Virus record (IMG/VR): IMGVR_UViG_3300039037_000048
Span: 1-60,069 of that record
Source of the DNA: a virus
Lineage: Duplodnaviria > Caudoviricetes
Strand: one strand, 5' to 3'
DNA length: 60,069 nt
Part shown: piece by piece, positions 1-60,069 of the stretch
Layout of the letters: each line of letters begins with the position of its first letter
How positions within the stretch are numbered: position 1 is the stretch's first letter
Notes under the pieces: model-generated
Database searches by the model: none
Seen by the model: only the letters and a program-made list of their open reading frames with translations
Told to the model about the DNA's origin: nothing
Program-made: the position numbers and the translations under genes

Positions 1-37
1 TACTTGAGTAAAGGTTATCAAGTCTTGTAAGAGGCAT
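1..37 (-). CDS. 5' end of a late gene (MPLTRLDNLYSS...), probably a virion structural protein; runs off the window
   Basis: ATG at 37, open to the window edge, preceded by late promoter TATAAATA at 74-81. Confidence 0.5.
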   Translation of the reverse strand, partial: MPLTRLDNLYSS

Positions 38-73
38 AATTAACCCAATCCTGCTGGACAATTTCTTCTGGAT

Positions 74-81
74 TATTTATA
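74..81 (-). promoter_or_regulatory. T4-type late (gp55) promoter TATAAATA
   Basis: Exact T4 late consensus upstream of the ATG at 37. Confidence 0.7.
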
Positions 82-85
82 CAAT

Positions 86-111
86 AAAACCTCCCCTTGT
101 AGGGAGGTTTT
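86..111 (-). terminator. Rho-independent terminator after the tRNA cluster
   Basis: AAAACCTCCC-TACAAG-GGGAGGTTTT inverted repeat with T tail. Confidence 0.7.
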
Positions 112-150
112 ACAGCACACGGAAGGGTTCTGGTTTGGCAGTATCGCCAA

Positions 151-224
151 CTCCTCCACCTGGACTCGAACCAGGAACCTATTGATTAACAGTCAACCGC
201 TCTGCCTAATTGAGCTATAGAGGA
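151..224 (-). tRNA. tRNA-Asn (GTT)
   Basis: Cloverleaf; anticodon loop CTGTTAA; GGTTCGAGTCC T-arm. Confidence 0.95.
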
Positions 225-231
225 AAGGGAA

Positions 232-349
232 TATCCCCTGCTCGTCAGCAGGGGAGGCACCAAGAGGGTTCCCACCTCTCTCCCACGCGGGTTGGATTCC
301 GATTCTTTTTTCTCTCGGAGACGTGAGCACGGATGTATTCCAGTCCGTT
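232..349 (-). ncRNA. Putative structured ncRNA between tRNA-Ala and tRNA-Asn
   Basis: Several consecutive hairpins (ACGGA/TCCGT, AGAGG/CCTCT, TCCCCTGCT/AGCAGGGGA); no credible ORF. Confidence 0.45.
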
Positions 350-350
350 A

Positions 351-423
351 TGGAGAATAGGAGACTCGAACTCCTGACATCCTGCTTGCAAAGCAGGCGC
401 TCTACCAGCTGAGCTAATTCCCC
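351..423 (-). tRNA. tRNA-Ala (TGC)
   Basis: GGGGAATTAGCTCAG start; anticodon loop TTTGCAA; GTTCGAGTC T-arm. Confidence 0.95.
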
Positions 424-1004
424 GCAGGTACAAGTGGTTCATGATAGTTGAACCAACCTGTAATGATGTACTTATGCTCATTTGGAGCAACTTCTCCCCT
501 ATGAGTATAGGTCCAATCGCCTGGCCAGATCAAGGTTTTACCCTTTCTTGCCTGAACTGTGTGTTTCTGATGATAGAACTCGGTTCCACCACCTTCTTCC
601 ACATGATTAAGATAAGTCATCCAAACTAGATGCCTATCATTATATGGATGAATTGCATTACAACGTTCTGTATGCCAGTTGTAAAAACCTTCACCTGGTT
701 TATACCACTGGATATTGAATCCCTCGACTAATCCCCAAGGACCGTATTCGTTACAATAAGGAAACTTGCGAACATACTCGTCAGTACAGTCTCTCAACTG
801 TTCGACATAATTTGCTATAACAGGAAGGTTTTCCCATTCCGAGTTAAACATGGTAAGATCAGTAGATTTCTTACCTTCGTCAGGACCACCATATGTAATG
901 CCAGGACAACGATGTATTTTAGCAAACCTAGAGTTGTGAAAGAAATCAATGATTTCATCACAAATAGAGATGTCTCTGATGTAAGTTTCTAAAGTAAAAT
1001 CCAT
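414..1004 (-). CDS. 2OG-Fe(II) oxygenase (prolyl-4-hydroxylase-like)
   Basis: WHTE (HxD/E)...YLN...GGGTEF...THRG...KYIITGW jelly-roll motifs. Confidence 0.85.
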   Translation of the reverse strand: MDFTLETYIRDISICDEIIDFFHNSRFAKIHRCPGITYGGPDEGKKSTDLTMFNSEWENLPVIANYVEQLRDCTDEYVRKFPYCNEYGPWGLVEGFNIQWYKPGEGFYNWHTERCNAIHPYNDRHLVWMTYLNHVEEGGGTEFYHQKHTVQARKGKTLIWPGDWTYTHRGEVAPNEHKYIITGWFNYHEPLVPAGN

Positions 1005-1015
1005 GTTATCCTGAA

Positions 1016-1097
1016 TGTCGGTGAGAGGACTTGAACCTCCACGTCATAAGACACTAGAACCTAAACCTAGCGCGTCTACCGATTCCGCCACACCGAC
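1016..1097 (-). tRNA. tRNA-Leu (TAG)
   Basis: Long variable arm; anticodon loop TTTAGGT. Confidence 0.93.
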
Positions 1098-1146
1098 GAA
1101 AAGGGGGCACTGCTTCTATACGCAGATCTTTTGTACTCCCCCAAAG

Positions 1147-1220
1147 AGCCACATGTCGGACTTGAACCGACGACCTACGGTTTACAAAACCGTTGCTCTA
1201 TCCAGCTGAGCTAAAGTGGC
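1147..1220 (-). tRNA. tRNA-Thr (TGT)
   Basis: Cloverleaf; anticodon loop TTTGTAA. Confidence 0.95.
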
Positions 1221-1753
1221 ATCTTGGTAAATTCAAACTCCCCAAAGCGTCCGCCCCAGACTTGTTCTGTAGTTCCTACAAGGAATCCACGATCAACCAC
1301 ATTATAAAAGTCTACGCCAAGAGTTGCCTCATTTCTGACATAGGTCATTTGATCTGCCTTGTAGGGAACCAGACACTCACAACCGTCGATAGCACCATGA
1401 AATTGGTTTTTATCTGGGTCGTAAGTCATAATTGTATCACACTTTGCCTTGTGTGTCAACCCCTTGTCGTATTTGATTTGATCTAAATTTAAAGCACCCA
1501 AATAACGCCATTTCTCAAAGTCATAATTAAGGACTCTAATCTGCCCGTTAGGGTCTTCAACGGCTTCTACAATAAACTGCCTATATGGCGCATGTAGTTT
1601 GTAATTGTACGCCTGCTCACCATAAAACATAGAATCCGTGCCAGGGACTTTATGATGAGTTAGGCGCACCATAGCGAACCTAGAGGGGTTGGAAAATGCC
1701 TGAACTTTGTTCTCCCACGTTCCCTCAAACCATTCTATAAATTTATCAATCAT
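1211..1753 (-). CDS. cpeT: CpcT/CpeT-family phycobilin lyase
   Basis: F.G.W.N..QAF..P..F, YGEQAY..APYRQ, DRG...QVWG motifs; start reassigned to MIDKFIEW at 1753. Confidence 0.85.
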   Translation of the reverse strand: MIDKFIEWFEGTWENKVQAFSNPSRFAMVRLTHHKVPGTDSMFYGEQAYNYKLHAPYRQFIVEAVEDPNGQIRVLNYDFEKWRYLGALNLDQIKYDKGLTHKAKCDTIMTYDPDKNQFHGAIDGCECLVPYKADQMTYVRNEATLGVDFYNVVDRGFLVGTTEQVWGGRFGEFEFTKMPL

Positions 1754-2012
1754 CTTTAGGTAATAGCTCTGGATTGTCAACAGTGAGTTCAAACATACAT
1801 GGATGACATTCCTCCGCCATGAGATATGAAGACCATTTATAGAGTTCTTCATCATCCCAGTCTCGTCCTTCCAACGCTTCTGTTTGAATCGCTGGATGAT
1901 CTTGGACAATCAGCGGAAGTTCGTCAAAGGTATATGGTATACCTTGAATGAAATACATCCGCACTACGTTTCCCATGTAGAAACAATATGCTTGGGTTAG
2001 TGTGTATTCCAT
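1746..2012 (-). CDS. Cyanophage hypothetical protein
   Basis: 88-aa ORF coupled to cpeT; late promoter upstream. Confidence 0.7.
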   Translation of the reverse strand: MEYTLTQAYCFYMGNVVRMYFIQGIPYTFDELPLIVQDHPAIQTEALEGRDWDDEELYKWSSYLMAEECHPCMFELTVDNPELLPKDD

Positions 2013-2045
2013 AACATTTCCACTACATTTTATTTAGTAGCGGAA

Positions 2046-2130
2046 TAGGGCAAGCGAGACTTGAACTCGCACGAACTTTACGTTCAACAGATTTTAAGTC
2101 TGGTGTGTCTACCGATTCCACCACTGCCCC
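2046..2130 (-). tRNA. tRNA-Leu (TAA)
   Basis: Long variable arm; anticodon loop CTTAAAA. Confidence 0.93.
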
Positions 2131-2149
2131 TTGGGACCTCTGTATTATA

Positions 2150-2395
2150 TCACAGAAACATCCCTTTGTCACTCATATAACGAAGTGCTTCCTTCATTCC
2201 ACCGATATGCTTGTCGCCAATGGCAATTTGTGGAAAAGTAGCATCTTCGCCAAATTCTTGCTGAAATGCATTCTGGGTAAAGTGCTTATCTAGACGATAT
2301 TCGAGATATTCGTCAATATTCTTCAAATCTTGGAGCAACATGCCCATGCGCTCACACTCTTGACTGCCGTTACTGTAGATTACTGCTGTGGTCAT
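2150..2395 (-). CDS. Glutaredoxin-like protein (single Cys)
   Basis: ATFPQI..GDKHIGG glutaredoxin C-terminal motif; SQEC replaces CxxC. Confidence 0.75.
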   Translation of the reverse strand: MTTAVIYSNGSQECERMGMLLQDLKNIDEYLEYRLDKHFTQNAFQQEFGEDATFPQIAIGDKHIGGMKEALRYMSDKGMFL

Positions 2396-2507
2396 ATTCG
2401 ATGACGATTTTTTTGTGTTGAATTTTTTTGTCGCAACAGACGATATATTTTACTTCAGCGTCTAATAACTCGCCAACCTTCTCTAGGAGATTTTTGGCGA
2501 TATTCAT
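2370..2507 (-). CDS. Small hypothetical protein
   Basis: ORF filling the gap between coupled neighbours (start MNIAK). Confidence 0.5.
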   Translation of the reverse strand: MNIAKNLLEKVGELLDAEVKYIVCCDKKIQHKKIVIEYDHSSNLQ

Positions 2508-2508
2508 A

Positions 2509-2823
2509 TTAGTCACGCTGACGCCAGTCGTCTGGTTTGTCTCGTCCGAACCATTCGTTGATGTCATCTGCACCGTCAAATCCAGTTTTGTAGTTATTTG
2601 GGTCAGGATCGCCTAAACCCATTTTGTTCATAAAATCGTCCATGCTACCCTCTTGGATATCTTGAGCAGCTTGTCTTCGTGCCTTGTTTAACCAATCTCG
2701 GGCAGTAGTATGTCTCTTGGCGAGTTTCTCTGCCCAAATCATATCTTCGAGTTTTACCTCTTCCTTATTTGCAATCTTCTTGCAGATAAACTCCAGTCGG
2801 AGTCTATATTGAGTTGACAGCAT
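2509..2823 (-). CDS. Conserved cyanophage hypothetical protein
   Basis: MLSTQYRLRLE...KPDDWRQRD, recalled as typical of cyanomyoviruses. Confidence 0.75.
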   Translation of the reverse strand: MLSTQYRLRLEFICKKIANKEEVKLEDMIWAEKLAKRHTTARDWLNKARRQAAQDIQEGSMDDFMNKMGLGDPDPNNYKTGFDGADDINEWFGRDKPDDWRQRD

Positions 2824-2826
2824 AAA

Positions 2827-3021
2827 TCACTCGCGCAGTTTTAGCTCTAAATCTTCGAGTTTGTGATACTCTGCATGTGCCGCTTCTTGACGGTCACACA
2901 CAATATTTAGAATGTCATCCATGATAATGTCGTTATCGACATAATCGTCAAGGTACTTGTCGATTGCTTCTTTCAAATACCTATATCTATGCCACTCTGG
3001 TGAATATGGTTTGTAGTGCAT
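2827..3021 (-). CDS. Hypothetical protein
   Basis: 64-aa ORF downstream of a sigma70 promoter. Confidence 0.7.
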   Translation of the reverse strand: MHYKPYSPEWHRYRYLKEAIDKYLDDYVDNDIIMDDILNIVCDRQEAAHAEYHKLEDLELKLRE

Positions 3022-3043
3022 GATAAAGCGAATTCATACAACG

Positions 3044-3072
3044 ATTATAGGGCAATGTCGCCGTTTTGTCAA
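3044..3072 (-). promoter_or_regulatory. Early sigma70-type promoter
   Basis: TTGACA-N17-TATAAT, perfect consensus. Confidence 0.85.
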
Positions 3073-3074
3073 CT

Positions 3075-3145
3075 CGACCTTTTGGACAAAAAATTGGTGG
3101 CGAATTTTTTTCGGAATTCTGGTAACCGAAAGTCGAATTTCAGTT
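3075..3145. repeat. Non-coding A/T-tract element, copy 1 (similar to 14881-14951)
   Basis: Shared blocks CGAC-TTTTG, TGGCG..AATTTTT-CGGAATTC.GGTAA.CG.AA...AATTTCAGTT. Confidence 0.6.
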
Positions 3146-4264
3146 GAGGAAGATCGACAGACCTTTGATGGTTAGTGTACCAGCTGGGTTCATGATGTCA
3201 AGGGTGCCTACCTTGTTAGTAACAACACTGTTACCTTTCATAGCAGTGATAGCAAACGCAGCACCAGACTTCATGAGGAATCCCATCTTATTGACACCTA
3301 GAGTCAAGGAATAGGTCTGTGTAGGTGGTTTCTTGTCAGTAATTGCTTTGAGACCAAAGATTTTCTCTTCCTTTGGACCATAGATTTTTTCAACTGACTT
3401 CTGCAAAACTTTGATGCCCAGACCACCAGTAGTTGACTGAATGTTGACGTTCTTCAAAGACCTCAAATTAAGGCGTCCACCCTGAACATCAACCTCATAA
3501 CTTCCCTGGATCTTATGTGTAACATCACCAGAGGTGTTAATAACATGAGTAGCACCAGGTTTAATCTGCTGGTCAACTACAACCTCACCAGTTCCTTTGG
3601 TGATCTTACGACCATCAATGTTCTCATTTAAAAATTCTGCGTCAAATGTGATGTCGCCTGCAAATACATTAAACTTGCCGCTACCATCACCAACCTCAAT
3701 GTTAACAACTTCTCCTGCTTTGAGTGTTAGAGTCTTGATAGCATGGATAAGTACGTTGTCTCCCTTGATGCCACAATCATCTCCCGATGCTTCAATAGCA
3801 ACACCTCCCTCTGCCATGACAGAATAGGCAGGGTCCTCTTTAGTTGCGCTTCCAGTTCCTGTTCTAGTAGACCCAACTCTCTCTGAATCCTTTGGACCCG
3901 TTGCTTGAATAGCAATAGTTCCAGATGCTTTCTGGATTTGATCACCTGTATTCAGAATTAGTTTGCCACCACAACCTGCTTGTCCTGGCACACCAGTAGA
4001 GAACGTCATGTTGCCGTTCTCATCAAAGAACATGGCACTTTGACCATTGGTGACCGTGTAACCGCCTGGTTGTCCGTCGTCACCCCTCCAACTCATGCAG
4101 GTCCAACCATCAGACACCCAGTGTACTGTTGGTTTGCCATTACAAAATGCATCATCAGATACGCTTGCTTTTCTACCACCAGCTGGTTCTGCTGCAGGTT
4201 GCCCTGAAGTAGAACCCTGGTGTGATTTATCGACGTTTGGTTTAGTATCAGACATTATGGGCAA
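3140..4264 (-). CDS. Baseplate spike/needle-like protein (gp5 C-terminal beta-helix-like)
   Basis: Gly/Thr-rich beta-strand repeats; ends IFLN; directly downstream of g5. Confidence 0.55.
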   Translation of the reverse strand: MPIMSDTKPNVDKSHQGSTSGQPAAEPAGGRKASVSDDAFCNGKPTVHWVSDGWTCMSWRGDDGQPGGYTVTNGQSAMFFDENGNMTFSTGVPGQAGCGGKLILNTGDQIQKASGTIAIQATGPKDSERVGSTRTGTGSATKEDPAYSVMAEGGVAIEASGDDCGIKGDNVLIHAIKTLTLKAGEVVNIEVGDGSGKFNVFAGDITFDAEFLNENIDGRKITKGTGEVVVDQQIKPGATHVINTSGDVTHKIQGSYEVDVQGGRLNLRSLKNVNIQSTTGGLGIKVLQKSVEKIYGPKEEKIFGLKAITDKKPPTQTYSLTLGVNKMGFLMKSGAAFAITAMKGNSVVTNKVGTLDIMNPAGTLTIKGLSIFLN

Positions 4265-7200
4265 TCAATATAACGACCAGTTCCAATCTTAACGAGTCCT
4301 CTGCTGTTGAGATCCTCGGAGGAGAGACAGATCATGTTTGGTAGAACAATAGCACCAGATCCTCCACCACCAATCAGTTTAACGACTGGTTTCTTATCAT
4401 TGTATGTCTTTGTTCTGTCCTTGATCTGGACACTCGTAACATATCCTCTTTCATCAATGATAGCAGTTGCCAAATTTGGATCTCCATTTATGTATACTTC
4501 GGGAGCAGACGTATATCTGATACCAGGAGAGATAAGAGTAAAGGAATCGATGATGCATTGTACATCATTATCTTTTGCTAGGTTACGTTTGTATCCTAGT
4601 CCACCTCTAGTAACTCTGATCTCCGACACAAATCCGTTGGTGTCAAGAAGAGCGATAGCAGTAGCACCATACCCTTCTCCAGAGATGATAACTTGAGGTG
4701 CTTCGGAGTATGACTCACCAGTATCATTGATAGGGATGCTAACAATAGATCCATCGGAACCAGTGATAGGATCACCCGCCGTTGGTTTGTTAGGAACGTA
4801 TTCAGGTACAGTATCCTTCTCGTCATCGTCGTTGACGCCATCACCATCTAGATCCTCAAACCCACCACTAGCAAAGATGGTTGCAGAAGCTGATGCAGAT
4901 GTTCCCATAATTCGGAACGTCAAGTTCTCTGCAGGTTCTATTCTTTCATCTTCCAAGATACCAACAATAACTCTTGCTTGGTTATCCTTGATCTTGAATT
5001 TACCAGTGATTGTACCACCAACAAAATCATTAGCGTCAACATCACCTAGAATAACCCAATCAAACTCTGTGTTGTCATCGACATTCACACTTGTGATAGA
5101 GAAGATGATGTCTTCACCCTCTATGTAAGCAGGTTTGTCAGTGGTAACAGAGATGCTAGATTCAACTCCTAATTCAGGATCAAGTGGCGAATCAGGGAAC
5201 AGAGATTCCTCATAGTCTGCTGCAATATCTGTGTCAGCAAAGGAACCTGTATCAAAATTTGCGTCAGCAAGTTCGGTGTTTCCTGGATCAAACAGAGTGA
5301 GTCTGAATGTTTGAATCCGACCCAACTCAATCTCTTCTTGCATAGTAAGAGTAATCGTGCCTCTACAACGTGGGATAGAGATTGTTTGTAGATCTCCTTC
5401 CTCGTCAAGGAATTCTTCTGTTAAAGTTTCATATTCAGATACCGTAACAGTTCCTGTGAGAGATGGATTAGCATCATCTATGTACTCTTCTACTATATCA
5501 CCAGTCAACTCATAAGTCAAGACAGCACCATGTGCTACGTTAGAAGTGTTGACCGTGAACGTTACGGTGTCACCACCAGCAACGATGGTCGGATCACCAA
5601 TGACAGAGTAAACCTTGCTGCCATCAAAGGTGACAGGCAGTGAGATGTCATCGTCATCATCGTCATCATCAGGACCACCAAAGATATCATCTGGGATGTC
5701 ATCATCATCTGGGAAGATATCATCATCAGGATCGTCATCAGGATCGTCATCAGGAATCACAGGACGATCAAACTCTGGTGTGTCGGGTCTACCAGGACCA
5801 GGTGGTTTTGGTGGACCAGGTGGTTCTGGGATTGGTTCTGCTGGGACACCACCAACAAAAATAACTCTAGTTCCTTTAGGATCTAGGTAGTCTTGACTCT
5901 CTTCACAGTAGAATCTCTCACCAGTATCACCCGCTTCGATATCATCGAGCATTTTGTCCAACCAGTCATCATCGTCTTCATCCTTGGAGCAATCAGTACA
6001 CTTAACAGTTTCCTTTGGACAGTTACTATCAGGACCACTACAAGAGATGCCTAGGAATGACATGACCTTTGAGATGGCACCACCAATCATGTTTAACGGT
6101 GATGCTATGATTGATAATATACTCTGTAAAGGTCCAAGTATACTACTTATCAAACCTTCAATAAGTTCTAGGATCTTATTGATGATACCTTCTACCAAGT
6201 TAATGACTGCACATGCTGCTGGAGAGAAGACATCCATGATAAAATTGAACAGCAAGTTCGTCAGGAACGCTGCAATTCTATCGGTGATATTCTCGATGGA
6301 ACAACCGAGTGCCTTTAGGATCTGCTCTAGTACCTTCTGAATTCCATCAAGCAAACGACCTTTCTTACCAACAGATTTGTGGTCCTGCTCTACATCTTTG
6401 GGTACTTTCTCTTTCTGTTGTTTGAATACTTCAATACCTAACAGACCGTTGATTAGATCTTGAATACCCTGACGTAGATTCCTAATGATTTCAGACTGGG
6501 TGCGACCTAACAAGCTACGGACAAGTCTAGTGACTCTACCGATATGATGTCTAGCAATCGCTACCTTGTCATACAAGAAACCATTAACCTTACTGACATA
6601 GAAGTTACCTAACTGACCACCAGACTGTTGATTAGCAGCGAGCATCTCACCAATGATGTTCTGCATCTGCTTACCGAAGTTGCTCTCCGTACCACACTTC
6701 GGGTTAGCAATAGTAACACAGTTCTGCGATCCAATAGGATTAGTCTCGCTATGCTTTGCACGTAGAGCAGCAATGATAGCAGGAGCACCCTTCTCCTCGT
6801 TAGAACGAGCAGCAGCTGGTTCACCACCATCTATGTTAGCACCAGTCTCGGGGTCGGTTCCGTTGGTGCTATCTTGAGACCTATCTATCTGTGGGATAAC
6901 ATCAGCAGCACGTTGCCTCTCCAGTCCTCGGGGACCATCGCCACCACCTTGACTGTCCTGATTGACAACAACAGTAGATGATTTAGTGTGACCAATAGAT
7001 CCCATGATGACAGGCTTCTGCTTGTCATTATCAAGGAAGAAACCAATGACCCAGTTGCCTGCACGAAGTTCTGCAGTAGCACTTGACTTACCATCACTGA
7101 ATGGTGTAGTCACAGGCATGACTACGTTTGCCCAAGGCAGTTGCTCTGTTGGTGTCTGCTGTCCCTCCTTTAGGTGTACACCAACGATACGCACACGATA

Positions 7201-7317
7201 TCTACCAGACTTCTTGGGGTCACTCTCTCTCCCCGTCTCAACCTGTCCAATCCACCAGTTGAAACCATCAGAACCTATTGAGTTTGTCTGTAATAATGAC
7301 GATAATACTGGATCCAT
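4255..7317 (-). CDS. g5: Baseplate hub subunit gp5 (N-terminal OB fold)
   Basis: WWIGQVE..DP..GRYRVRIVGVH...LPWA...WVIGFFLD...PVIMG signature. Confidence 0.85.
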   Translation of the reverse strand: MDPVLSSLLQTNSIGSDGFNWWIGQVETGRESDPKKSGRYRVRIVGVHLKEGQQTPTEQLPWANVVMPVTTPFSDGKSSATAELRAGNWVIGFFLDNDKQKPVIMGSIGHTKSSTVVVNQDSQGGGDGPRGLERQRAADVIPQIDRSQDSTNGTDPETGANIDGGEPAAARSNEEKGAPAIIAALRAKHSETNPIGSQNCVTIANPKCGTESNFGKQMQNIIGEMLAANQQSGGQLGNFYVSKVNGFLYDKVAIARHHIGRVTRLVRSLLGRTQSEIIRNLRQGIQDLINGLLGIEVFKQQKEKVPKDVEQDHKSVGKKGRLLDGIQKVLEQILKALGCSIENITDRIAAFLTNLLFNFIMDVFSPAACAVINLVEGIINKILELIEGLISSILGPLQSILSIIASPLNMIGGAISKVMSFLGISCSGPDSNCPKETVKCTDCSKDEDDDDWLDKMLDDIEAGDTGERFYCEESQDYLDPKGTRVIFVGGVPAEPIPEPPGPPKPPGPGRPDTPEFDRPVIPDDDPDDDPDDDIFPDDDDIPDDIFGGPDDDDDDDDISLPVTFDGSKVYSVIGDPTIVAGGDTVTFTVNTSNVAHGAVLTYELTGDIVEEYIDDANPSLTGTVTVSEYETLTEEFLDEEGDLQTISIPRCRGTITLTMQEEIELGRIQTFRLTLFDPGNTELADANFDTGSFADTDIAADYEESLFPDSPLDPELGVESSISVTTDKPAYIEGEDIIFSITSVNVDDNTEFDWVILGDVDANDFVGGTITGKFKIKDNQARVIVGILEDERIEPAENLTFRIMGTSASASATIFASGGFEDLDGDGVNDDDEKDTVPEYVPNKPTAGDPITGSDGSIVSIPINDTGESYSEAPQVIISGEGYGATAIALLDTNGFVSEIRVTRGGLGYKRNLAKDNDVQCIIDSFTLISPGIRYTSAPEVYINGDPNLATAIIDERGYVTSVQIKDRTKTYNDKKPVVKLIGGGGSGAIVLPNMICLSSEDLNSRGLVKIGTGRYIDCP

Positions 7318-7334
7318 ACCAATAAGGTTTATTT

Positions 7335-8714
7335 TTATTTAGTTGTGGTATTCGACTCTTCGTTAGGTCTACCGTAGGAGTCTCTAACTAGAGTCAAGTA
7401 TGTGTTTGCTCTTCTTGCTTTTGTTTCACATGCGTGATTAAGTTTAGCAACCAAGTAAACACCACTGTGCTCTGGATCATATAGGTCTGGTTGTCTATCT
7501 TGTGTTGGAATCTGGTTAGGTATTCTTATCTCAACAGTAGAACCAACTCTCAAGTCAAGTCTGATAGGAACTGTGATCAATACCTGCTGATTGTTCTGCG
7601 ACTCAAGTCTAGCGATGCTCTGTGCAACATAATTCTTCTGCCAGTCAGGAAACTCGGCAGTGTTTTGTTTACCACCGTCTGGTTTCTCTGGTGATGCTAC
7701 CTCGACACCATCAAACCAGGTCTCATGGTCAATCAACACAGACATGATTCTACTTGGAGTAGCCGCTAGATCTGCTTGTCCTTTAGCAAGACCTGACTGT
7801 GATCCAAGATGCTCCATGTCATCGAAAGAATCCTGTAGTTTATAGTTGTACTCCTCGTATGCACCTGTGCTGTAGTTGTAGAAACAGATGACATTAGAGA
7901 ACGTACCCATCCTCAACTTGGTAAGGATGTCAATCTCTTGCTGGAAGTCAATGCTTAAAATCTTTTGCTGCTTTGACGCACCAGCGACAGCATCAGTCTC
8001 TTGCGTGAATATTTCTACTGGAGGATTCTTATCGATAGAATTCAATCTATCAATAGAATTAAAGTAGTATCCGTCTACGTTCTGATAGAAATAATATCCT
8101 GCACTACCAGTTGACTTTGCAAACTCACCCGTGACACTGTTGCTTGAGTTGTTTACCTTACTGTCTTCAGCAACAGTCTTCATCCTCATCGACTCGATGA
8201 TAGAGAAAGGAGTCTTCTTACCAGGAAAGAATCTAACCTTAAACATTGCAGGATCTGTTTTAATCCTGTCACCAGCAACACCAAGTTCTTCTGTCAATAA
8301 TTTTCTGACGATACCATCTCCCTTTCCAGTAAGTATAGTACCAACTCTCTTGGATTCATTTAGCAATGCTTCTGCAGAGATCAACCCAAGAGAATACTTC
8401 TGGAATCTATCACCAGAGAATCTACTGTGGATTCTAAAGACCTTGAAGTTATATACCTGCTTCAGTTTACCATCATCGTCACCAATTTGTACCATAGTAA
8501 TCTTGATATCCTCATACCCCTGAATAGGTAGAGATGAAATCAAGTTGGCACCAGTGTCAACCAACTCCAAGTTTGCCTCGAATGTTGGGAGACTAATGTT
8601 CTCGAAGTAATCAAACCTGACGACTAGATCGGTAATGTTTTGCTTGTCACCATCAACTGAAGTAATAATACATTCTTCTAGTTGTAAGTCAGCAGCGTAT
8701 GATAACTCGGACAT
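7335..8714 (-). CDS. Baseplate hub protein (gp27-like)
   Basis: Lies between tape-measure-like genes and g5; GYYFYQN.DGYYFNSI and SGVYLVAKLNH motifs. Confidence 0.65.
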   Translation of the reverse strand: MSELSYAADLQLEECIITSVDGDKQNITDLVVRFDYFENISLPTFEANLELVDTGANLISSLPIQGYEDIKITMVQIGDDDGKLKQVYNFKVFRIHSRFSGDRFQKYSLGLISAEALLNESKRVGTILTGKGDGIVRKLLTEELGVAGDRIKTDPAMFKVRFFPGKKTPFSIIESMRMKTVAEDSKVNNSSNSVTGEFAKSTGSAGYYFYQNVDGYYFNSIDRLNSIDKNPPVEIFTQETDAVAGASKQQKILSIDFQQEIDILTKLRMGTFSNVICFYNYSTGAYEEYNYKLQDSFDDMEHLGSQSGLAKGQADLAATPSRIMSVLIDHETWFDGVEVASPEKPDGGKQNTAEFPDWQKNYVAQSIARLESQNNQQVLITVPIRLDLRVGSTVEIRIPNQIPTQDRQPDLYDPEHSGVYLVAKLNHACETKARRANTYLTLVRDSYGRPNEESNTTTK

Positions 8715-11203
8715 TATGCAACAGGATTAGGATTATAGTATGCCTCTAGACCAGATGATCTACCAGGTGAGATAGCAGTGTTCTGTGTAGTAGGAGGCGC
8801 GGATGTTTCACGCGACTGCTCTTGCCCCGCTGGAGTATTTAGAGCGATGATCTGACCCTGTGAGTTTCTAATAGGTTTATCAGGTTTCATAGCAGTCATA
8901 GTCTCTACTGGTTGTGAGGCAGGAGGATTGATTGCCTGGGGACCATTAGCAGGAAGCAGTTTCTTCTTCTTTAATCTTCTCTGGATCTCATTCTGCACAA
9001 CAGTAGGTGTACCAGTGAAGATGGTGGTGTTAGTCTCCTGATCAATCAGTCTATCGATAGGTGGTCCAAGACCGAAGAATCTTCTACCTCTCTGATAGGT
9101 AAGACCCAGTTCATCAATACTAAATGTACTGCGGTCACCTGATTTAGACTTGCTAATGAACTCGGCAAGGTTCGCTGCACCAGTTTCAGTGATCGTTGCT
9201 GGATCATTCTGCTGCACCTTGGCTTTCATAGCCCTAACATGCTTCAGTGTATCATCCCAAGATAGGTGTGCCTTATTATTTCCAACTCCAGCATAGTAAC
9301 TGCGACCACCAGCGTCAGCAGGCAGTGCTGCCCACTCCATGGAAAGATTACGCGCAAACTTTTCATCACTAATCTCACCAGCCAAGTATTCGTTCAGTCC
9401 ACGACGCACCAATAACATGTGATAGATTTGATCCTGCCCCTCTTTATTGAAGACAAACGAATCAGGATCCTGTCCATTATTTCTCAAAACTTCTCTAGCA
9501 GTTCTCATTTGAATCTGATACCTGCCCATAGCAAACTGTCCACCAAACTCATTGTTTAGTTGGTTGACTGTCTTCTCCATGATGCTGGTGTCTTCTCTAC
9601 CACCAACCAGTTTAGTGTAACTGTTGCCAGACTCTTTAGCACCAAGGAACTGTGCGAAGTCAGCACTACCTTGCTCATTATAGTCACCCTCTACTCCATC
9701 ACCTACTGGTGATGCGATGGGAGCAGCGCCGCCGCCACCAGTATCCTGTGGAGCTCTTCTACCTTGGTTGATAACATTCTGCAGATCTTTCAACAGACTG
9801 CTTCCTGTCTTCTCCGCAGGAATAGGGGGTGGTGCAGAAGGTGGTGCTGATGCCAGTGTAGCAGGCAACCCATAGATATCTGCTACAGGTCTTGCTTGTG
9901 CTGTGATTGCTGCCTGCAATCTAGGGTCTCTGCCACCAATCTCTTGTTGATACTGTTGTGTAGCAGACAGAACATGACCACCACTCACCATCATAGGCAA
10001 TGACATTGCCGTAACCAATGCTTTATTCATTTCAGGACTCGATTGTAACCCAGCTGTCCTGGGTTTGTCCGAGTATTTAGGAATTTTGAGTGGCGTAATA
10101 CCCATATTTCCACGTTCATACTTCGGTGGAGTTATGTCTGGTTGTTTCAGCGACCCCATTTCATACTGTGGTGTGGGTCTAGTTACACCATCAACAGCAC
10201 TCGGTTCTCCTTGAGTGTAATTATTATCAAGAGGCACAACCATCTCATCACCATGTAGTGTGACTTCATATCCACTATCAGGACCAGATACTATACCACC
10301 TTGCTCCAGCTGTGGATTGTTATCCTGCTGCATGTTATACATCTGCTGCATCTGGAACTCTATGTTCTGCTGATCTGTAGCACCTATCGTCTGACTTTCA
10401 TCTTTAACAGTAGAAGTATCGTCAGCTATCTCATTGAAGTCAGTATCAACCTGTTTCTCTAGACGTGCTTCTTGTCTGATGTTCTTCTGCTTCTCCTCAC
10501 TAGATTTAAGTGTTGCAGTCTGCTGATTGACAGCAGCAATTAACTTATCAAGTTTACCCTCAATGCTATCTGTTCTCTCACTAATCTGGGAGACAACATC
10601 GGTTCTCATTCCAGAAATACTGGTAGCAAGTGCAGTATTTTCTTGCGCTTGTCTGTTGATAGAACTAGCAGTCTTTTGTAGAGACTTGGCAATGTCTGAC
10701 ACAGCAGACAAGATATCTTCTCTAGATATTCTCTGCTTTGAACCAGATGCTGCTTGCGCTACCTTCTCTGTAGAACTGGGTTGCTGCCTAGGATATGCTG
10801 AACGAGGACGGAGTGCTGGATCATCAATCATGATGTCATTGAGACCCAGAGCATCACGGAATCTCTGTGTGCTACTCCTCTTCTTCCCCTTAAAATCTAG
10901 AAAAGTAAAAAAGTTTTTCCTTGGATTCTTTAGTAGTTTAGTTCTATCTTTTAAATTTTTGAACGCTTCTTTCTTGTCCTCAACCCAGTCACCACCGAAG
11001 GTATGAAACAATGCTGCCTTAAAGAAGTGTCCCTTTTCAATACCTGCTTCTTCTAAAGATGTTTGATTTCTTTCTGCTAATTCTTCTGCATTTTCACGCT
11101 CGCGTTCCGCCATTCTTCTGGCAGCCATGACCATACTGATGGCATCACCAATGTGATTCTTTCCACCATCTGTACTCTGATACGCTTCGGTAAATGCTGC
11201 CAT
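8714..11203 (-). CDS. Tape-measure-like virion protein with lysozyme-like domain
   Basis: N-terminal coiled coil; ESGNSY...AMGRYQI...QD...LSMEWAALP...SYY muramidase-like motifs. Confidence 0.7.
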   Translation of the reverse strand: MAAFTEAYQSTDGGKNHIGDAISMVMAARRMAERERENAEELAERNQTSLEEAGIEKGHFFKAALFHTFGGDWVEDKKEAFKNLKDRTKLLKNPRKNFFTFLDFKGKKRSSTQRFRDALGLNDIMIDDPALRPRSAYPRQQPSSTEKVAQAASGSKQRISREDILSAVSDIAKSLQKTASSINRQAQENTALATSISGMRTDVVSQISERTDSIEGKLDKLIAAVNQQTATLKSSEEKQKNIRQEARLEKQVDTDFNEIADDTSTVKDESQTIGATDQQNIEFQMQQMYNMQQDNNPQLEQGGIVSGPDSGYEVTLHGDEMVVPLDNNYTQGEPSAVDGVTRPTPQYEMGSLKQPDITPPKYERGNMGITPLKIPKYSDKPRTAGLQSSPEMNKALVTAMSLPMMVSGGHVLSATQQYQQEIGGRDPRLQAAITAQARPVADIYGLPATLASAPPSAPPPIPAEKTGSSLLKDLQNVINQGRRAPQDTGGGGAAPIASPVGDGVEGDYNEQGSADFAQFLGAKESGNSYTKLVGGREDTSIMEKTVNQLNNEFGGQFAMGRYQIQMRTAREVLRNNGQDPDSFVFNKEGQDQIYHMLLVRRGLNEYLAGEISDEKFARNLSMEWAALPADAGGRSYYAGVGNNKAHLSWDDTLKHVRAMKAKVQQNDPATITETGAANLAEFISKSKSGDRSTFSIDELGLTYQRGRRFFGLGPPIDRLIDQETNTTIFTGTPTVVQNEIQRRLKKKKLLPANGPQAINPPASQPVETMTAMKPDKPIRNSQGQIIALNTPAGQEQSRETSAPPTTQNTAISPGRSSGLEAYYNPNPVA

Positions 11204-11225
11204 TAGTTACGATCCCCCTTGATAT

Positions 11226-13952
11226 TTAGTACAACGATTGCAAAATCAAGGATCTAGATGCGCCATGCATCCTACCACCAGTAGCAATGCTTTGCATTGA
11301 CTCCTCACCACCACCAGCATTCACCACTGGTTGAGTCATGTTAATAATAAATGTAGTTTGTTGCTGCTCTTCCTCCTCATCATACATGAGAATATCAGGA
11401 GTAAACTTTGCATATGCAGAGACAACTTCTTTCTGGGTCTGTGCATCAGCAACAGCAAGCAAGTGATCTCTCGCTACACCTGTAGATTGTGCATGTGGAA
11501 TGACAATCTCTTCACCTTCCTCACCCATCAGTGCAACGTGTGGTTTATCATACGTTAGACCACCATTCTTGTATGCAATGTGAACATGATGATGGTGTGA
11601 GTCTGGATACTCACGATAAGATCCAGTGCCTCTGTAAGCAGGTGATCCATGCACTAGTTCCACTGGAGACACACCCTTTGACTTGTTCCACTTAATAATC
11701 TCACGAATGACAGGTGCCTGCTCATCAGCACCCGATGCACCTGGGTAGTCACCATTCTGTGGAGTAGAAGGAGAGTAACCGCCAATGTCTAGTGCTCTGC
11801 CACTATAGTGCATGGACATGGCACGATGTCCACTATTCTGCGACCAAGGTGGATGATCTGGATGCCTATGAATCTGTCCAGTAACAGGCAAAGTATTCCT
11901 CAATCCTTTTAGATGCGTTCCCAAGTCACCAGCAGTCTTGCTACCACCAGTAGGATCTCCATCCGAAAGACCATCTCTAGAATCCATAGCTCCTAGGTTG
12001 GTGAAGTCAGAGTTTACATCCTCACCTGACCTCATAGGAAACCCAAAGAACCTAGCAATCATACCCAGCATACCTTCCTTGTTTGCCTGTGGTTCTCCAT
12101 CCTCTCCCTCGGGACCACCAGCAGGACCATAATATGGTTTCTCCGCCTCTGCTTTCTTCTCATACTGATCCATGCGCGATCCCATACCAACAAAAGATCC
12201 ACCAGCACCACTGACAGCATTGACATGAGTGATGCCAAACTGTCTGGATAGTTTACCCGCTTCTCTATTGTATAGTGGTGCGATGTAAGATGCAGATGGT
12301 CCTGCCTGGCGCATGTATGCTGTTGTAGATCCTAAAATGCCAGAGATAATAGGAGAGTAGAGTGCTGTTGCTGGGTCAGCATTCTTATGTGTAATTAGTT
12401 CTGTTCCATGCAAGATTGCAGTGCCAGGTTTTGTAGCACCACCAGTTTCATACTGATCAGGTCCAATACCTAGAGCATCCATGAAGAATGCAGTGAAGTT
12501 TTCATCACTAGGCATGGGGAAGTTCGGTTCAATGTGCCTCTCGTATGCTGGGATGTCAATCTCCCTGAACAAATCAAGCATAGCAAAACCAACACCAGCA
12601 GCAGGTATTGCGCCACCAAATGATAAGAACATACCTTTCCAGTCACCCATCAAACCACGAGCAAGACCCTCAACAGCACCGTAGATAGTACCAACACCTG
12701 GCACCAATTTACTTGCCATTTTAGTAGTCAATTTTTCTGCTGCTTCTTGACCAAGTTTCTTTGACAATGCATTACGAACAGGTTTACTCATCAAAGCACG
12801 CTGAAGAACATTGCCACCACCTTCGATGACAGCTTTGTTCATAAGATTGGCGCTCGCTTGCCCACCAACTGCTCTAACCGCTTTCCTACCAACCTTTGGT
12901 AAAGCTTTTCCTGTCATTCTAGCAATAGATTCTGATGCCAAACTAGCAGCACCCTTACCCATCACCTTACCGACACGATTACGACTACTATATGTCGCAC
13001 CTTTGGCGATTGCCCTTTTAGTTTGCTCCTTGGTGACAGTAGATGTTGCTCTCTTTCCCGCAGCCTTCTTAATATATGAAGGGGCAAGTGCTTTTTTAGC
13101 AAGTTGAGCAGCAGTTAAAGTTTGTGTGCCCTTAACAAACCACGACGCTGCTCTCTTGGTTCCAATCTGGTCAATCAGACCAACACCTTTAACAAATAAA
13201 GGCAACACTCCTCTGGTTGCTCTGAACACAGCACCAGTAAGTCTACCACCATACTTGGTTCCAAGTTTAGTACCTATAGATCTACCAAAACCAACTGCAC
13301 CACTCTTGATAGCAAATCCTGCTATCTGTTTATAAAGTTTCTTACCAAGAGCATTAATTACTGCTTTCTTTCCAAATCTAGCAAGACCTTTAGCACCAAG
13401 ACCTAGTTTAGGTGCAACAACACCAGAGATTACTCTCGAAAGTCTTTGTAATGTCCTTCGTATTGCCTTTAGTGCAGGACTAACTACTCTACTCCCTCCA
13501 GTAGACTGTGGAAGTTCGACAAAATTATTATCAATCTGTCTCTCTAATGCTGCCTCTTGTCTTCTATCTTCAGCGAGGTCTGCCTGCTTTGCTAGGAGTT
13601 CATTCTGTGCCTCGTAAGCATCAGTCAATGCATCAATCTTTGAGGCAAGTAGACTGTCTTGTGCTTCAATAGCATTCAACAGTCCACCAGTCAGTTTGAG
13701 ATTGGATTGGATCAGCGCATTCTGCTGCGCTAATCTGTTGTCGATTGTAGTAAGTTGTCCTTGTACTTTCTGCAAGGACCCAGTAAGAACGCGAAGAATT
13801 CTGGTGTTAGTTACACCAGTGCTACCCTTCTTCTCGGGGACGGGGATGTTTCCACCCTTCTTATTGATGAACTCTGCCAAGGATCTCTTGACACTATCAG
13901 GCATGTCATCAATGACTGACGGATCTATTTGATTGTCAGTTTCCTCGTTCAC
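11226..13952 (-). CDS. Tape-measure-like virion protein (gp29-like) with M15-type peptidase motif
   Basis: Coiled coil and Ala/Gly/Lys-rich helices; HYSGRALD...HHHHVHI zinc-ligand pattern. Confidence 0.65.
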   Translation of the reverse strand: MNEETDNQIDPSVIDDMPDSVKRSLAEFINKKGGNIPVPEKKGSTGVTNTRILRVLTGSLQKVQGQLTTIDNRLAQQNALIQSNLKLTGGLLNAIEAQDSLLASKIDALTDAYEAQNELLAKQADLAEDRRQEAALERQIDNNFVELPQSTGGSRVVSPALKAIRRTLQRLSRVISGVVAPKLGLGAKGLARFGKKAVINALGKKLYKQIAGFAIKSGAVGFGRSIGTKLGTKYGGRLTGAVFRATRGVLPLFVKGVGLIDQIGTKRAASWFVKGTQTLTAAQLAKKALAPSYIKKAAGKRATSTVTKEQTKRAIAKGATYSSRNRVGKVMGKGAASLASESIARMTGKALPKVGRKAVRAVGGQASANLMNKAVIEGGGNVLQRALMSKPVRNALSKKLGQEAAEKLTTKMASKLVPGVGTIYGAVEGLARGLMGDWKGMFLSFGGAIPAAGVGFAMLDLFREIDIPAYERHIEPNFPMPSDENFTAFFMDALGIGPDQYETGGATKPGTAILHGTELITHKNADPATALYSPIISGILGSTTAYMRQAGPSASYIAPLYNREAGKLSRQFGITHVNAVSGAGGSFVGMGSRMDQYEKKAEAEKPYYGPAGGPEGEDGEPQANKEGMLGMIARFFGFPMRSGEDVNSDFTNLGAMDSRDGLSDGDPTGGSKTAGDLGTHLKGLRNTLPVTGQIHRHPDHPPWSQNSGHRAMSMHYSGRALDIGGYSPSTPQNGDYPGASGADEQAPVIREIIKWNKSKGVSPVELVHGSPAYRGTGSYREYPDSHHHHVHIAYKNGGLTYDKPHVALMGEEGEEIVIPHAQSTGVARDHLLAVADAQTQKEVVSAYAKFTPDILMYDEEEEQQQTTFIINMTQPVVNAGGGEESMQSIATGGRMHGASRSLILQSLY

Positions 13953-14086
13953 ATTGATGTCCTCGCTGCCTCTTGTTTCTTCTTCTCTTCTTGAATGTGT
14001 TGAATCAAGAGGGAGGTGTATACTTCACGCTCCCAAGGCATCATGTTTTCTATCTCTGTCAAGCTATATTTATGGTACTGCATCAT
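13949..14086 (-). CDS. g51: Baseplate hub assembly catalyst gp51 (frame open up to 14140)
   Basis: MMQYHKYSLTEIENMMPWEREVY signature; missing from the ORF track. Confidence 0.8.
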   Translation of the reverse strand: MMQYHKYSLTEIENMMPWEREVYTSLLIQHIQEEKKKQEAARTSM

Positions 14087-14133
14087 AGCAAAGTTAGTCT
14101 TGTAATAGCCCTCCAAACTATTTTGGAAGACCG

Positions 14134-14847
14134 CTATGCGAAAAAAGATTGCAGTCCCTCAATGGTGTAAGAACACTCGTTACCAGTGTTAGGATTGATC
14201 ACAGTAAATGTATGAGTCAAGCGTGGCATAGTCTCATAGAACTTTTGGATTGCCTCAAACTGTTTAGTTGTCAGACTCTCCACAAACTCACGGAACTCTT
14301 TCTTACTTGTAGTAGAAGAGTCATACACATCCTCACCTTGGAAGATCTGATCAATGTGATCAGCGATGAATGTGAATACCTCATCAGTAGTCACATTCTT
14401 ATCCAAGAACTGCGACTCAATAAATCTATCCATACTAGGATACCTCATCACAATACCAGACTCTTCGTCCAGCATGATCTTATTGGTATGACCCTCTGGT
14501 TTATCTACAATCACGTCATCGATATTGATGTTCGCAGTTGTAGTAGTTTCGTTGTCATCTGTACAGGTGACAGTAAGTTCAATGTCTTCACCCACAGCAG
14601 CACCCCTGATCTTGAGGAATAGATACTCCAGATCAAATGACGGTAGGTCATCTACTTTAAGTCTAGAGAGAATACAACTCTTTAGAATAGATTTTACCGC
14701 AGTAACAACTTCTTTCTCTACTCCAGACTCAAACGCTAGCAGGAGAACCTTCTCTTCTTTGACTAGGAATGGTCTGTATTTAATAGTCTTCCCAGTCGAA
14801 GGTAACTTCAGTTCGTAAGTAGGGACTCCAATCTTGGGTAATGCCAT
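14134..14847 (-). CDS. g26: Baseplate hub assembly protein gp26
   Basis: MALPKI..PTYEL.LPSTG..IKYRPFLVKEEK...FDLEYLFLKIR...EGLQSFF. Confidence 0.9.
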   Translation of the reverse strand: MALPKIGVPTYELKLPSTGKTIKYRPFLVKEEKVLLLAFESGVEKEVVTAVKSILKSCILSRLKVDDLPSFDLEYLFLKIRGAAVGEDIELTVTCTDDNETTTTANINIDDVIVDKPEGHTNKIMLDEESGIVMRYPSMDRFIESQFLDKNVTTDEVFTFIADHIDQIFQGEDVYDSSTTSKKEFREFVESLTTKQFEAIQKFYETMPRLTHTFTVINPNTGNECSYTIEGLQSFFA

Positions 14848-14867
14848 GAAGATTAATTCAAATCGTG

Positions 14868-14878
14868 TATTTATTTAG
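14868..14878 (-). promoter_or_regulatory. Late promoter CTAAATA/ATAAATA for the g26-g5 operon
   Basis: CTAAATAAATA about 20 nt upstream of the g26 ATG. Confidence 0.65.
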
Positions 14879-14880
14879 CG

Positions 14881-14951
14881 CGACTTTTTGAGTCAATTTT
14901 TGGCGGGAAAAATTTTTCGGAATTCAGGTAAACGGAATCCCAATTTCAGTT
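14881..14951. repeat. Non-coding A/T-tract element, copy 2
   Basis: Similar to 3075-3145. Confidence 0.6.
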
Positions 14952-15680
14952 CATCTTTCGCACGTCGTTATATACTACAGTGTGCTTGCTGTAGTAGAAG
15001 TTAGCGGTGACCTTGGTGACCTGGGATGTGCCATAGGACATGGGCACCGCATCGATAGAGTATGGATAGATGTCCTCTAGGATGTACATCATACTACCGC
15101 GACCATTGGGTGCGAAGGAACTCTTCTCTGTCTTGGTGATCCTACAATTTGCTAGGTAAGTTTTTGGATAATTAAGTCTAATCGCTCTGTTAAGAGGCAA
15201 TGGTTGCTCGGTCTTCAGTTTCGCCAGAGGCACATTCTTTCCCGCGTTAACAATCTTGTCAAATGCAGGGTTAACACCACCAGCATAACCAAAGATAAAT
15301 GTATGCCATGCGGTGAGAAACTTGAGTGGTGTCATGTTGGCATCACACATCCACCCAAGCGATAGGTCAGTATAAAACTTTGCGTAAGGATATGACACCT
15401 GGTTCTCACCCAAGTATCTACCCTGCATTTGTCCAGTAGCAGTCTGAACGTTAGGCAATTGTGCCTCGTCACAGAGTAACTTAAACGTGCTGGTCTCTGG
15501 ACTGTAAGGTTCAATCAACTCCGATAATGTTTGCAACACCGTAGTCTTACCTGATTCACCCTCTCCCACATCCAAGGTGTTGATCCCAGAAAAATCAAAC
15601 TCAACGTCGTAATTATTTGACATTGACATGCCGCCATTGGCAGCAATAGTATTAATAAATGAACTGATAGATCTAGTCAT
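14946..15680 (-). CDS. Tail-tube-fold baseplate protein (gp54-like tube initiator)
   Basis: LLCDEAQLP...YPY.K.Y...YP.SI..V.MSYG...KVTANF pattern of the gp19/gp54 family. Confidence 0.6.
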   Translation of the reverse strand: MTRSISSFINTIAANGGMSMSNNYDVEFDFSGINTLDVGEGESGKTTVLQTLSELIEPYSPETSTFKLLCDEAQLPNVQTATGQMQGRYLGENQVSYPYAKFYTDLSLGWMCDANMTPLKFLTAWHTFIFGYAGGVNPAFDKIVNAGKNVPLAKLKTEQPLPLNRAIRLNYPKTYLANCRITKTEKSSFAPNGRGSMMYILEDIYPYSIDAVPMSYGTSQVTKVTANFYYSKHTVVYNDVRKMN

Positions 15681-15712
15681 CTAAATAGATACGGAAGGTG
15701 TGCGGAAACATT

Positions 15713-16174
15713 ATGCCTTACTCTGGAAAATATAAACCAGCCTACCCACGGAAGTACAAGGGCAATCCCACTAATATTATTTATCGCAGTTTGTGGGAGC
15801 GTAAGTTCATGGACTTCTGTGATCATAATGGAAGCATCATTGAGTGGGGTAGTGAGGAAGTAATCATTCCTTACAGATGTCCTACTGATGGGAGAGTCCA
15901 CAGATACTATCCCGACTTCTACATCAAAGTCAGATCAAAAGCTGGCGTGGTAGCGAAGTACCTTGTCGAAGTGAAACCAAAGAAACAGACACAAAAACCG
16001 AATGAGAAACCAAAACGAAAGACAGCTGCTTGGAAGAAAGAAGTTCTAACTTACCTTAAGAATCGCGCCAAATGGGAAGCGGCGGAGGACTTCTGTGAGG
16101 ACAGGCAGATGAAATTTATCATCCTCACCGAAGATCACCTAGGGATAAAGAACAATGGCAAGAAGAAGCACTAA
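15713..16174 (+). CDS. g4: Head completion protein gp4
   Basis: KYKGNPTNIIYRSLWE...WGSEE..IPY..HRYYPDF...EVKP. Confidence 0.9.
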   Translation: MPYSGKYKPAYPRKYKGNPTNIIYRSLWERKFMDFCDHNGSIIEWGSEEVIIPYRCPTDGRVHRYYPDFYIKVRSKAGVVAKYLVEVKPKKQTQKPNEKPKRKTAAWKKEVLTYLKNRAKWEAAEDFCEDRQMKFIILTEDHLGIKNNGKKKH

Positions 16175-16820
16175 AGGATTCGGAACCAATAACTATACCA
16201 CTATCTTCGAGAAGGTTAGTGATGCTACAGGTGGAGAGAAGAAGTCTCTCTCGTGGTACAAGGGTAAAGTAAAACAACTAGCATCAACCTTCGTAGAGAC
16301 ACCAGAAAAACTAATCCGTCAAGAGAAAAGAGATGCGCGTGACCAGGTGCAGGATGAGAACTTACTTCGCATGAAAGTAAGAGAGGGTCACCTATACTTC
16401 TTTGAGTACAAAGCAATGTCAAAGTGGTTGCCTTACTACGACAGGTTTCCGCTAGTGTATGTTATCAAACAAGATGGTGAAGGATTCTACGGAGCAAACC
16501 TACACTACATCAAACCAAAGAGACGAGTCAAGATCATACAAAGACTAGAGAAAGGATTGATTGACATCCCTCGCACATTGGTGCATAAATATCTTTATAA
16601 TCACTGCGAAAGTAAGTTCCTAGATCTTGCCATAGATGAGTGGGAGACTTCTATCTTCTTACCTGTCGAAGACTTTATCATGACTAGAGGTACAGGCAAA
16701 CTACCATACGATAGAGAACTTGTATGGAAAGAGACTGAAACAAAATACAATGATCGTATCAAAGCAACACGTATCATTAAAGGTTATGGTAAACAATCAG
16801 ACAAGGAAATGGTAACGTAA
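16155..16820 (+). CDS. g2: DNA end protector gp2
   Basis: GHLYFFEY.A...LPYYDRFPLV...GANLHY. Confidence 0.85.
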   Translation: MARRSTKGFGTNNYTTIFEKVSDATGGEKKSLSWYKGKVKQLASTFVETPEKLIRQEKRDARDQVQDENLLRMKVREGHLYFFEYKAMSKWLPYYDRFPLVYVIKQDGEGFYGANLHYIKPKRRVKIIQRLEKGLIDIPRTLVHKYLYNHCESKFLDLAIDEWETSIFLPVEDFIMTRGTGKLPYDRELVWKETETKYNDRIKATRIIKGYGKQSDKEMVT

Positions 16821-18199
16821 TGCCAGCAAACGTACAAACATTAGGCAACATTCAAACTCCCAGCGATGGTTTAGCATCTGTTGGTGGAGAAGCTGTGTTT
16901 ACAAAGTACGGTGTAGTACAAGACCTTAATGCTAATGGTGGAGTTAATTCTCCACCAAAATACTATAGGGAATATGAAGATGACGTAGGAAATAAATCTT
17001 GGGTAGAAGTAACTGACCAAGATGATCTTAACTTCCTTAATACAAAAGCAAGTCAGCAAGGTCTAATCGTGTCACCCGACACAAATCAGGCACCAATTGT
17101 AGACAACGGAAATGCAACTGATGCATTCCGAACTGGTGCTAGTACAAACCATCCACTAATTACTCAAGCACCTGTAACAATTATACCAGACACTGATAAC
17201 CCCTTCGGATCTATAGGTACAAATGTTATCCGCCCTCAAGCCGCGGCAGTTGTTGGCGATGCTATGGCACTAAAGTATCCTGCAGAACTGGGTATCACAT
17301 CAGACAGTGACTACGTATCTTTCAGATTCTATGACTACTTACCTCCATTTAAACCAAGCGGAGGGAATAGAGGAACTCAAGGAACGACAGCGAATAGTAA
17401 TCTAGGTGTAAAATATACCGCATATTCACAGAGCATAGACCCTGTAAATATGAAACCAGCGAACGGTGATTACTATAAAAATATTATCATGTACATGCCA
17501 GAAGATCTGGGTGGACAGTATGCTGCAGACTGGACAGGCAAATCATTCAGCAACGCTGCAGTAGAAGTCTTAAGGACGATTGGTTCTAGTGGTGTTATTG
17601 ACAACGGAAGTTATGGTAGAGCAGCAGACACACTCACTAGTGCTCTAAAAGGTGCTGGTTATAACATGGCAGTTAAAGCCATCAATGAAGGTTTAGGACA
17701 AAACATTGAGTTGAATGATGCTATAGGTGGTGTCAGTGGAACTATCTTGAATCCAAACACCGAGATGATGTATCAGTCTAGTACAATGAGAGGATTCAGT
17801 TTGCGATTCAAGATGCAAGCAAGAAGTGAGTACGAAAACAAACAGATCAGACAAATCTGCACAACATTCAAGAGAGCAATGCTCCCTACCTATGGAGGCG
17901 AGGTTATTGGTAGAGGTATTGGACCTGGCACACCCACTGACAAGAAACCAGGCAACGGAGGATTCATTACTCTACCAAAGATTGTACAAGTTTCTTTCAT
18001 GACTGGTGCAACTCTAAATGAATACATAACACAGTACAAACCATGTGCTATCACTGCTGTCGATATCAATCACACACCTGATGGTGCTTGGGCAGCGTAT
18101 AAGGGTGGTGCTCCAGTTGCAACCGAACTCAAGATTACATTCAAAGAACTCAAACTTATCTTCTCCCAAGAGATTGCTAGCGAAGGAGCAAGCTTCTAA
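16820..18199 (+). CDS. g48: Baseplate tail-tube cap gp48
   Basis: LKYP...MYMP...LNPNTEMMY...RGFSLRFKM...YKPCAIT...LKITFKE. Confidence 0.8.
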   Translation: MPANVQTLGNIQTPSDGLASVGGEAVFTKYGVVQDLNANGGVNSPPKYYREYEDDVGNKSWVEVTDQDDLNFLNTKASQQGLIVSPDTNQAPIVDNGNATDAFRTGASTNHPLITQAPVTIIPDTDNPFGSIGTNVIRPQAAAVVGDAMALKYPAELGITSDSDYVSFRFYDYLPPFKPSGGNRGTQGTTANSNLGVKYTAYSQSIDPVNMKPANGDYYKNIIMYMPEDLGGQYAADWTGKSFSNAAVEVLRTIGSSGVIDNGSYGRAADTLTSALKGAGYNMAVKAINEGLGQNIELNDAIGGVSGTILNPNTEMMYQSSTMRGFSLRFKMQARSEYENKQIRQICTTFKRAMLPTYGGEVIGRGIGPGTPTDKKPGNGGFITLPKIVQVSFMTGATLNEYITQYKPCAITAVDINHTPDGAWAAYKGGAPVATELKITFKELKLIFSQEIASEGASF

Positions 18200-18882
18200 T
18201 GTATTTCAGATCAATCCCAGACATTCAATACGATACAAAGCCAGTAAACTATCCGTTTACTTCTTCAGACTTCATCGTAGCAAAGAATTTCTTCAGAAGA
18301 TTTCAGTTGAATCCTGATGTGTTTGACTTTGCATTGCTGTACGATCAGACTACCGTAGAGGATGGTGAGCGTCTAGATCAAGTAGCATACAGAATGCATG
18401 GCAAGGCAGAGTATGACTGGATCATTGTTCTAGTGAACAACCTTATCGATCCACAATTTAACTGGCCAATGTCAGATAATGTGTTGAGAAAATACGCTGA
18501 AGAAAAGTATGATGATCCATATTCGGAAATCTTATACTATGAAACACGGGAGATCAGAGTCAATCAAAAGATCAAGACTGACCTCTCATCTGTAGATAGA
18601 TTCGTAACTGTACTAGAACCAGGTCTGCGTGTCTCTAGTCAATTCTATAATGATTTTTTCACTTACTTCGACGGCACCAATACAGTATCAGTCCCAGGAT
18701 CCTCGGTGAGTAGAGCGATCACTGCCTTCGAGCATGAGCAAAGAGAGAATGATAACAGAAGAACCATCTATACATTAAGGAACGATCTGATCAGTAGATT
18801 TATCGAAGAGTTCCGAGGCAAGAATGCCTACGGTAAATCTTCTGACTACATCTCAAATAAGCTCAAAAAAACGGGGGTTTGA
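18199..18882 (+). CDS. g53: Baseplate wedge protein gp53
   Basis: MYF..IPDIQY...KNFFRR...DGERLDQVAY..YDWII..NN..DP..WP. Confidence 0.88.
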   Translation: MYFRSIPDIQYDTKPVNYPFTSSDFIVAKNFFRRFQLNPDVFDFALLYDQTTVEDGERLDQVAYRMHGKAEYDWIIVLVNNLIDPQFNWPMSDNVLRKYAEEKYDDPYSEILYYETREIRVNQKIKTDLSSVDRFVTVLEPGLRVSSQFYNDFFTYFDGTNTVSVPGSSVSRAITAFEHEQRENDNRRTIYTLRNDLISRFIEEFRGKNAYGKSSDYISNKLKKTGV

Positions 18883-18891
18883 CCCCCCGTA
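18864..18891 (-). terminator. Terminator downstream of g32
   Basis: ACGGGGG-TCAAA-CCCCCGT followed by T7 on the minus strand. Confidence 0.7.
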
Positions 18892-18963
18892 TCTACTTGA
18901 AAAGTAGTGCATAATATGTTGCGATAACCAAGAGGGTCAAGCAGACCCTCTCATAGTTCCACC

Positions 18964-19860
18964 TCATTCTTCAGCGAGTTTCTGAAAGTAGGAGAGGGCA
19001 TCGTCGTCGTCGGTCTCATTGGTAGAGACACTAGGTGCGGACGGGGTGATGTCAGGAGCGTTGAACCCACCAGTGGTAGGGATCGGATCCTCATCTTCCT
19101 CTTGCTGTGCCTGTTGGACAGGGCGAGAGGTGCCGAGCACAGCACCCATGCGGCTCTCGATCTCATCATAGGATTTGAATTGATCGGCAGCAGTGAATGC
19201 TTCCAGACTGTGTGCTTGCTTCCAGAGTTGTTCCATCTCGTCATCGTCTGCACTCAATGCAGTAGGTGCAGCGAACTCGGAAGCATCGTAGTTCCAGTAA
19301 CCAGCAACGGTGCGGATCTTCAGTTTGAAGTTAGCACCTTCCCACAGATCAAAAGGATTGACAGGGGTCTCATCATCGAACTCGGGTTGCATTGCAGCAA
19401 GGATCTTGTCATGGATCTTCTTGCCGTACTTGTACAGGAACACTTTGCCTTCGTTCTCTGGGTTAGCAGAGTCACGAACAACATAGATGTTGCTGTAGTA
19501 GGAGAGTTTACGCTTGCGTTGGCGGGCGACCTCCTTGTCGCTTTCGACACCGCTGTTCCACAGTTTGTTGTTTGCGGCACAGACAGGGCACTGCTCACCT
19601 TTAGTGGTGGGGCAGTTGTCGATCAACCAACCACCAGGACCTTGGAAGGCGTGGTTGTAGAGCTTTGCCCAGGGGAGAGACTCGTTCTCGGGAGCTGGCA
19701 GGAAACGGATGACTGCGTAACCGTTGCCAGAAGCGTCAAGTGCGGGCTTCCAGAGTCGTTCGTCGCCGCTGCTGTTTGCATTGGTGGACTTCTGAAGTTC
19801 CTTCTGAAGGAAATCAAAGTTGCTCTGGGACTTGCGCTTAAGTTCTGCGAAATTAGACAT
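18964..19860 (-). CDS. g32: Single-stranded DNA-binding protein gp32
   Basis: DERLWKP..DASGNGYAVIRFLP, CPTTKGEQCPVC, acidic tail LSYFQKLAEE. Confidence 0.97.
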   Translation of the reverse strand: MSNFAELKRKSQSNFDFLQKELQKSTNANSSGDERLWKPALDASGNGYAVIRFLPAPENESLPWAKLYNHAFQGPGGWLIDNCPTTKGEQCPVCAANNKLWNSGVESDKEVARQRKRKLSYYSNIYVVRDSANPENEGKVFLYKYGKKIHDKILAAMQPEFDDETPVNPFDLWEGANFKLKIRTVAGYWNYDASEFAAPTALSADDDEMEQLWKQAHSLEAFTAADQFKSYDEIESRMGAVLGTSRPVQQAQQEEDEDPIPTTGGFNAPDITPSAPSVSTNETDDDDALSYFQKLAEE

Positions 19861-19909
19861 GGATGTTTTGGATGTTGGATGTGGCTTGTGTGACCCCTGT
19901 CACGAACGA

Positions 19910-19938
19910 ATTATAACACAGGCAGAAGGCAGGGTCAA
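19910..19938 (-). promoter_or_regulatory. sigma70 promoter of g32
   Basis: TTGACC-N17-TATAAT. Confidence 0.8.
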
Positions 19939-20276
19939 GACCCTTCTGCCAGTAGTGTTTCCCTCATGACCTTGATCTTATCGACCAGATCATCGAACAC
20001 TACACCAGCGTCCTCATTTTCGGACGCCCCGAACATGACAGCAGCTTGTTTAATGCTTTCTGCCATGTCAGTTGCCTCGGGATCATCGGACAACTTCAGT
20101 CTAGTATAAAAGACTTTCTGTTTCTCGATCATCTCCTGTAACACATCGAAATATTCTAGCTTTCTCTCGGGAGACAGTGCAGGAAATGTCATCGCTGCCT
20201 TCATGCAATACTCTTGCAGTTTGGCAAGTTCTTGTAGGTCACCTCGGACCATCTCGGATTGAAAGAAATCACTCAT
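19935..20276 (-). CDS. DUF1825-like cyanobacterial/cyanophage protein
   Basis: FFQSEMVR...IEKQKVFYTRLKLSDDPEA. Confidence 0.75.
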   Translation of the reverse strand: MSDFFQSEMVRGDLQELAKLQEYCMKAAMTFPALSPERKLEYFDVLQEMIEKQKVFYTRLKLSDDPEATDMAESIKQAAVMFGASENEDAGVVFDDLVDKIKVMRETLLAEGS

Positions 20277-20518
20277 ACCAATAGTAGTTTTGCTCGACTA
20301 GTTTTCTTAATGTAGTTCAGTTTCTGTGCATCGTACTTAAGTTTTTCCTTAAGTGGTTTGCTAATAAGTTTGGGGACCGATTCGATCTCGATCTCATGGG
20401 TTTCACAGTAAAAAACGATTGCATCAATGTAGTTCATTGAGTTATCAAAGGCAATCTTCTCAACTTCCTGCGAAAATTTCGCAGCGGTCATAAATTTATC
20501 CTCCAGTTTGTCTAGCAT
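20273..20518 (-). CDS. g33: Late transcription coactivator gp33
   Basis: MNYIDAIVFYCE...KLISKPLKEKLKYDA..LN. Confidence 0.88.
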   Translation of the reverse strand: MLDKLEDKFMTAAKFSQEVEKIAFDNSMNYIDAIVFYCETHEIEIESVPKLISKPLKEKLKYDAQKLNYIKKTSRAKLLLV

Positions 20519-21188
20519 ATTTTTCCTGGTATTCTCGGATGTACTCTTGTAACCTAATAAGATATTCTTTTTTAGGAGGCATCACTTTCACTTGAGTGTC
20601 ACCATTTTCACAAGCAACAATCGTGACCAACTTCTTTACCGACAAACCGTATACTTCCTGCAGCATACAAGCGTAGCCACATTCTTGTACAAAATAGTCG
20701 TAAAGATATTGCTCCTTCTTTGGTGCTTCTGCTGTCTTGAAATCAATGATGGCAAGTTCTCCTTCATACTCTGCAATGCAGTCCACTCGTCCTGCAATTT
20801 GTAAATAGTCAGAGTATAATGCTGCCTCTTGTAGGTATACCCTATTTATACGTTCAAGAATTTCACGAGAAGAATGGAACATCGTCCATGGTAGAGGCAT
20901 GTCCTTGTACTTCGTGGTATCAAGTTCGTTGTTGATGAAGTCCTCAACTAGTTTATGATACCGTGTGCCTCTACCTGCTGCACGAGTAGTCTTCGCTTGC
21001 GCTTTATCTTTACCTACCCGTGCTCTCCACTTGGCAAGACCTGCTTGCTTCTTTGCATTGTTACTAATCACTGTGGTGATAGAAGGATACTTCCCACCTG
21101 TAGGAGTGACATAGTATCTCTTCCCATCAATCATCTCTGCGTTCATTTCAATAGGCGAGATGTCACCCACATGATTAAAGATATGCAT
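20496..21188 (-). CDS. PD-(D/E)XK exonuclease (Cas4/RecB-like)
   Basis: YPSITTV...GT.YH...AGRVDCIAEY.G.LAIIDFKT...QECGY. Confidence 0.85.
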   Translation of the reverse strand: MHIFNHVGDISPIEMNAEMIDGKRYYVTPTGGKYPSITTVISNNAKKQAGLAKWRARVGKDKAQAKTTRAAGRGTRYHKLVEDFINNELDTTKYKDMPLPWTMFHSSREILERINRVYLQEAALYSDYLQIAGRVDCIAEYEGELAIIDFKTAEAPKKEQYLYDYFVQECGYACMLQEVYGLSVKKLVTIVACENGDTQVKVMPPKKEYLIRLQEYIREYQEKYARQTGG

Positions 21189-21940
21189 TAAAGACCCAGG
21201 TTAATTTTGCTAATGAGATAAGATTTGACTAGACCAGAACGAACGATGTCCTCAATGTTGTATTCAACTAGAGAGAACTCACTCATGTCCTGCAAGATAC
21301 GTTGGAAGTCAACGATACCTGTGCGTTCATTACTCTTCTGCAAGTCAGACTGACGAGCGTCACCACAGAACATGATCTTTGTGTCCTGACCACAGCGTGT
21401 CATGATTGAATCAAGTTCGTGGAAGTTTAAATTCTGACACTCATCGATAATTACAATAGCATTATCAAGTGTGGTGCCACGCAAGAAAGATGTAGACCAG
21501 AATGATACAGTTTCCTGTGCCTTCAGATTTTCATACAGCATCTCAAAGCTGTTGTCATCAGGCATCTCGAACATGTATTTCACCATGTTTTTGTAAGGAA
21601 TCTGATACAGAGATGCTTTATCCTCATGGGTTCCTGGTAGAAACCCGATCTCCCTCGTTGCGACCAGGGATCTAACGATATAAACTTTATCATATGGACT
21701 GTTCTCATCTAGTACATCGCGCAATGCAAGGTACAATGCAACAAATGTTTTACCTGTACCAGCACACCCATAAGCATAGATGTTTTGCCCCTTACCATAC
21801 TCTTCAAACATAACCCGTTGGTTATCTGTGAGAGGTTCGATAGGGAGGAGGTAGGAAGAATTAATTGGTTTCTTCCTTTTCATTTGTTTTGTAGACATAC
21901 CATTAATGTCAGGTTGATTACGCTTTCTTGCTCTAGGCAT
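21188..21940 (-). CDS. phoH: PhoH-like ATPase
   Basis: GCAGTGKT, IGFLPG, FLRGTTLDNA.VIIDECQN, GDARQSDL, IVRSGLVK. Confidence 0.95.
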   Translation of the reverse strand: MPRARKRNQPDINGMSTKQMKRKKPINSSYLLPIEPLTDNQRVMFEEYGKGQNIYAYGCAGTGKTFVALYLALRDVLDENSPYDKVYIVRSLVATREIGFLPGTHEDKASLYQIPYKNMVKYMFEMPDDNSFEMLYENLKAQETVSFWSTSFLRGTTLDNAIVIIDECQNLNFHELDSIMTRCGQDTKIMFCGDARQSDLQKSNERTGIVDFQRILQDMSEFSLVEYNIEDIVRSGLVKSYLISKINLGL

Positions 21941-21943
21941 ATT

Positions 21944-22183
21944 TTACCACTCAATAGTTGAACCAGGGACTTTAGATGCACGAGTCATGATGTCGTTCCA
22001 TCCAGGATGAGTCTTGCTCATCTTATTTTTCCAGTGACCAGCTTCACCGACACCAGCGACACCTGCTTGCCAATCTTTATCCCACTCGGGGTTGGCTTCC
22101 TTCCATTCACAATACTCTTTCATTGTCATGGAGAGTTCTTTCTTCTCCCCAGTCTCCTTATGAATTACTGGATACGTCGGCAT
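21944..22183 (-). CDS. FmdB-like small protein
   Basis: MPTYPVIHKETGE...KVPGS; typical neighbour of phoH. Confidence 0.7.
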   Translation of the reverse strand: MPTYPVIHKETGEKKELSMTMKEYCEWKEANPEWDKDWQAGVAGVGEAGHWKNKMSKTHPGWNDIMTRASKVPGSTIEW

Positions 22184-22388
22184 CTTCTTTCTCCTTTTTA
22201 TTGAATCCAAATGGTCCTGTAAGTTTCTCTTCTAGTGCCACCTTCAAAGCAACCCCACCGATTGCTTCCATAACTTTGAGAACATCTTCTGCTCTCGCAT
22301 CTGAACCAAGTTCAGTGGCAACGTAACGATACTTCGGCCAGAAGTTTTCGCCTGCCTTTTCATAATCTTCAAGTGTAAGTAGTTTCAT
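22158..22388 (-). CDS. Hypothetical protein
   Basis: ORF coupled to thyX and the downstream gene. Confidence 0.65.
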   Translation of the reverse strand: MKLLTLEDYEKAGENFWPKYRYVATELGSDARAEDVLKVMEAIGGVALKVALEEKLTGPFGFNKKEKEDADVSSNS

Positions 22389-23029
22389 AACCATCCAAGT
22401 GCTTCAGATACTGTAGGGAATTGTTCGATAAAGATTTTACGTGCGCCTTCTGCAATGTCCATGTGTTCTTTCTGTGTACCATGTGCCGAGCGAAGATCAA
22501 TGTAATGGATCCATGACCTACATGATCCTGTCATGTAGATTTTTGTGGGCACGGCGAGTGGGAGTACAAAACGAGCACACTCCTTTGCGATTGACGCATC
22601 GAGCATCTCTTTGTAGAGTTTCATACCAGCGGCAAAGTGCTGTTGCATTTTGATCTGGAACTCTTGCTTGGTGAAAGGATCAATGTCATCGATAGAGTTC
22701 TGTCGATTCTTTGTATCCTGACGACGCAATTCAGGTAGTGGGATTGTGTCACCTAGCAGAGATGAATCTGCATAGCGTTGGGAAAACTCTTGATATGTGA
22801 ACGAACGGTGACGCAGCACTTGAGCTGCCACACCGCGTGTTGTATTTATCTCAAGCGTCATGTATGCCTGCTCGAAGACAGACCAGTGCTGATGCTGTAC
22901 GCAATACTTAAGGAGTCCCGCTACCTTCGGGTTCTCCTGGTTCGCTGGATTGCTCACCCTCGCTACGTACCCCATCGTCTTCTCCGCTTCTGGAGTTACG
23001 CTTACGAGATTCACTGATGTCATACCCAA
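22385..23029 (-). CDS. thyX: Flavin-dependent thymidylate synthase
   Basis: HWSVFEQ, RHRSFTYQEFSQRY ThyX motif, ECARFVLP. Confidence 0.95.
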   Translation of the reverse strand: MGMTSVNLVSVTPEAEKTMGYVARVSNPANQENPKVAGLLKYCVQHQHWSVFEQAYMTLEINTTRGVAAQVLRHRSFTYQEFSQRYADSSLLGDTIPLPELRRQDTKNRQNSIDDIDPFTKQEFQIKMQQHFAAGMKLYKEMLDASIAKECARFVLPLAVPTKIYMTGSCRSWIHYIDLRSAHGTQKEHMDIAEGARKIFIEQFPTVSEALGWL

Positions 23030-23180
23030 ATCCTTTCTGTTTTTGTGCGTTTTTAATTAGTGCTTCTTCAAGCATTGCATCATATAAATCACTGACTCCC
23101 GAATTGATTTCTTCAGGAGTCATTGTGTTGATGTTTTTCATCGCTTTCTTTAGTCGCCTGACTTTTGATAGCTTCCTCAT
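22908..23180 (-). CDS. Hypothetical protein; C-terminus overlaps thyX
   Basis: ORF occupying the gap before thyX. Confidence 0.55.
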   Translation of the reverse strand: MRKLSKVRRLKKAMKNINTMTPEEINSGVSDLYDAMLEEALIKNAQKQKGFGYDISESRKRNSRSGEDDGVRSEGEQSSEPGEPEGSGTP

Positions 23181-23197
23181 ATTATATCATAGATTAG

Positions 23198-23359
23198 TTA
23201 GTCTGCATAGCCATCATCGTCGTCATCATACCTAGCGTAGGCAGCTGACACGTCTGGTTGTCTGGTGTATGCTTCGGGGTCTGAATAGATCTCTGCTTCC
23301 AGGGCGTTAAGCAAAGATTTAAGATTCTTGTGGATTAGTTTGAGTCTTTCTCTGTCCAT
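23198..23359 (-). CDS. 53-aa hypothetical protein (MDRERLKLIHKNLKSLL...DDDDDGYAD)
   Basis: Hand-translated; strong SD GGAGG upstream. Confidence 0.7.
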   Translation of the reverse strand: MDRERLKLIHKNLKSLLNALEAEIYSDPEAYTRQPDVSAAYARYDDDDDGYAD

Positions 23360-23387
23360 AAAACCTCCCTTTAATTATATAGTAGCA

Positions 23388-23414
23388 TAAAAAAAGGGGG
23401 TTTGCAACCCCCCC
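23388..23414 (-). terminator. Rho-independent terminator
   Basis: GGGGG-TTGCAAA-CCCCC followed by a T run. Confidence 0.7.
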
Positions 23415-23418
23415 AGTC

Positions 23419-23592
23419 TTACATAAGAATACGTCTGCAGATTCTCTTACATTCTGTTTGATTGAGCGCGTCACATTCAATCAGGCATTCGTAGTAGTCA
23501 TCTAGTTTCTGGTTCTCTATTGCTAGATCATCCATTGTTTCTTCTAGATGTCTCCACTCATCCAACTGACTGCGTGACAGTAGTGTATGCAT
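23419..23592 (-). CDS. Small Cys-rich protein (YYECLIEC...C...C)
   Basis: SD GGAGG before the ATG at 23592; four C-terminal Cys. Confidence 0.7.
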   Translation of the reverse strand: MHTLLSRSQLDEWRHLEETMDDLAIENQKLDDYYECLIECDALNQTECKRICRRILM

Positions 23593-23684
23593 TTCCACCT
23601 CCAAGTCGATTGTACACATAATGTAGAGAGGGGGTTTGGTTCATGTCACACCTCCATGTAATGCTGTACTATATAGAGAATTTG

Positions 23685-23698
23685 GTAGCAGATTTTAC
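23685..23698. promoter_or_regulatory. Putative NtcA box
   Basis: GTA-GCAGATTT-TAC (GTA-N8-TAC) in intergenic DNA. Confidence 0.45.
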
Positions 23699-23766
23699 TA
23701 TAATCGATGTGTTAGCACAAAAAAAGAGAGGTAACTTGACCTCCCTTCACACAAACGTATTGAGTT

Positions 23767-23925
23767 TTATTGCTTCACGTTCCAGCTGGACTTGCCTCGC
23801 GATTTTAGATAAACCATCTTGGCATATGATACACCACGATAAGTCAAAAATCTAAAGACTTTATCTGGATCGTGTTTGGCAGGGTCATAGTCTGGAAGAT
23901 CATATTCAAGTCTGATCTTCAGCAT
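23767..23925 (-). CDS. 52-aa DUF4278-like protein (LTYRGVSY)
   Basis: Hand-translated; YRG motif; SD GGAG. Confidence 0.65.
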   Translation of the reverse strand: MLKIRLEYDLPDYDPAKHDPDKVFRFLTYRGVSYAKMVYLKSRGKSSWNVKQ

Positions 23926-23933
23926 CTCTCCCC

Positions 23934-24029
23934 CTACAGTTTTTGCAGGAGTAGGATCTCACCGTAAAGTAATGCGATGAATGCTGCACAACCTAGGGAT
24001 GTTACTCCAACTAATTGTAGTGCTTGCAT
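23934..24029 (-). CDS. 31-aa single-TM peptide (MQALQLVGVTSLGCAAFIALLYGEILLLQKL)
   Basis: Hand-translated; fits exactly between the two YRG genes. Confidence 0.55.
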   Translation of the reverse strand: MQALQLVGVTSLGCAAFIALLYGEILLLQKL

Positions 24030-24034
24030 GACGA

Positions 24035-24202
24035 TCACTTAACGTAGGTGCGACCACGATAGCAGAATGTACCATGAGCTTCTTTGCTTTCTACGCAACG
24101 CTGATCATACTCGACACCACGATATGCGGTAGCGGTGATCTGTGCATCGTGCAGTGCAGCTGCCTTCTGGATCTGCTTCTTGATGAGAGTGAGGGTGTTC
24201 AT
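24035..24202 (-). CDS. DUF4278-like protein (candidate glutamine synthetase inactivating-factor homolog)
   Basis: Two YRG motifs (AYRGVEY, CYRGRTY); SD AGGAG; directly downstream of glnA-type aptamer. Confidence 0.75.
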   Translation of the reverse strand: MNTLTLIKKQIQKAAALHDAQITATAYRGVEYDQRCVESKEAHGTFCYRGRTYVK

Positions 24203-24242
24203 TGTAGGTCTCCTAAAAGAATGGGATTGTCGCCCCGTTCCT

Positions 24243-24410
24243 TCAGTCGTTTGCGCCCCAAACATCGAAACACTCTGGTACATAGTCCTTAACGGTATCT
24301 ACCAGTTCTATTCTAACCTCTGACTCCAGGTGCTTTTGCTTTTGGATCCGAAGGATTAAAGCATCGGCATCTGGACATGCCATCGATGAATACAAAAGTA
24401 ATTCAAACAT
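24243..24410 (-). CDS. 55-aa protein with two Cys, embedded in the inner aptamer
   Basis: Hand-translated MFELLLYSSMACPDADALILRIQ...VPECFDVWGAND. Confidence 0.65.
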   Translation of the reverse strand: MFELLLYSSMACPDADALILRIQKQKHLESEVRIELVDTVKDYVPECFDVWGAND

Positions 24411-24445
24411 GGGGTGAACGCTCCGTTCCGCGACTTACTTGCGTC

Positions 24446-24646
24446 CTATGTATACAACCCGTCGCATTGACCTTCCACCTTTGTCTTGAGATATCCAATA
24501 ATATTCATCTTCGATCGAAGATCAAGATGAGGATCTAATTGAATCTCCACTCGACGTTGGAGGAACCTTTCACACGACATGTGCCACCCGTAGGGGTTGC
24601 CGTCATCATGATGGGCAAGGGTCAATGCCAGCAGGATGCTGAACAT
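24446..24646 (-). CDS. 66-aa protein with hydrophobic N-terminus and two Cys, embedded in the outer aptamer
   Basis: ORF track; resembles 24243-24410. Confidence 0.65.
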   Translation of the reverse strand: MFSILLALTLAHHDDGNPYGWHMSCERFLQRRVEIQLDPHLDLRSKMNIIGYLKTKVEGQCDGLYT

Positions 24647-24664
24647 AAGATGAACGATTGCTAT

Positions 24665-24711
24665 AGTATAGCATTACTATATATCTTATGTCAACTGTAA
24701 CATCCGCTACA
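24665..24711 (-). promoter_or_regulatory. sigma70 promoter with adjacent NtcA box
   Basis: TGTA-N8-TACA (24696-24711) next to TTGACA-N18-TATACT. Confidence 0.65.
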
Positions 24712-24715
24712 TTTA

Positions 24716-24979
24716 TTATTTCTTCTCTTTTGGTGCGTTAGGATCCACCCACAGCTTGGGATTTGCTCTGCCTTCAGTCTGTACCATTGTAACAAAGTCT
24801 TTACGATACATGTCCCAGTAGTGATCGAAGATGTCTACTCTCTTACTGGCAGTCACGATATCAAACTTGGTCATACCATCTTGCAAATACTCTACCATGT
24901 ATGCAGTGTATGGTAGAGAACGATCTTGACAAAGTGTGGGGTCACAATCTTTGTGGATGTATTTAATTCCTTTCCCCAT
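24716..24979 (-). CDS. Conserved cyanophage hypothetical protein
   Basis: MGKGIKYIHKDCDP...VDIFDHYWD.Y...QTEGRANPKLW. Confidence 0.7.
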   Translation of the reverse strand: MGKGIKYIHKDCDPTLCQDRSLPYTAYMVEYLQDGMTKFDIVTASKRVDIFDHYWDMYRKDFVTMVQTEGRANPKLWVDPNAPKEKK

Positions 24980-25413
24980 CAGGCGCGACTCCCCCACTGA
25001 ATTTGGGGGAACGCTTGTTCCACACATGCCTTGGTGATCTTCCAACGCTTACCAAGTTTCTTGTCTTTGATCAGAACCAGAACCTCTGCTTCTCCTTCAG
25101 TCAAACCCTCTAGCATTTGGATGAACAGTTCCTCTCGCTTGGACTGCTTAAGGGTGCTGCTACCGCCCTTGAAGAAGAGATAGAGCTTGCGGTACTCTTT
25201 CTCCAGAACTGTGTGCTCCGTCCCTTCAGGGGCATCGTTGGGGGTGTAGGGGACCTCTCCTGGTGGCAACAGACTGACGATGCTCTCGTCAAAGTTTGCA
25301 ATCAGAATCGAGCGAAGTGCATTGGTGTTGTACTCCTTCAGAAGTTTGACCTTCTCTGGTTTTGTCTTCGCGTTGCTCACTTTCTGGAGCACTTCATTGA
25401 TTAACAATTTCAT
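24979..25413 (-). CDS. Conserved T4-like phage hypothetical protein
   Basis: LPPGEVPY...KREELFIQMLEGL...EAEVL; usual neighbour of rnh. Confidence 0.75.
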   Translation of the reverse strand: MKLLINEVLQKVSNAKTKPEKVKLLKEYNTNALRSILIANFDESIVSLLPPGEVPYTPNDAPEGTEHTVLEKEYRKLYLFFKGGSSTLKQSKREELFIQMLEGLTEGEAEVLVLIKDKKLGKRWKITKACVEQAFPQIQWGSRA

Positions 25414-26273
25414 TTATCAAAGGGTGATGAACTACGAAAAAAGAATTCCTGCAACAAATCATTCAGTTGATGTTCCTTGAAGTATTCCAAGGGAACTTTC
25501 TTTCCACTGATATTTATGGAGTTGTATTCATCGAGAATTTTTTCCTCGATCTCTTCTGGAACATAATCAAAGTCAATCAAGTTTTGATTGCGATGATAGT
25601 TTGCCAGTTGCTGTGTGCTAGTACAGAACTCTGCTGGGTCCTGGTTGATCCACTTGGCAACTTTCTTTTGACTGATAGGTTTCTGTCGTACACCAACAAC
25701 AAACGTATCATCATCAGATAGAAAGTTAGGGATACCATCTGACTTGTCCCCACGCATCACATGCTCCTTGATATATTGCCAAGGATCATCATGAGACACA
25801 GGTCTCTTTGTGATTGGATTGTACTGCCTTACTCCTGGGTATTTCTGCAATTGAATGAAATCCTTATCCCCAGATAAAATAAGAATCCTGTCCTTCGGTC
25901 CCTTGTTCTTGCACAATGTAGAGATTACATCATCTGCTTCGGCACCGTGGACTTCTACTACCTTGTAAGGAAAGTATTCTCGAATCTCATCTCTAATTTT
26001 GTTTAGGACTTCAAAGATTGCTGTCCAGTTGTGAGATGATTCTGCTCTTGCTTTCTTTCTACTTGCTTTATAGAAAGGAAAGATGTCCTTACGCCAGTAG
26101 TGTCTGCTATCGTATGCTAAAACAACTTCACCATAGTCTTCGGCGTATTGTTTCTCGTATGAACGGAGACTGGTGAGCACCATATGTCTCACCAGTTTCT
26201 CATTCAATTCACTTTGTTTGATCTGTGCCATCAGGTTACTAATCATAACCTGATTCATATCAATAATAACCAT
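25410..26273 (-). CDS. rnh: T4-like RNase H (5'-3' exonuclease)
   Basis: YWRK..FPFYKASRK, EADDVI, ILSGDKDFIQL, GDKSDGIPN. Confidence 0.93.
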   Translation of the reverse strand: MVIIDMNQVMISNLMAQIKQSELNEKLVRHMVLTSLRSYEKQYAEDYGEVVLAYDSRHYWRKDIFPFYKASRKKARAESSHNWTAIFEVLNKIRDEIREYFPYKVVEVHGAEADDVISTLCKNKGPKDRILILSGDKDFIQLQKYPGVRQYNPITKRPVSHDDPWQYIKEHVMRGDKSDGIPNFLSDDDTFVVGVRQKPISQKKVAKWINQDPAEFCTSTQQLANYHRNQNLIDFDYVPEEIEEKILDEYNSINISGKKVPLEYFKEHQLNDLLQEFFFRSSSPFDK

Positions 26274-26493
26274 CCTCGTCGGAATCCTCCTCGTCTACGA
26301 AACGTACTGATAAGAGTTCTTCGTTGACGACCATACCTTCATCATCATACATTTCTGGATGTTGTGGAAGATTTGATCGTGTATTCATGTAAGCATAAAG
26401 AAAATCGTTTGCTGTCCATCCGATTAGACCGCCGACAATTCCAAACAGAAACATTAGGATTGTCGAAAAGGTTAGGATTACTGCAGTCGTCAT
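26260..26493 (-). CDS. Small membrane protein (HPEM motif)
   Basis: N-terminal TM helix; HPEMYDDEG...ELLSVRF. Confidence 0.65.
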   Translation of the reverse strand: MTTAVILTFSTILMFLFGIVGGLIGWTANDFLYAYMNTRSNLPQHPEMYDDEGMVVNEELLSVRFVDEEDSDEDGYY

Positions 26494-26506
26494 GGCTCTT
26501 CTCCTG

Positions 26507-26677
26507 TTAGGTAGTGCTCTCCTCCCTCCAGGTAAATTCAATCTTAAATTGAAATACTTTTTTTAGGAGAGCTAAACTGTGATTGATCTTGATTCCCCGC
26601 TCACTCGGCGGCGGGGGTGCTTTCGCCCTCCTACGAAGCATTAACTCCACACCTTTATTTATCTGGAGATCATCCAT
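26507..26677 (-). CDS. Hypothetical protein
   Basis: INKGVELMLRRR motif; operon-coupled. Confidence 0.6.
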   Translation of the reverse strand: MDDLQINKGVELMLRRRAKAPPPPSERGIKINHSLALLKKVFQFKIEFTWREESTT

Positions 26678-26927
26678 TTTTCTTACGAGGGATAACAACA
26701 CCATGATCTAGTAGATACTTTGCTGTTTGGGCAAGACCTCCAACTGGTTCACCATCTATAATAACATACGGATACCCTTTTGCCAAGGGGTACTGCTTGA
26801 TCATGGTGTCCCTCGGGATGTCCTGCCCAACCACATAAGAACTGTACTCTAGGTTAGCACGTTTCATTAGGATCTTTACCTTGTCACAGTAAGTGCAACC
26901 AGGAATAGTATAGATGTCGATTTTCAT
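26670..26927 (-). CDS. nrdC: Glutaredoxin
   Basis: CTYC active site; YPYVIIDGEPVGG. Confidence 0.85.
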   Translation of the reverse strand: MKIDIYTIPGCTYCDKVKILMKRANLEYSSYVVGQDIPRDTMIKQYPLAKGYPYVIIDGEPVGGLAQTAKYLLDHGVVIPRKKNG

Positions 26928-27508
26928 TGAGGATTTTTAATTTTGAGATTGAATGAAATTGAGTAGCGTTCTTCTTCACTTTCATTTGGTTTCACCATGT
27001 GCAGAAGATGAGAGGGGAACATAACTAGTCTACCCTTCTCTGGTTGAATGAAGTGTACATTACTTCCATACCCATAGGTCTGATGCTCATGTGGGGATCG
27101 GAATACCAGGTCACCAGAATCTTCAGGAGCTTCAATCCATACCACACCAGAATAAAAACAATGAGGATGTGTATGAGTCACGTTCCAGTTTCCTGGTCCA
27201 TTTATATTGAACCACATGTTGTCAAGTTCCAATGATGTATTAGGAAACCCGTTGTGATAAAACTGTTCAGCAATCTCATCAGCACATGGTTTAATCATCT
27301 CCCAGAGTCTAGTGGCAAGAGGAATGAAGTCAATGTCCTGGTGAATGTCAGACACAGACTGATACCCACCCATGTTACTCACAGTTTCGGATGGATACTT
27401 GTCTCTATACTTCCGAAAGTATTCCATGAAGTCAGTGTTGTCAAACTCATCATCATATGCAGAAAGAATGTAGAGTGGGAACAACTCCATGGTATTGTAA
27501 TCAATCAT
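26924..27508 (-). CDS. 2OG-Fe(II) oxygenase (TIGR02466-like)
   Basis: WFNIN..GN.N..HTHP...SGV...FPSHLLHMV.PN...RYSISFN. Confidence 0.85.
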   Translation of the reverse strand: MIDYNTMELFPLYILSAYDDEFDNTDFMEYFRKYRDKYPSETVSNMGGYQSVSDIHQDIDFIPLATRLWEMIKPCADEIAEQFYHNGFPNTSLELDNMWFNINGPGNWNVTHTHPHCFYSGVVWIEAPEDSGDLVFRSPHEHQTYGYGSNVHFIQPEKGRLVMFPSHLLHMVKPNESEEERYSISFNLKIKNPQ

Positions 27509-27735
27509 GCAAAACCTCCCTTGCTTTTCTTCTTCGGTTTAACATCAACCACTTCCATATGTGATAGGAACTGACCAGGAGACTGGAACCATCGTGCGTG
27601 TGCTACCTGCCAGTCATCATAGATTTCTGTCTGACCATTGGTGAACACAATCCTATAGCGATGCCTATCGTATGGTTTGTCACAGGTCTGCGTGAAGTAT
27701 CTAGGATCGTTTGGTTTGATCAGATCGTAAGACAT
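27505..27735 (-). CDS. Hypothetical protein
   Basis: YFTQTCDKPYDRH.Y motif; coupled to the next gene. Confidence 0.7.
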   Translation of the reverse strand: MSYDLIKPNDPRYFTQTCDKPYDRHRYRIVFTNGQTEIYDDWQVAHARWFQSPGQFLSHMEVVDVKPKKKSKGGFA

Positions 27736-27758
27736 TAAAAAAGGGGTCCGAAGACCCC
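27736..27758 (-). terminator. Terminator after psbD (cUUCGg loop)
   Basis: GGGGTC-TTCG-GACCCC followed by a T run. Confidence 0.85.
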
Positions 27759-27765
27759 TAGTATA

Positions 27766-28821
27766 TCACAGAGCATTGCCTCTTGGCAACACCTCTTCGG
27801 GAAATACAAACTGCTCATGCGGTTGATCCACTGGTGCCATCCAGGCACGTAGACCTTCGTTCAGCAGAATGTTCTTGGTGTAGAACGTCTCGAACTCGGG
27901 ATCTTCCGATGCTCTGATCTCTTGACTTACGAAATCATAAGCCCGAAGATTAAGAGCAAGACCAATAATGCCGATGCTACTTGTCCAAAGACCCATAACA
28001 GGAACAAAAAGCATAAAAAAGTGCAACCACCTCTTATTAGAAAAGGCAATGCCGAAGATCTGACTCCAGAAGCGGTTCGCTGTAACCATTGAATAAGTTT
28101 CTTCTTCTTGAGTCGAATCGAATGCCTTGAAAGTATTTGCTTGTTCGCCATCTTGGTAGAGTGTGTTCTCAACAGTGACACCATGGATTGCAGACAGTAA
28201 TGCTCCCCCTAGTATACCAGCAACACCCATCATATGGAAGGGGTTCAATGTCCAGTTGTGGAATCCCTGAAGGAAGAGGAGGAATCGGAAGATTGCTGCG
28301 ACCCCAAAAGATGGAGCGAAAAACCAACTCGATTGACCCAGAGGGTAGATGAGAAAGACACTAACGAAGACAGCAATAGGACCAGAGAAAGCAATCGCAT
28401 TGTACGGACGGATGCCAATTAACCTAGCAAGTTCAAACTGTCGAAGCATGAAACCAATGAGAGCAAAGGCTCCGTGGAGCGCCACAAAATTCCAGAGTCC
28501 CCCAAGCTGGAGCCAGCGTTGGAAATCGCCTTGAGATTCAGGACCCCAAAGTAGAAGAAGAGAATGACCCATAACATCAGCAGGCGTTGACACAGCCGCT
28601 GTAAGGAAGTTAGCACCCTCCAGGTAACTACTTGCAAGTCCGTGGGTGTACCAGCTTGTGACAAACGTAGTGCCAGTAAGCCAGCCACCAATTGCAAGAT
28701 AAGCAGTGGGAAAAAGAAGTAATCCAGACCAACCCACAAAGACAAAGCGATCCCGTTTAAGCCAGTCATCAAGGATGTCAAACCATTCCCTCCTTGGTTG
28801 TTGTAATGTTGATGTTACCAT
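27766..28821 (-). CDS. psbD: Photosystem II D2 protein
   Basis: [16 protein letters not shown]...[12 protein letters not shown]. Confidence 0.99.
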
Positions 28822-28841
28822 TTATTTAACCTATGAAGACT

Positions 28842-28865
28842 AAAAAAGGGGGTCGGATGACCCCC
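28842..28865 (-). terminator. Terminator between psbA and psbD
   Basis: GGGGGTC-ATCC-GACCCCC followed by a T run. Confidence 0.75.
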
Positions 28866-28887
28866 AATGTGTGTGTATACTAACCGA

Positions 28888-29967
28888 TCAACCAACAGTA
28901 GGTGCGGTGAGTGCAACAGGAGTAGACTCTGCAGCAGCAAGATCGAGAGGGAAGTTGTGAGCGTTACGCTCATGCATGACTTCCATACCCAGACCTGCAC
29001 GGTTCAGAACGTCTGCCCAGGTGTTCACAACACGACCTTGACTTTCAACAATGGATTGATTGAAGTTAAATCCGTTGAGGTTGAATGCCATGGTGCTGAC
29101 GCCGAGGGCGGTAAACCAGATGCCCACAACTGGCCATGCTGCGAGGAAGAAATGCAGCGAGCGAGAATTGTTGAAAGAAGCATACTGGAAGATCAGACGA
29201 CCGAAGTAACCGTGTGCAGCAACGATGTTGTAGGTTTCTTCTTCTTGACCGAACTTGTAACCATAGTTTTGCGATTCGGTTTCAGTAGTTTCACGGACCA
29301 GCGAAGAAGTAACCAGACTTCCATGCATAGCAGAGAAAAGAGATCCACCGAATACCCCAGCAACACCGAGCATGTGGAACGGATGCATAAGGATGTTGTG
29401 CTCTGCTTGGAACACAAGCATATAGTTAAAAGTACCAGAGATACCAAGAGGCATAGCATCGGAGAAAGATCCTTGACCGAAAGGATAGACGAGGAATACA
29501 GCAGATGCTGCAGCGACTGGAGCAGAATATGCTACGCAGATCCAGGGGCGCATACCCAGGCGGTAAGAGAGTTCCCACTCACGACCCATGTAAGCATAGA
29601 TGCCAATCAGGAAGTGGAAGATAACCAGTTGGAAGGGACCACCGTTGTACAGCCACTCGTCGAGAGATGCTGCTTCCCAGATGGGATAGAAGTGAAGACC
29701 AATAGCATTGGACGAGGGAACGACAGCACCAGAGATGATGTTGTTACCATAGAGAAGAGAACCAGCGACTGGTTCGCGGATGCCATCGATGTCCACAGGA
29801 GGAGCAGCGATAAAGGCGACGATGAAGCAGATGGTTGCAGCCAGCAGGGTGGGGATCATCAGGACACCAAACCAACCGACATACAGACGGTTGTTGGTAG
29901 AGGTGACCCATTCGCAGAAGGATTCCCAAGTGCTGACCGAACCTTTACGTGAAAGAGTTGCAGTCAT
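28888..29967 (-). CDS. psbA: Photosystem II D1 protein (Glu130 form); no intron
   Basis: [15 protein letters not shown]...MGREWELS...[13 protein letters not shown]. Confidence 0.99.
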
Positions 29968-30039
29968 AATAGTGCGTTTTGAACGTTAGTTATGCAAACA
30001 ATGTAACGACTCCTTAAAGGTCCTTTACATTTGTTTACC

Positions 30040-30073
30040 TATTTATTATAGCGTAGGGTCGGTTTTCCGTCAA
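30040..30073 (-). promoter_or_regulatory. psbA promoters: sigma70 overlapped by a late ATAAATA
   Basis: TTGACG-N17-TATAAT continuing into AAATA. Confidence 0.8.
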
Positions 30074-30100
30074 GCCTTTAAAGTAGAGTATTAATACTCA

Positions 30101-30226
30101 TTAGATAGGGTTGGTGGCGGGGATCATCATGCCCCCACCGTGGTCATCGTCATCGTCGATGCTACCACCCGTCAGGACAGCAGCAAAGATGAACCCTGCA
30201 AACATCGACAGTGCGAGGACTAACAT
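30101..30226 (-). CDS. 41-aa membrane peptide (…DDDDDHGGGMMIP…)
   Basis: Hand-translated; TGATG coupling to hli. Confidence 0.65.
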   Translation of the reverse strand: MLVLALSMFAGFIFAAVLTGGSIDDDDDHGGGMMIPATNPI

Positions 30227-30345
30227 CACCATACTCCTGGGATGATCTGTCCAGTGGTCAGGTAAGAACCTACTGCTGCAACGAAACCAACCATTGCTGC
30301 ACGAGCGTTCAGAATTTCTGCTTCAGGTGTGAATCCAAATTTCAT
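30226..30345 (-). CDS. hli: High-light-inducible protein (short form)
   Basis: FTPEAEILNARAAMVGF...TTGQIIPG; AExxNxRxAM motif. Confidence 0.9.
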   Translation of the reverse strand: MKFGFTPEAEILNARAAMVGFVAAVGSYLTTGQIIPGVW

Positions 30346-30491
30346 TTTTTGTTCTCCAAAGTTTTGTTTGTGATAATAATCTTCTCTCCATCATGAGAGA
30401 ATTGTAGTTCGTCGTCTGGATGCCACAGAAGTTCTTCGTATAAATCGTCGAGCTTCTGAATGTCTTCCCAGAGTGCATTCGGATTAGGCAT
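30342..30491 (-). CDS. 49-aa hypothetical protein (MPNPNALWEDIQKLDDLYEELLWHPDDEL...)
   Basis: Hand-translated; overlaps neighbours by 4-8 nt. Confidence 0.65.
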   Translation of the reverse strand: MPNPNALWEDIQKLDDLYEELLWHPDDELQFSHDGEKIIITNKTLENKK

Positions 30492-30774
30492 ATTGATTCA
30501 ACAAGGATCTAATGTTTTGTGTGATCTCCATACCTCCTGTTTTCTTTTCAAGCAACGTACCATTAGGTGATGCAATAACGAGAACAGGCGTAGCAGTTAC
30601 ACCATATAATTTAGCAATGTCGAGATTCTCTTGTGGAATTGGTTCATCACTAAAGTCTTCTAACTGAACCTCTTCAATTAGATCAAGGCGATCATCTTTG
30701 ATAGCATTCAAGTATCGCTTTACCAACCCACAAGGACCACACGAATCCTTGGTGAACATATAAAACTGGTTCAT
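30484..30774 (-). CDS. Thioredoxin-like protein
   Basis: CGPC active site; YGVTATPVLV. Confidence 0.85.
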   Translation of the reverse strand: MNQFYMFTKDSCGPCGLVKRYLNAIKDDRLDLIEEVQLEDFSDEPIPQENLDIAKLYGVTATPVLVIASPNGTLLEKKTGGMEITQNIRSLLNQYA

Positions 30775-30779
30775 GTATA

Positions 30780-30983
30780 TCAGAAGATACCAAAGAATAG
30801 TTTACCAGTAATCGCGTAAGAAATCAAGCCCGAAACGATTCCTCCCATTGCCCAACGTCCATTGTACATCTCCTTGTATTGCATAGGAGAGAACAGACCC
30901 TTGCGATTGTAGTCTTCGACTACCATCTGGGGTTCTCTAGCAAAGAGATTGTTTTGTCCGTATTCGTTTGTTGTTACGGTCAT
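30780..30983 (-). CDS. hli: High-light-inducible protein (long form)
   Basis: NEYGQNNLFAREP...EMYNGRWAM...ITGKLFFGIF. Confidence 0.9.
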   Translation of the reverse strand: MTVTTNEYGQNNLFAREPQMVVEDYNRKGLFSPMQYKEMYNGRWAMGGIVSGLISYAITGKLFFGIF

Positions 30984-31009
30984 TGTACTTATGTAAAGAA
31001 CTGTTACAT

Positions 31010-31044
31010 AGTATATAGCAAAAAAAGAGGGGCGTCAAGCCCCT
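31010..31044 (-). promoter_or_regulatory. sigma70 promoter overlapping a terminator hairpin, upstream of hli
   Basis: GGGGC-TTGAC-GCCCC hairpin with T tract; TTGACG-N17-TATACT. Confidence 0.75.
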
Positions 31045-31053
31045 CTCTGATAA

Positions 31054-31410
31054 TTATTTCTGATCGATGACATTTTGTTTTCTTGCTTGACGGGACAACC
31101 AGAAGGCGATACCGATCAAAGCGAAGTAGAACAGGGTGTCATCTATCATGACTAGGAAGAACACAACTGAACCACCAATCTTATACATGGGAGGGATGGG
31201 GATCAGTTCTACCAGACGACGCACCTGCTTTTCAAATACAAAGAAGTATAGTAATGCAAGTGCAGTCATCACATACTCACTATAGGGTACAACGAAGTAC
31301 AGTGAGATGATAATAAAGATTGGAAAGTAGTGTCGTTCAGGGACCTTACTCAAGGTCGTAACACTTGCTCTCCAAAAATTCTTGATTAGTTTTGAGAAAC
31401 GCTGTGACAT
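31054..31410 (-). CDS. Multi-pass membrane protein
   Basis: 3-4 hydrophobic segments. Confidence 0.6.
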   Translation of the reverse strand: MSQRFSKLIKNFWRASVTTLSKVPERHYFPIFIIISLYFVVPYSEYVMTALALLYFFVFEKQVRRLVELIPIPPMYKIGGSVVFFLVMIDDTLFYFALIGIAFWLSRQARKQNVIDQK

Positions 31411-31528
31411 AACTATCTACATCTTGTTCCATAGTATGGTGTGCATGTGTATGCAGTGACTGTATGACTCCCAAAGATCCACAGATCAGTAGGTTCATCA
31501 CCGTGAGGGGGTGGAGAAGGTAGCGCAT
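31346..31528 (-). CDS. Hypothetical protein with N-terminal TM/signal
   Basis: 60-aa ORF; HTHAHH motif. Confidence 0.55.
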   Translation of the reverse strand: MRYLLHPLTVMNLLICGSLGVIQSLHTHAHHTMEQDVDSYVTAFLKTNQEFLESKCYDLE

Positions 31529-31551
31529 TAAAAAAGGGGTCCGAAGACCCC
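31529..31551 (-). terminator. Terminator identical to the one after psbD
   Basis: GGGGTC-TTCG-GACCCC followed by a T run. Confidence 0.85.
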
Positions 31552-31571
31552 TGTATTATAGCAGGTTTGGA

Positions 31572-31946
31572 TCAGAAGGACCAGGTAGCACCCAGTTTTG
31601 TTCCGTAACCACGATCAATGTCATCGTCGCCAGATCCCACGAAGGAGACCTCACCATATACGGAGAGAGACTCGGTGGCGGCGATGGATGCACCAGCCTT
31701 ACCAGAAGGAACGGTGTCAGCAGCAGCGCCATCAGGATTGACGTAGCTAGCTCCACCTTGGACGTACCAGTCAACCAGACCAGTGGATCCAGAGTAGCCT
31801 ACGTGAGCGTCTGTCGTGGTTCCAGTGTAGTCCGAGCCAGTGAAACCAGAGTTTGCCTCTACGTTAACGTAGGGTCCTGCCAGGGCAGCACCAGGAGCAG
31901 CGAAAGCGACGGCTGCAGCGGCAGCAGCGAAAGCAGTTTTGATCAT
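31572..31946 (-). CDS. Secreted small outer-membrane beta-barrel-like protein
   Basis: Ala-rich signal peptide, alternating beta strands, C-terminal ...GATWSF. Confidence 0.7.
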   Translation of the reverse strand: MIKTAFAAAAAAVAFAAPGAALAGPYVNVEANSGFTGSDYTGTTTDAHVGYSGSTGLVDWYVQGGASYVNPDGAAADTVPSGKAGASIAATESLSVYGEVSFVGSGDDDIDRGYGTKLGATWSF

Positions 31947-32035
31947 GTTTGTTTTCCTAAATTTGTTGGACAGTAGGTATATAGCACAGAAAAGTTACAA
32001 AAGTCAACACCCTTGTGACACTTTTTCTGCACCAG

Positions 32036-32107
32036 AGCGGATGATCGGAATCGAACCGACGACATCTAACTTGGAAGGATAGCGTTCTACCGCTGAACTA
32101 CATCCGC
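32036..32107 (-). tRNA. tRNA-Gly (TCC)
   Basis: GCGGATGTAG start; anticodon loop CTTCCAA. Confidence 0.95.
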
Positions 32108-32127
32108 AGGGTGGGAGAGCGTTACTT

Positions 32128-32305
32128 CTCCCTAGGCTCGCCACTTGTTCTTTCACTGGAAACAAGAAACCAGGCGGCAACAATCACCCGCACCACTTGC
32201 TTTTGAGGAGAAGCAAGAAACCCGAGGGGTCTGGGACCCATCCCGACCAGGGCGCTTTTAGCGTCGTCCCGAGACGTGGGTCATAATGACTCCACCAGGG
32301 TAGGT
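32128..32305 (-). ncRNA. manA/wcaG-like structured cyanophage RNA upstream of tRNA-Gly
   Basis: Two internal repeats GGTTTCTTG(C/T)TTC...AA(G)..CAAGTGG(T/C)G; GC-rich stems; no ORF; family name recalled, not verified. Confidence 0.6.
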
Positions 32306-32312
32306 TTAGAGT

Positions 32313-32729
32313 CTATCCAAGACTAATGGTGTCGTTACCATCTTCATCATCCTTGACTTGATAAGGATCATTGAAGGTGATGGTATCCGTACCTTCTGCA
32401 CCAGAGATGACGGTATCACCACCAAAGTCTAGCACATCCTCACCGATACCACCGAAGGGAATGTTAACAGGACCAGCAGCTGCTGCACCAAAGGTTTCTA
32501 CATTAGTAGCATTCAGATAGTCAGACTGCAACTGGAAGTTGTAACTAGACTCATCGTAGGATGGGTACTCACTGGGAAAGTTAATAACCATACCAGTTTC
32601 CATAGGTGCCATGGAGCGCAGTTTATCATAGATCTCAAAGAGATCACGAACAGAGTCACCACTCTTGTTCTGCAGTGCTTCCAGCAGTTCCTGGCGCACT
32701 AGTTCTTTTGCTTCAGCGAGACGAGACAT
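32313..32729 (-). CDS. Acidic hypothetical protein
   Basis: Start MSRLAEAK; repeated DTI(S/T) motifs. Confidence 0.6.
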   Translation of the reverse strand: MSRLAEAKELVRQELLEALQNKSGDSVRDLFEIYDKLRSMAPMETGMVINFPSEYPSYDESSYNFQLQSDYLNATNVETFGAAAAGPVNIPFGGIGEDVLDFGGDTVISGAEGTDTITFNDPYQVKDDEDGNDTISLG

Positions 32730-32952
32730 TATCTTTGATGTAACAAGGGACAGTTTCGGGATCCAACCACTTCGTATACTCGAAGTCCTCCATGGCAATA
32801 GTCATTTGCATGGCATTGTCACAGAGGTACATGTCAGAGTACCGCTTGGTGTACTCGTGTGCTTTTTGAATACGAAAGTCGGGCATCCCGTTGGTTTCCA
32901 GTGTACCACACTCGACGTAGCGGTAGGGGAAACGCTCAAGAAGGATTTTCAT
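32713..32952 (-). CDS. Conserved cyanophage hypothetical protein
   Basis: LLERFPYRYVE.G.LE.NG.PD.RIQK...WLDP. Confidence 0.75.
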   Translation of the reverse strand: MKILLERFPYRYVECGTLETNGMPDFRIQKAHEYTKRYSDMYLCDNAMQMTIAMEDFEYTKWLDPETVPCYIKDNVSSR

Positions 32953-33176
32953 TAGTAGGAGGGATCTCCAGGAACGTCATCATCATAGGGCAAGTCAGGC
33001 ATAATGTCAAGCAGTGGTTCGATCTCTTCTGTGATCGGTGCTGCGATGACTGCACTGCCATCAGGGCGACGTACTAGGAAGTGCTCGCCCTGATTCTCAA
33101 TCAGATCCATGTAGTTATCGAAGTTAGCTTGGAACTCTTCTTCGGTAACCTCACGCATTTCTTCTACTTGTTTCAT
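32952..33176 (-). CDS. Phd/YefM antitoxin-fold-like protein
   Basis: VTEEEFQANFD.YMDLIE..GEHFLV...G.AVI pattern. Confidence 0.5.
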   Translation of the reverse strand: MKQVEEMREVTEEEFQANFDNYMDLIENQGEHFLVRRPDGSAVIAAPITEEIEPLLDIMPDLPYDDDVPGDPSY

Positions 33177-33418
33177 ACGTTGCAACAAATATTTTGTTCT
33201 TGAAGATACTTGATAGTATCTGTACATCCACCTAGGTGCTTCTTGTCCATAAGAACTTGTGGGAAAGTTGTTCCCTCCCCAAACAAACTATAGAAATCAG
33301 CACCAGTGAAGTCTCTACCTAAACGATACTCTACAAACTTGAACTCATTCAATTCAAAAAGCAATCTGATCTGCTCACAATAGCGGCAACCGTGCTTTGA
33401 ATAGATGGTGAATGTCAT
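33173..33418 (-). CDS. Glutaredoxin
   Basis: CRYC; TFPQV...LGGCTDT. Confidence 0.88.
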   Translation of the reverse strand: MTFTIYSKHGCRYCEQIRLLFELNEFKFVEYRLGRDFTGADFYSLFGEGTTFPQVLMDKKHLGGCTDTIKYLQEQNICCNV

Positions 33419-34065
33419 TTAGAAAGTTGGGCGAAATCCTGTTCAAAAATATTTAGACCAGCGTCGGTCAGAACGTGGTTGTACATTTTATCAAACACTG
33501 ACACAGGTAGAGTGACTACGTGAGCACCGTACAAGAGACAGCGAGCAACGTGATGAACATCACGAAGAGAAGCAGCGAGAATCTGGGTCTTCTGTGCCTG
33601 TGTGCAGTAAAGACCAGAGATAGCACGAACCAGTTCGACGCCACTGCAACTATTATCGTTCATCCGACCCACAAATGGGGAGATGTATGTGGCACCTGAC
33701 AAAGCGGTCACCGCTGCTTGAGCAGCAGAGAAGCACAGGGTCACATTAGTCTTGACGCCACGACCAGAGAGTTCCTTGCAGGCAATCAGACCCTCTTTGT
33801 GAAGGGGAAGTTTGATAGTCACTGCTTCACCCAGACCGATGTAGTTCTCGGCATCCTCTAGGAGTTCTTCTGCTGTATGTCCATTGACTTCTGCTGATAC
33901 AGATTCAAACCCAAAGGACTCATCACACAACTGTGCAATAAGATCTCGGTAGGGCACACCTTGCTTACGAACAAGTGTAGGATTAGTTGTTACGCCTGCG
34001 ATGATACCAGTACGAGATCTCTCAAGAATGGCACCGAAGTCTGCTGTGTCTAGAAAAATTTTCAT
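33415..34065 (-). CDS. talC: Transaldolase (TalC/Fsa family)
   Basis: MKIFLDTAD, GVTTNPTL, TIKLP, NVTLCFS, YISPFVGR. Confidence 0.95.
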   Translation of the reverse strand: MKIFLDTADFGAILERSRTGIIAGVTTNPTLVRKQGVPYRDLIAQLCDESFGFESVSAEVNGHTAEELLEDAENYIGLGEAVTIKLPLHKEGLIACKELSGRGVKTNVTLCFSAAQAAVTALSGATYISPFVGRMNDNSCSGVELVRAISGLYCTQAQKTQILAASLRDVHHVARCLLYGAHVVTLPVSVFDKMYNHVLTDAGLNIFEQDFAQLSK

Positions 34066-34093
34066 TGTAATATTGTTGGTATAGATGTACCAA

Positions 34094-34167
34094 TCGGGGT
34101 GATAGGATTTGAACCTACGACCTCCCGCTCCCAAAGCGGGCGCTCTACCAAGCTAAGCTACACCCCG
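34094..34167 (-). tRNA. tRNA-Pro (TGG)
   Basis: CGGGGTGTAG start; anticodon loop TTTGGGA. Confidence 0.95.
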
Positions 34168-34176
34168 TTAGAGGAG

Positions 34177-34428
34177 TCAACGCTCCTCAAAGTCAATTCG
34201 TCGGACCTTGCGTTGTCGCCTCTCCTCCTGAAAAACCAAGTCTTGTGGTGATAGATTCGGAGTAGACTTGTGCTTCTGGGGACTCGTTAGAATCTCTACC
34301 AGAGACAGATCCTTCCCTGATATGTTGGTCCCACGGATGCTCGTAAGGTTCGGGCACCCGCAGCACCTGGTCTTGGAGGGATGACTCTCTAATACTTTCC
34401 CGCAATTCTTGCATCTGATACTTAACAT
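34177..34428 (-). CDS. Zinc-ribbon hypothetical protein
   Basis: CKNC...CCGCPN; C-terminal RRQRKVRRIDFEER. Confidence 0.7.
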   Translation of the reverse strand: MLSIRCKNCGKVLESHPSKTRCCGCPNLTSIRGTNISGKDLSLVEILTSPQKHKSTPNLSPQDLVFQEERRQRKVRRIDFEER

Positions 34429-34525
34429 TGTCTAGCGCCACTCTAATTAGTGCTAACTCTTCGTGTATATCCTGATGGTGAAAGCGCAATGGTTTCTGCA
34501 AAAGTCTTTTAAGTTTCTTTTTCAT
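34193..34525 (-). CDS. Hypothetical protein; long overlap with the next gene
   Basis: ATG right after tRNA-Val; KPLRFHHQDIHEEL. Confidence 0.45.
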   Translation of the reverse strand: MKKKLKRLLQKPLRFHHQDIHEELALIRVALDNVKYQMQELRESIRESSLQDQVLRVPEPYEHPWDQHIREGSVSGRDSNESPEAQVYSESITTRLGFSGGEATTQGPTN

Positions 34526-34538
34526 GAGGATTTAACAC

Positions 34539-34612
<74 letters not shown>

Positions 34613-34616
34613 GAGG

Positions 34617-34690
34617 CGTCTTGGGCAGGACTCGAACCTGCGACCGACTGTTTAGAAGACAGTTGCTCTATCCAGCTGAGCTACCAAGAC
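34617..34690 (-). tRNA. tRNA-Arg (TCT)
   Basis: Anticodon loop CTTCTAA. Confidence 0.95.
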
Positions 34691-34699
34691 ATGAAAGAC

Positions 34700-34728
34700 A
34701 CTATAGCATAGTGTCGGAGGTTTGTCAA
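34700..34728 (-). promoter_or_regulatory. sigma70 promoter for the tRNA-Arg/Val/Pro-talC unit
   Basis: TTGACA-N17-TATAGT. Confidence 0.8.
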
Positions 34729-35030
34729 CCAGTGACTCTTTGGAATCCTGTACCAGACATCCAACCACCAGGACCAGATTGAATCTGTTCTGATCCACCA
34801 CCAAGTTGTGGCATGGGGTCTAGTTGAGTAGTAGTTTTACCACCACCAGTGGCAATCTGATACATTCTTTCGTGAATGTCAGAAGGAACACCAGTGGTTT
34901 CTTCTGCTAGCAGCAGTTCTTCTGCTACACAGAGATCGTGTTTTGCTTTTAGAATCTCCTGCTTCTCACTGTAGTAGGCAGGTCCGAACCAGGGATCGTC
35001 TTCTAGGTAAGAGGGAGCGGGATACGTCAT
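34725..35030 (-). CDS. Hypothetical protein
   Basis: EDDPWFGPA...IHERMYQIAT motifs. Confidence 0.65.
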   Translation of the reverse strand: MTYPAPSYLEDDPWFGPAYYSEKQEILKAKHDLCVAEELLLAEETTGVPSDIHERMYQIATGGGKTTTQLDPMPQLGGGSEQIQSGPGGWMSGTGFQRVTG

Positions 35031-35066
35031 GTGTGAAGCGATAACGAATTCATGTTACCAGATTAT

Positions 35067-35300
35067 TTATGCAGCGTCAAGGGTCTTTGGTGCATAATAT
35101 GCCTTGTAGTATGCCACAATGCCATCTGACCTCACGTTGCCTTGCGACACCCAGTCATGACAGCACTCCATGATACCTTTCTGACTATGAACAGGGGATC
35201 CATCTGGGTTGAGCTCGGATCCAAATTTCTTGAGCAGGATAGCATAGACCCTAGCACGGGCATCCATACGGTCATCACTGTAGCGCCAGTCTTCAGACAT
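35067..35300 (-). CDS. Hypothetical protein
   Basis: Start MSEDWRYSDDRM, downstream of a sigma70 promoter. Confidence 0.65.
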   Translation of the reverse strand: MSEDWRYSDDRMDARARVYAILLKKFGSELNPDGSPVHSQKGIMECCHDWVSQGNVRSDGIVAYYKAYYAPKTLDAA

Positions 35301-35322
35301 AGTTGAGTAGCAACTGGTCATA

Positions 35323-35359
35323 ATTGTATCACAACAGACATGAGCTGTCAAGCTAAATA
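35323..35359. promoter_or_regulatory. Back-to-back promoters: minus-strand sigma70 and plus-strand late promoter
   Basis: TTGACA-N17-TACAAT (minus, 35323-35351); CTAAATA (plus, 35353-35359). Confidence 0.7.
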
Positions 35360-35383
35360 GTTGAGTGGTAAAATTTAGATCAA

Positions 35384-35878
35384 ATGAAAAAAGCAATTGC
35401 AGCTTTTGGAATGCTTCTGATGACATCACCTGCTATGGCTGGTGGACTTGTTACTAAACACTCTTCTAGTGTTCAACTTAACGTAGACGCAGCGCGTTCT
35501 ACTGCCACGAGAATCGGTTCGAGCTTCAGTATCTCTGGCTCAAATATTGATACTACGGACGGTTCGACTGCAAACACAGTTTCTGCTGGTACTATCACCT
35601 CTGGTGTATATTCTCCAGGAACTATTGCAGCAACACAAGACACCGCTGGGGCAGCATTTAGTTTCAGTCAATCTTATACACAAGGTGATGCACTTCCAAC
35701 TAGTGCAGCTACTGTAGGTCAGATTCCTAACTTCGGTTCGGTTACTTCTTACACAGCTGGAACTGCTGGCGATCTTGCTGGTACTGTAACAAGTGCAGGT
35801 GTACTAACCGTAACTGCTGGTGGAGCTGGCACAAGTGCCGTGGGTCAATTTGTCTCCGAGGTCACTGTAATTGATTGA
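35384..35878 (+). CDS. Secreted Ser/Thr/Gly-rich protein
   Basis: Signal peptide MKKAIAAFGMLLMTSPAMA; beta-rich mature part. Confidence 0.75.
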   Translation: MKKAIAAFGMLLMTSPAMAGGLVTKHSSSVQLNVDAARSTATRIGSSFSISGSNIDTTDGSTANTVSAGTITSGVYSPGTIAATQDTAGAAFSFSQSYTQGDALPTSAATVGQIPNFGSVTSYTAGTAGDLAGTVTSAGVLTVTAGGAGTSAVGQFVSEVTVID

Positions 35879-36336
35879 GGACGTTCGTAATGACGATTTC
35901 TGGATCGACCTATTGGAATATTGCGACGAGTGCGGTGGTAATCCTGCTTACAGGTGCCACCGCCCAGGCAGTCCCCGTTGTCCCAAACTTCACACAGGGC
36001 TCAATGACGAGCCACACAGAGACAACACAGACAATAACCGAGACGATTAATAGCATGGATTATAGTACAGGATATCAATATTCTGCTACTGGATCTGGCG
36101 TAACTGCTAGTGGAAATCTTTCCCCTGGCACTTCTAGTAATTCTGTATCAATTGAAGGAGTGAATTCAACATGGACTGGCGTGGGTTCAAAACCAACTTT
36201 CACACAAACAACACCAGGGGCAGCGTTCCAGTTTACGGAAACGTATTCAGGACCAGGACTCCAAAATCACACGATTATCCAAAGAACAACAGAGGTTACA
36301 AGCGTAACCGACACAACAAGTATTTTCTCCCAGTAA
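35875..36336 (+). CDS. Secreted Thr-rich protein (VPVVPNFTQG...)
   Basis: Signal-like N-terminus; shares GAAF.F..(S/T)Y with the upstream gene. Confidence 0.75.
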   Translation: MRTFVMTISGSTYWNIATSAVVILLTGATAQAVPVVPNFTQGSMTSHTETTQTITETINSMDYSTGYQYSATGSGVTASGNLSPGTSSNSVSIEGVNSTWTGVGSKPTFTQTTPGAAFQFTETYSGPGLQNHTIIQRTTEVTSVTDTTSIFSQ

Positions 36337-37109
36337 TCCTATGTCTAACTCAACTTGCAAGTGTAATCCCTGCTCGTGCAGAAACTGTGGGCGGTGTGAG
36401 TGCAACAGCATCTCCAATCGCTAATAGCTCTGGCTCGGTAACTAATCAGGCAATTCAAGTATTACAAGGTCCTTACATTACCAACACTTATGGTGGTGGT
36501 ATTCAATGTCAAGGACCCACCAGAAACTTTACTCCCTATGTAACAGGGACTGCATCAGCTTCCAAACCTTGGGAGCCATATTATGATGATCCTGTATATG
36601 ATATCAGTGATAACAATGGTGCCTTCGATGACGAAGGAAACGCAATTGGGGACGGAATTATTGATAATCCTGGCCGCATTCTTTTCCACAAAAAAACTAG
36701 AACTGGACAGAAAGATAACTACAGTTTAGGTCTTGGTTTCTCTATGACATGGAGTACACCAACAGATAAAAACCTACAGGATCTATGTAAGAAAGCAGCA
36801 GCAACACAGATCGAATTGAATCAACAACTCGCTGCTAATAAAAGATTAGATTTTGAGATCGCTAGGCTCAAAAATTGTGGACAGTTATTAAAGGAGGGAA
36901 TTCGCTTCGCTCCTGGTACTAGGTACGCCAAAGTGTGTGAGGATGTGCAAGTATCTGGTGTGAACTTCATGGTTCCACACGTACACAAGATCCCTTCTAC
37001 TTCTTCGTCTTCGCCTTCACAGCGCGAAGCTTTGCAATCGCTTGATTCCGATCCCGCTGCTCTTCTCGGCGCTCCTTTACAGACAAGATCTTCATTTGTT
37101 TCCCCCTGA
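36171..37109 (+). CDS. Secreted Cys-containing protein (start uncertain)
   Basis: ANSSGSVTNQAIQVLQGPY...CQGPT...LDFEIARLKNCG. Confidence 0.7.
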   Translation: MDWRGFKTNFHTNNTRGSVPVYGNVFRTRTPKSHDYPKNNRGYKRNRHNKYFLPVILCLTQLASVIPARAETVGGVSATASPIANSSGSVTNQAIQVLQGPYITNTYGGGIQCQGPTRNFTPYVTGTASASKPWEPYYDDPVYDISDNNGAFDDEGNAIGDGIIDNPGRILFHKKTRTGQKDNYSLGLGFSMTWSTPTDKNLQDLCKKAAATQIELNQQLAANKRLDFEIARLKNCGQLLKEGIRFAPGTRYAKVCEDVQVSGVNFMVPHVHKIPSTSSSSPSQREALQSLDSDPAALLGAPLQTRSSFVSP

Positions 37110-37806
37110 TTGTAGCAACCTTCTTCAAGACTTTCTTCACTGTAGGTTTAATAACCTTCAGTAAGATGTCAGCAAATGGTTTAGCAATCAGTGCAGATGT
37201 AGTAGCAACTACAGCAATACCCCCAGTGGTGATTACGGTCCCCGCTGGGGGTAATCCATTTATGGCTTGTTCAATGATAGGTACATCACGTACCTCACGA
37301 ATACATTGATTGCCGACTAGTTTATATCCAGTAATTTCTTTCCTACCACTATCGAAGATGTGCCCGACAGGTTCTTCTGCCGCCTGTTTCTTTGTGGGAC
37401 ACTCTATCTTTGGTACTTCTTTATTTGTTTCTGGTGTCTTCTTTGGTGTCGCTGCTGGTTCTGGCGTCTTCTGCTCTGGAGGACTGCCAATAGGTGGCAC
37501 TGGAGTCTCACGCTCAAGCTTCAACTTGTTCTTATTATAATCCATAGGAGTGAACGATGGTGTGCCTGCATCACAGTACACCTTTACACCTTTCGGATCG
37601 TCAATCTCTAATTGATTGTTGTCATCACGTTCATGTGCCTCCACACAGCCAGGCATGTCCACGACAGGGACACCAATCATGTTAGTGACTGGATAGATAG
37701 GAGGAACACTAGGGATTCGTGCCTCTGGAGCAGTCCAAATGTTAATTGGACCGATGTCAAGGTCACGAATCCTAATGCTATCTGTTGTAATCTGTGGGAT
37801 ATCCAT
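36997..37806 (-). CDS. Membrane-anchored protein with Cys pairs and a C-terminal TM
   Basis: PGCVEAH...CDAG.P; Pro-rich linker; TM followed by a basic tail. Confidence 0.7.
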   Translation of the reverse strand: MDIPQITTDSIRIRDLDIGPINIWTAPEARIPSVPPIYPVTNMIGVPVVDMPGCVEAHERDDNNQLEIDDPKGVKVYCDAGTPSFTPMDYNKNKLKLERETPVPPIGSPPEQKTPEPAATPKKTPETNKEVPKIECPTKKQAAEEPVGHIFDSGRKEITGYKLVGNQCIREVRDVPIIEQAINGLPPAGTVITTGGIAVVATTSALIAKPFADILLKVIKPTVKKVLKKVATIRGKQMKILSVKERREEQRDRNQAIAKLRAVKAKTKK

Positions 37807-38042
37807 CAGGGTAGAGGGATAGCACCACCTGTTGCACTTGGAAGTTTCTCTACTTCAGGCATTGCTTTGTCTACAATACCAGGCAGTGCTTTAGTCACTG
37901 CATCAGTCGCTGCCTTCGAGACTTTCTCAATGGCAGCTTCAGTAATCGAATCTCTATTCAAGTACACATAAGCAGTGGTTCCTACTAGCGTGAGGGATAC
38001 TAGTCCCGATAGTAGTGCCACTGCATCAATCACCTTTCGCAT
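37806..38042 (-). CDS. Small N-terminally anchored membrane protein
   Basis: TM helix then amphipathic helix. Confidence 0.65.
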   Translation of the reverse strand: MRKVIDAVALLSGLVSLTLVGTTAYVYLNRDSITEAAIEKVSKAATDAVTKALPGIVDKAMPEVEKLPSATGGAIPLP

Positions 38043-38313
38043 CTTTCTTTTCCTCACCTTTTTTATCTTTATCTTCGTCTTTCTTTTTAGACGCTTGGAC
38101 TCCGAACGTAGCTAAAGTCGTTGTGAAGACGCTGGCTATAAATGTCGGATCGATTTGTCGTTGTGGAATGCCAGGAACAGTTACATAATTAAGTGTAAGA
38201 ATTGCTGCTGACCACCCAAGAATAATAACACGCACCAATGCAGACAGACCTTCGTCTGCCCATTCAAACTTTTCCTTCTTCTCTGGCACTTCCTTTACAG
38301 GAGTTTCTGCCAT
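38026..38313 (-). CDS. Two-TM membrane protein with charged tail
   Basis: LVRVIILGWSAAILTLNY...IDPTFIASVFTTTLATFGV...K/D/E tail. Confidence 0.7.
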   Translation of the reverse strand: MAETPVKEVPEKKEKFEWADEGLSALVRVIILGWSAAILTLNYVTVPGIPQRQIDPTFIASVFTTTLATFGVQASKKKDEDKDKKGEEKKDAKGD

Positions 38314-38339
38314 GTCTGGAATAGTTGAGGCACTTTTAT

Positions 38340-39011
38340 TTAGTCTGCAAGGTAACCATTTTCTTTTAGCCATTGCCCTGTCAGTGGTGTGGGTGGATAC
38401 ACTTTCCACATCTCACCAGTAGCACAGGCATCCAATGCTTTAGCAGTCATACCTTCAGTGCGACCTGCCCAGGATGCTTCTGCTTCCCAAGGCACTGCAT
38501 TTTTAGGATAGGTACGTTCAGCAAGTGTGCGCCAGATCGTAGGAACTGCCTCTTCAGGTTTGATAATAGCGATCATACTATTCTTGATAGTACCCGCCAT
38601 GCAATCCTGTGCAGCGTGCCACCCTTCATGTCTAGTGACACTCATAAGTGTGCTTTGACGATGCATGAAAGCATCATTCAAGAAGAAGTTATTACCTACA
38701 GTATGATAGACACCTCGGTGTCCTGGTGGAAAGTATTTTGTATCTGCTAGAAAGACCTTAACTCCGACCCTATTAAAAGAGGCGATGATGTCATTAAACT
38801 CACGAGCAACAGCATCATAATCACTGTCGGGATAGCGATCGATAATATCTTGAATACTTGTGATTCGTTTAACATTGTCGGTACACTCTAGTAGCATCAT
38901 GCATCCCATAGAATCCATAGTGTGGTAACCCTTGGTGGGTTCCGCCGCTACAGGCACAGTCATACCATGTGCTGCTCCGAAGAGCAGACCTGACAAAATA
39001 TACTTAAACAT
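38340..39011 (-). CDS. Secreted zinc metallopeptidase-like protein
   Basis: Signal peptide; RHEGWH (HExxH) and a downstream WEAEA Glu. Confidence 0.7.
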   Translation of the reverse strand: MFKYILSGLLFGAAHGMTVPVAAEPTKGYHTMDSMGCMMLLECTDNVKRITSIQDIIDRYPDSDYDAVAREFNDIIASFNRVGVKVFLADTKYFPPGHRGVYHTVGNNFFLNDAFMHRQSTLMSVTRHEGWHAAQDCMAGTIKNSMIAIIKPEEAVPTIWRTLAERTYPKNAVPWEAEASWAGRTEGMTAKALDACATGEMWKVYPPTPLTGQWLKENGYLAD

Positions 39012-39029
39012 AATATACCTCAATGATTT

Positions 39030-39176
39030 TTATTTATCTTCGTTGTACCAGAAGTCTTCCCAGTCTTCTTCTGTCGCTTCGTAGATAGGGCAAGGTTCTT
39101 CCATAAGGATATCGACTTTTGCTCTTATCATTCTAGCACGAAGCTCTTTTTCTTGCTCTTCAGTTAGAATACTCAT
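39030..39176 (-). CDS. 48-aa hypothetical protein
   Basis: Hand-translated MSILTEEQEKELRARM...FWYNEDK. Confidence 0.55.
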   Translation of the reverse strand: MSILTEEQEKELRARMIRAKVDILMEEPCPIYEATEEDWEDFWYNEDK

Positions 39177-39324
39177 TGAGGATGTCTAGCATACGGTTCA
39201 ACATGTGATCAGCACCTGAACGCCAATCATCATTCTTGTGGTCATACATACCATCTCCGATTTCTTTTTTTAATTTAAGAACACGAGACAGTGCATCAAC
39301 CTTGAGTAGTCTTCCTCTTGGCAT
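39160..39324 (-). CDS. 54-aa hypothetical protein
   Basis: Hand-translated MPRGRLLKVDALSRVLKLK...LNEYSN. Confidence 0.6.
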   Translation of the reverse strand: MPRGRLLKVDALSRVLKLKKEIGDGMYDHKNDDWRSGADHMLNRMLDILNEYSN

Positions 39325-39347
39325 AATTAAAAACCACAATGAAATAT

Positions 39348-39686
39348 TTATTTGTTGTTCTCGAACAGACCAATGAAATATTCAGCATCCACCACAATCA
39401 GTGGTTTCTTTCTGTTCTTCTTCATGACTACGATAGGTTCATAGTCACCAGAATTTTCACATGCCTGTTCGTATGCGTCCCAAACATTGAGACGCTCAAC
39501 GTTCTTACATTCTATCGAGTGAGGGAACTTTTGTCTAGCTGCTCGTGCCATGATAAGATCTTCACCACCAGCACCCATGCTACGAGACTCAATGTCCTCT
39601 GGGTGAACATCTAACATCTCAATGAGTTTCTGGCGAACCCACTTCTGTAGGTTCCTACCCTTTGCTTTGGCACTACTAGTTTTCAT
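39348..39686 (-). CDS. PD-(D/E)XK nuclease (Holliday-junction-resolvase-like)
   Basis: SAKAKGR.LQ...SMGAGGEDL...SIECKN...AYEQA. Confidence 0.7.
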   Translation of the reverse strand: MKTSSAKAKGRNLQKWVRQKLIEMLDVHPEDIESRSMGAGGEDLIMARAARQKFPHSIECKNVERLNVWDAYEQACENSGDYEPIVVMKKNRKKPLIVVDAEYFIGLFENNK

Positions 39687-39862
39687 AACCACGGATCTGG
39701 TATTTGTACCGCATTGCTTGTAGGAACCATGCGTCGGTCAGACACTTTGGTCCCTCCATTATGATCTTCGCTTGTTTTTCGTTCACGCTTGGATCCGATA
39801 GTGCTCTCCTTTTCCATTCGGGAAGTTCTTTTGTCATGTAACCACCTGTAGAATATGTTCAT
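39683..39862 (-). CDS. Hypothetical protein
   Basis: ATGA coupling on both sides. Confidence 0.5.
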   Translation of the reverse strand: MNIFYRWLHDKRTSRMEKESTIGSKRERKTSEDHNGGTKVSDRRMVPTSNAVQIPDPWL

Positions 39863-40128
39863 GTCTCTGATTGGTTCTCCCAATATCCAGGGATGTTCTC
39901 ACCACGCAAGAACTTACCCCAGTTGACAGTGTTGTAGTCAATACTATTGTCCCAGCAGAACTTCTGCATAACTTTCATTAGCTCCTCGTCATTCATCCTG
40001 GTCCACCAATAGATCGTATACTGTTCGTTACGATCAATTTGTTTCATGACTTCCAGATACTTCTGGACTGCCTTGGGTTGTTTTGGATCTGCCTGCATAG
40101 GTTTAGGCAGTGGAGTATCAGGATTCAT
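39859..40128 (-). CDS. Hypothetical protein
   Basis: 89-aa coupled ORF. Confidence 0.6.
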   Translation of the reverse strand: MNPDTPLPKPMQADPKQPKAVQKYLEVMKQIDRNEQYTIYWWTRMNDEELMKVMQKFCWDNSIDYNTVNWGKFLRGENIPGYWENQSET

Positions 40129-40793
40129 AATTGTATAAGCGTATGGTCATCATCATCTGTAAAGATGTTAGCCAATTGTGTAAGATCAAAGGCAATAGTA
40201 ATTCTAGGACTATCCTGTTGATTAACTGTAGTATAGTGAGGAAGATAGTTAGGGAATAGTGTCAGTTTACCTGGCACATTCTCTGCCTCATAGTTCCTAC
40301 CAATGTTATCATATGGATGAGTGTAGATAGTCTTGGTGTCTACAGCGGCAACAGTTAGATGCCCTCCCAAGTATGTATGTGGGTGGACAGAGTGCCAATG
40401 TTGTTTGATCCTCTCTCCTTTCCTCAATACATTTGCCCAGCATCTAATGCGTACCTTGGGTGGAGCTTTGAATACACCGAACATACTTTGGTAGTATTGT
40501 CGGTGAAACTTTTTGATCTCCTGATGTAACTGATCTGTAGCAGGAAACCCCCAGGTCAAGACATTAAAATGCCTGAACCTAGAGGTAAGACTATTAGGAC
40601 CAAGACCAGTGTTCCCGTCACTACTGGCGGGAAACTGGGATTTGATCTCTTCTTCTTTCTGTAGAATAATTTTAGTTAGTTCTTCACAGTCAATATCAAT
40701 TTGCTTTTCGCCAATAGTAAAGTCCCACTGGGGTGCAAATGGTGACTGGGGCGGATCACTCTTGTGATGAACCGCGCACCATTCTTTTGTCAT
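40125..40793 (-). CDS. 2OG-Fe(II) oxygenase
   Basis: CWANVLRKGE.I..HWH...LFPNYLPHYT...RITIAFD. Confidence 0.8.
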   Translation of the reverse strand: MTKEWCAVHHKSDPPQSPFAPQWDFTIGEKQIDIDCEELTKIILQKEEEIKSQFPASSDGNTGLGPNSLTSRFRHFNVLTWGFPATDQLHQEIKKFHRQYYQSMFGVFKAPPKVRIRCWANVLRKGERIKQHWHSVHPHTYLGGHLTVAAVDTKTIYTHPYDNIGRNYEAENVPGKLTLFPNYLPHYTTVNQQDSPRITIAFDLTQLANIFTDDDDHTLIQL

Positions 40794-41977
40794 AGTTTAA
40801 ATCCAGAGAATGTCTTTTCACCAACGTCTTGCTTGAGACCACCAATAACATAGGACTCAACCTCTGTCTCCTGTGGTGCCACCTGCATGGTCTTGGAGTT
40901 CAACCAGTGCTCTGTCCAAGGGAGAGGATTGTTAGAGATAGGTTGACTGAAGACAGGCTTCATGTTGATAGACTTCATGCGACGATTTGCAACCCACTCA
41001 ACATAATTCTTGAGTAGTTTGTCATTCAAACCAATCATGCTACCGTCTCTGAACAGATACTCTGCCCAGTTCTTCTCTTCCTCTACACAGTCACGGAACA
41101 TCTGGACAACGTTCTGCTCTTCTTCCTCAATGATCTTCAGCATGTCAGGGTCATCACCCTTCTGCCAGTTCTTGATCATGTTCATGGTGATGGTCATGTG
41201 CTGTGACTCATCACGAGCAATCAGACCGATGATCTTTGCATTGCCTTCCATGACTTTGAGTTCACCGAAAGCAAAGGAGCAAGCGAACGAAACATAGAAA
41301 CGAATACCCTCAAGGATGTACACGTTCATGACTGCACGATAGAGTCTACGCTTCAGGTCACGCAGTGTCCATTCAGCACTAGGAGAATCTTTCCAGTCTT
41401 CCTTCCACCAGTTACCAGTGCCATACTCCTGTGCAGCATTGATGAAGTCATCGTATGCCTTGGTGACACTAGCAGCACGTTCAATGATCTTCTCATCGTC
41501 GATGATAGTGTCAAGAACTTCTGTAGGATCTGGGTACACATTCTTAATGATGTATGTGTAGGAGCGACTATGAATCATCTCCATAGTCTGCCAGATGTTC
41601 ATGGCACCCTCAAGCTCGGGTAGTGAACAGTAAGGGCTAAAAGCCATCCCAGGACCACGCCCTTGTACAGAATCCAAGAGGATCTGGTACTTAAGATTGG
41701 AGGTGAAGATATGCTTCTGCTCTGGACGAAGCGTCTGGTAGTCAGCACGGTCCTTCTGAAGTGATACTTCTTCTGGTCTCCAGAAGTATCCCAGTTGCTG
41801 TTGAGTAAGTTTCTCAAAGATAGGATACTTGAATTGATCATAACGTTGTACTCCTAGAGGGGCACCAAAAAACATTGGTTGCTTCAATGCATTGACTGTA
41901 TTGGTATTGAATACAGTCATGCCGTCTACAGATTTCTTTGGCATGTCGTCGTTGACTCTAAATTTTGCAACTGTCAC
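40790..41977 (-). CDS. nrdB: Ribonucleotide reductase class Ia beta subunit
   Basis: FWRPEEVSL, EMIHSRSY, LEGIRFYVSFACSF, IARDESQH, APQETE. Confidence 0.97.
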   Translation of the reverse strand: MTVAKFRVNDDMPKKSVDGMTVFNTNTVNALKQPMFFGAPLGVQRYDQFKYPIFEKLTQQQLGYFWRPEEVSLQKDRADYQTLRPEQKHIFTSNLKYQILLDSVQGRGPGMAFSPYCSLPELEGAMNIWQTMEMIHSRSYTYIIKNVYPDPTEVLDTIIDDEKIIERAASVTKAYDDFINAAQEYGTGNWWKEDWKDSPSAEWTLRDLKRRLYRAVMNVYILEGIRFYVSFACSFAFGELKVMEGNAKIIGLIARDESQHMTITMNMIKNWQKGDDPDMLKIIEEEEQNVVQMFRDCVEEEKNWAEYLFRDGSMIGLNDKLLKNYVEWVANRRMKSINMKPVFSQPISNNPLPWTEHWLNSKTMQVAPQETEVESYVIGGLKQDVGEKTFSGFKL

Positions 41978-44264
41978 AATCTTCTTCCTCGGTTTCTAGA
42001 ATTTGGGTAAGCAGGTCTTCGATGCTCTGTTTCTTCTCTTCTTCTTTGTCGTCGTCTTCTTTTACATCATAGGTGTTTTGATAGTATGAAGTTTTCCAAC
42101 CGTACTTGTATGTAGTCAAGAAATCCTGTGCCATGACCGAAACTGGGATCTCATTGTTGGGGTAATTCAGTGGATTGTAGCTCCAGTTACCAGAAATTGC
42201 CTGGTCAAAGAACTTCTGCATCACAGCAACAATATTAATATACCCAGTGTTGTTAGGCATATCCCACAGAAGGGTATAATTGTTCTTAAGAGTCTGGTAT
42301 TGCGGTACGATCTGTTTAAGCGGTCCCTTCTTGCTCTTCTTAACGGACAGATACCCTCTAGGTGGCTCGATTCCATTTGTTGCGTTTGACACAACGGAAC
42401 TGCTCTCTGATGGCATTTGAGCAGACAGTGTTGAATGTCGTAATCCATGCTGTCTGATCGCTTCCCGTAGAGTTCCCCAATCAAGTGAAAGGTCATGTGG
42501 TACTAGTTCGTCAACGTCCTTTTTATATGTATCGATAGGAAGAATGCCATGAGAATACTTGGTACGATCAAAGTATCCACACGCACCTTTCTCTTTAGCA
42601 ATCTGGTTAGAAGACTTCAGAAGATAATACTGGAATGCTTCCGTCAGATCATGGACTGCTTTCACTGCTTCAGGAGAGTCGTAAGAGTGCCCCTGCTTCG
42701 CCAGGAAGTGCGCTAGACCGATGTATCCGATGCCCAGTGACCTACGATTGAGTGTGGACTCTCTCGCCGCTTTGACAGGGTACTCCTGGTAGTCGATCAG
42801 TTCTTCCAGACCACGAACAGCAAGATCACAAAGGGGTTCAATGTCATCCAGTGTCTTCAGTTTACCTACGTTGATAGCAGACAGAATACACAGAGCAATC
42901 TCACCCTCGCCATCGATATGCTGGATGGGGTCAGTTGGTAGAGTGATCTCCTGACACAGGTTAGACATGTTAACCTTGTCCAGGAAAGAACTATGACTGT
43001 TGCAGTGGTCAATGTTCATGAGGTAAACACGACCAGTCTCTGCTCGCTCCTTCAAGAGATCAAGAATAAGTTCTTGAGCACCGATAGTTTTGCGTGGAAT
43101 AGATCCATCAGATTCATAACTTGTATAGAGATCATCAAACCCAGGAGTACCAAAAGCATCATAAAGACCTGGTACATCGTGAGGTGAGAAGAGACTGATC
43201 TCTCCGTCTTGGATGAAACGTTCATAGAACAGTTTACTAATCTGGATACTGTAGTCTAGTTTACGAACACGATTGTCCTGCGTTCCTTTATTATTCTTTA
43301 GGACAATGATGTCTTCGATTTCTTGGTGCCAGATTGGGAAGTGGACAGTCGCGCTTCCACCTCGAATGCCATTTTGAGTGCAGCATCGGACAGTGCTCTC
43401 AAACTTTTTGAGGAATGGAATAACACCCGTGTGCGCGACTTCTCCACCTCGGATCTTACTGTTGACGCCACGGATTCTGCCTGCGTTGATACCGATGCCC
43501 GCCCTTTGTGCAACATATCTGCCGATAGCCATATCAGAACTAAAGATGCTATCGAGGGTGTCATCAGAATCAACAAGAACACAGCTAGCAAATTGTCGAA
43601 GTGGAGTTCGCACTCCTGCCATGATAGGTGTGGGAATGTTGATTTTGTGCTTGCTGATTGCGTCGTAGTATCTTCTGACATAATCGAGTCTAGTTGCTAA
43701 TGGATATTCAGCGAATAGAGTCAGTGCAATAAGCATGTACATGTATTGTGGAGTCTCATAGACTTCACCACTACTTCTATCTTGCACAAGGTACTTATCG
43801 GTGACCTGACGAAGACCAGCGTAAGTAAACAAGTAGTCACGATCATGATCAATCCAGGAATTGACCTTGATCCAATCTTCATCGCTATACTTATCTAGGA
43901 TTTCTTCGTCATATACTTTATTAACTGTAGCATTATAGGCAGCAACATCAAACACCGAAGGCATACCTTCCTTCCAGATGTTCTTATGGAATGCTTCCTT
44001 GCGTAGGGAGAACAGAAGCAAACGAGCAGCAACAAACTGATAGTTAGGATGATCCAGGTCGATCAAGTCACTAGCAGAACGCACAAGAATCTCTTGGATC
44101 TGTTCAGTGGTGATACCATCAAAGAACTGGATGCCAGAGTTCATCTCTACCTGACTAGCAGACACCCCACCGAGACCTTTACATGCCTCTTCCACCATCT
44201 TATGAATCTTCTCAAGGTTGAGGCTTTCAACCGATCCGTCTCGCTTCTTTACGTTGATGCTCAT
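41958..44264 (-). CDS. nrdA: Ribonucleotide reductase class Ia alpha subunit
   Basis: ATP cone, PTPIMAG, SNLCQEI, C-terminal CDSC. Confidence 0.97.
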   Translation of the reverse strand: MSINVKKRDGSVESLNLEKIHKMVEEACKGLGGVSASQVEMNSGIQFFDGITTEQIQEILVRSASDLIDLDHPNYQFVAARLLLFSLRKEAFHKNIWKEGMPSVFDVAAYNATVNKVYDEEILDKYSDEDWIKVNSWIDHDRDYLFTYAGLRQVTDKYLVQDRSSGEVYETPQYMYMLIALTLFAEYPLATRLDYVRRYYDAISKHKINIPTPIMAGVRTPLRQFASCVLVDSDDTLDSIFSSDMAIGRYVAQRAGIGINAGRIRGVNSKIRGGEVAHTGVIPFLKKFESTVRCCTQNGIRGGSATVHFPIWHQEIEDIIVLKNNKGTQDNRVRKLDYSIQISKLFYERFIQDGEISLFSPHDVPGLYDAFGTPGFDDLYTSYESDGSIPRKTIGAQELILDLLKERAETGRVYLMNIDHCNSHSSFLDKVNMSNLCQEITLPTDPIQHIDGEGEIALCILSAINVGKLKTLDDIEPLCDLAVRGLEELIDYQEYPVKAARESTLNRRSLGIGYIGLAHFLAKQGHSYDSPEAVKAVHDLTEAFQYYLLKSSNQIAKEKGACGYFDRTKYSHGILPIDTYKKDVDELVPHDLSLDWGTLREAIRQHGLRHSTLSAQMPSESSSVVSNATNGIEPPRGYLSVKKSKKGPLKQIVPQYQTLKNNYTLLWDMPNNTGYINIVAVMQKFFDQAISGNWSYNPLNYPNNEIPVSVMAQDFLTTYKYGWKTSYYQNTYDVKEDDDKEEEKKQSIEDLLTQILETEEEDCDSCKI

Positions 44265-45247
44265 ACTTTCTTCCATGTGTTCAGTTTAAGTTTCGCTTCT
44301 AATCCACGGTAGGTATTAGATTCTACCATAGTTTGCACGTCATGTCCAGCAAGGTACATGTCGTTAATGTCCTTTTGTTTAACAGTCGTTGGCCAGATAA
44401 CTACGGAGTCGCCTCTATCGATTGAATTGCTGATTCGCTGGACGATTTGTGGGTTGCGGGGTTCATTATCATAGACATAGCAGCAATCGTCAATAGTCCC
44501 ATCAGGGACATGAACGTCACTTCCACACATAGCAATCGAATTGCGAAGGAACGTGCTGTCAAAGGGTCCTTCTGTGATGTATACTCTTTCATTAAAATCA
44601 ATTCTATCAAGACCAAAGATTTTAGGTTGCGATTCGTCAAGTATGATAGTAATGTATCGCAACTTGGTTCTAGGTGAGAGTGACCTCCCTTGGAAACCAA
44701 ACATTACTTTATCTGCTGTGTACAATGGCAGAATAATACGTGGACCATCGCCTCTCATGTCATCAAATGTAGGCGTCTGTTCGTTAGTCCACTCCTTAAA
44801 TTTAGGTGCGTATAAGAAGTAATCGAGATCTTTAATTTTTCGTTGCTCTAGATATTGTCGCGCTGGGTGAGAGTTATTTAGCTCGGAAATCTTCTGTAAA
44901 CCAGTTGATGTTTTGAATACAGGTTTTTTGAAATCAAACTTTGGTTCTGGTGTCTGTGTACCCTTACCAGTAAGACCATCACGGTATCTCTCCATGAGAT
45001 ATTGACTGTGCAGACCAGGGTTCTGATCCTTCAGGAAGTTAGTAAACGTCCTACCCACACCACAGTTGTGGCACTTGTATACATAGTCATTCTTTACACG
45101 GAAGATGTACCCACGCGCTAGGTTCTTCTTCTTTTTACTGTCACCACAATAAGGACACCTGAAGTTATACAGGTGCTCCTTCTTCTTGGTAAATCTCTGG
45201 AGTTGAGGACTAACTAAACTGACGTACTTGCTGTCCAGGTAACTCAT
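44261..45247 (-). CDS. g61: DNA primase gp61
   Basis: FRCPYCGDS...CHNCG zinc finger; TEGPFDS; DNEPRN; KDINDM. Confidence 0.95.
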   Translation of the reverse strand: MSYLDSKYVSLVSPQLQRFTKKKEHLYNFRCPYCGDSKKKKNLARGYIFRVKNDYVYKCHNCGVGRTFTNFLKDQNPGLHSQYLMERYRDGLTGKGTQTPEPKFDFKKPVFKTSTGLQKISELNNSHPARQYLEQRKIKDLDYFLYAPKFKEWTNEQTPTFDDMRGDGPRIILPLYTADKVMFGFQGRSLSPRTKLRYITIILDESQPKIFGLDRIDFNERVYITEGPFDSTFLRNSIAMCGSDVHVPDGTIDDCCYVYDNEPRNPQIVQRISNSIDRGDSVVIWPTTVKQKDINDMYLAGHDVQTMVESNTYRGLEAKLKLNTWKKV

Positions 45248-45671
45248 TCACCATACCAATTACTGTTGTACCCATTGTACCAGCATTGGCATCTGGAGTC
45301 AATAACTTGACCATTGGTGGGACCACCTGCATAACTGCCACAAGCGTTGCGAGCACAGCACCTGCACCCACAACAAACTTCTGGTTGGCATCAACTTTCT
45401 TTTGAATACGATCGATCCTATCATGCAGGATCTGATGATTCTTTTCTTCCTGTTGCTTTAACTCATCAATCATTTTGATGATGAGATCATCAGTTCTCTC
45501 ACTCTCGTCCAGTCTATTCTCATGGCGTTCGAGAATGATAGCGATCTTGTTACTATTGTCAGAGATAGTACCTACAGCTCTCTCAAGTTTATCCAACATT
45601 TCCTTGGATAAATCTTCGTAGATAGATAACTTTGACTCTAGGACAGCAAGCTTGCCCAGACCAAATGCCAT
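45210..45671 (-). CDS. Coiled-coil protein with C-terminal TM
   Basis: Heptad pattern followed by FVVGAGAVLATLVAVMQVV. Confidence 0.7.
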   Translation of the reverse strand: MAFGLGKLAVLESKLSIYEDLSKEMLDKLERAVGTISDNSNKIAIILERHENRLDESERTDDLIIKMIDELKQQEEKNHQILHDRIDRIQKKVDANQKFVVGAGAVLATLVAVMQVVPPMVKLLTPDANAGTMGTTVIGMVNELPGQQVRQFS

Positions 45672-45683
45672 GGTGTTTCCCTA

Positions 45684-46403
45684 TCAGACGTTGCGGATAG
45701 CAAAGTCAAGGGCAGACTGATAAGTAGCAGCATCTTTGTTCAGCATGTAGCGGAACTGGGTCTGTTGCTCATCAGGCAGCTGTGCATAACAAGCAGCGAT
45801 ACGCTTCGCTGAAAAATTGTCCAGGTTCTGTTCAGATCCATCACCAAATGTAATCTTGGCAAAGGATGCTTCGCCCGAAGGATTGAGTTCGGAGGTTGCA
45901 ACCTGTAGTGCAACGTCCAGGGCGTCCATTTGTGCAGCAGATTCAGTCATAATTTCTTTAGTCACTTCAGTTTCTTCTTTCTTAAGTTTCTTGGTCTGAT
46001 CAGATGCTTTCTTTTTGAAGTCAGACATACGTGCCTTCATCAAAACGTCCATTTCTTTCGTCTTGGACTGCATCTTTTTCTTCGCTTCGTCACGCTTCTT
46101 CTGTAGATCCTTGGCACGGTTCAGTTTTTTCATCTGACCGATTTGCTTCTGCGCTCTTTCTGTTTCGGAAGGAGCTGCTTCTACAATTTGTGCTTCTAGT
46201 TCTTCTTTCATTTTCTTGCGGGACTGTATACGAGAGAGCATTTGTTTTGCACCTTTAGTGCGACCGTCTACCTTGTCTTGATTTGCTTTCTTATATCTAC
46301 GGTGAGACTTTGGGTTAACAAAGACGAACGCAGGTGGCATTGACAAAGCAGCGCCATTACCTGCCATCATTTCATTCACAGTAGATTTAGATTCTTCAGA
46401 CAT
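45684..46403 (-). CDS. Lys/Glu-rich hypothetical protein (possible internal head protein)
   Basis: VDGRTKG motif; highly charged. Confidence 0.7.
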   Translation of the reverse strand: MSEESKSTVNEMMAGNGAALSMPPAFVFVNPKSHRRYKKANQDKVDGRTKGAKQMLSRIQSRKKMKEELEAQIVEAAPSETERAQKQIGQMKKLNRAKDLQKKRDEAKKKMQSKTKEMDVLMKARMSDFKKKASDQTKKLKKEETEVTKEIMTESAAQMDALDVALQVATSELNPSGEASFAKITFGDGSEQNLDNFSAKRIAACYAQLPDEQQTQFRYMLNKDAATYQSALDFAIRNV

Positions 46404-46732
46404 TCTTGATCAACGTCGGTGTTGAGTGTTTCAGGTAAACGATTGAGGACCAACATGAATGCTTTCAATGTGGACCAGTGTTTCGCCTCTATCTTATAGA
46501 ACAATAGAGGCGTAGCAGCATCATCAAATACATTGTACATGACGATAATGTGGTTTAGGATGAGATGAACCTTCAACTCACCGTGCATTTCATAACGACG
46601 AAATAAACGTTTGACGCACTTAATCTTATTTAGATCTTTTTTGAAGTCGTCAAACGTAACAGAGTTCGGGTTATTATAATTACGTATAGCAAACATCAAC
46701 CAGTTATCCTGGTTCAACTCATCGAACTTCAT
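46376..46732 (-). CDS. Conserved T4-like phage hypothetical protein
   Basis: FAIRNYNNP...F..DL...KRL..RY...HLILNHII..YNVF. Confidence 0.75.
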   Translation of the reverse strand: MKFDELNQDNWLMFAIRNYNNPNSVTFDDFKKDLNKIKCVKRLFRRYEMHGELKVHLILNHIIVMYNVFDDAATPLLFYKIEAKHWSTLKAFMLVLNRLPETLNTDVDQECLKNLNLL

Positions 46733-46737
46733 CTATA

Positions 46738-47319
46738 TCATTCTGCAGTAGTTACTACAGCGGTAGCAGAGATGACTTCTGGAGCACCATTGGTAGAGGT
46801 GAGCTTGACTCTGTAAGAACCAGCATTCTCCACAGCATAAGGATCAACATCATAGGTGGGTTGATTAGCACCGATGTTTGCCCAGCGTCCTGCAGCAGAT
46901 AGTTTCTGCCACTGATACTGCATAGCAGAAGCATCACCAGGAGGTGTGGAGATAGCGGCAACCGACAGAGCAAGAGGATCACCAACAGCAACTGCTTGAG
47001 TAGCAGGTTGGGTATTGATGGTGATGAGTACAGCCTCGTCTGCTGCTACACTGTCATCAGATTGAGTCTCGCTAGAGTTCGCTTCAGGATCAGCGATAGT
47101 TACAAGCATTTCTGCCTTATGACGGGTGTTACCTTCACAGTCAGTATAGGTGTAGTAGGACCACCAACCAGGAGCATTCAGACCGCGAGCTTTGTTCTCC
47201 GCGAGTGCTGCTTCGGTGTCGTCAATAAAAATTGTTTGCTTTGCTTGCGATGATGCAGCGATGCCAATGCCTGCTTTAGCTTTGTTCGCATTGCTATCAT
47301 CCTTTCCGTATAAGGACAT
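46738..47319 (-). CDS. Virion protein with C-terminal Ig-like domain
   Basis: PGWW.Y.TYTD..GNTRHKAE; ITINTQPA...YQWQK...YRV...ISATA. Confidence 0.7.
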   Translation of the reverse strand: MSLYGKDDSNANKAKAGIGIAASSQAKQTIFIDDTEAALAENKARGLNAPGWWSYYTYTDCEGNTRHKAEMLVTIADPEANSSETQSDDSVAADEAVLITINTQPATQAVAVGDPLALSVAAISTPPGDASAMQYQWQKLSAAGRWANIGANQPTYDVDPYAVENAGSYRVKLTSTNGAPEVISATAVVTTAE

Positions 47320-47355
47320 GAGAATACCAGGTCTATGTTTGTCTGAATATATTTA

Positions 47356-47387
47356 TAAAAAAAGGGAGAGGCACACTGCCTCCCCCT
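47356..47387 (-). terminator. Terminator followed by late promoter TATAAATA (47350-47357)
   Basis: GGGGAGGCA-G-TGTGCCTCTCCC hairpin followed by a T run. Confidence 0.65.
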
Positions 47388-47395
47388 AGTAATGA

Positions 47396-47596
47396 TCACT
47401 CTTCGCGAGCTTTAATTGCTGCGGTAACTGCTTCTAGAAGCTGATCATCCATGTCAGTCTTGGTTAGTTTGACTGCTTTACCTAGGATAACTAGGCAGAT
47501 ATCGATCAACTTTTCTCCGAGCTCTTCGTTGTCGGGAATCTTTGCGACAGCATCAGTGATAATCTTTGATGCTAATGGAAGTAAGAATGCTAGCAT
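47396..47596 (-). CDS. Hypothetical protein
   Basis: 66-aa ORF after late promoter CTAAATA; LTKTDMDDQLL. Confidence 0.65.
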   Translation of the reverse strand: MLAFLLPLASKIITDAVAKIPDNEELGEKLIDICLVILGKAVKLTKTDMDDQLLEAVTAAIKAREE

Positions 47597-47747
47597 GATT
47601 TTAGGGGCATAGTATACCCAAATATTTAGTCTGCCTTACGCTGACTTTTCAATGCCTTAAGAATGTACTTCTTATTCTTCTTATTGTGCTCCTTGTCTTC
47701 AGCAGCGCCGTCTTTAATTTCAGGCATCACTTCGACGTGAGCACCCT

Positions 47748-48701
47748 TCACTTTTTTTCTTCTTCGATCTCCTTACGAAGTTCTGCCTGCTCCTTCATCT
47801 TCTTCTTGGTGTTGATGATCTTGGAGACCTTCTTGCGACGTGCTAGAAGATACTTGTCAGACTTATCGTGATCGCCATCGTTGTCGATGTCCTTGTCTTC
47901 CTTGCCTACGGGATCGAGTTTCTTCTCTTGAATCTCTTCTTCCTTGACACAGTTAGGAACAGACTTGCCACCTTTCATCTTGGTGCCCTTTGCCTTGTAA
48001 CCTTTCCAGCAGGTAGAAGCGCCGACATTCTTACGTGCCTGCTTCATGCTGCCTTCTTCGACTACTTCGACTTCTCTTTCAAAGATGAAAGTTTCGCCAT
48101 CGAGTTCAAACGATACCTCTTCCTTCTTTGCTGTTCTTGCGCTCTTCTTGAAAGCGTCCTTTGCAGGATAGTCTTCCGAACCTGGTTTTGCGGGTGCTTC
48201 GCCGCGCTTTCTCTTTGCATGGATGTTAGCGTATAGACCTCTCTTTGCTTCAGAAACAGCTTCTTCTTTCTTCATAGAAGCCTTATCTTCCTTCTGACAC
48301 TTGGAGCACCCTTTTCCTCCACAATAAGAGCAGGTTTCCTCGCGGGCAACCACCTTCGTGGTGTCTTTAATTTCCGCTCCGTGAGACTGTTTGACACCAC
48401 TGCCAGTACGTAGATCGGTAGCAGGATCAGGAGCACCTGCATTTGCTTTAGGGTCCTTCGTTGCAAAGTCATCCTCACCACCTTTCTTCTGAAGTTCGGG
48501 GATTGAAGTAGATGCATCAGCACCACCAGCAGGACCAGGAGCTCCTAGTTCTTTCTTCTCTGGTGCAGGGATAGCAGTTGCTTCCTCTAGTGTGGACTGT
48601 TGGAATCCTGCTCCACCCATCCACTTTGTATAGGAATCCATAAGTGCCTCTGAATAGGCATCATTATGCTGCACACTATTGACTGGTTTCTGTCTTTCCA
48701 T
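47748..48701 (-). CDS. Highly charged modular protein (possible internal head protein)
   Basis: Modules GLYANIHAKRKRG, CWKGYK...VPNCVKEE, LDPVGKEDKDIDNDGD separated by (L/V/I)xE. Confidence 0.7.
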   Translation of the reverse strand: MERQKPVNSVQHNDAYSEALMDSYTKWMGGAGFQQSTLEEATAIPAPEKKELGAPGPAGGADASTSIPELQKKGGEDDFATKDPKANAGAPDPATDLRTGSGVKQSHGAEIKDTTKVVAREETCSYCGGKGCSKCQKEDKASMKKEEAVSEAKRGLYANIHAKRKRGEAPAKPGSEDYPAKDAFKKSARTAKKEEVSFELDGETFIFEREVEVVEEGSMKQARKNVGASTCWKGYKAKGTKMKGGKSVPNCVKEEEIQEKKLDPVGKEDKDIDNDGDHDKSDKYLLARRKKVSKIINTKKKMKEQAELRKEIEEEKK

Positions 48702-48951
48702 TGTTGAAGATACTACTTTTCCTTTCTTTATTTATCGTATCAACTACTTGCAAAGCACGGATGTCTTTCACCCACGCTCTAAACATCTCACCAGACTCGG
48801 TGATTGCGATGACATAGTTGACGCCTGATCTATGTATAACACCTTTCTGTCCAGTCAAAGCATTGAATATAACATCACCTTCAGCAAACGTATCCGTCTG
48901 TCTATGCTGCTGTCGGACTGCCTGCTCGCGTAACTTTTTGAAGTCTTTCAT
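48676..48951 (-). CDS. Hypothetical protein (SH3-like)
   Basis: FAEGDVI...G.I...GVNYVI...FRAWVKDI. Confidence 0.65.
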   Translation of the reverse strand: MKDFKKLREQAVRQQHRQTDTFAEGDVIFNALTGQKGVIHRSGVNYVIAITESGEMFRAWVKDIRALQVVDTINKERKSSIFNNGKTETSQ

Positions 48952-49511
48952 TTAAAATTAGCTGGTAGTGCTCCTTTGATTTCCATCATCATTGCTCTAC
49001 AATCACGGTCATTCAGTGCTCTGGGGATACCAGATCTAAATGTTTTGAAGTCACCAGCAAATGCTGCTCGTCGCATCTTCGTTCCTGAAATAGCAAAGGT
49101 ATCTCCATCAGCATCTCTGCTGCCTGAAGATTTGATCTCAATCTTACGAAAAGAAAATTCGGTTCCGTTGTATTTATGGAGGAACTGCATGGCGTTGACT
49201 CTATCAGAACCCACAAGGAACACTACCTCATTATACCCTGCCATCATAAGGTCCTGTAAGATCTCCACGGGTTGTTTAGGACCCGAAAAGATTTTACCCT
49301 TATGCTCTGGGAACATCTTTTCCATGTAGAATAATTTACGATCAGGTGAGAGGGGATTCTTTCCTTTAGCGTCGTGGGATTGAGAAATATAAATGCGATA
49401 ATCATGTCTTCCTGCGGCACGTTTCACTCCGTCAAAGTTATCTTTATGTCCTGTAGTAGGTGGTTGGAATCTGCCAAACGTGAAGTAGCAGGTCTTGCAG
49501 TTTAACGCCAT
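48948..49511 (-). CDS. Cytidylyltransferase-like (HxGH nucleotidyltransferase) protein
   Basis: FTFGRFQPPTTGH, KNPL, VGSDRV, ISGTKMR. Confidence 0.88.
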   Translation of the reverse strand: MALNCKTCYFTFGRFQPPTTGHKDNFDGVKRAAGRHDYRIYISQSHDAKGKNPLSPDRKLFYMEKMFPEHKGKIFSGPKQPVEILQDLMMAGYNEVVFLVGSDRVNAMQFLHKYNGTEFSFRKIEIKSSGSRDADGDTFAISGTKMRRAAFAGDFKTFRSGIPRALNDRDCRAMMMEIKGALPANFK

Positions 49512-50695
49512 TGCTTTTGTATCGTGAAGTTATTGAATGCAAACTCAAAGCGATTGACAAACTTAATCATGCTGCCATCTTTGTGCATAACATATCCTTC
49601 AGGTGTCGTCACCTTATATCCATTCTCTGTCTGGACATAGGTTCTGAACTCTTCCAGGTGGTCTAGTTTATCTATAACCATTTGCTTAAGAGTTTGAAGC
49701 TCTTTGTACAGAGCAATCATTGCCTTAAACTTGTAGACATTATCTAGGAGATAATTCTCACTCTTATACACCAACGCACACTTCTTGGTTCTGTTAGCAA
49801 CTGTCTTGATCTTTGCCAACTCCTTCTGCATCTTCTCATCGTAGAAGTTTACCAGGGCATTGACCGTTTCGTCCACGTTCGTAATCTGTGTCCCAGTTCT
49901 AACCTCGGAGTTGAAAAATTGTTTGATGTAGGTGGAGATGTGAAACTTCGCATCCCCAGTGCTACCCATATTGGAAACAAGATCGTCAAGAAAATCACCA
50001 GCAAGTGAACACATGCGTTCGATTTTTTGTACATGGTTGTCGAAGCGTTGTAATTCTTGCTGGGTAAATCCAACTCGATCCATTGGTGTATCATTCTTGA
50101 TTACCAATGCATCAGCAGAACCAGTAACATCAGCACCCGCTCTTGCCTGCATCTCCGACAAGATACTTCCAGTGTAATGTGTATGGAATACCACTCCTAT
50201 TTTAGCAGCTCTTGCTGCTCTGCCAATAGGATGATCAACAGGTATACCATATGTAATAGTATTTGGACGGAAAGTGTACAACCTTTCCCCCTCCACAGTT
50301 TCTGTTTTTAGATCACTAGTAAACAAAAGGTCTCCTTGCACGACACCCTTGATACCTAATTGACTAAAGTATTTTAAGGAGAACTTTAATTTCTCTGCCA
50401 GGTCACCAGAGTACAGCATGTCAATCTTTGCTTCTGATGCACAGATTTTTGGTTCTGTTTTGTTGAACACAGACTTGGTTCCAACAAAGAAGTACCCATG
50501 CTCTGGATGTGTACCACAAATGACAGATGGAGCACCATCCCACTTGGTTTGCATAAAACCTTGTGAGTCCTGATGACCTAACATCTTACGAAGTTCTTTC
50601 AGGAAGGACACTGCTGCCTTACATCCATCGACGCCGTAGTTCAGCATCTCATCTTCCAGGTGTTCTAGATGTTTGAGCTGTTTAATGTTAGACAT
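49502..50695 (-). CDS. Conserved T4-like phage protein (ligase/nucleotidyltransferase-like fold)
   Basis: HLEHLED, KWDGAP, FVGTKSVFNK, QGDLLF, PEGYV, KFVNRFEF. Confidence 0.75.
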   Translation of the reverse strand: MSNIKQLKHLEHLEDEMLNYGVDGCKAAVSFLKELRKMLGHQDSQGFMQTKWDGAPSVICGTHPEHGYFFVGTKSVFNKTEPKICASEAKIDMLYSGDLAEKLKFSLKYFSQLGIKGVVQGDLLFTSDLKTETVEGERLYTFRPNTITYGIPVDHPIGRAARAAKIGVVFHTHYTGSILSEMQARAGADVTGSADALVIKNDTPMDRVGFTQQELQRFDNHVQKIERMCSLAGDFLDDLVSNMGSTGDAKFHISTYIKQFFNSEVRTGTQITNVDETVNALVNFYDEKMQKELAKIKTVANRTKKCALVYKSENYLLDNVYKFKAMIALYKELQTLKQMVIDKLDHLEEFRTYVQTENGYKVTTPEGYVMHKDGSMIKFVNRFEFAFNNFTIQKQWR

Positions 50696-51714
50696 TACTC
50701 TGAATCTACTCCCTTGTCGATAGAACCTGGCCAAGGAGCAACACTCATCTTCAGTCCTGTTGCTAGTTGAGTACCAGAGAACTTAAATCTAATCTGAACA
50801 ATCTGTTTTTCACCTGCTTTTACACCAATAGTATAACCATCTTTACCACCTAGGTTCTCATACTTGAGTGGTTTATTTTTTCTTACCAGTGCATCAAACT
50901 TTGCATTGCCTAGTGGGTCATCTACCGTTGCTTGCACCACAGATAGTGTCTTGTCAGATCTACCAGTCACCTTAACGTACTTGGGTAACTTATCTGTATC
51001 CAGCAACTCGTCAAGGATATACATTTTGATGTCAATATCACCCATTCTGGTGAATGCATCCTTCAGAATGTCTCTACACCCACCAAGAATCTGTTTGGTA
51101 TACTTCTCATTGATGACCTTAAATTCAGGATCATCTTTCAATGCTTTTACTTTATCTTTATTCAGATACTTATTAGAGTAAGGTATGCCAGACTCCTTGT
51201 GTGCTGCACTGACACCCTCTTCCAGTAACTTTTGGAACACACCAGGTTGACCAATGAAGTCTTCAATCTTACCCATGCCTGGGTTCTTCACGGGTGCCTC
51301 TTGAGTCAGTGTTTTGAGCAAAGATTTAGCAGATAATCCTAGATAAGGGTCGTCATACTTGGTAGACGATCTGAACTTTACTAGAACATCAGTGGGGTTG
51401 TTCTTACTTTCCTCAACGTAAGTAGAAGTATACTTACCAGGCAAACTTCTGTAGTTGAACGAGGATTTAGCGGTCCAATATACCTTATCTACTCCTCTGT
51501 AACCATTCTTTCCTGCCCACTCTAGAAACTTCTCTGCCATGACTTCTGCCTGGGCAACACGAGCGTTCAGTTCATCAGGTTTTTTGGAAAGCTTTGCGTA
51601 TCGATCATCATAAACTGCCTTGTCTGTAGCATCCAGACCACCAGTCCACGACTTACCGTTAAGATACCAGGCACAGTGCAGTTCATTAACGTCAGCACTA
51701 ATATTTTCTGCCAT
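50695..51714 (-). CDS. Putative PD-(D/E)XK-type endonuclease
   Basis: VNELHC...NPTDVLVKF...LGLSAK, resembling a PD-x(n)-SxK catalytic core. Confidence 0.5.
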   Translation of the reverse strand: MAENISADVNELHCAWYLNGKSWTGGLDATDKAVYDDRYAKLSKKPDELNARVAQAEVMAEKFLEWAGKNGYRGVDKVYWTAKSSFNYRSLPGKYTSTYVEESKNNPTDVLVKFRSSTKYDDPYLGLSAKSLLKTLTQEAPVKNPGMGKIEDFIGQPGVFQKLLEEGVSAAHKESGIPYSNKYLNKDKVKALKDDPEFKVINEKYTKQILGGCRDILKDAFTRMGDIDIKMYILDELLDTDKLPKYVKVTGRSDKTLSVVQATVDDPLGNAKFDALVRKNKPLKYENLGGKDGYTIGVKAGEKQIVQIRFKFSGTQLATGLKMSVAPWPGSIDKGVDSE

Positions 51715-51719
51715 ACAAA

Positions 51720-51748
51720 ATACCTCCCCTAGTATTTAGAGGAGGTAT
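51720..51748 (-). promoter_or_regulatory. RBS-sequestering hairpin with an embedded late promoter
   Basis: ATACCTCCTCTA-AATAC-TAGGGGAGGTAT; CTAAATA spans the stem top and loop. Confidence 0.75.
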
Positions 51749-51753
51749 AAAAG

Positions 51754-51951
51754 TCAGGCAGCTTCTTTGCCAAGATATTCATTGTCAAGAGTGTAGTTGT
51801 GCTTGTGCTCTTTAGTGAGGAGGTAGTATCCAATGATATTACTACCATCATCACGCCACCCATACCCAATCAGTGCTTCTTTGATGCCATTCCAATCGGG
51901 TGTCTTGTCAGTGTGCAGATAGTGGTTGAACTTCTCATGCAGATTGATCAT
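51754..51951 (-). CDS. Hypothetical protein
   Basis: 65-aa ORF; IGYGW.DDG..I.GYY.LT. Confidence 0.65.
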   Translation of the reverse strand: MINLHEKFNHYLHTDKTPDWNGIKEALIGYGWRDDGSNIIGYYLLTKEHKHNYTLDNEYLGKEAA

Positions 51952-52024
51952 AGGGTGGATGCGTCTGTATGTATTTTATCAGGAATCTCGCACAAAACCA
52001 GGTCTCTTTATAAATTCTTCAGGA

Positions 52025-52429
52025 TCAACGATCATCCGATGCGCGATTCTCTGAATAGAAGATGTCAAACTGTCCACCAGGATACCGTTTCTCCAGTTTC
52101 TTGACGTTGGTCTCGATCACTTCTTCAAAAGAAACACCAAGTGCTTGAGTTGCCTGTGCAACATACCACATCAGATCACCCAACTCAATAATCATGTGCT
52201 CTCGGTTGTCCTCGTTAAAGGGTTTACCTTGGAACACCATCTTCTTAACGATCTCCAAGAATTCACCACCTTCAGCATTGATCCCAACGCCAGCAGTAAG
52301 AAGACGCTCAATGTTGGCACCCTTTCGATCAAGTTCAACAAGGCGGTCAGCAAGGTCCACAAAATTTGTAGAAGCATCGGACGTAACTGCCGATACAAAC
52401 TCTTCATAGCGAGAGAATTCAATAGTCAT
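52025..52429 (-). CDS. mazG: MazG-like pyrophosphatase
   Basis: AEGGEF.EIVKK..FQGK...ELGDLMWY...N..KL..RYP. Confidence 0.93.
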   Translation of the reverse strand: MTIEFSRYEEFVSAVTSDASTNFVDLADRLVELDRKGANIERLLTAGVGINAEGGEFLEIVKKMVFQGKPFNEDNREHMIIELGDLMWYVAQATQALGVSFEEVIETNVKKLEKRYPGGQFDIFYSENRASDDR

Positions 52430-52430
52430 G

Positions 52431-53828
52431 TTAGATTACGAATTGAGAAAATTTGTCTAGTCTAGATTGCCTGTCAGAGATGTCCTCCAGGCGGTCGAAG
52501 GTCTCCTCTTCAGGAGCATCGGAAGCGGTGAGTTCTCCTTCCGAGTCGTCAACATTATACAACTTCATCTTCGCCCTGTCAATCCCCACCGTGAAACGAC
52601 GGAAATACGTGAGATCATTATATCGATTTTTAAGTTGCTTAACCATGATGCGACCTGACTGCTCAAGCTCTTCAGTAGAAATAAGAGCAAGCATAAGGTC
52701 AGCAGTAGCGGGTAAACCAAAAGACTCACTAGTATCAGTGAGATCGACATCACTATTGCCGAAACCACTACGAGTGGTTTGAGTAGCAGATACAATAGGA
52801 AGGTCGTGCTCGACAGCAAGACCTCGTAACTCTTCTGCAATCGCTTTGACATAGGTATATGAATTGACAATGTGACCCTTGTAGCGAGATGAGGCACAGA
52901 TGTTCAGATAGTCAATGAAGATAATGTTGGGGCGAAAGTCTTTCTTGAGAGAAAGATCGCTCAACAATGCTTTGAAGTGACCAGAATGTGCTGACGCAGT
53001 GGGATACTCTTTGATGATGAGTTTACCCTGTGACTTTCTTCCAATCTCATTGACTCTATTCTCAAAGATTGTTTGGGGCATCTCCCCAATATCTTTGATG
53101 TTAACGTTCAACAGGTTAGCGTCAATACGTTCAGCGATCTTTTCTTCTGCCATCTCTAGAGTGATGTACAGAACGTTATACCCAATGGATAAACAGGATG
53201 CTGCCATGTGACACATGAACAAAGACTTACCTACGCCTGTGCCTGCGAGTGCAATGTTCAGTGTCTTGTTAGGAAGACCACCTTTAGTGATGGTATTCAA
53301 CTTCTCAATGTCAAATGGAATCTTATGTTCTTCCAGATGATAATAGTCGTATCGTTCTTTTACATTCTCAACGTAGTCGTGTCCGATGTGTTCATCAAAC
53401 GATACTGCGAGAGCCTGCTGTAGGATACTCGGGATCGCATCCTTTGATACTTTCTGTTCACCGCTTCCCTCTGCGATTTTGATAGATTCAAGGAGGGCGT
53501 TGTAGACTGCCCTCTCCTGACACCACTTCTCCGTCGCGTCAACCAACCACTTCGTCTCAATATATTCTTGAGAAAGTGAATTGAGTTGCGAAACACTCGC
53601 CTTAAAAGTCTCTTCAGTAAGGTCATTGCGTTGATTGAGGTTGATAATTAGGACTTCTTTAGTCGGATACTTATCATACTTGTTAGAAAAATCTTGAATC
53701 TCTTCAAAGAGGACTCGCTCTGATTGTTCTTGAAAGTATTCACCTTTGATGAAAGGGACTACCTTACGAAAATACTCCTCATTGCAAAGCAGGTTCCTCA
53801 AAATTGAGAGTTCAAGCTTCTCCGTCAT
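52431..53828 (-). CDS. g41: Replicative helicase gp41
   Basis: AGTGVGKS, YITLEMAEE, IDYLNIC, SATQTTRSG, TSESFGLP. Confidence 0.97.
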   Translation of the reverse strand: MTEKLELSILRNLLCNEEYFRKVVPFIKGEYFQEQSERVLFEEIQDFSNKYDKYPTKEVLIINLNQRNDLTEETFKASVSQLNSLSQEYIETKWLVDATEKWCQERAVYNALLESIKIAEGSGEQKVSKDAIPSILQQALAVSFDEHIGHDYVENVKERYDYYHLEEHKIPFDIEKLNTITKGGLPNKTLNIALAGTGVGKSLFMCHMAASCLSIGYNVLYITLEMAEEKIAERIDANLLNVNIKDIGEMPQTIFENRVNEIGRKSQGKLIIKEYPTASAHSGHFKALLSDLSLKKDFRPNIIFIDYLNICASSRYKGHIVNSYTYVKAIAEELRGLAVEHDLPIVSATQTTRSGFGNSDVDLTDTSESFGLPATADLMLALISTEELEQSGRIMVKQLKNRYNDLTYFRRFTVGIDRAKMKLYNVDDSEGELTASDAPEEETFDRLEDISDRQSRLDKFSQFVI

Positions 53829-54843
53829 CGTCTGCTCCGTACAAGAATGTCTTCTGTGCCTGTTTATCTAGTTCGGCAAGAACTTCGGGTGTGAAATACT
53901 GCTCGGGATCTTTCAGAATCTGTTTGGCATAGACTTTCTTGCCGCCGATTTCATATCGACCAGCAACATTCTTCCACAGACCTGCTGCCTCACCGAGCTC
54001 AAGCAATCCATAGTGTTGTTCCAGACCACGTTCATCAAAGAACAGTCTTGTTTCAATCTTGGAACCCTCTCGGGTCAGACGAGACTTTTTAGCCTCGCAT
54101 TTGATAATGTTTCCGATGAGTACCGTTCCATCTTTCTCCTTTTTCTTTCCGAGATAAACGATTGTAGAGGCGGAATATTTGAGACCACTTCCTCCTCCCA
54201 TTTCCTTTGTAGGAACGTAAGCGCCGACGACATCATAGGTGTGATTGGTAACCAACATAGGTATATTAGCCTTACCAAGCTTGAGTGTAAGGATTCTGAA
54301 GCAAGACTTAATAAGTTGCGCCTTGGTCATGTCGCGAACGTTCTTGTCGTTCGACGCATCCTCAACCTCTTTATTGGTGGCTAGCATACCAAGAGAGTCT
54401 AACACAAACATCAGGGGTTTGCGATCCTCTTTGGGCGTTTCCATATATTTGTCGATGATCCTGACTGCCTGGGTCCTGAACTCCTCCACTGTATTGACAG
54501 GGAAGATGACCATACGCTTGGCATCGATGCCACGACTCTCGATCATCTGCTTACTAATGGCAGACTCGGTTTCAAAATATAAGACGCCAGCGTCAGGGTC
54601 AGCATCAAGGAAAGAGCGAACGACAGAGAGGCAAAAGAAAGTCTTTCCCGTGCCTGATTCTCCTGCCAAGGCAGTGATTTTGTTGGAAGGAATACCTCCA
54701 AAAATCGAACCACTAACAAGGGCATTAAAGATATAACTACCAGTATCAACAAAAGTTTCAACATCACCAGCAGCGATGCCGTCAGATGCACGAGAAGCAA
54801 ACTCATTTTTAGTGTCCTTCAGGACGGATGATAAAAAATCCAT
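53812..54843 (-). CDS. uvsX: RecA-like recombinase UvsX
   Basis: AGESGTGKT, LDSLGML, RDMTKAQ, MGGGSGLKY. Confidence 0.95.
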   Translation of the reverse strand: MDFLSSVLKDTKNEFASRASDGIAAGDVETFVDTGSYIFNALVSGSIFGGIPSNKITALAGESGTGKTFFCLSVVRSFLDADPDAGVLYFETESAISKQMIESRGIDAKRMVIFPVNTVEEFRTQAVRIIDKYMETPKEDRKPLMFVLDSLGMLATNKEVEDASNDKNVRDMTKAQLIKSCFRILTLKLGKANIPMLVTNHTYDVVGAYVPTKEMGGGSGLKYSASTIVYLGKKKEKDGTVLIGNIIKCEAKKSRLTREGSKIETRLFFDERGLEQHYGLLELGEAAGLWKNVAGRYEIGGKKVYAKQILKDPEQYFTPEVLAELDKQAQKTFLYGADDDGEA

Positions 54844-54845
54844 AA

Positions 54846-57338
54846 TCAAAAGAATGATAGTAGTGAAATAGTTTTCTCGGAGTCCCAACCGATACAGTTT
54901 AGCACGTTCTTGAGAGGTTCATAGAAAGACTTCTCGAACTGCAATTTGTGATCGATATACTTTTCAAGATTGAACTCTTCAGGTAATCGCCCAATGAAAG
55001 AGATAGTATTCTCCATGATGGGATTAGGTTCCTTGAGATACAAGAACTTGATCTTCTCTCCCTCTTGGATGCGAGCATGTTTGTGCTCTACCTTGTGCTT
55101 CTTCAAGTACCAATTATACAACAAAGCACCACGAACGTGAATGGGTGTACCCTTCTCATAGATGTTAGCACGAGAACTATACTTCTGGAGATTGTTCACA
55201 CCTCTAGGGAAAGCAATGTCTTGATAGTCTTGCTTCTTTGTCTCCTCTCTTACCTGGTCAATGAAGTCAATAACATCATCATTGGTGCCATTGATAATGA
55301 TGGTGTATGCCTTAAGAAGTTTGTCTCGGAAGAACGCAGGAGTAGATGAACGTGCCGTCTCCATACCACAGATTTTCATCTTGGGTTCAGAGTAACGCAC
55401 ACCCTCGCTGTCCCAGACATTGAGGATATAGCGTTTCTTGGCAGTCCAGATTCCTTTGGAAGCGATGTTCTCCCGCTTCATCTTCATCTTCTGCGCGTAT
55501 GCCCGAACATAAGTGGCGAGCTCTTGGTAAGAACCTTCAATAAACTTCTCAAATTCCACCTCACACACCTTGTTAAGGAACCCAACAATGACTTCATCAT
55601 CTGCCTCTCGTCCCTTGAATACCTCTTGCACCAGAGGACCCAAGTTAAGGTACATAGAATCGGTGTCGCAAGCAATAACGTAATCAATGTCATTTGTCTT
55701 CAGAATCTTGTTTAGATATGCATTGGTCTTGTCACTGATCCAACGGATAGACAACTGACCTGACGTTGTAATCGCTTCTGCAATCTCCAGACGATAGTAT
55801 CGGAAGTGTTCGTTACCGATAGCACCATAAGCGGAGTTGAGTTGGATCTTCCTTGCCATCTGGATGTTGTTACAGCGGGAGATTTCCTTCTGCAACGCGA
55901 CGGTAGGAGTCTTCTCATACTGCTGCTTGGCAGCAAGCATCTTCTTCTTATAGATGGTTCGTTCTTGATAGATCTTCTCCATCAGTTTGGGCAGGAAACC
56001 CTGCTCTCTAGTGTCATACATGGTGCCGTTAGCACACAGTGTGACCCCCTCCAGGGCGCTTGTATCGACCTCTTGGGCAAGTAGTCTCTCGACGTTTGCG
56101 TTGGGGTGACGACGGGGTAGGAGGGTCTCTGGAGACAGGTTGTACTGCATAATCAGGTGAGGATACAGTGAGTTAAGGTCAAAGCTGACCACCCAGTCAT
56201 AGATGCCTGGCACTGGTTCCTTCACGTATGCACCAGCATACTTATTATCTTTGTGCGACTGACGTTTAGGTGGGATAGCAATGTTCTGACGTGCAAGATA
56301 CACGTAGATGATGTTATCCCACATACGAACCTGTGAGTACACATCCTCAAAGTTCACTTTGGCATCGTATGCCATGGTGATAGCAAGTTCTAGGAGTTTC
56401 ATCTTGTCATCCAACCTGTCAACCAGGCGAACGTCAATGATGTTGTACTCTACAAACTTCTGCCAATCATTTGTATAGAACTCTCGGAAGGTATCGTACT
56501 CACTGTGGTCTAGTTTCTTCTGACCTAGTTCTACGAATGCAATATGATCTAGACGATAAGACTCTTGGTTGGTGTAAGTAAACTTACGATACAACTCAAG
56601 ATAGTCTAGTGTTGCTACACCAGTGATGTCATAAGCAAGTTGCTCACGACCCTTGATAAAGATCCTACGTGGATAAATGTTCTTCCATGGCGAGAGAAGC
56701 TTTGCTTCTTTCTCACCAAGGATACGCTCTATACGGCGAACAATATACGGCATATCGAACAGCTGTACGTTCCATCCAGTGATCACGTCAGGGCAGTCAG
56801 AGTGCCAGTCGTGAATGAATGCTTTCAGCAGACCTTCTTCGGTCTGGAACTGTAGGTATTGCACGTCCTTCTCTGTGTTCATGAAGGGACGTGAACCATA
56901 CACTGTGATCTTGCCCGTTGTGGAGTCTTTGATGCTGATCAGAAGGATTTCTTGGTCAGCAGACTCAATGTCAGGGAAACCGTTCTCGGCACCCGTCTCA
57001 ATGTCAAGGGTGAAGATACGAAGCTGGTTCATGTCCCACTTCATATCTTCATCTGGATACGTATCGAAGATATACTGGTTCAGAAAGCGAGTCTGACCAC
57101 AGACTTCATAGTCAGGCAGTTCTTTATGCGTCTCAATGAACTGCTTTGCGTCATTGATAGTGCCCTGCTTAACAGGGCGGACGTTCCTACCGTCTAGAGT
57201 TTTCCAACTCTCCTTCTTCTGGGAAGGGAGGAACAGTGTAGGATTGAACTTGACTCGATCTTCAAAACGTTGTCCGTGATCGTAACCACGGACTAGGATA
57301 GTGTTGCCCGTTTGTTCAACACTGGTGTAGAACTTCAT
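54846..57338 (-). CDS. g43: Family B DNA polymerase gp43
   Basis: DIET exonuclease, SFDLNSLYP, KIQLNSAYG, DTDS, KKRY. Confidence 0.98.
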   Translation of the reverse strand: MKFYTSVEQTGNTILVRGYDHGQRFEDRVKFNPTLFLPSQKKESWKTLDGRNVRPVKQGTINDAKQFIETHKELPDYEVCGQTRFLNQYIFDTYPDEDMKWDMNQLRIFTLDIETGAENGFPDIESADQEILLISIKDSTTGKITVYGSRPFMNTEKDVQYLQFQTEEGLLKAFIHDWHSDCPDVITGWNVQLFDMPYIVRRIERILGEKEAKLLSPWKNIYPRRIFIKGREQLAYDITGVATLDYLELYRKFTYTNQESYRLDHIAFVELGQKKLDHSEYDTFREFYTNDWQKFVEYNIIDVRLVDRLDDKMKLLELAITMAYDAKVNFEDVYSQVRMWDNIIYVYLARQNIAIPPKRQSHKDNKYAGAYVKEPVPGIYDWVVSFDLNSLYPHLIMQYNLSPETLLPRRHPNANVERLLAQEVDTSALEGVTLCANGTMYDTREQGFLPKLMEKIYQERTIYKKKMLAAKQQYEKTPTVALQKEISRCNNIQMARKIQLNSAYGAIGNEHFRYYRLEIAEAITTSGQLSIRWISDKTNAYLNKILKTNDIDYVIACDTDSMYLNLGPLVQEVFKGREADDEVIVGFLNKVCEVEFEKFIEGSYQELATYVRAYAQKMKMKRENIASKGIWTAKKRYILNVWDSEGVRYSEPKMKICGMETARSSTPAFFRDKLLKAYTIIINGTNDDVIDFIDQVREETKKQDYQDIAFPRGVNNLQKYSSRANIYEKGTPIHVRGALLYNWYLKKHKVEHKHARIQEGEKIKFLYLKEPNPIMENTISFIGRLPEEFNLEKYIDHKLQFEKSFYEPLKNVLNCIGWDSEKTISLLSFF

Positions 57339-57580
57339 TCAGATTTCATTTCGTAGTAAAGCGATGCGGTTTTGCCATCAGGTTCAGCAATCAGAGTGAT
57401 GTCTGAAGACCTGACCGCCAACTCACGGTCATCGGAAAAGGGTGGGAAGGACGTGAGACCGTCCTCCTTCACCTCACAGGGGTATTTTAGCACACAATCA
57501 GGATCCCCGAACTCAACGCCAGGGATCTCTTCAACTTCACTGATCAACCAGTGACCATCAAACCGAAGCAGTTTCAGCAT
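57335..57580 (-). CDS. Hypothetical protein
   Basis: Coupled to g43; GDPDC.L..P. Confidence 0.7.
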   Translation of the reverse strand: MLKLLRFDGHWLISEVEEIPGVEFGDPDCVLKYPCEVKEDGLTSFPPFSDDRELAVRSSDITLIAEPDGKTASLYYEMKSE

Positions 57581-57968
57581 CAGGCACCTCCTCGGAAGGA
57601 ACGAAACCAGTCTCTGCTGCTGCAGCGGCAGATGCTTCTACTTGTGCTTGTTCTGCAGCAACTGCTTGAGCAACGGTCTGCACATATGCATCTTCGAGAC
57701 CAGGGTCTACTTGACCAACGCAGGTCAGAGCAGAGAATGGGATCTTGAACTGGGTGTCAGTAGAGTATGGAAGCCACTTATTGAAACGAACCTGAACTTC
57801 CTGACCACCTGGGGCACTAGGATCAGCTGGTTCCAGTTGCAAAGTATAAGGACGAATCATGATGAGACAAATGGGCTTGCCATCTTCCTTGTCTCCTTCA
57901 CGCACTTCCTGAAGGTCGGTGATGACACGCTCACCAGTGCCTGCCAATACAACAATAGCGTTTGCCAT
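57558..57968 (-). CDS. Hypothetical protein (Sm-like fold candidate)
   Basis: L.GTGERVI.D...RPY...WLPYS.D..F.IP. Confidence 0.7.
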   Translation of the reverse strand: MANAIVVLAGTGERVITDLQEVREGDKEDGKPICLIMIRPYTLQLEPADPSAPGGQEVQVRFNKWLPYSTDTQFKIPFSALTCVGQVDPGLEDAYVQTVAQAVAAEQAQVEASAAAAAETGFVPSEEVPDAETASV

Positions 57969-57992
57969 AATAGAAAAATATTGAACGACTTA

Positions 57993-58044
57993 ATTTTACC
58001 ACAAAAAAATGGGGGCGTCAACTGGATTTTGCCAGTTGCCCCCG
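57993..58044 (-). promoter_or_regulatory. Terminator hairpin overlapping the sigma70 promoter of the g43 operon
   Basis: GGGGCAACTGG...CCAGTTGACGCCCC followed by a T tract; TTGACG-N17-TAAAAT. Confidence 0.75.
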
Positions 58045-58174
58045 TGCGGCGACGATATGAAATTATTTATGTAGGTGGGGGTCCTGGCGTACCTGGCGTT
58101 TCAGGGGGCGGTGCCTGTGGATTCTCGGGTGTTTGCACTGGTGCTGGTGGAGCAGGTGTTAAATTCATAGGTCT

Positions 58175-58609
58175 TTATTCTAGTAACAACTCTTTTGTGC
58201 CAGAGATATCATAAACAATCTTTCGCTGGTGTTCTGGGATATATTTGTTTAACTCAACTACCAACAACCCATCTACGAACGAAACACTTTTGACCTCAAG
58301 ATCGTCCGAGAGCTGCCACGTATTACTAAAGGATCGTTTCGATACTCCACGGTGGAGATACTGGACATCAGGATCTCTCTTTGCATCTTTTGTGGCAACT
58401 TTGAGAATGTTTGATTCTGTAGAGACTTCAATCTCCTCTGGTTTAAATCCTGCCAGAGCAATTTCAATAGTAAACTTACTGTTGTCATGCTTGATTAGAT
58501 TGTAGGGCGGGTAGTTAGTATTGTGGGAGGACATACTATCTAGGCGATGAAAGATTTCATCGAGCCCAACAAAGTGAGGGGAATATACATCCCATGCGTA
58601 CTTGTTCAT
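58175..58609 (-). CDS. hsp20: Small heat-shock protein Hsp20 (IbpA-like)
   Basis: NYPPYNL...IEIALAGF...YLHRG.S.RSF...DGLL...IPE. Confidence 0.95.
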   Translation of the reverse strand: MNKYAWDVYSPHFVGLDEIFHRLDSMSSHNTNYPPYNLIKHDNSKFTIEIALAGFKPEEIEVSTESNILKVATKDAKRDPDVQYLHRGVSKRSFSNTWQLSDDLEVKSVSFVDGLLVVELNKYIPEHQRKIVYDISGTKELLLE

Positions 58610-58720
58610 GAGTAACTCCTATAGTTAGCGAGTGTTTTTGTGTGGACCCCGAAGGCATCCTTTGGCGTAAAAGGGGGACCGTAGTCCCACACCTTCTACA
58701 CTACTAATTATAAGAGCACA

Positions 58721-58750
58721 TAAAAAAAGTGGGGTGTTGAAAACCCCACT
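58721..58750 (-). terminator. Terminator after the 58755-59822 ORF
   Basis: AGTGGGG-loop-CCCCACT followed by a T run. Confidence 0.7.
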
Positions 58751-58754
58751 ATCT

Positions 58755-59822
58755 TCACAGATCAACACGAATTGCTTCAGTCTCACCTTCAATTTGAGGA
58801 ATCCAGTAGAGTTCCAAAGGCAGTTTTGCAAGTTCAACTCTGGGGAGTTTAAGACCAAGACCTTTGAACAAATCCTCGGCGTAAGAAATATACCAGTTGA
58901 TAGTGTTATCAAGGATGTCCTTAATAGTATCAATCATTTCTTGACGTTCTGCTTCAATCTGATGTTCACAGAGTGCAAAACTGGATGCACAAACACGGAC
59001 GATGGTTCCAGTGGTAAATGCTTTCCAAGTCCAACGAAGGATATCGTTAGCATATCGATAATAGAATCCTTCATCGAGAACCTTGTGATAGCAAATCACA
59101 CCATCAGCAGCTGCTTTGTTCTTTGCAAACATAACATTTGCTGCAATCCATTCCCTTACTTCTTCTTTTGAAGTATTGAAGACTCGCAAAGACTTCACCT
59201 TTGTTTCGGTGATTGCGTTTCGGATACCACCAATAGTGCTTTTGTGTCCACCTTTTGGGAAACGCTGATGTACACCAGAAGCATCGAGAAGAATGTTTAC
59301 GTTCTTCTTGGTAATAGGAATACCATCATCTTCCATCAATCGTCGAAGGATATGGAAGTCTTTAGCTCCCGCATTCTCACTATTGTCTGTAGCATTAGCA
59401 CGAAGTCCCATGAGAGACATGGCACTGTCATCAGACAACTGATCGAGAACTTCGTCACCAGTGACTTTGCGCTCATACAGTGCTACTGGCGCATAAATCC
59501 AACCGTTTTGAAGCATCGCTCGAAGCAGATGTCGATGGTCAAACTGGAATTCATTCCCAGCACTATCAACAAAAATACTAATCGGCCAACCAAATATCAT
59601 CCACATGAAGTTGGCAGTAGATGCCAGCAGCATCTCCAACTTACTCTGAATTAACTCACTTTTTCGTGGGTAGTTTGCAGTGGTTGCCTTGATCTCATTA
59701 GTAGGGCGAGATGCAAACCCTTTGAATTCAAATAACGGATAGTCAGGTCCGTCTGTAGCATCGACTTTCAAGATCTCAATAGGAAACTCTCGATCTTGAG
59801 GTACTTTTTTCTTTTTGTACAT
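58755..59822 (-). CDS. Hypothetical protein with possible ParB/Srx-like N-terminal domain
   Basis: 355-aa ORF with its own promoter and terminator; GWPISIF...QFDHRHLLRA. Confidence 0.65.
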   Translation of the reverse strand: MYKKKKVPQDREFPIEILKVDATDGPDYPLFEFKGFASRPTNEIKATTANYPRKSELIQSKLEMLLASTANFMWMIFGWPISIFVDSAGNEFQFDHRHLLRAMLQNGWIYAPVALYERKVTGDEVLDQLSDDSAMSLMGLRANATDNSENAGAKDFHILRRLMEDDGIPITKKNVNILLDASGVHQRFPKGGHKSTIGGIRNAITETKVKSLRVFNTSKEEVREWIAANVMFAKNKAAADGVICYHKVLDEGFYYRYANDILRWTWKAFTTGTIVRVCASSFALCEHQIEAERQEMIDTIKDILDNTINWYISYAEDLFKGLGLKLPRVELAKLPLELYWIPQIEGETEAIRVDL

Positions 59823-59875
59823 ACTCTGAATGGCATGGAGGTTAGTGTGTCCAGACTACTGCTGTTCACCTCCAT

Positions 59876-59910
59876 ATTATAGCACAAAAAAAGGGGGCGT
59901 CAAGCCCCCC
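59876..59910 (-). promoter_or_regulatory. regA terminator overlapping a sigma70 promoter
   Basis: GGGGGC-TTGAC-GCCCCC followed by a T tract; TTGACG-N17-TATAAT. Confidence 0.8.
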
Positions 59911-59914
59911 TGTG

Positions 59915-60069
59915 TCATACTTCGGTTTTTTTACGACCAATGTTATACTTGGACTCAAGAATCCACTCGTCTTTATCTTTAAACGAGAGAACTTTAATCT
60001 GATTGAGAGGAGCAATATCTTCGATACGTTCTGCCTCTACAATAGAGACCAGACCCCAGTCAGATAACA
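59915..60069 (-). CDS. regA: Translational repressor RegA, 3' end (partial)
   Basis: LSDWGLV...IAPLNQIKVLSFKDKDEWILESKYNIG. Confidence 0.92.
   Translation of the reverse strand, partial: LSDWGLVSIVEAERIEDIAPLNQIKVLSFKDKDEWILESKYNIGRKKTEV

What the first reader, a model, noticed from the sequence alone, without database searches (positions are those of the whole stretch)
24233..24658. Double glutamine-riboswitch-like RNA whose P2 loops are protein-coding genes
SEEN (minus strand). The outer unit reads AUCGUUC (24658-24652), A, then P2 5' arm UCUUAUGU (24650-24643, containing the AUG of the 66-aa ORF). The whole ORF follows, then P2 3' arm ACAUAGGA (24451-24444, containing its UAG stop; 8 bp with one GU), CGCAAGUA, P3 AGUCG (24435-31) ... 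CGACU (24249-45) and GAAGGAACG (24244-36), which closes P1. Nested in P3 is a second, permuted unit: the GAACG-GAG-CGUUC hairpin, A, CCCCA(UG) start of a 55-aa ORF ... UGGGG, CGCAAA. This second ORF runs through the aptamer core and stops at the UGA of CGAC-UGA-AGG. KNOWN: these joining sequences match the glnA-type glutamine riboswitch of cyanobacteria, whose P2 is variable and which can occur in tandem. INFERENCE: long-range folding across 150-200-nt ORFs would sequester both start codons, and translating ribosomes would unfold the aptamers. This would make a translation-coupled, possibly cooperative glutamine sensor controlling three or more genes. I know of no description of this riboswitch-with-genes-inside architecture.
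Basis: partly seen in the sequence, partly recalled or inferred. Interest (0 to 1): 0.92.

Follow-up and report, generated by a model that had tools for sequence, protein, structure and literature searches.

The report
Nested glutamine riboswitch with genes inside
A cyanophage RNA switch of the glutamine-sensing kind is built as one sensor nested inside another, and two of its hairpin loops each hold a whole small gene, an arrangement I could not find described.

Summary
Window 24658-24233 carries every conserved segment of a type-1 (glnA) glutamine riboswitch. P2 closes over a 66-aa ORF (syn9 gp196 family). P3 closes over a circularly permuted second core, whose own P2 closes over a 55-aa ORF (gp197 family). 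Rfam finds nothing in the window, even at E<=10.

Natural relatives with short hairpins in place of both ORFs score 39.6 bits (gathering score 35) on RF01739. Infernal aligns them in the nested way.

The nested topology, not a side-by-side tandem, rests on three results:
- a G-C to C-G flip inside the inner hairpin;
- a flip of the outer long-range C-G pair;
- the RNAalifold consensus.

Both long-range P2 helices covary across the ORFs with no mismatch (0 of 60 and 0 of 113 unique elements).

A conserved, covarying hairpin ties the aptamer's 3' strand to the Shine-Dalgarno of the downstream DUF4278 (IF17-like) gene. This fits the known glutamine ON switch.

Glutamine binding, two-site cooperativity and competition between translation and folding are inferred only. 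The architecture is widespread in cyanomyoviruses. I found no description of it in the papers I could search. It is a new variant of a known kind, of high interest.

The parts
24665..24694 (-). Sigma-70-type promoter-like site, TTGACA-18-TATACT with TG before the -10 hexamer. It would start the RNA at about the A of AUCGUUCA.
   Evidence: One search gives 11 of 12 consensus matches. In one search, 110 of 148 unique relatives have such a site with the -10 hexamer ending 7-9 nt before CGUUCA.
24652..24658 (-). AU plus the outer P1 5' strand CGUUC (24656-24652).
   Evidence: It matches RF01739 consensus positions 1-7. It pairs with GAACG at 24240-24236.
24643..24651 (-). Junction A (24651) and the P2a 5' arm UCUUAUGU, which contains the AUG of the 66-aa ORF.
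   Evidence: The helix is predicted in the MFE of the 465-nt RNA.
24446..24646 (-). 66-aa ORF (syn9 gp196 family, phrog_6471) that fills the P2a loop.
   Evidence: E 1.4e-36. Variable columns by codon position are 38/27/58. Alignment A1.
24444..24451 (-). P2a 3' arm ACAUAGGA, which contains the UAG stop.
   Evidence: Covariation with the 5' arm is shown.
24436..24443 (-). Outer J2/3, CGCAAGUA. It carries the loop-E 5' strand and the C of the long-range pair.
   Evidence: Searches show that CGC..GAACG-G and CGG..GAACG-C are the two forms of this pair.
24431..24435 (-). P3 5' strand, AGUCG.
   Evidence: It pairs with 24249-24245. All variants seen keep the pairing through G-U.
24416..24430 (-). 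Linker C, G, and the inner hairpin GAACG-GAG-CGUUC (P1'). The loop G-GAG forms GGAG 10 nt before the AUG of the 55-aa ORF.
   Evidence: Compensatory flip to GCAACG/CGUUGA. The first loop base is G in all elements examined. The GAG loop goes with ORF presence.
24410..24415 (-). Inner junction A and the P2b 5' arm CCCCA. The last A is the A of the AUG.
24243..24410 (-). 55-aa ORF (syn9 gp197 family, phrog_504) that fills the P2b loop. It reads on through the inner joiner and the P3 3' strand to UGA.
   Evidence: E 5.2e-22. Variable columns by codon position are 40/30/47. Alignment A2.
24250..24260 (-). P2b 3' arm UGGGG and the inner joiner CGCAAA, which carries the inner CGC.
   Evidence: Compact P2b hairpins occur in relatives and in metatranscriptome contigs.
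24235..24249 (-). P3 3' strand CGACU, loop-E GAAG, outer P1 3' strand GAACG, and the long-range-pair G (24235).
   Evidence: It matches the RF01739 consensus GAAGGAACG.
24213..24246 (-). Alternative OFF-state hairpin. CUGAAGGAA-C-GGGG pairs with CCC-A-UUCUUUUAG and takes in the first two bases of the Shine-Dalgarno.
   Evidence: -15.7 kcal/mol, z -3.14. In one search it is formed in the MFE of 131 of 145 unique relatives, with G-C 67, G-U 34 and A-U 30 at the variable position.
24035..24214 (-). Shine-Dalgarno AGGAG (24214-24210) and the controlled gene. The gene is a 55-aa DUF4278-like (IF17-like) protein of the syn9 gp198 family, with AUG at 24202.
   Evidence: PF14105 at 21.4 bits, cut-off 25.3, E 3.3e-4. 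(26 of 26 homologues match at E<=0.01). (phrog_545).

Best explanation
The region is a cyanomyovirus operon leader. It is a type-1 (glnA-type) glutamine riboswitch in an unusual nested form.

Shown by sequence and comparison:
- The outer aptamer uses P1 (CGUUC at 24656-24652 with GAACG at 24240-24236), P2a, the loop-E strands (AAGUA and GAAG), P3 (AGUCG with CGACU) and a long-range C-G pair.
- Inside P3 sits a circularly permuted second core. Its P1 is closed by a 3-nt loop. It is followed by A, P2b and CGCA.
- This inner core keeps every nucleotide that the solved glutamine-II and glutamine-I structures report as touching the ligand.
- The terminal loops of P2a and P2b are replaced by whole genes (66 aa and 55 aa). 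Their start codons lie in the 5' arms. The first ORF's stop codon lies in the P2a 3' arm; the second ORF's stop lies downstream, across the P3 3' strand and loop E.
- In relatives, either loop or both can be a short hairpin.
- Downstream, a covarying hairpin pairs the 3' strands of P3, loop E and P1 with the start of the Shine-Dalgarno of an IF17-like (DUF4278) gene.

Inferred:
- Without glutamine, that hairpin holds the downstream gene off. Glutamine-stabilised folding of the nested aptamers frees the Shine-Dalgarno. This is the ON switch described for gifB.
- The two stacked cores bind two ligands and sharpen the response.
- The start regions of the two embedded genes are buried in P1/P2a and P1'/P2b, and the GGAG of the second lies in the inner hairpin loop. 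Their translation and aptamer folding should therefore exclude each other. That would give reciprocal control of the embedded genes and the downstream gene.
For: Consensus match:
- The RF01739 consensus is AUCGUUCA, P2, CGGAAGUA, P3, GAAGGAACG.
- The window has all of these with one change, G to C in CGCAAGUA.
- That change pairs with the G after GAACG. In 129 canonical viral type-1 matches the combinations were CGG..C 111, CGC..G 16, CGG..U 2, and none mismatched.

Compact relatives:
- L238 and L241 score 39.6 bits (gathering score 35) on RF01739 in the nested alignment.
- Of the 80 loci listed by a pattern scan, 56 are fully compact nested doubles, 8 have the 66-aa ORF plus a compact P2b, 2 are cut and 14 are chance hits.
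- On 42 compact sequences, 99.9% of cells pair against 95.6% when shuffled. Six pairs have double changes, reached by 0 of 500 shuffles.
- The RNAalifold consensus is nested.

Topology:
- The inner hairpin is GGAACG/CGUUCA in 111 and GCAACG/CGUUGA in 4 of 115 unique elements, with no half-changed form. The outer strands stay unchanged.
- In 2 loci the outer CGGAAGUA goes with a 3'-terminal GAACG-C, while the inner loop keeps its G.

Long-range P2 helices across the ORFs:
- P2a position 3 has 0 mismatches in 60 unique elements. P2b position 1 has 0 in 113.
- The P2b change is a Gly/Asp change in the protein.
- The MFE of the 465-nt RNA contains P2a, P1' and P2b.

The ORFs are coding:
- They match PHROG families.
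- Third codon positions vary most, and the common loop lengths (153, 156, 159, 162 nt) differ by multiples of three.
- The inner loop begins GAG, making GGAG, in 108 of 113 ORF-bearing elements against 1 of 45 compact ones.

Expression platform.

Gene context and the ON-switch precedent:
- DUF4278 match.
- Klahn 2018, PMC6212724, passages read.
- Ligand-contact nucleotides and the long-range pair come from Huang 2019, PMC6698751, passages read.
Against: - Rfam gives no hit in the window at all. Membership therefore rests on comparison with relatives.
- P1, P1' and P3 hardly vary. The nested topology rests on few events: at most 2 for the hairpin flip and 2 loci for the outer pair. P3 shows only G-U changes.
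- Several loci sets were gathered with patterns or regular expressions that fix these strings. Their invariance is partly by construction.
- P2a position 4 is unpaired in 27 of 60 unique elements. P2b is only 5 bp. These are weak helices to close loops of 150-200 nt.
- The tree-aware test is underpowered. There are 4 independent pairs for P2a (p 0.125) and 1 for P2b, and linkage within a 200-nt block could add to the association.
- The inner core lacks loop E and has different joiners, so it may not bind ligand.
- The 55-aa ORF ends inside the OFF hairpin. A terminating ribosome could open the downstream Shine-Dalgarno whatever the glutamine level, which blurs the simple switch.
- There are no binding, probing or expression data. 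The RNA-library contigs cannot show transcript ends or strand.
Confidence: 0.7

Rival explanations
1. Only the outer aptamer senses glutamine. The inner GAACG-loop-CGUUC / P2b module is a structural extension of P3, or a translation operator for the 55-aa gene, and binds no ligand.
For: The inner unit has no loop E. Its joiners (C and CGCAAA) differ from the type-1 consensus. Read with the 3' strand, it scores only 25-26 bits on RF01704, below the gathering score of 33. Its loop sequence tracks the presence of the ORF: GAG in 108 of 113 ORF-bearing elements against 1 of 45 compact ones. That points to a translation role.
Against: The inner CGUU(C/G)A, CGCA, G(G/C)AACG and the first loop G are invariant in all 115 ORF-bearing and 43 compact unique elements, while the loop and both P2 stems vary. 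These are the nucleotides that PMC6698751 reports as forming the ligand pocket and the long-range pair. The one pair that flips is C5:G36. That paper names it as one of the two less conserved pairs of the ligand-binding helix.
Confidence: 0.25
2. In ORF-bearing copies such as this window, the aptamer is a relic. Gene insertion broke P2a and P2b. The conserved strings persist for other reasons, such as start regions, homing targets or recent descent. The downstream gene is then driven by translational coupling, not by glutamine.
For: The helices are short and must close 150-200-nt loops. P2a position 4 is often unpaired. The 55-aa ORF ends inside the OFF hairpin, so coupling is plausible. The tree-aware tests are not significant. 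A homing endonuclease gene sits in the inner hairpin of phage Sf-CH5, which shows that the site tolerates insertions.
Against: There are no mismatches at the covarying arm positions in 60 and 113 unique ORF-bearing elements. One of these changes costs an amino-acid change. The core strings are as invariant in ORF-bearing as in compact forms. The OFF hairpin is kept and covaries in both. The MFE of the full RNA forms both long-range helices.
Confidence: 0.12
3. These are two ordinary side-by-side riboswitches. Unit 1 is CGUUC(1) with the central GAACG, and unit 2 is the central CGUUC with the 3' GAACG. Each lacks P3.
For: When P2a is short, Infernal aligns unit 1 this way at 21-28 bits on RF01739 and RF01704. 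In most members the strands are complementary in both readings.
Against: Those scores are below the gathering scores. The AAGUA and GAAG loop-E strands and the two P3 strands are split between the 'units' and only make sense together. The GCAACG/CGUUGA flip would put C-C and G-G mismatches into both tandem P1 helices, yet it preserves the hairpin. The outer-pair flip follows the 3'-terminal strand. Infernal and RNAalifold choose the nested fold for compact forms.
Confidence: 0.04

Closest known systems
Type-1 glutamine riboswitch (glnA RNA, Rfam RF01739)
   Same: It has the same P1, junction A, P2, loop-E strands, P3 position and long-range pair. It sits upstream of a DUF4278/IF17-like gene. 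Its 3' tail competes with the ribosome-binding site.
   Different: The P2 loop is a 66-aa gene. P3 encloses a second core plus a 55-aa gene. The aptamer spans about 425 nt instead of about 55-65 nt. No Rfam hit is obtained for this window.
Type-2 glutamine riboswitch (Downstream-peptide motif, RF01704)
   Same: It shares the CGUUCA, hairpin, CGCA...CGA, GGAACGG strings and the same ligand-pocket nucleotides. It is found upstream of short DUF4278 genes of marine picocyanobacteria.
   Different: No second hairpin presents GGAACGG in a loop, and there is no pseudoknot. The score is 25-26 bits, below the gathering score of 33. Here the strand partner of the inner CGUUC is an adjacent GAACG joined by a 3-nt loop.
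Side-by-side tandem glutamine riboswitches (157 doublets and 4 triplets in Sherlock et al. 2022, PMC9481103, passages read)
   Same: There are two glutamine-type cores ahead of one gene. Such doublets also occur in IMG/VR viruses (L108, L113, L135, L161).
   Different: Those are complete units in series, classed there as pseudo-cooperative systems with multiple expression platforms. Here one core lies inside P3 of the other, is circularly permuted, and shares one platform. The word 'nested' does not occur in that review.
Group I introns of T4-like phages with homing-endonuclease ORFs in peripheral loops (my own knowledge, not tested here)
   Same: It is a structured RNA whose terminal loops carry whole ORFs, so that long-range helices must close over coding sequence and translation can clash with folding. 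A homing endonuclease gene does sit in the inner hairpin of this element in phage Sf-CH5.
   Different: This element is a ligand-sensing aptamer in an mRNA leader, not a self-splicing ribozyme. The embedded genes are small conserved phage genes, and their start codons (and the first ORF's stop codon) are part of the helices.

Membership tests
Glutamine riboswitch type 1 (RF01739) | P1 helix CGUUC/GAACG preceded by AU | tested here: met
   24658-24652 and 24240-24236. Invariant in relatives, so there is no covariation for or against.
Glutamine riboswitch type 1 (RF01739) | P2 hairpin directly after junction A | tested here: met
   The helix is 24650-24643 with 24451-24444. Its loop is a 66-aa ORF. 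It covaries across the ORF with 0 mismatches in 60 unique elements at position 3. It is a short hairpin of many sequences in relatives.
Glutamine riboswitch type 1 (RF01739) | Loop-E strands CG(G/C)AAGUA and GAAG flanking P3 | tested here: met
   24443-24436 and 24244-24241. A GAAG-to-AAAG variant occurs in 14 of 115 unique relatives.
Glutamine riboswitch type 1 (RF01739) | P3 helix | tested here: inconclusive
   AGUCG/CGACU are complementary and at the right place. The variants seen are only G-U (106/3/3/3 of 115) and there is no double change. Infernal and RNAalifold place P3 there in compact forms.
Glutamine riboswitch type 1 (RF01739) | Long-range pair between J2/3 and the base after P1 | tested here: met
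   C24441 with G24235. Canonical viral members: CGG..C 111, CGC..G 16, CGG..U 2 of 129. Nested members: CGC..G 54, CGG..C 2 of 56.
Glutamine riboswitch type 1 (RF01739) | Score at or above Rfam's gathering score | tested here: not met
   The window has no hit at gathering or at E<=10. This is expected from loops of 186 and about 230 nt. Compact natural relatives score 39.6 bits, above the gathering score of 35.
Glutamine riboswitch type 1 (RF01739) | Selective binding of L-glutamine and ligand-dependent control | not testable with these tools
Glutamine riboswitch type 1 (RF01739) | Location ahead of a DUF4278 / IF17-like gene | tested here: met
   PF14105 at E 3.3e-4 and 21.4 bits, under the 25.3 cut-off. 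26 of 26 homologues match at E<=0.01. The association is described in PMC6212724.
Glutamine-II riboswitch (RF01704) | Second hairpin whose loop GGAACGG forms a pseudoknot with CGUUC | tested here: not met
   No such hairpin is present. Scores are 21-28 bits, below 33.
Side-by-side tandem glutamine riboswitches | Two complete units in series, each with its own P1 and P3 | tested here: not met
   The loop-E and P3 strands are shared out between the halves. The flips fit nesting only.

The most novel reading that the evidence does not exclude
This is a two-site, cooperative glutamine sensor in which ribosome traffic is part of the switch.
- At low glutamine the cores stay open. The two embedded genes are translated, and their ribosomes keep P2a and P2b apart.
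- At high glutamine the nested cores lock. They bury both embedded start regions, including the GGAG in the inner loop, and release the Shine-Dalgarno of the IF17-like gene.

One RNA would then give reciprocal control of three phage genes over host nitrogen status.
Probability: 0.3. Interest if true: 0.92.

Novelty: new variant of a known kind. Interest (0 to 1): 0.85.

Why it matters
Riboswitch aptamers are treated as compact, contiguous leader elements. Here the helices of one close over whole genes, and one aptamer sits inside another.

Three things follow.
1. Model-based scans miss such elements. This window gives no Rfam hit even at E<=10, although the element is common in cyanomyoviruses. 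Riboswitch use by phages is therefore likely undercounted.
2. A nested, permuted double core with a single expression platform is a way to build a cooperative sensor. It is not among the tandem architectures listed in the 2022 review that I read in passages.
3. Start codons, and for one embedded gene a Shine-Dalgarno, are built into aptamer helices. This makes the interplay of translation and ligand sensing directly testable.

The controlled gene resembles the glutamine-synthetase inactivating factor IF17. The element may therefore be how these phages tie their program to the host's nitrogen state.

Tried and rejected
Rfam scans of the window found nothing at the site. This holds at gathering scores, at E<=10 on 24150-24750, and for RF01739 and RF01704 through the genome search. 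The last gave only a 4.7-bit fragment at 24235-24243.

I considered the side-by-side tandem reading and rejected it (see rivals). I could not make an artificial loop-collapsed sequence for Infernal, because joined sequences may not be typed. Natural compact relatives served instead.

RNAfold of single compact aptamers gave the outer P1 and P2a but not a clean inner junction. I give single-sequence folds little weight.

Tree-aware pair tests were underpowered.

Protein leads came to little:
- Pfam gave nothing for the two embedded ORFs.
- The Atlas search returned only unnamed viral clusters.
- The PDB profile search gave one weak, unconvincing match.
- The two ORFs may be distant paralogues: BLASTP E 0.036 and hhalign probability 53%. 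This is not established.

RNA-library contigs:
- They show that related sequences occur in metatranscriptomic libraries, and they revealed compact P2b variants.
- They cannot show transcript ends, strand or level.
- Parts without cover mean nothing.

The genome-contig scan gave 6 hits. All are in MAG or odd contigs, two of them about 190 kb long. I did not check whether these are phage contigs.

Literature:
- None gave a description of genes inside a riboswitch loop or of a nested glutamine aptamer.
- Ames & Breaker 2011 and Ren et al. 2015 are not held, so I saw nothing of them. They could bear on novelty.
- Supplementary tables are closed. Klahn 2018 Table S1 and S-CREM1 Table S7 may list such loci.
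Full report
WHAT IS THERE. The window is a 60-kb IMG/VR virus fragment with cyanomyovirus hallmarks, namely a wcaG RNA and many tRNA genes.

Read 5' to 3' on the minus strand, the region contains:
- a promoter-like TTGACA-18-TATACT at 24694-24665, with 11 of 12 consensus matches;
- AUCGUUCA at 24658-24651;
- UCUUAUGU at 24650-24643, carrying the AUG of a 66-aa ORF (24646-24446);
- ACAUAGGA at 24451-24444, carrying its UAG;
- CGCAAGUA, then AGUCG, then C;
- the hairpin G-GAACG-GAG-CGUUC, then A;
- CCCCA at 24414-24410, whose last A starts the AUG of a 55-aa ORF (24410-24243);
- UGGGG, CGCAAA, CGACU, GAAGGAACG and G at 24235;
- a 3' hairpin, the Shine-Dalgarno AGGAG at 24214-24210, and a 55-aa gene starting at 24202.

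IDENTITY OF THE GENES. The three small genes are syn9 gp196, gp197 and gp198. They belong to phrog_6471, phrog_504 and phrog_545. The third matches DUF4278 at E 3.3e-4 and 21.4 bits, below the 25.3-bit cut-off. All 26 of 26 homologues scanned match at E<=0.01.

DUF4278 is the domain of the glutamine-synthetase inactivating factor IF17. Both classes of glutamine riboswitch are mainly found ahead of such genes, and they act as ON switches (Klahn 2018, PMC6212724, passages).

The two embedded ORFs look coding:
- Variable alignment columns by codon position are 38/27/58 and 40/30/47.
- The common loop lengths (153, 156, 159, 162 nt) differ by multiples of three.

MATCH TO THE KNOWN FAMILY. Rfam finds nothing in the window. 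The RF01739 consensus printed is AUCGUUCA, P2, CGGAAGUA, P3, GAAGGAACG. The window has all of these segments if P1 joins 24656-24652 to 24240-24236 and P3 joins AGUCG to CGACU.

The single difference is CGC for CGG. It is one half of a known long-range pair. In 129 compact type-1 matches from 120 IMG/VR stretches, the base in J2/3 and the base after GAACG were G..C 111, C..G 16, G..U 2, and never mismatched. Huang 2019 (PMC6698751, passages) describes this pair, and the equivalent C19:G41 in glutamine-II, as the last pair of the ligand-binding helix.

NATURE'S LOOP-COLLAPSE EXPERIMENT. Relatives were collected through the 55-aa ORF (80 loci), through the DUF4278 gene (80 loci) and by a motif pattern (120 stretches, 80 listed). 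In them, each P2 position can be either an ORF or a short hairpin.
- Among the 70 classifiable loci found through the DUF4278 gene, 38 have a short P2a with an ORF in P2b, 28 have ORFs in both, and 4 have short hairpins in both.
- Of the 80 loci listed by the pattern scan, 56 are fully compact, 8 have the 66-aa ORF with a compact P2b, 2 are cut by contig ends and 14 are unrelated chance hits.
- Fully compact members (L238, L241) score 39.6 bits on RF01739 (gathering score 35, E 2.3e-6) over the whole model. Infernal places a 38-nt insertion in P3.
- Metatranscriptome contigs laid on the window add three more compact P2b hairpins with UUCG loops and different stems.

NESTED, NOT TANDEM. Infernal can also read unit 1 alone, pairing the 5' CGUUC with the central GAACG. 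That reading scores only 21-28 bits. Three observations decide for nesting.
1. In 4 of 115 unique elements the central hairpin is GCAACG..CGUUGA instead of GGAACG..CGUUCA. No half-changed form was seen, and the outermost strands are unchanged. This keeps the hairpin but would mismatch both tandem P1 helices. The pair concerned, C5:G36, is one that PMC6698751 names as less conserved.
2. In 2 of 56 compact loci the outer J2/3 reads CGG and the base after the 3'-terminal GAACG reads C, while the inner loop still begins with G.
3. RNAalifold on 42 compact sequences returns the nested fold. On that fold 99.9% of cells pair, against 95.6% when shuffled and 30-54% when slid. Six pairs show double changes, a level reached by 0 of 500 shuffles.

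Caveat: P1, P1' and part of the 3' strand were fixed by the patterns used to collect and parse these loci. Their invariance is partly by construction. The evidence comes from P2a, P2b, the long-range pair and the flip.

THE HELICES THAT CLOSE OVER GENES.
- P2a in 60 unique ORF-bearing elements. Positions 1-3 always pair. Position 3 pairs the -2 base of the AUG with the third base of the stop codon; it reads C-G 36, U-A 23, U-G 1 and mismatch 0. Position 4 pairs in 33 of 60, and C goes with G in 9 of 10 cases. The AUG mostly pairs with the codon before the stop, in 27, 20 and 27 of 30 unique arm pairs for its three bases.
- P2b in 113 unique ORF-bearing elements. The helix is YCCCA/UGGGR. The first pair reads U-A 86, C-G 26, U-G 1 and mismatch 0. 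The G/A change also changes Gly to Asp in the protein.
- On quick trees of the ORF interiors, the arm bases change 12-13 times (P2a) and 5-6 times (P2b). Only 4 and 1 independent pairs lie on supported branches, so the sign tests are not significant (p 0.125 and 1).
- The minimum-energy fold of the 465-nt window RNA (-157.2 kcal/mol, z -4.33) contains P2a, the inner hairpin and P2b.

THE INNER CORE. It is a circular permutation of the outer one. P1 is closed by a short loop and P3 is the open end. Its CGUU(C/G)A, CGCA, G(G/C)AACG and the first loop G are invariant in every element examined, while the rest of the loop varies (GAG, GAGC, GAA, GAU, GGUA, GAUU and others). These are the positions that PMC6698751 gives as the ligand pocket (C1:G40 and G18 with G2:C39) and the closing long-range pair. 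It has no loop E. Whether it binds glutamine is open.

The loop begins GAG, making GGAG 10 nt before the AUG, in 108 of 113 ORF-bearing elements against 1 of 45 compact ones (not corrected for relatedness). So the Shine-Dalgarno of the 55-aa gene appears to be built into the inner hairpin.

EXPRESSION PLATFORM. CUGAAGGAA-C-GGGG (24246-24233) pairs with CCC-A-UUCUUUUAG (24226-24213). This takes in the 3' strands of P3, loop E and P1, and the first two bases of AGGAG (-15.7 kcal/mol, z -3.14).
- In 131 of 145 unique relatives the MFE pairs all six bases of CU(G/A)AAG with a segment that reaches the Shine-Dalgarno.
- In 10 relatives not all six are paired, and 4 had no start codon that my script recognised.
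- At the variable base the pairs are G-C 67, G-U 34 and A-U 30.
This is the competition expected of a glutamine ON switch (inference, by analogy with PMC6212724).

START OF THE RNA. In 110 of 148 unique relatives a sigma-70-like site ends 7-9 nt before CGUUCA. The RNA would then begin at P1, and the 66-aa gene would have a leader of about 12 nt that lies wholly in P1 and P2a.

HOW IT PROBABLY WORKS.
- Shown: the architecture and its conservation.
- Inferred: glutamine stabilises the nested cores, which frees the Shine-Dalgarno of the IF17-like gene. Two stacked cores sharpen the response. Translation of the embedded genes and aptamer folding exclude each other.
- Complication: the 55-aa ORF ends at the UGA inside the OFF hairpin, so a terminating ribosome could open the downstream site by coupling.

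NOVELTY.
- Known: glutamine riboswitches in cyanophages (PMC9964418 and PMC9004378, passages) and side-by-side tandems (PMC2864571 and PMC9481103, passages).
- Not found: any description of a nested or permuted glutamine double aptamer, or of genes inside riboswitch loops. The 2022 tandem-riboswitch review does not contain the word 'nested'.
- Limits: Ames & Breaker 2011 and Ren 2015 were not available, and supplements are closed.
- The pattern for the nested junction hit only 6 stretches in 185,579 species genomes. All are in MAG or atypical contigs, so the form looks phage-borne.

Noticed in passing
L419 (Synechococcus phage Sf-CH5) 486-1080: An annotated homing endonuclease gene (573 nt) is inserted in the 3' strand and loop of the inner hairpin. 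CGUU is repeated on both sides of the insert. So a third loop of the element can also carry an ORF. The invariant core may serve as a homing target.
   Followed up: partly
L005 (syn9) about 820-870, and many IMG/VR loci (L018, L028, L048, L073): A second class of 3' tail carries a conserved insert between GGAACGGG and UUUUCC. The insert reads ACGGAUCC, a covarying GNRA-type hairpin, then GAGAAGGUUAA. It has no Rfam match at E<=1. Its function is unknown. The window has the short form.
   Followed up: no
window 24655-24650 and 24202-24197 (minus strand): The 5' P1 strand GUUCAU is complementary to AUGAAC, the start of the DUF4278 gene. The MFE of the 465-nt RNA pairs them. This could be a second lock on the start codon, or a coincidence.
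   Followed up: no
window 24446-24646 and 24243-24410: The two embedded proteins share a Cys...Cys spacing. They align weakly to each other: BLASTP E 0.036, and hhalign probability 53% with E 1.4e-4. They may be old paralogues, which would fit duplication of a core-plus-gene module.
   Followed up: partly
window 32130-32225 (minus); 151-2130 and 32036-34690: There is a wcaG RNA at 80.9 bits and nine tRNA genes at Rfam gathering scores. These are ordinary cyanomyovirus features.
   Followed up: no
L108, L113, L135, L161: Ordinary side-by-side doublets of compact type-1 glutamine riboswitches occur in IMG/VR viruses, 6-10 nt apart. They are a useful contrast to the nested form.
   Followed up: no
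L293-L298 (genome contigs): The nested-junction pattern occurs in contigs filed under Synechococcus, Verrucomicrobiales, Nonlabens and Euryarchaeota MAGs or assemblies. Two of the contigs are about 190 kb long. They are probably phage DNA binned with cells. I did not check.
   Followed up: no
window 23723-23748 and 23394-23414 (minus): Terminator-like hairpins follow two further small ORFs downstream of the DUF4278 gene. The transcription unit may therefore hold five small genes.
   Followed up: no
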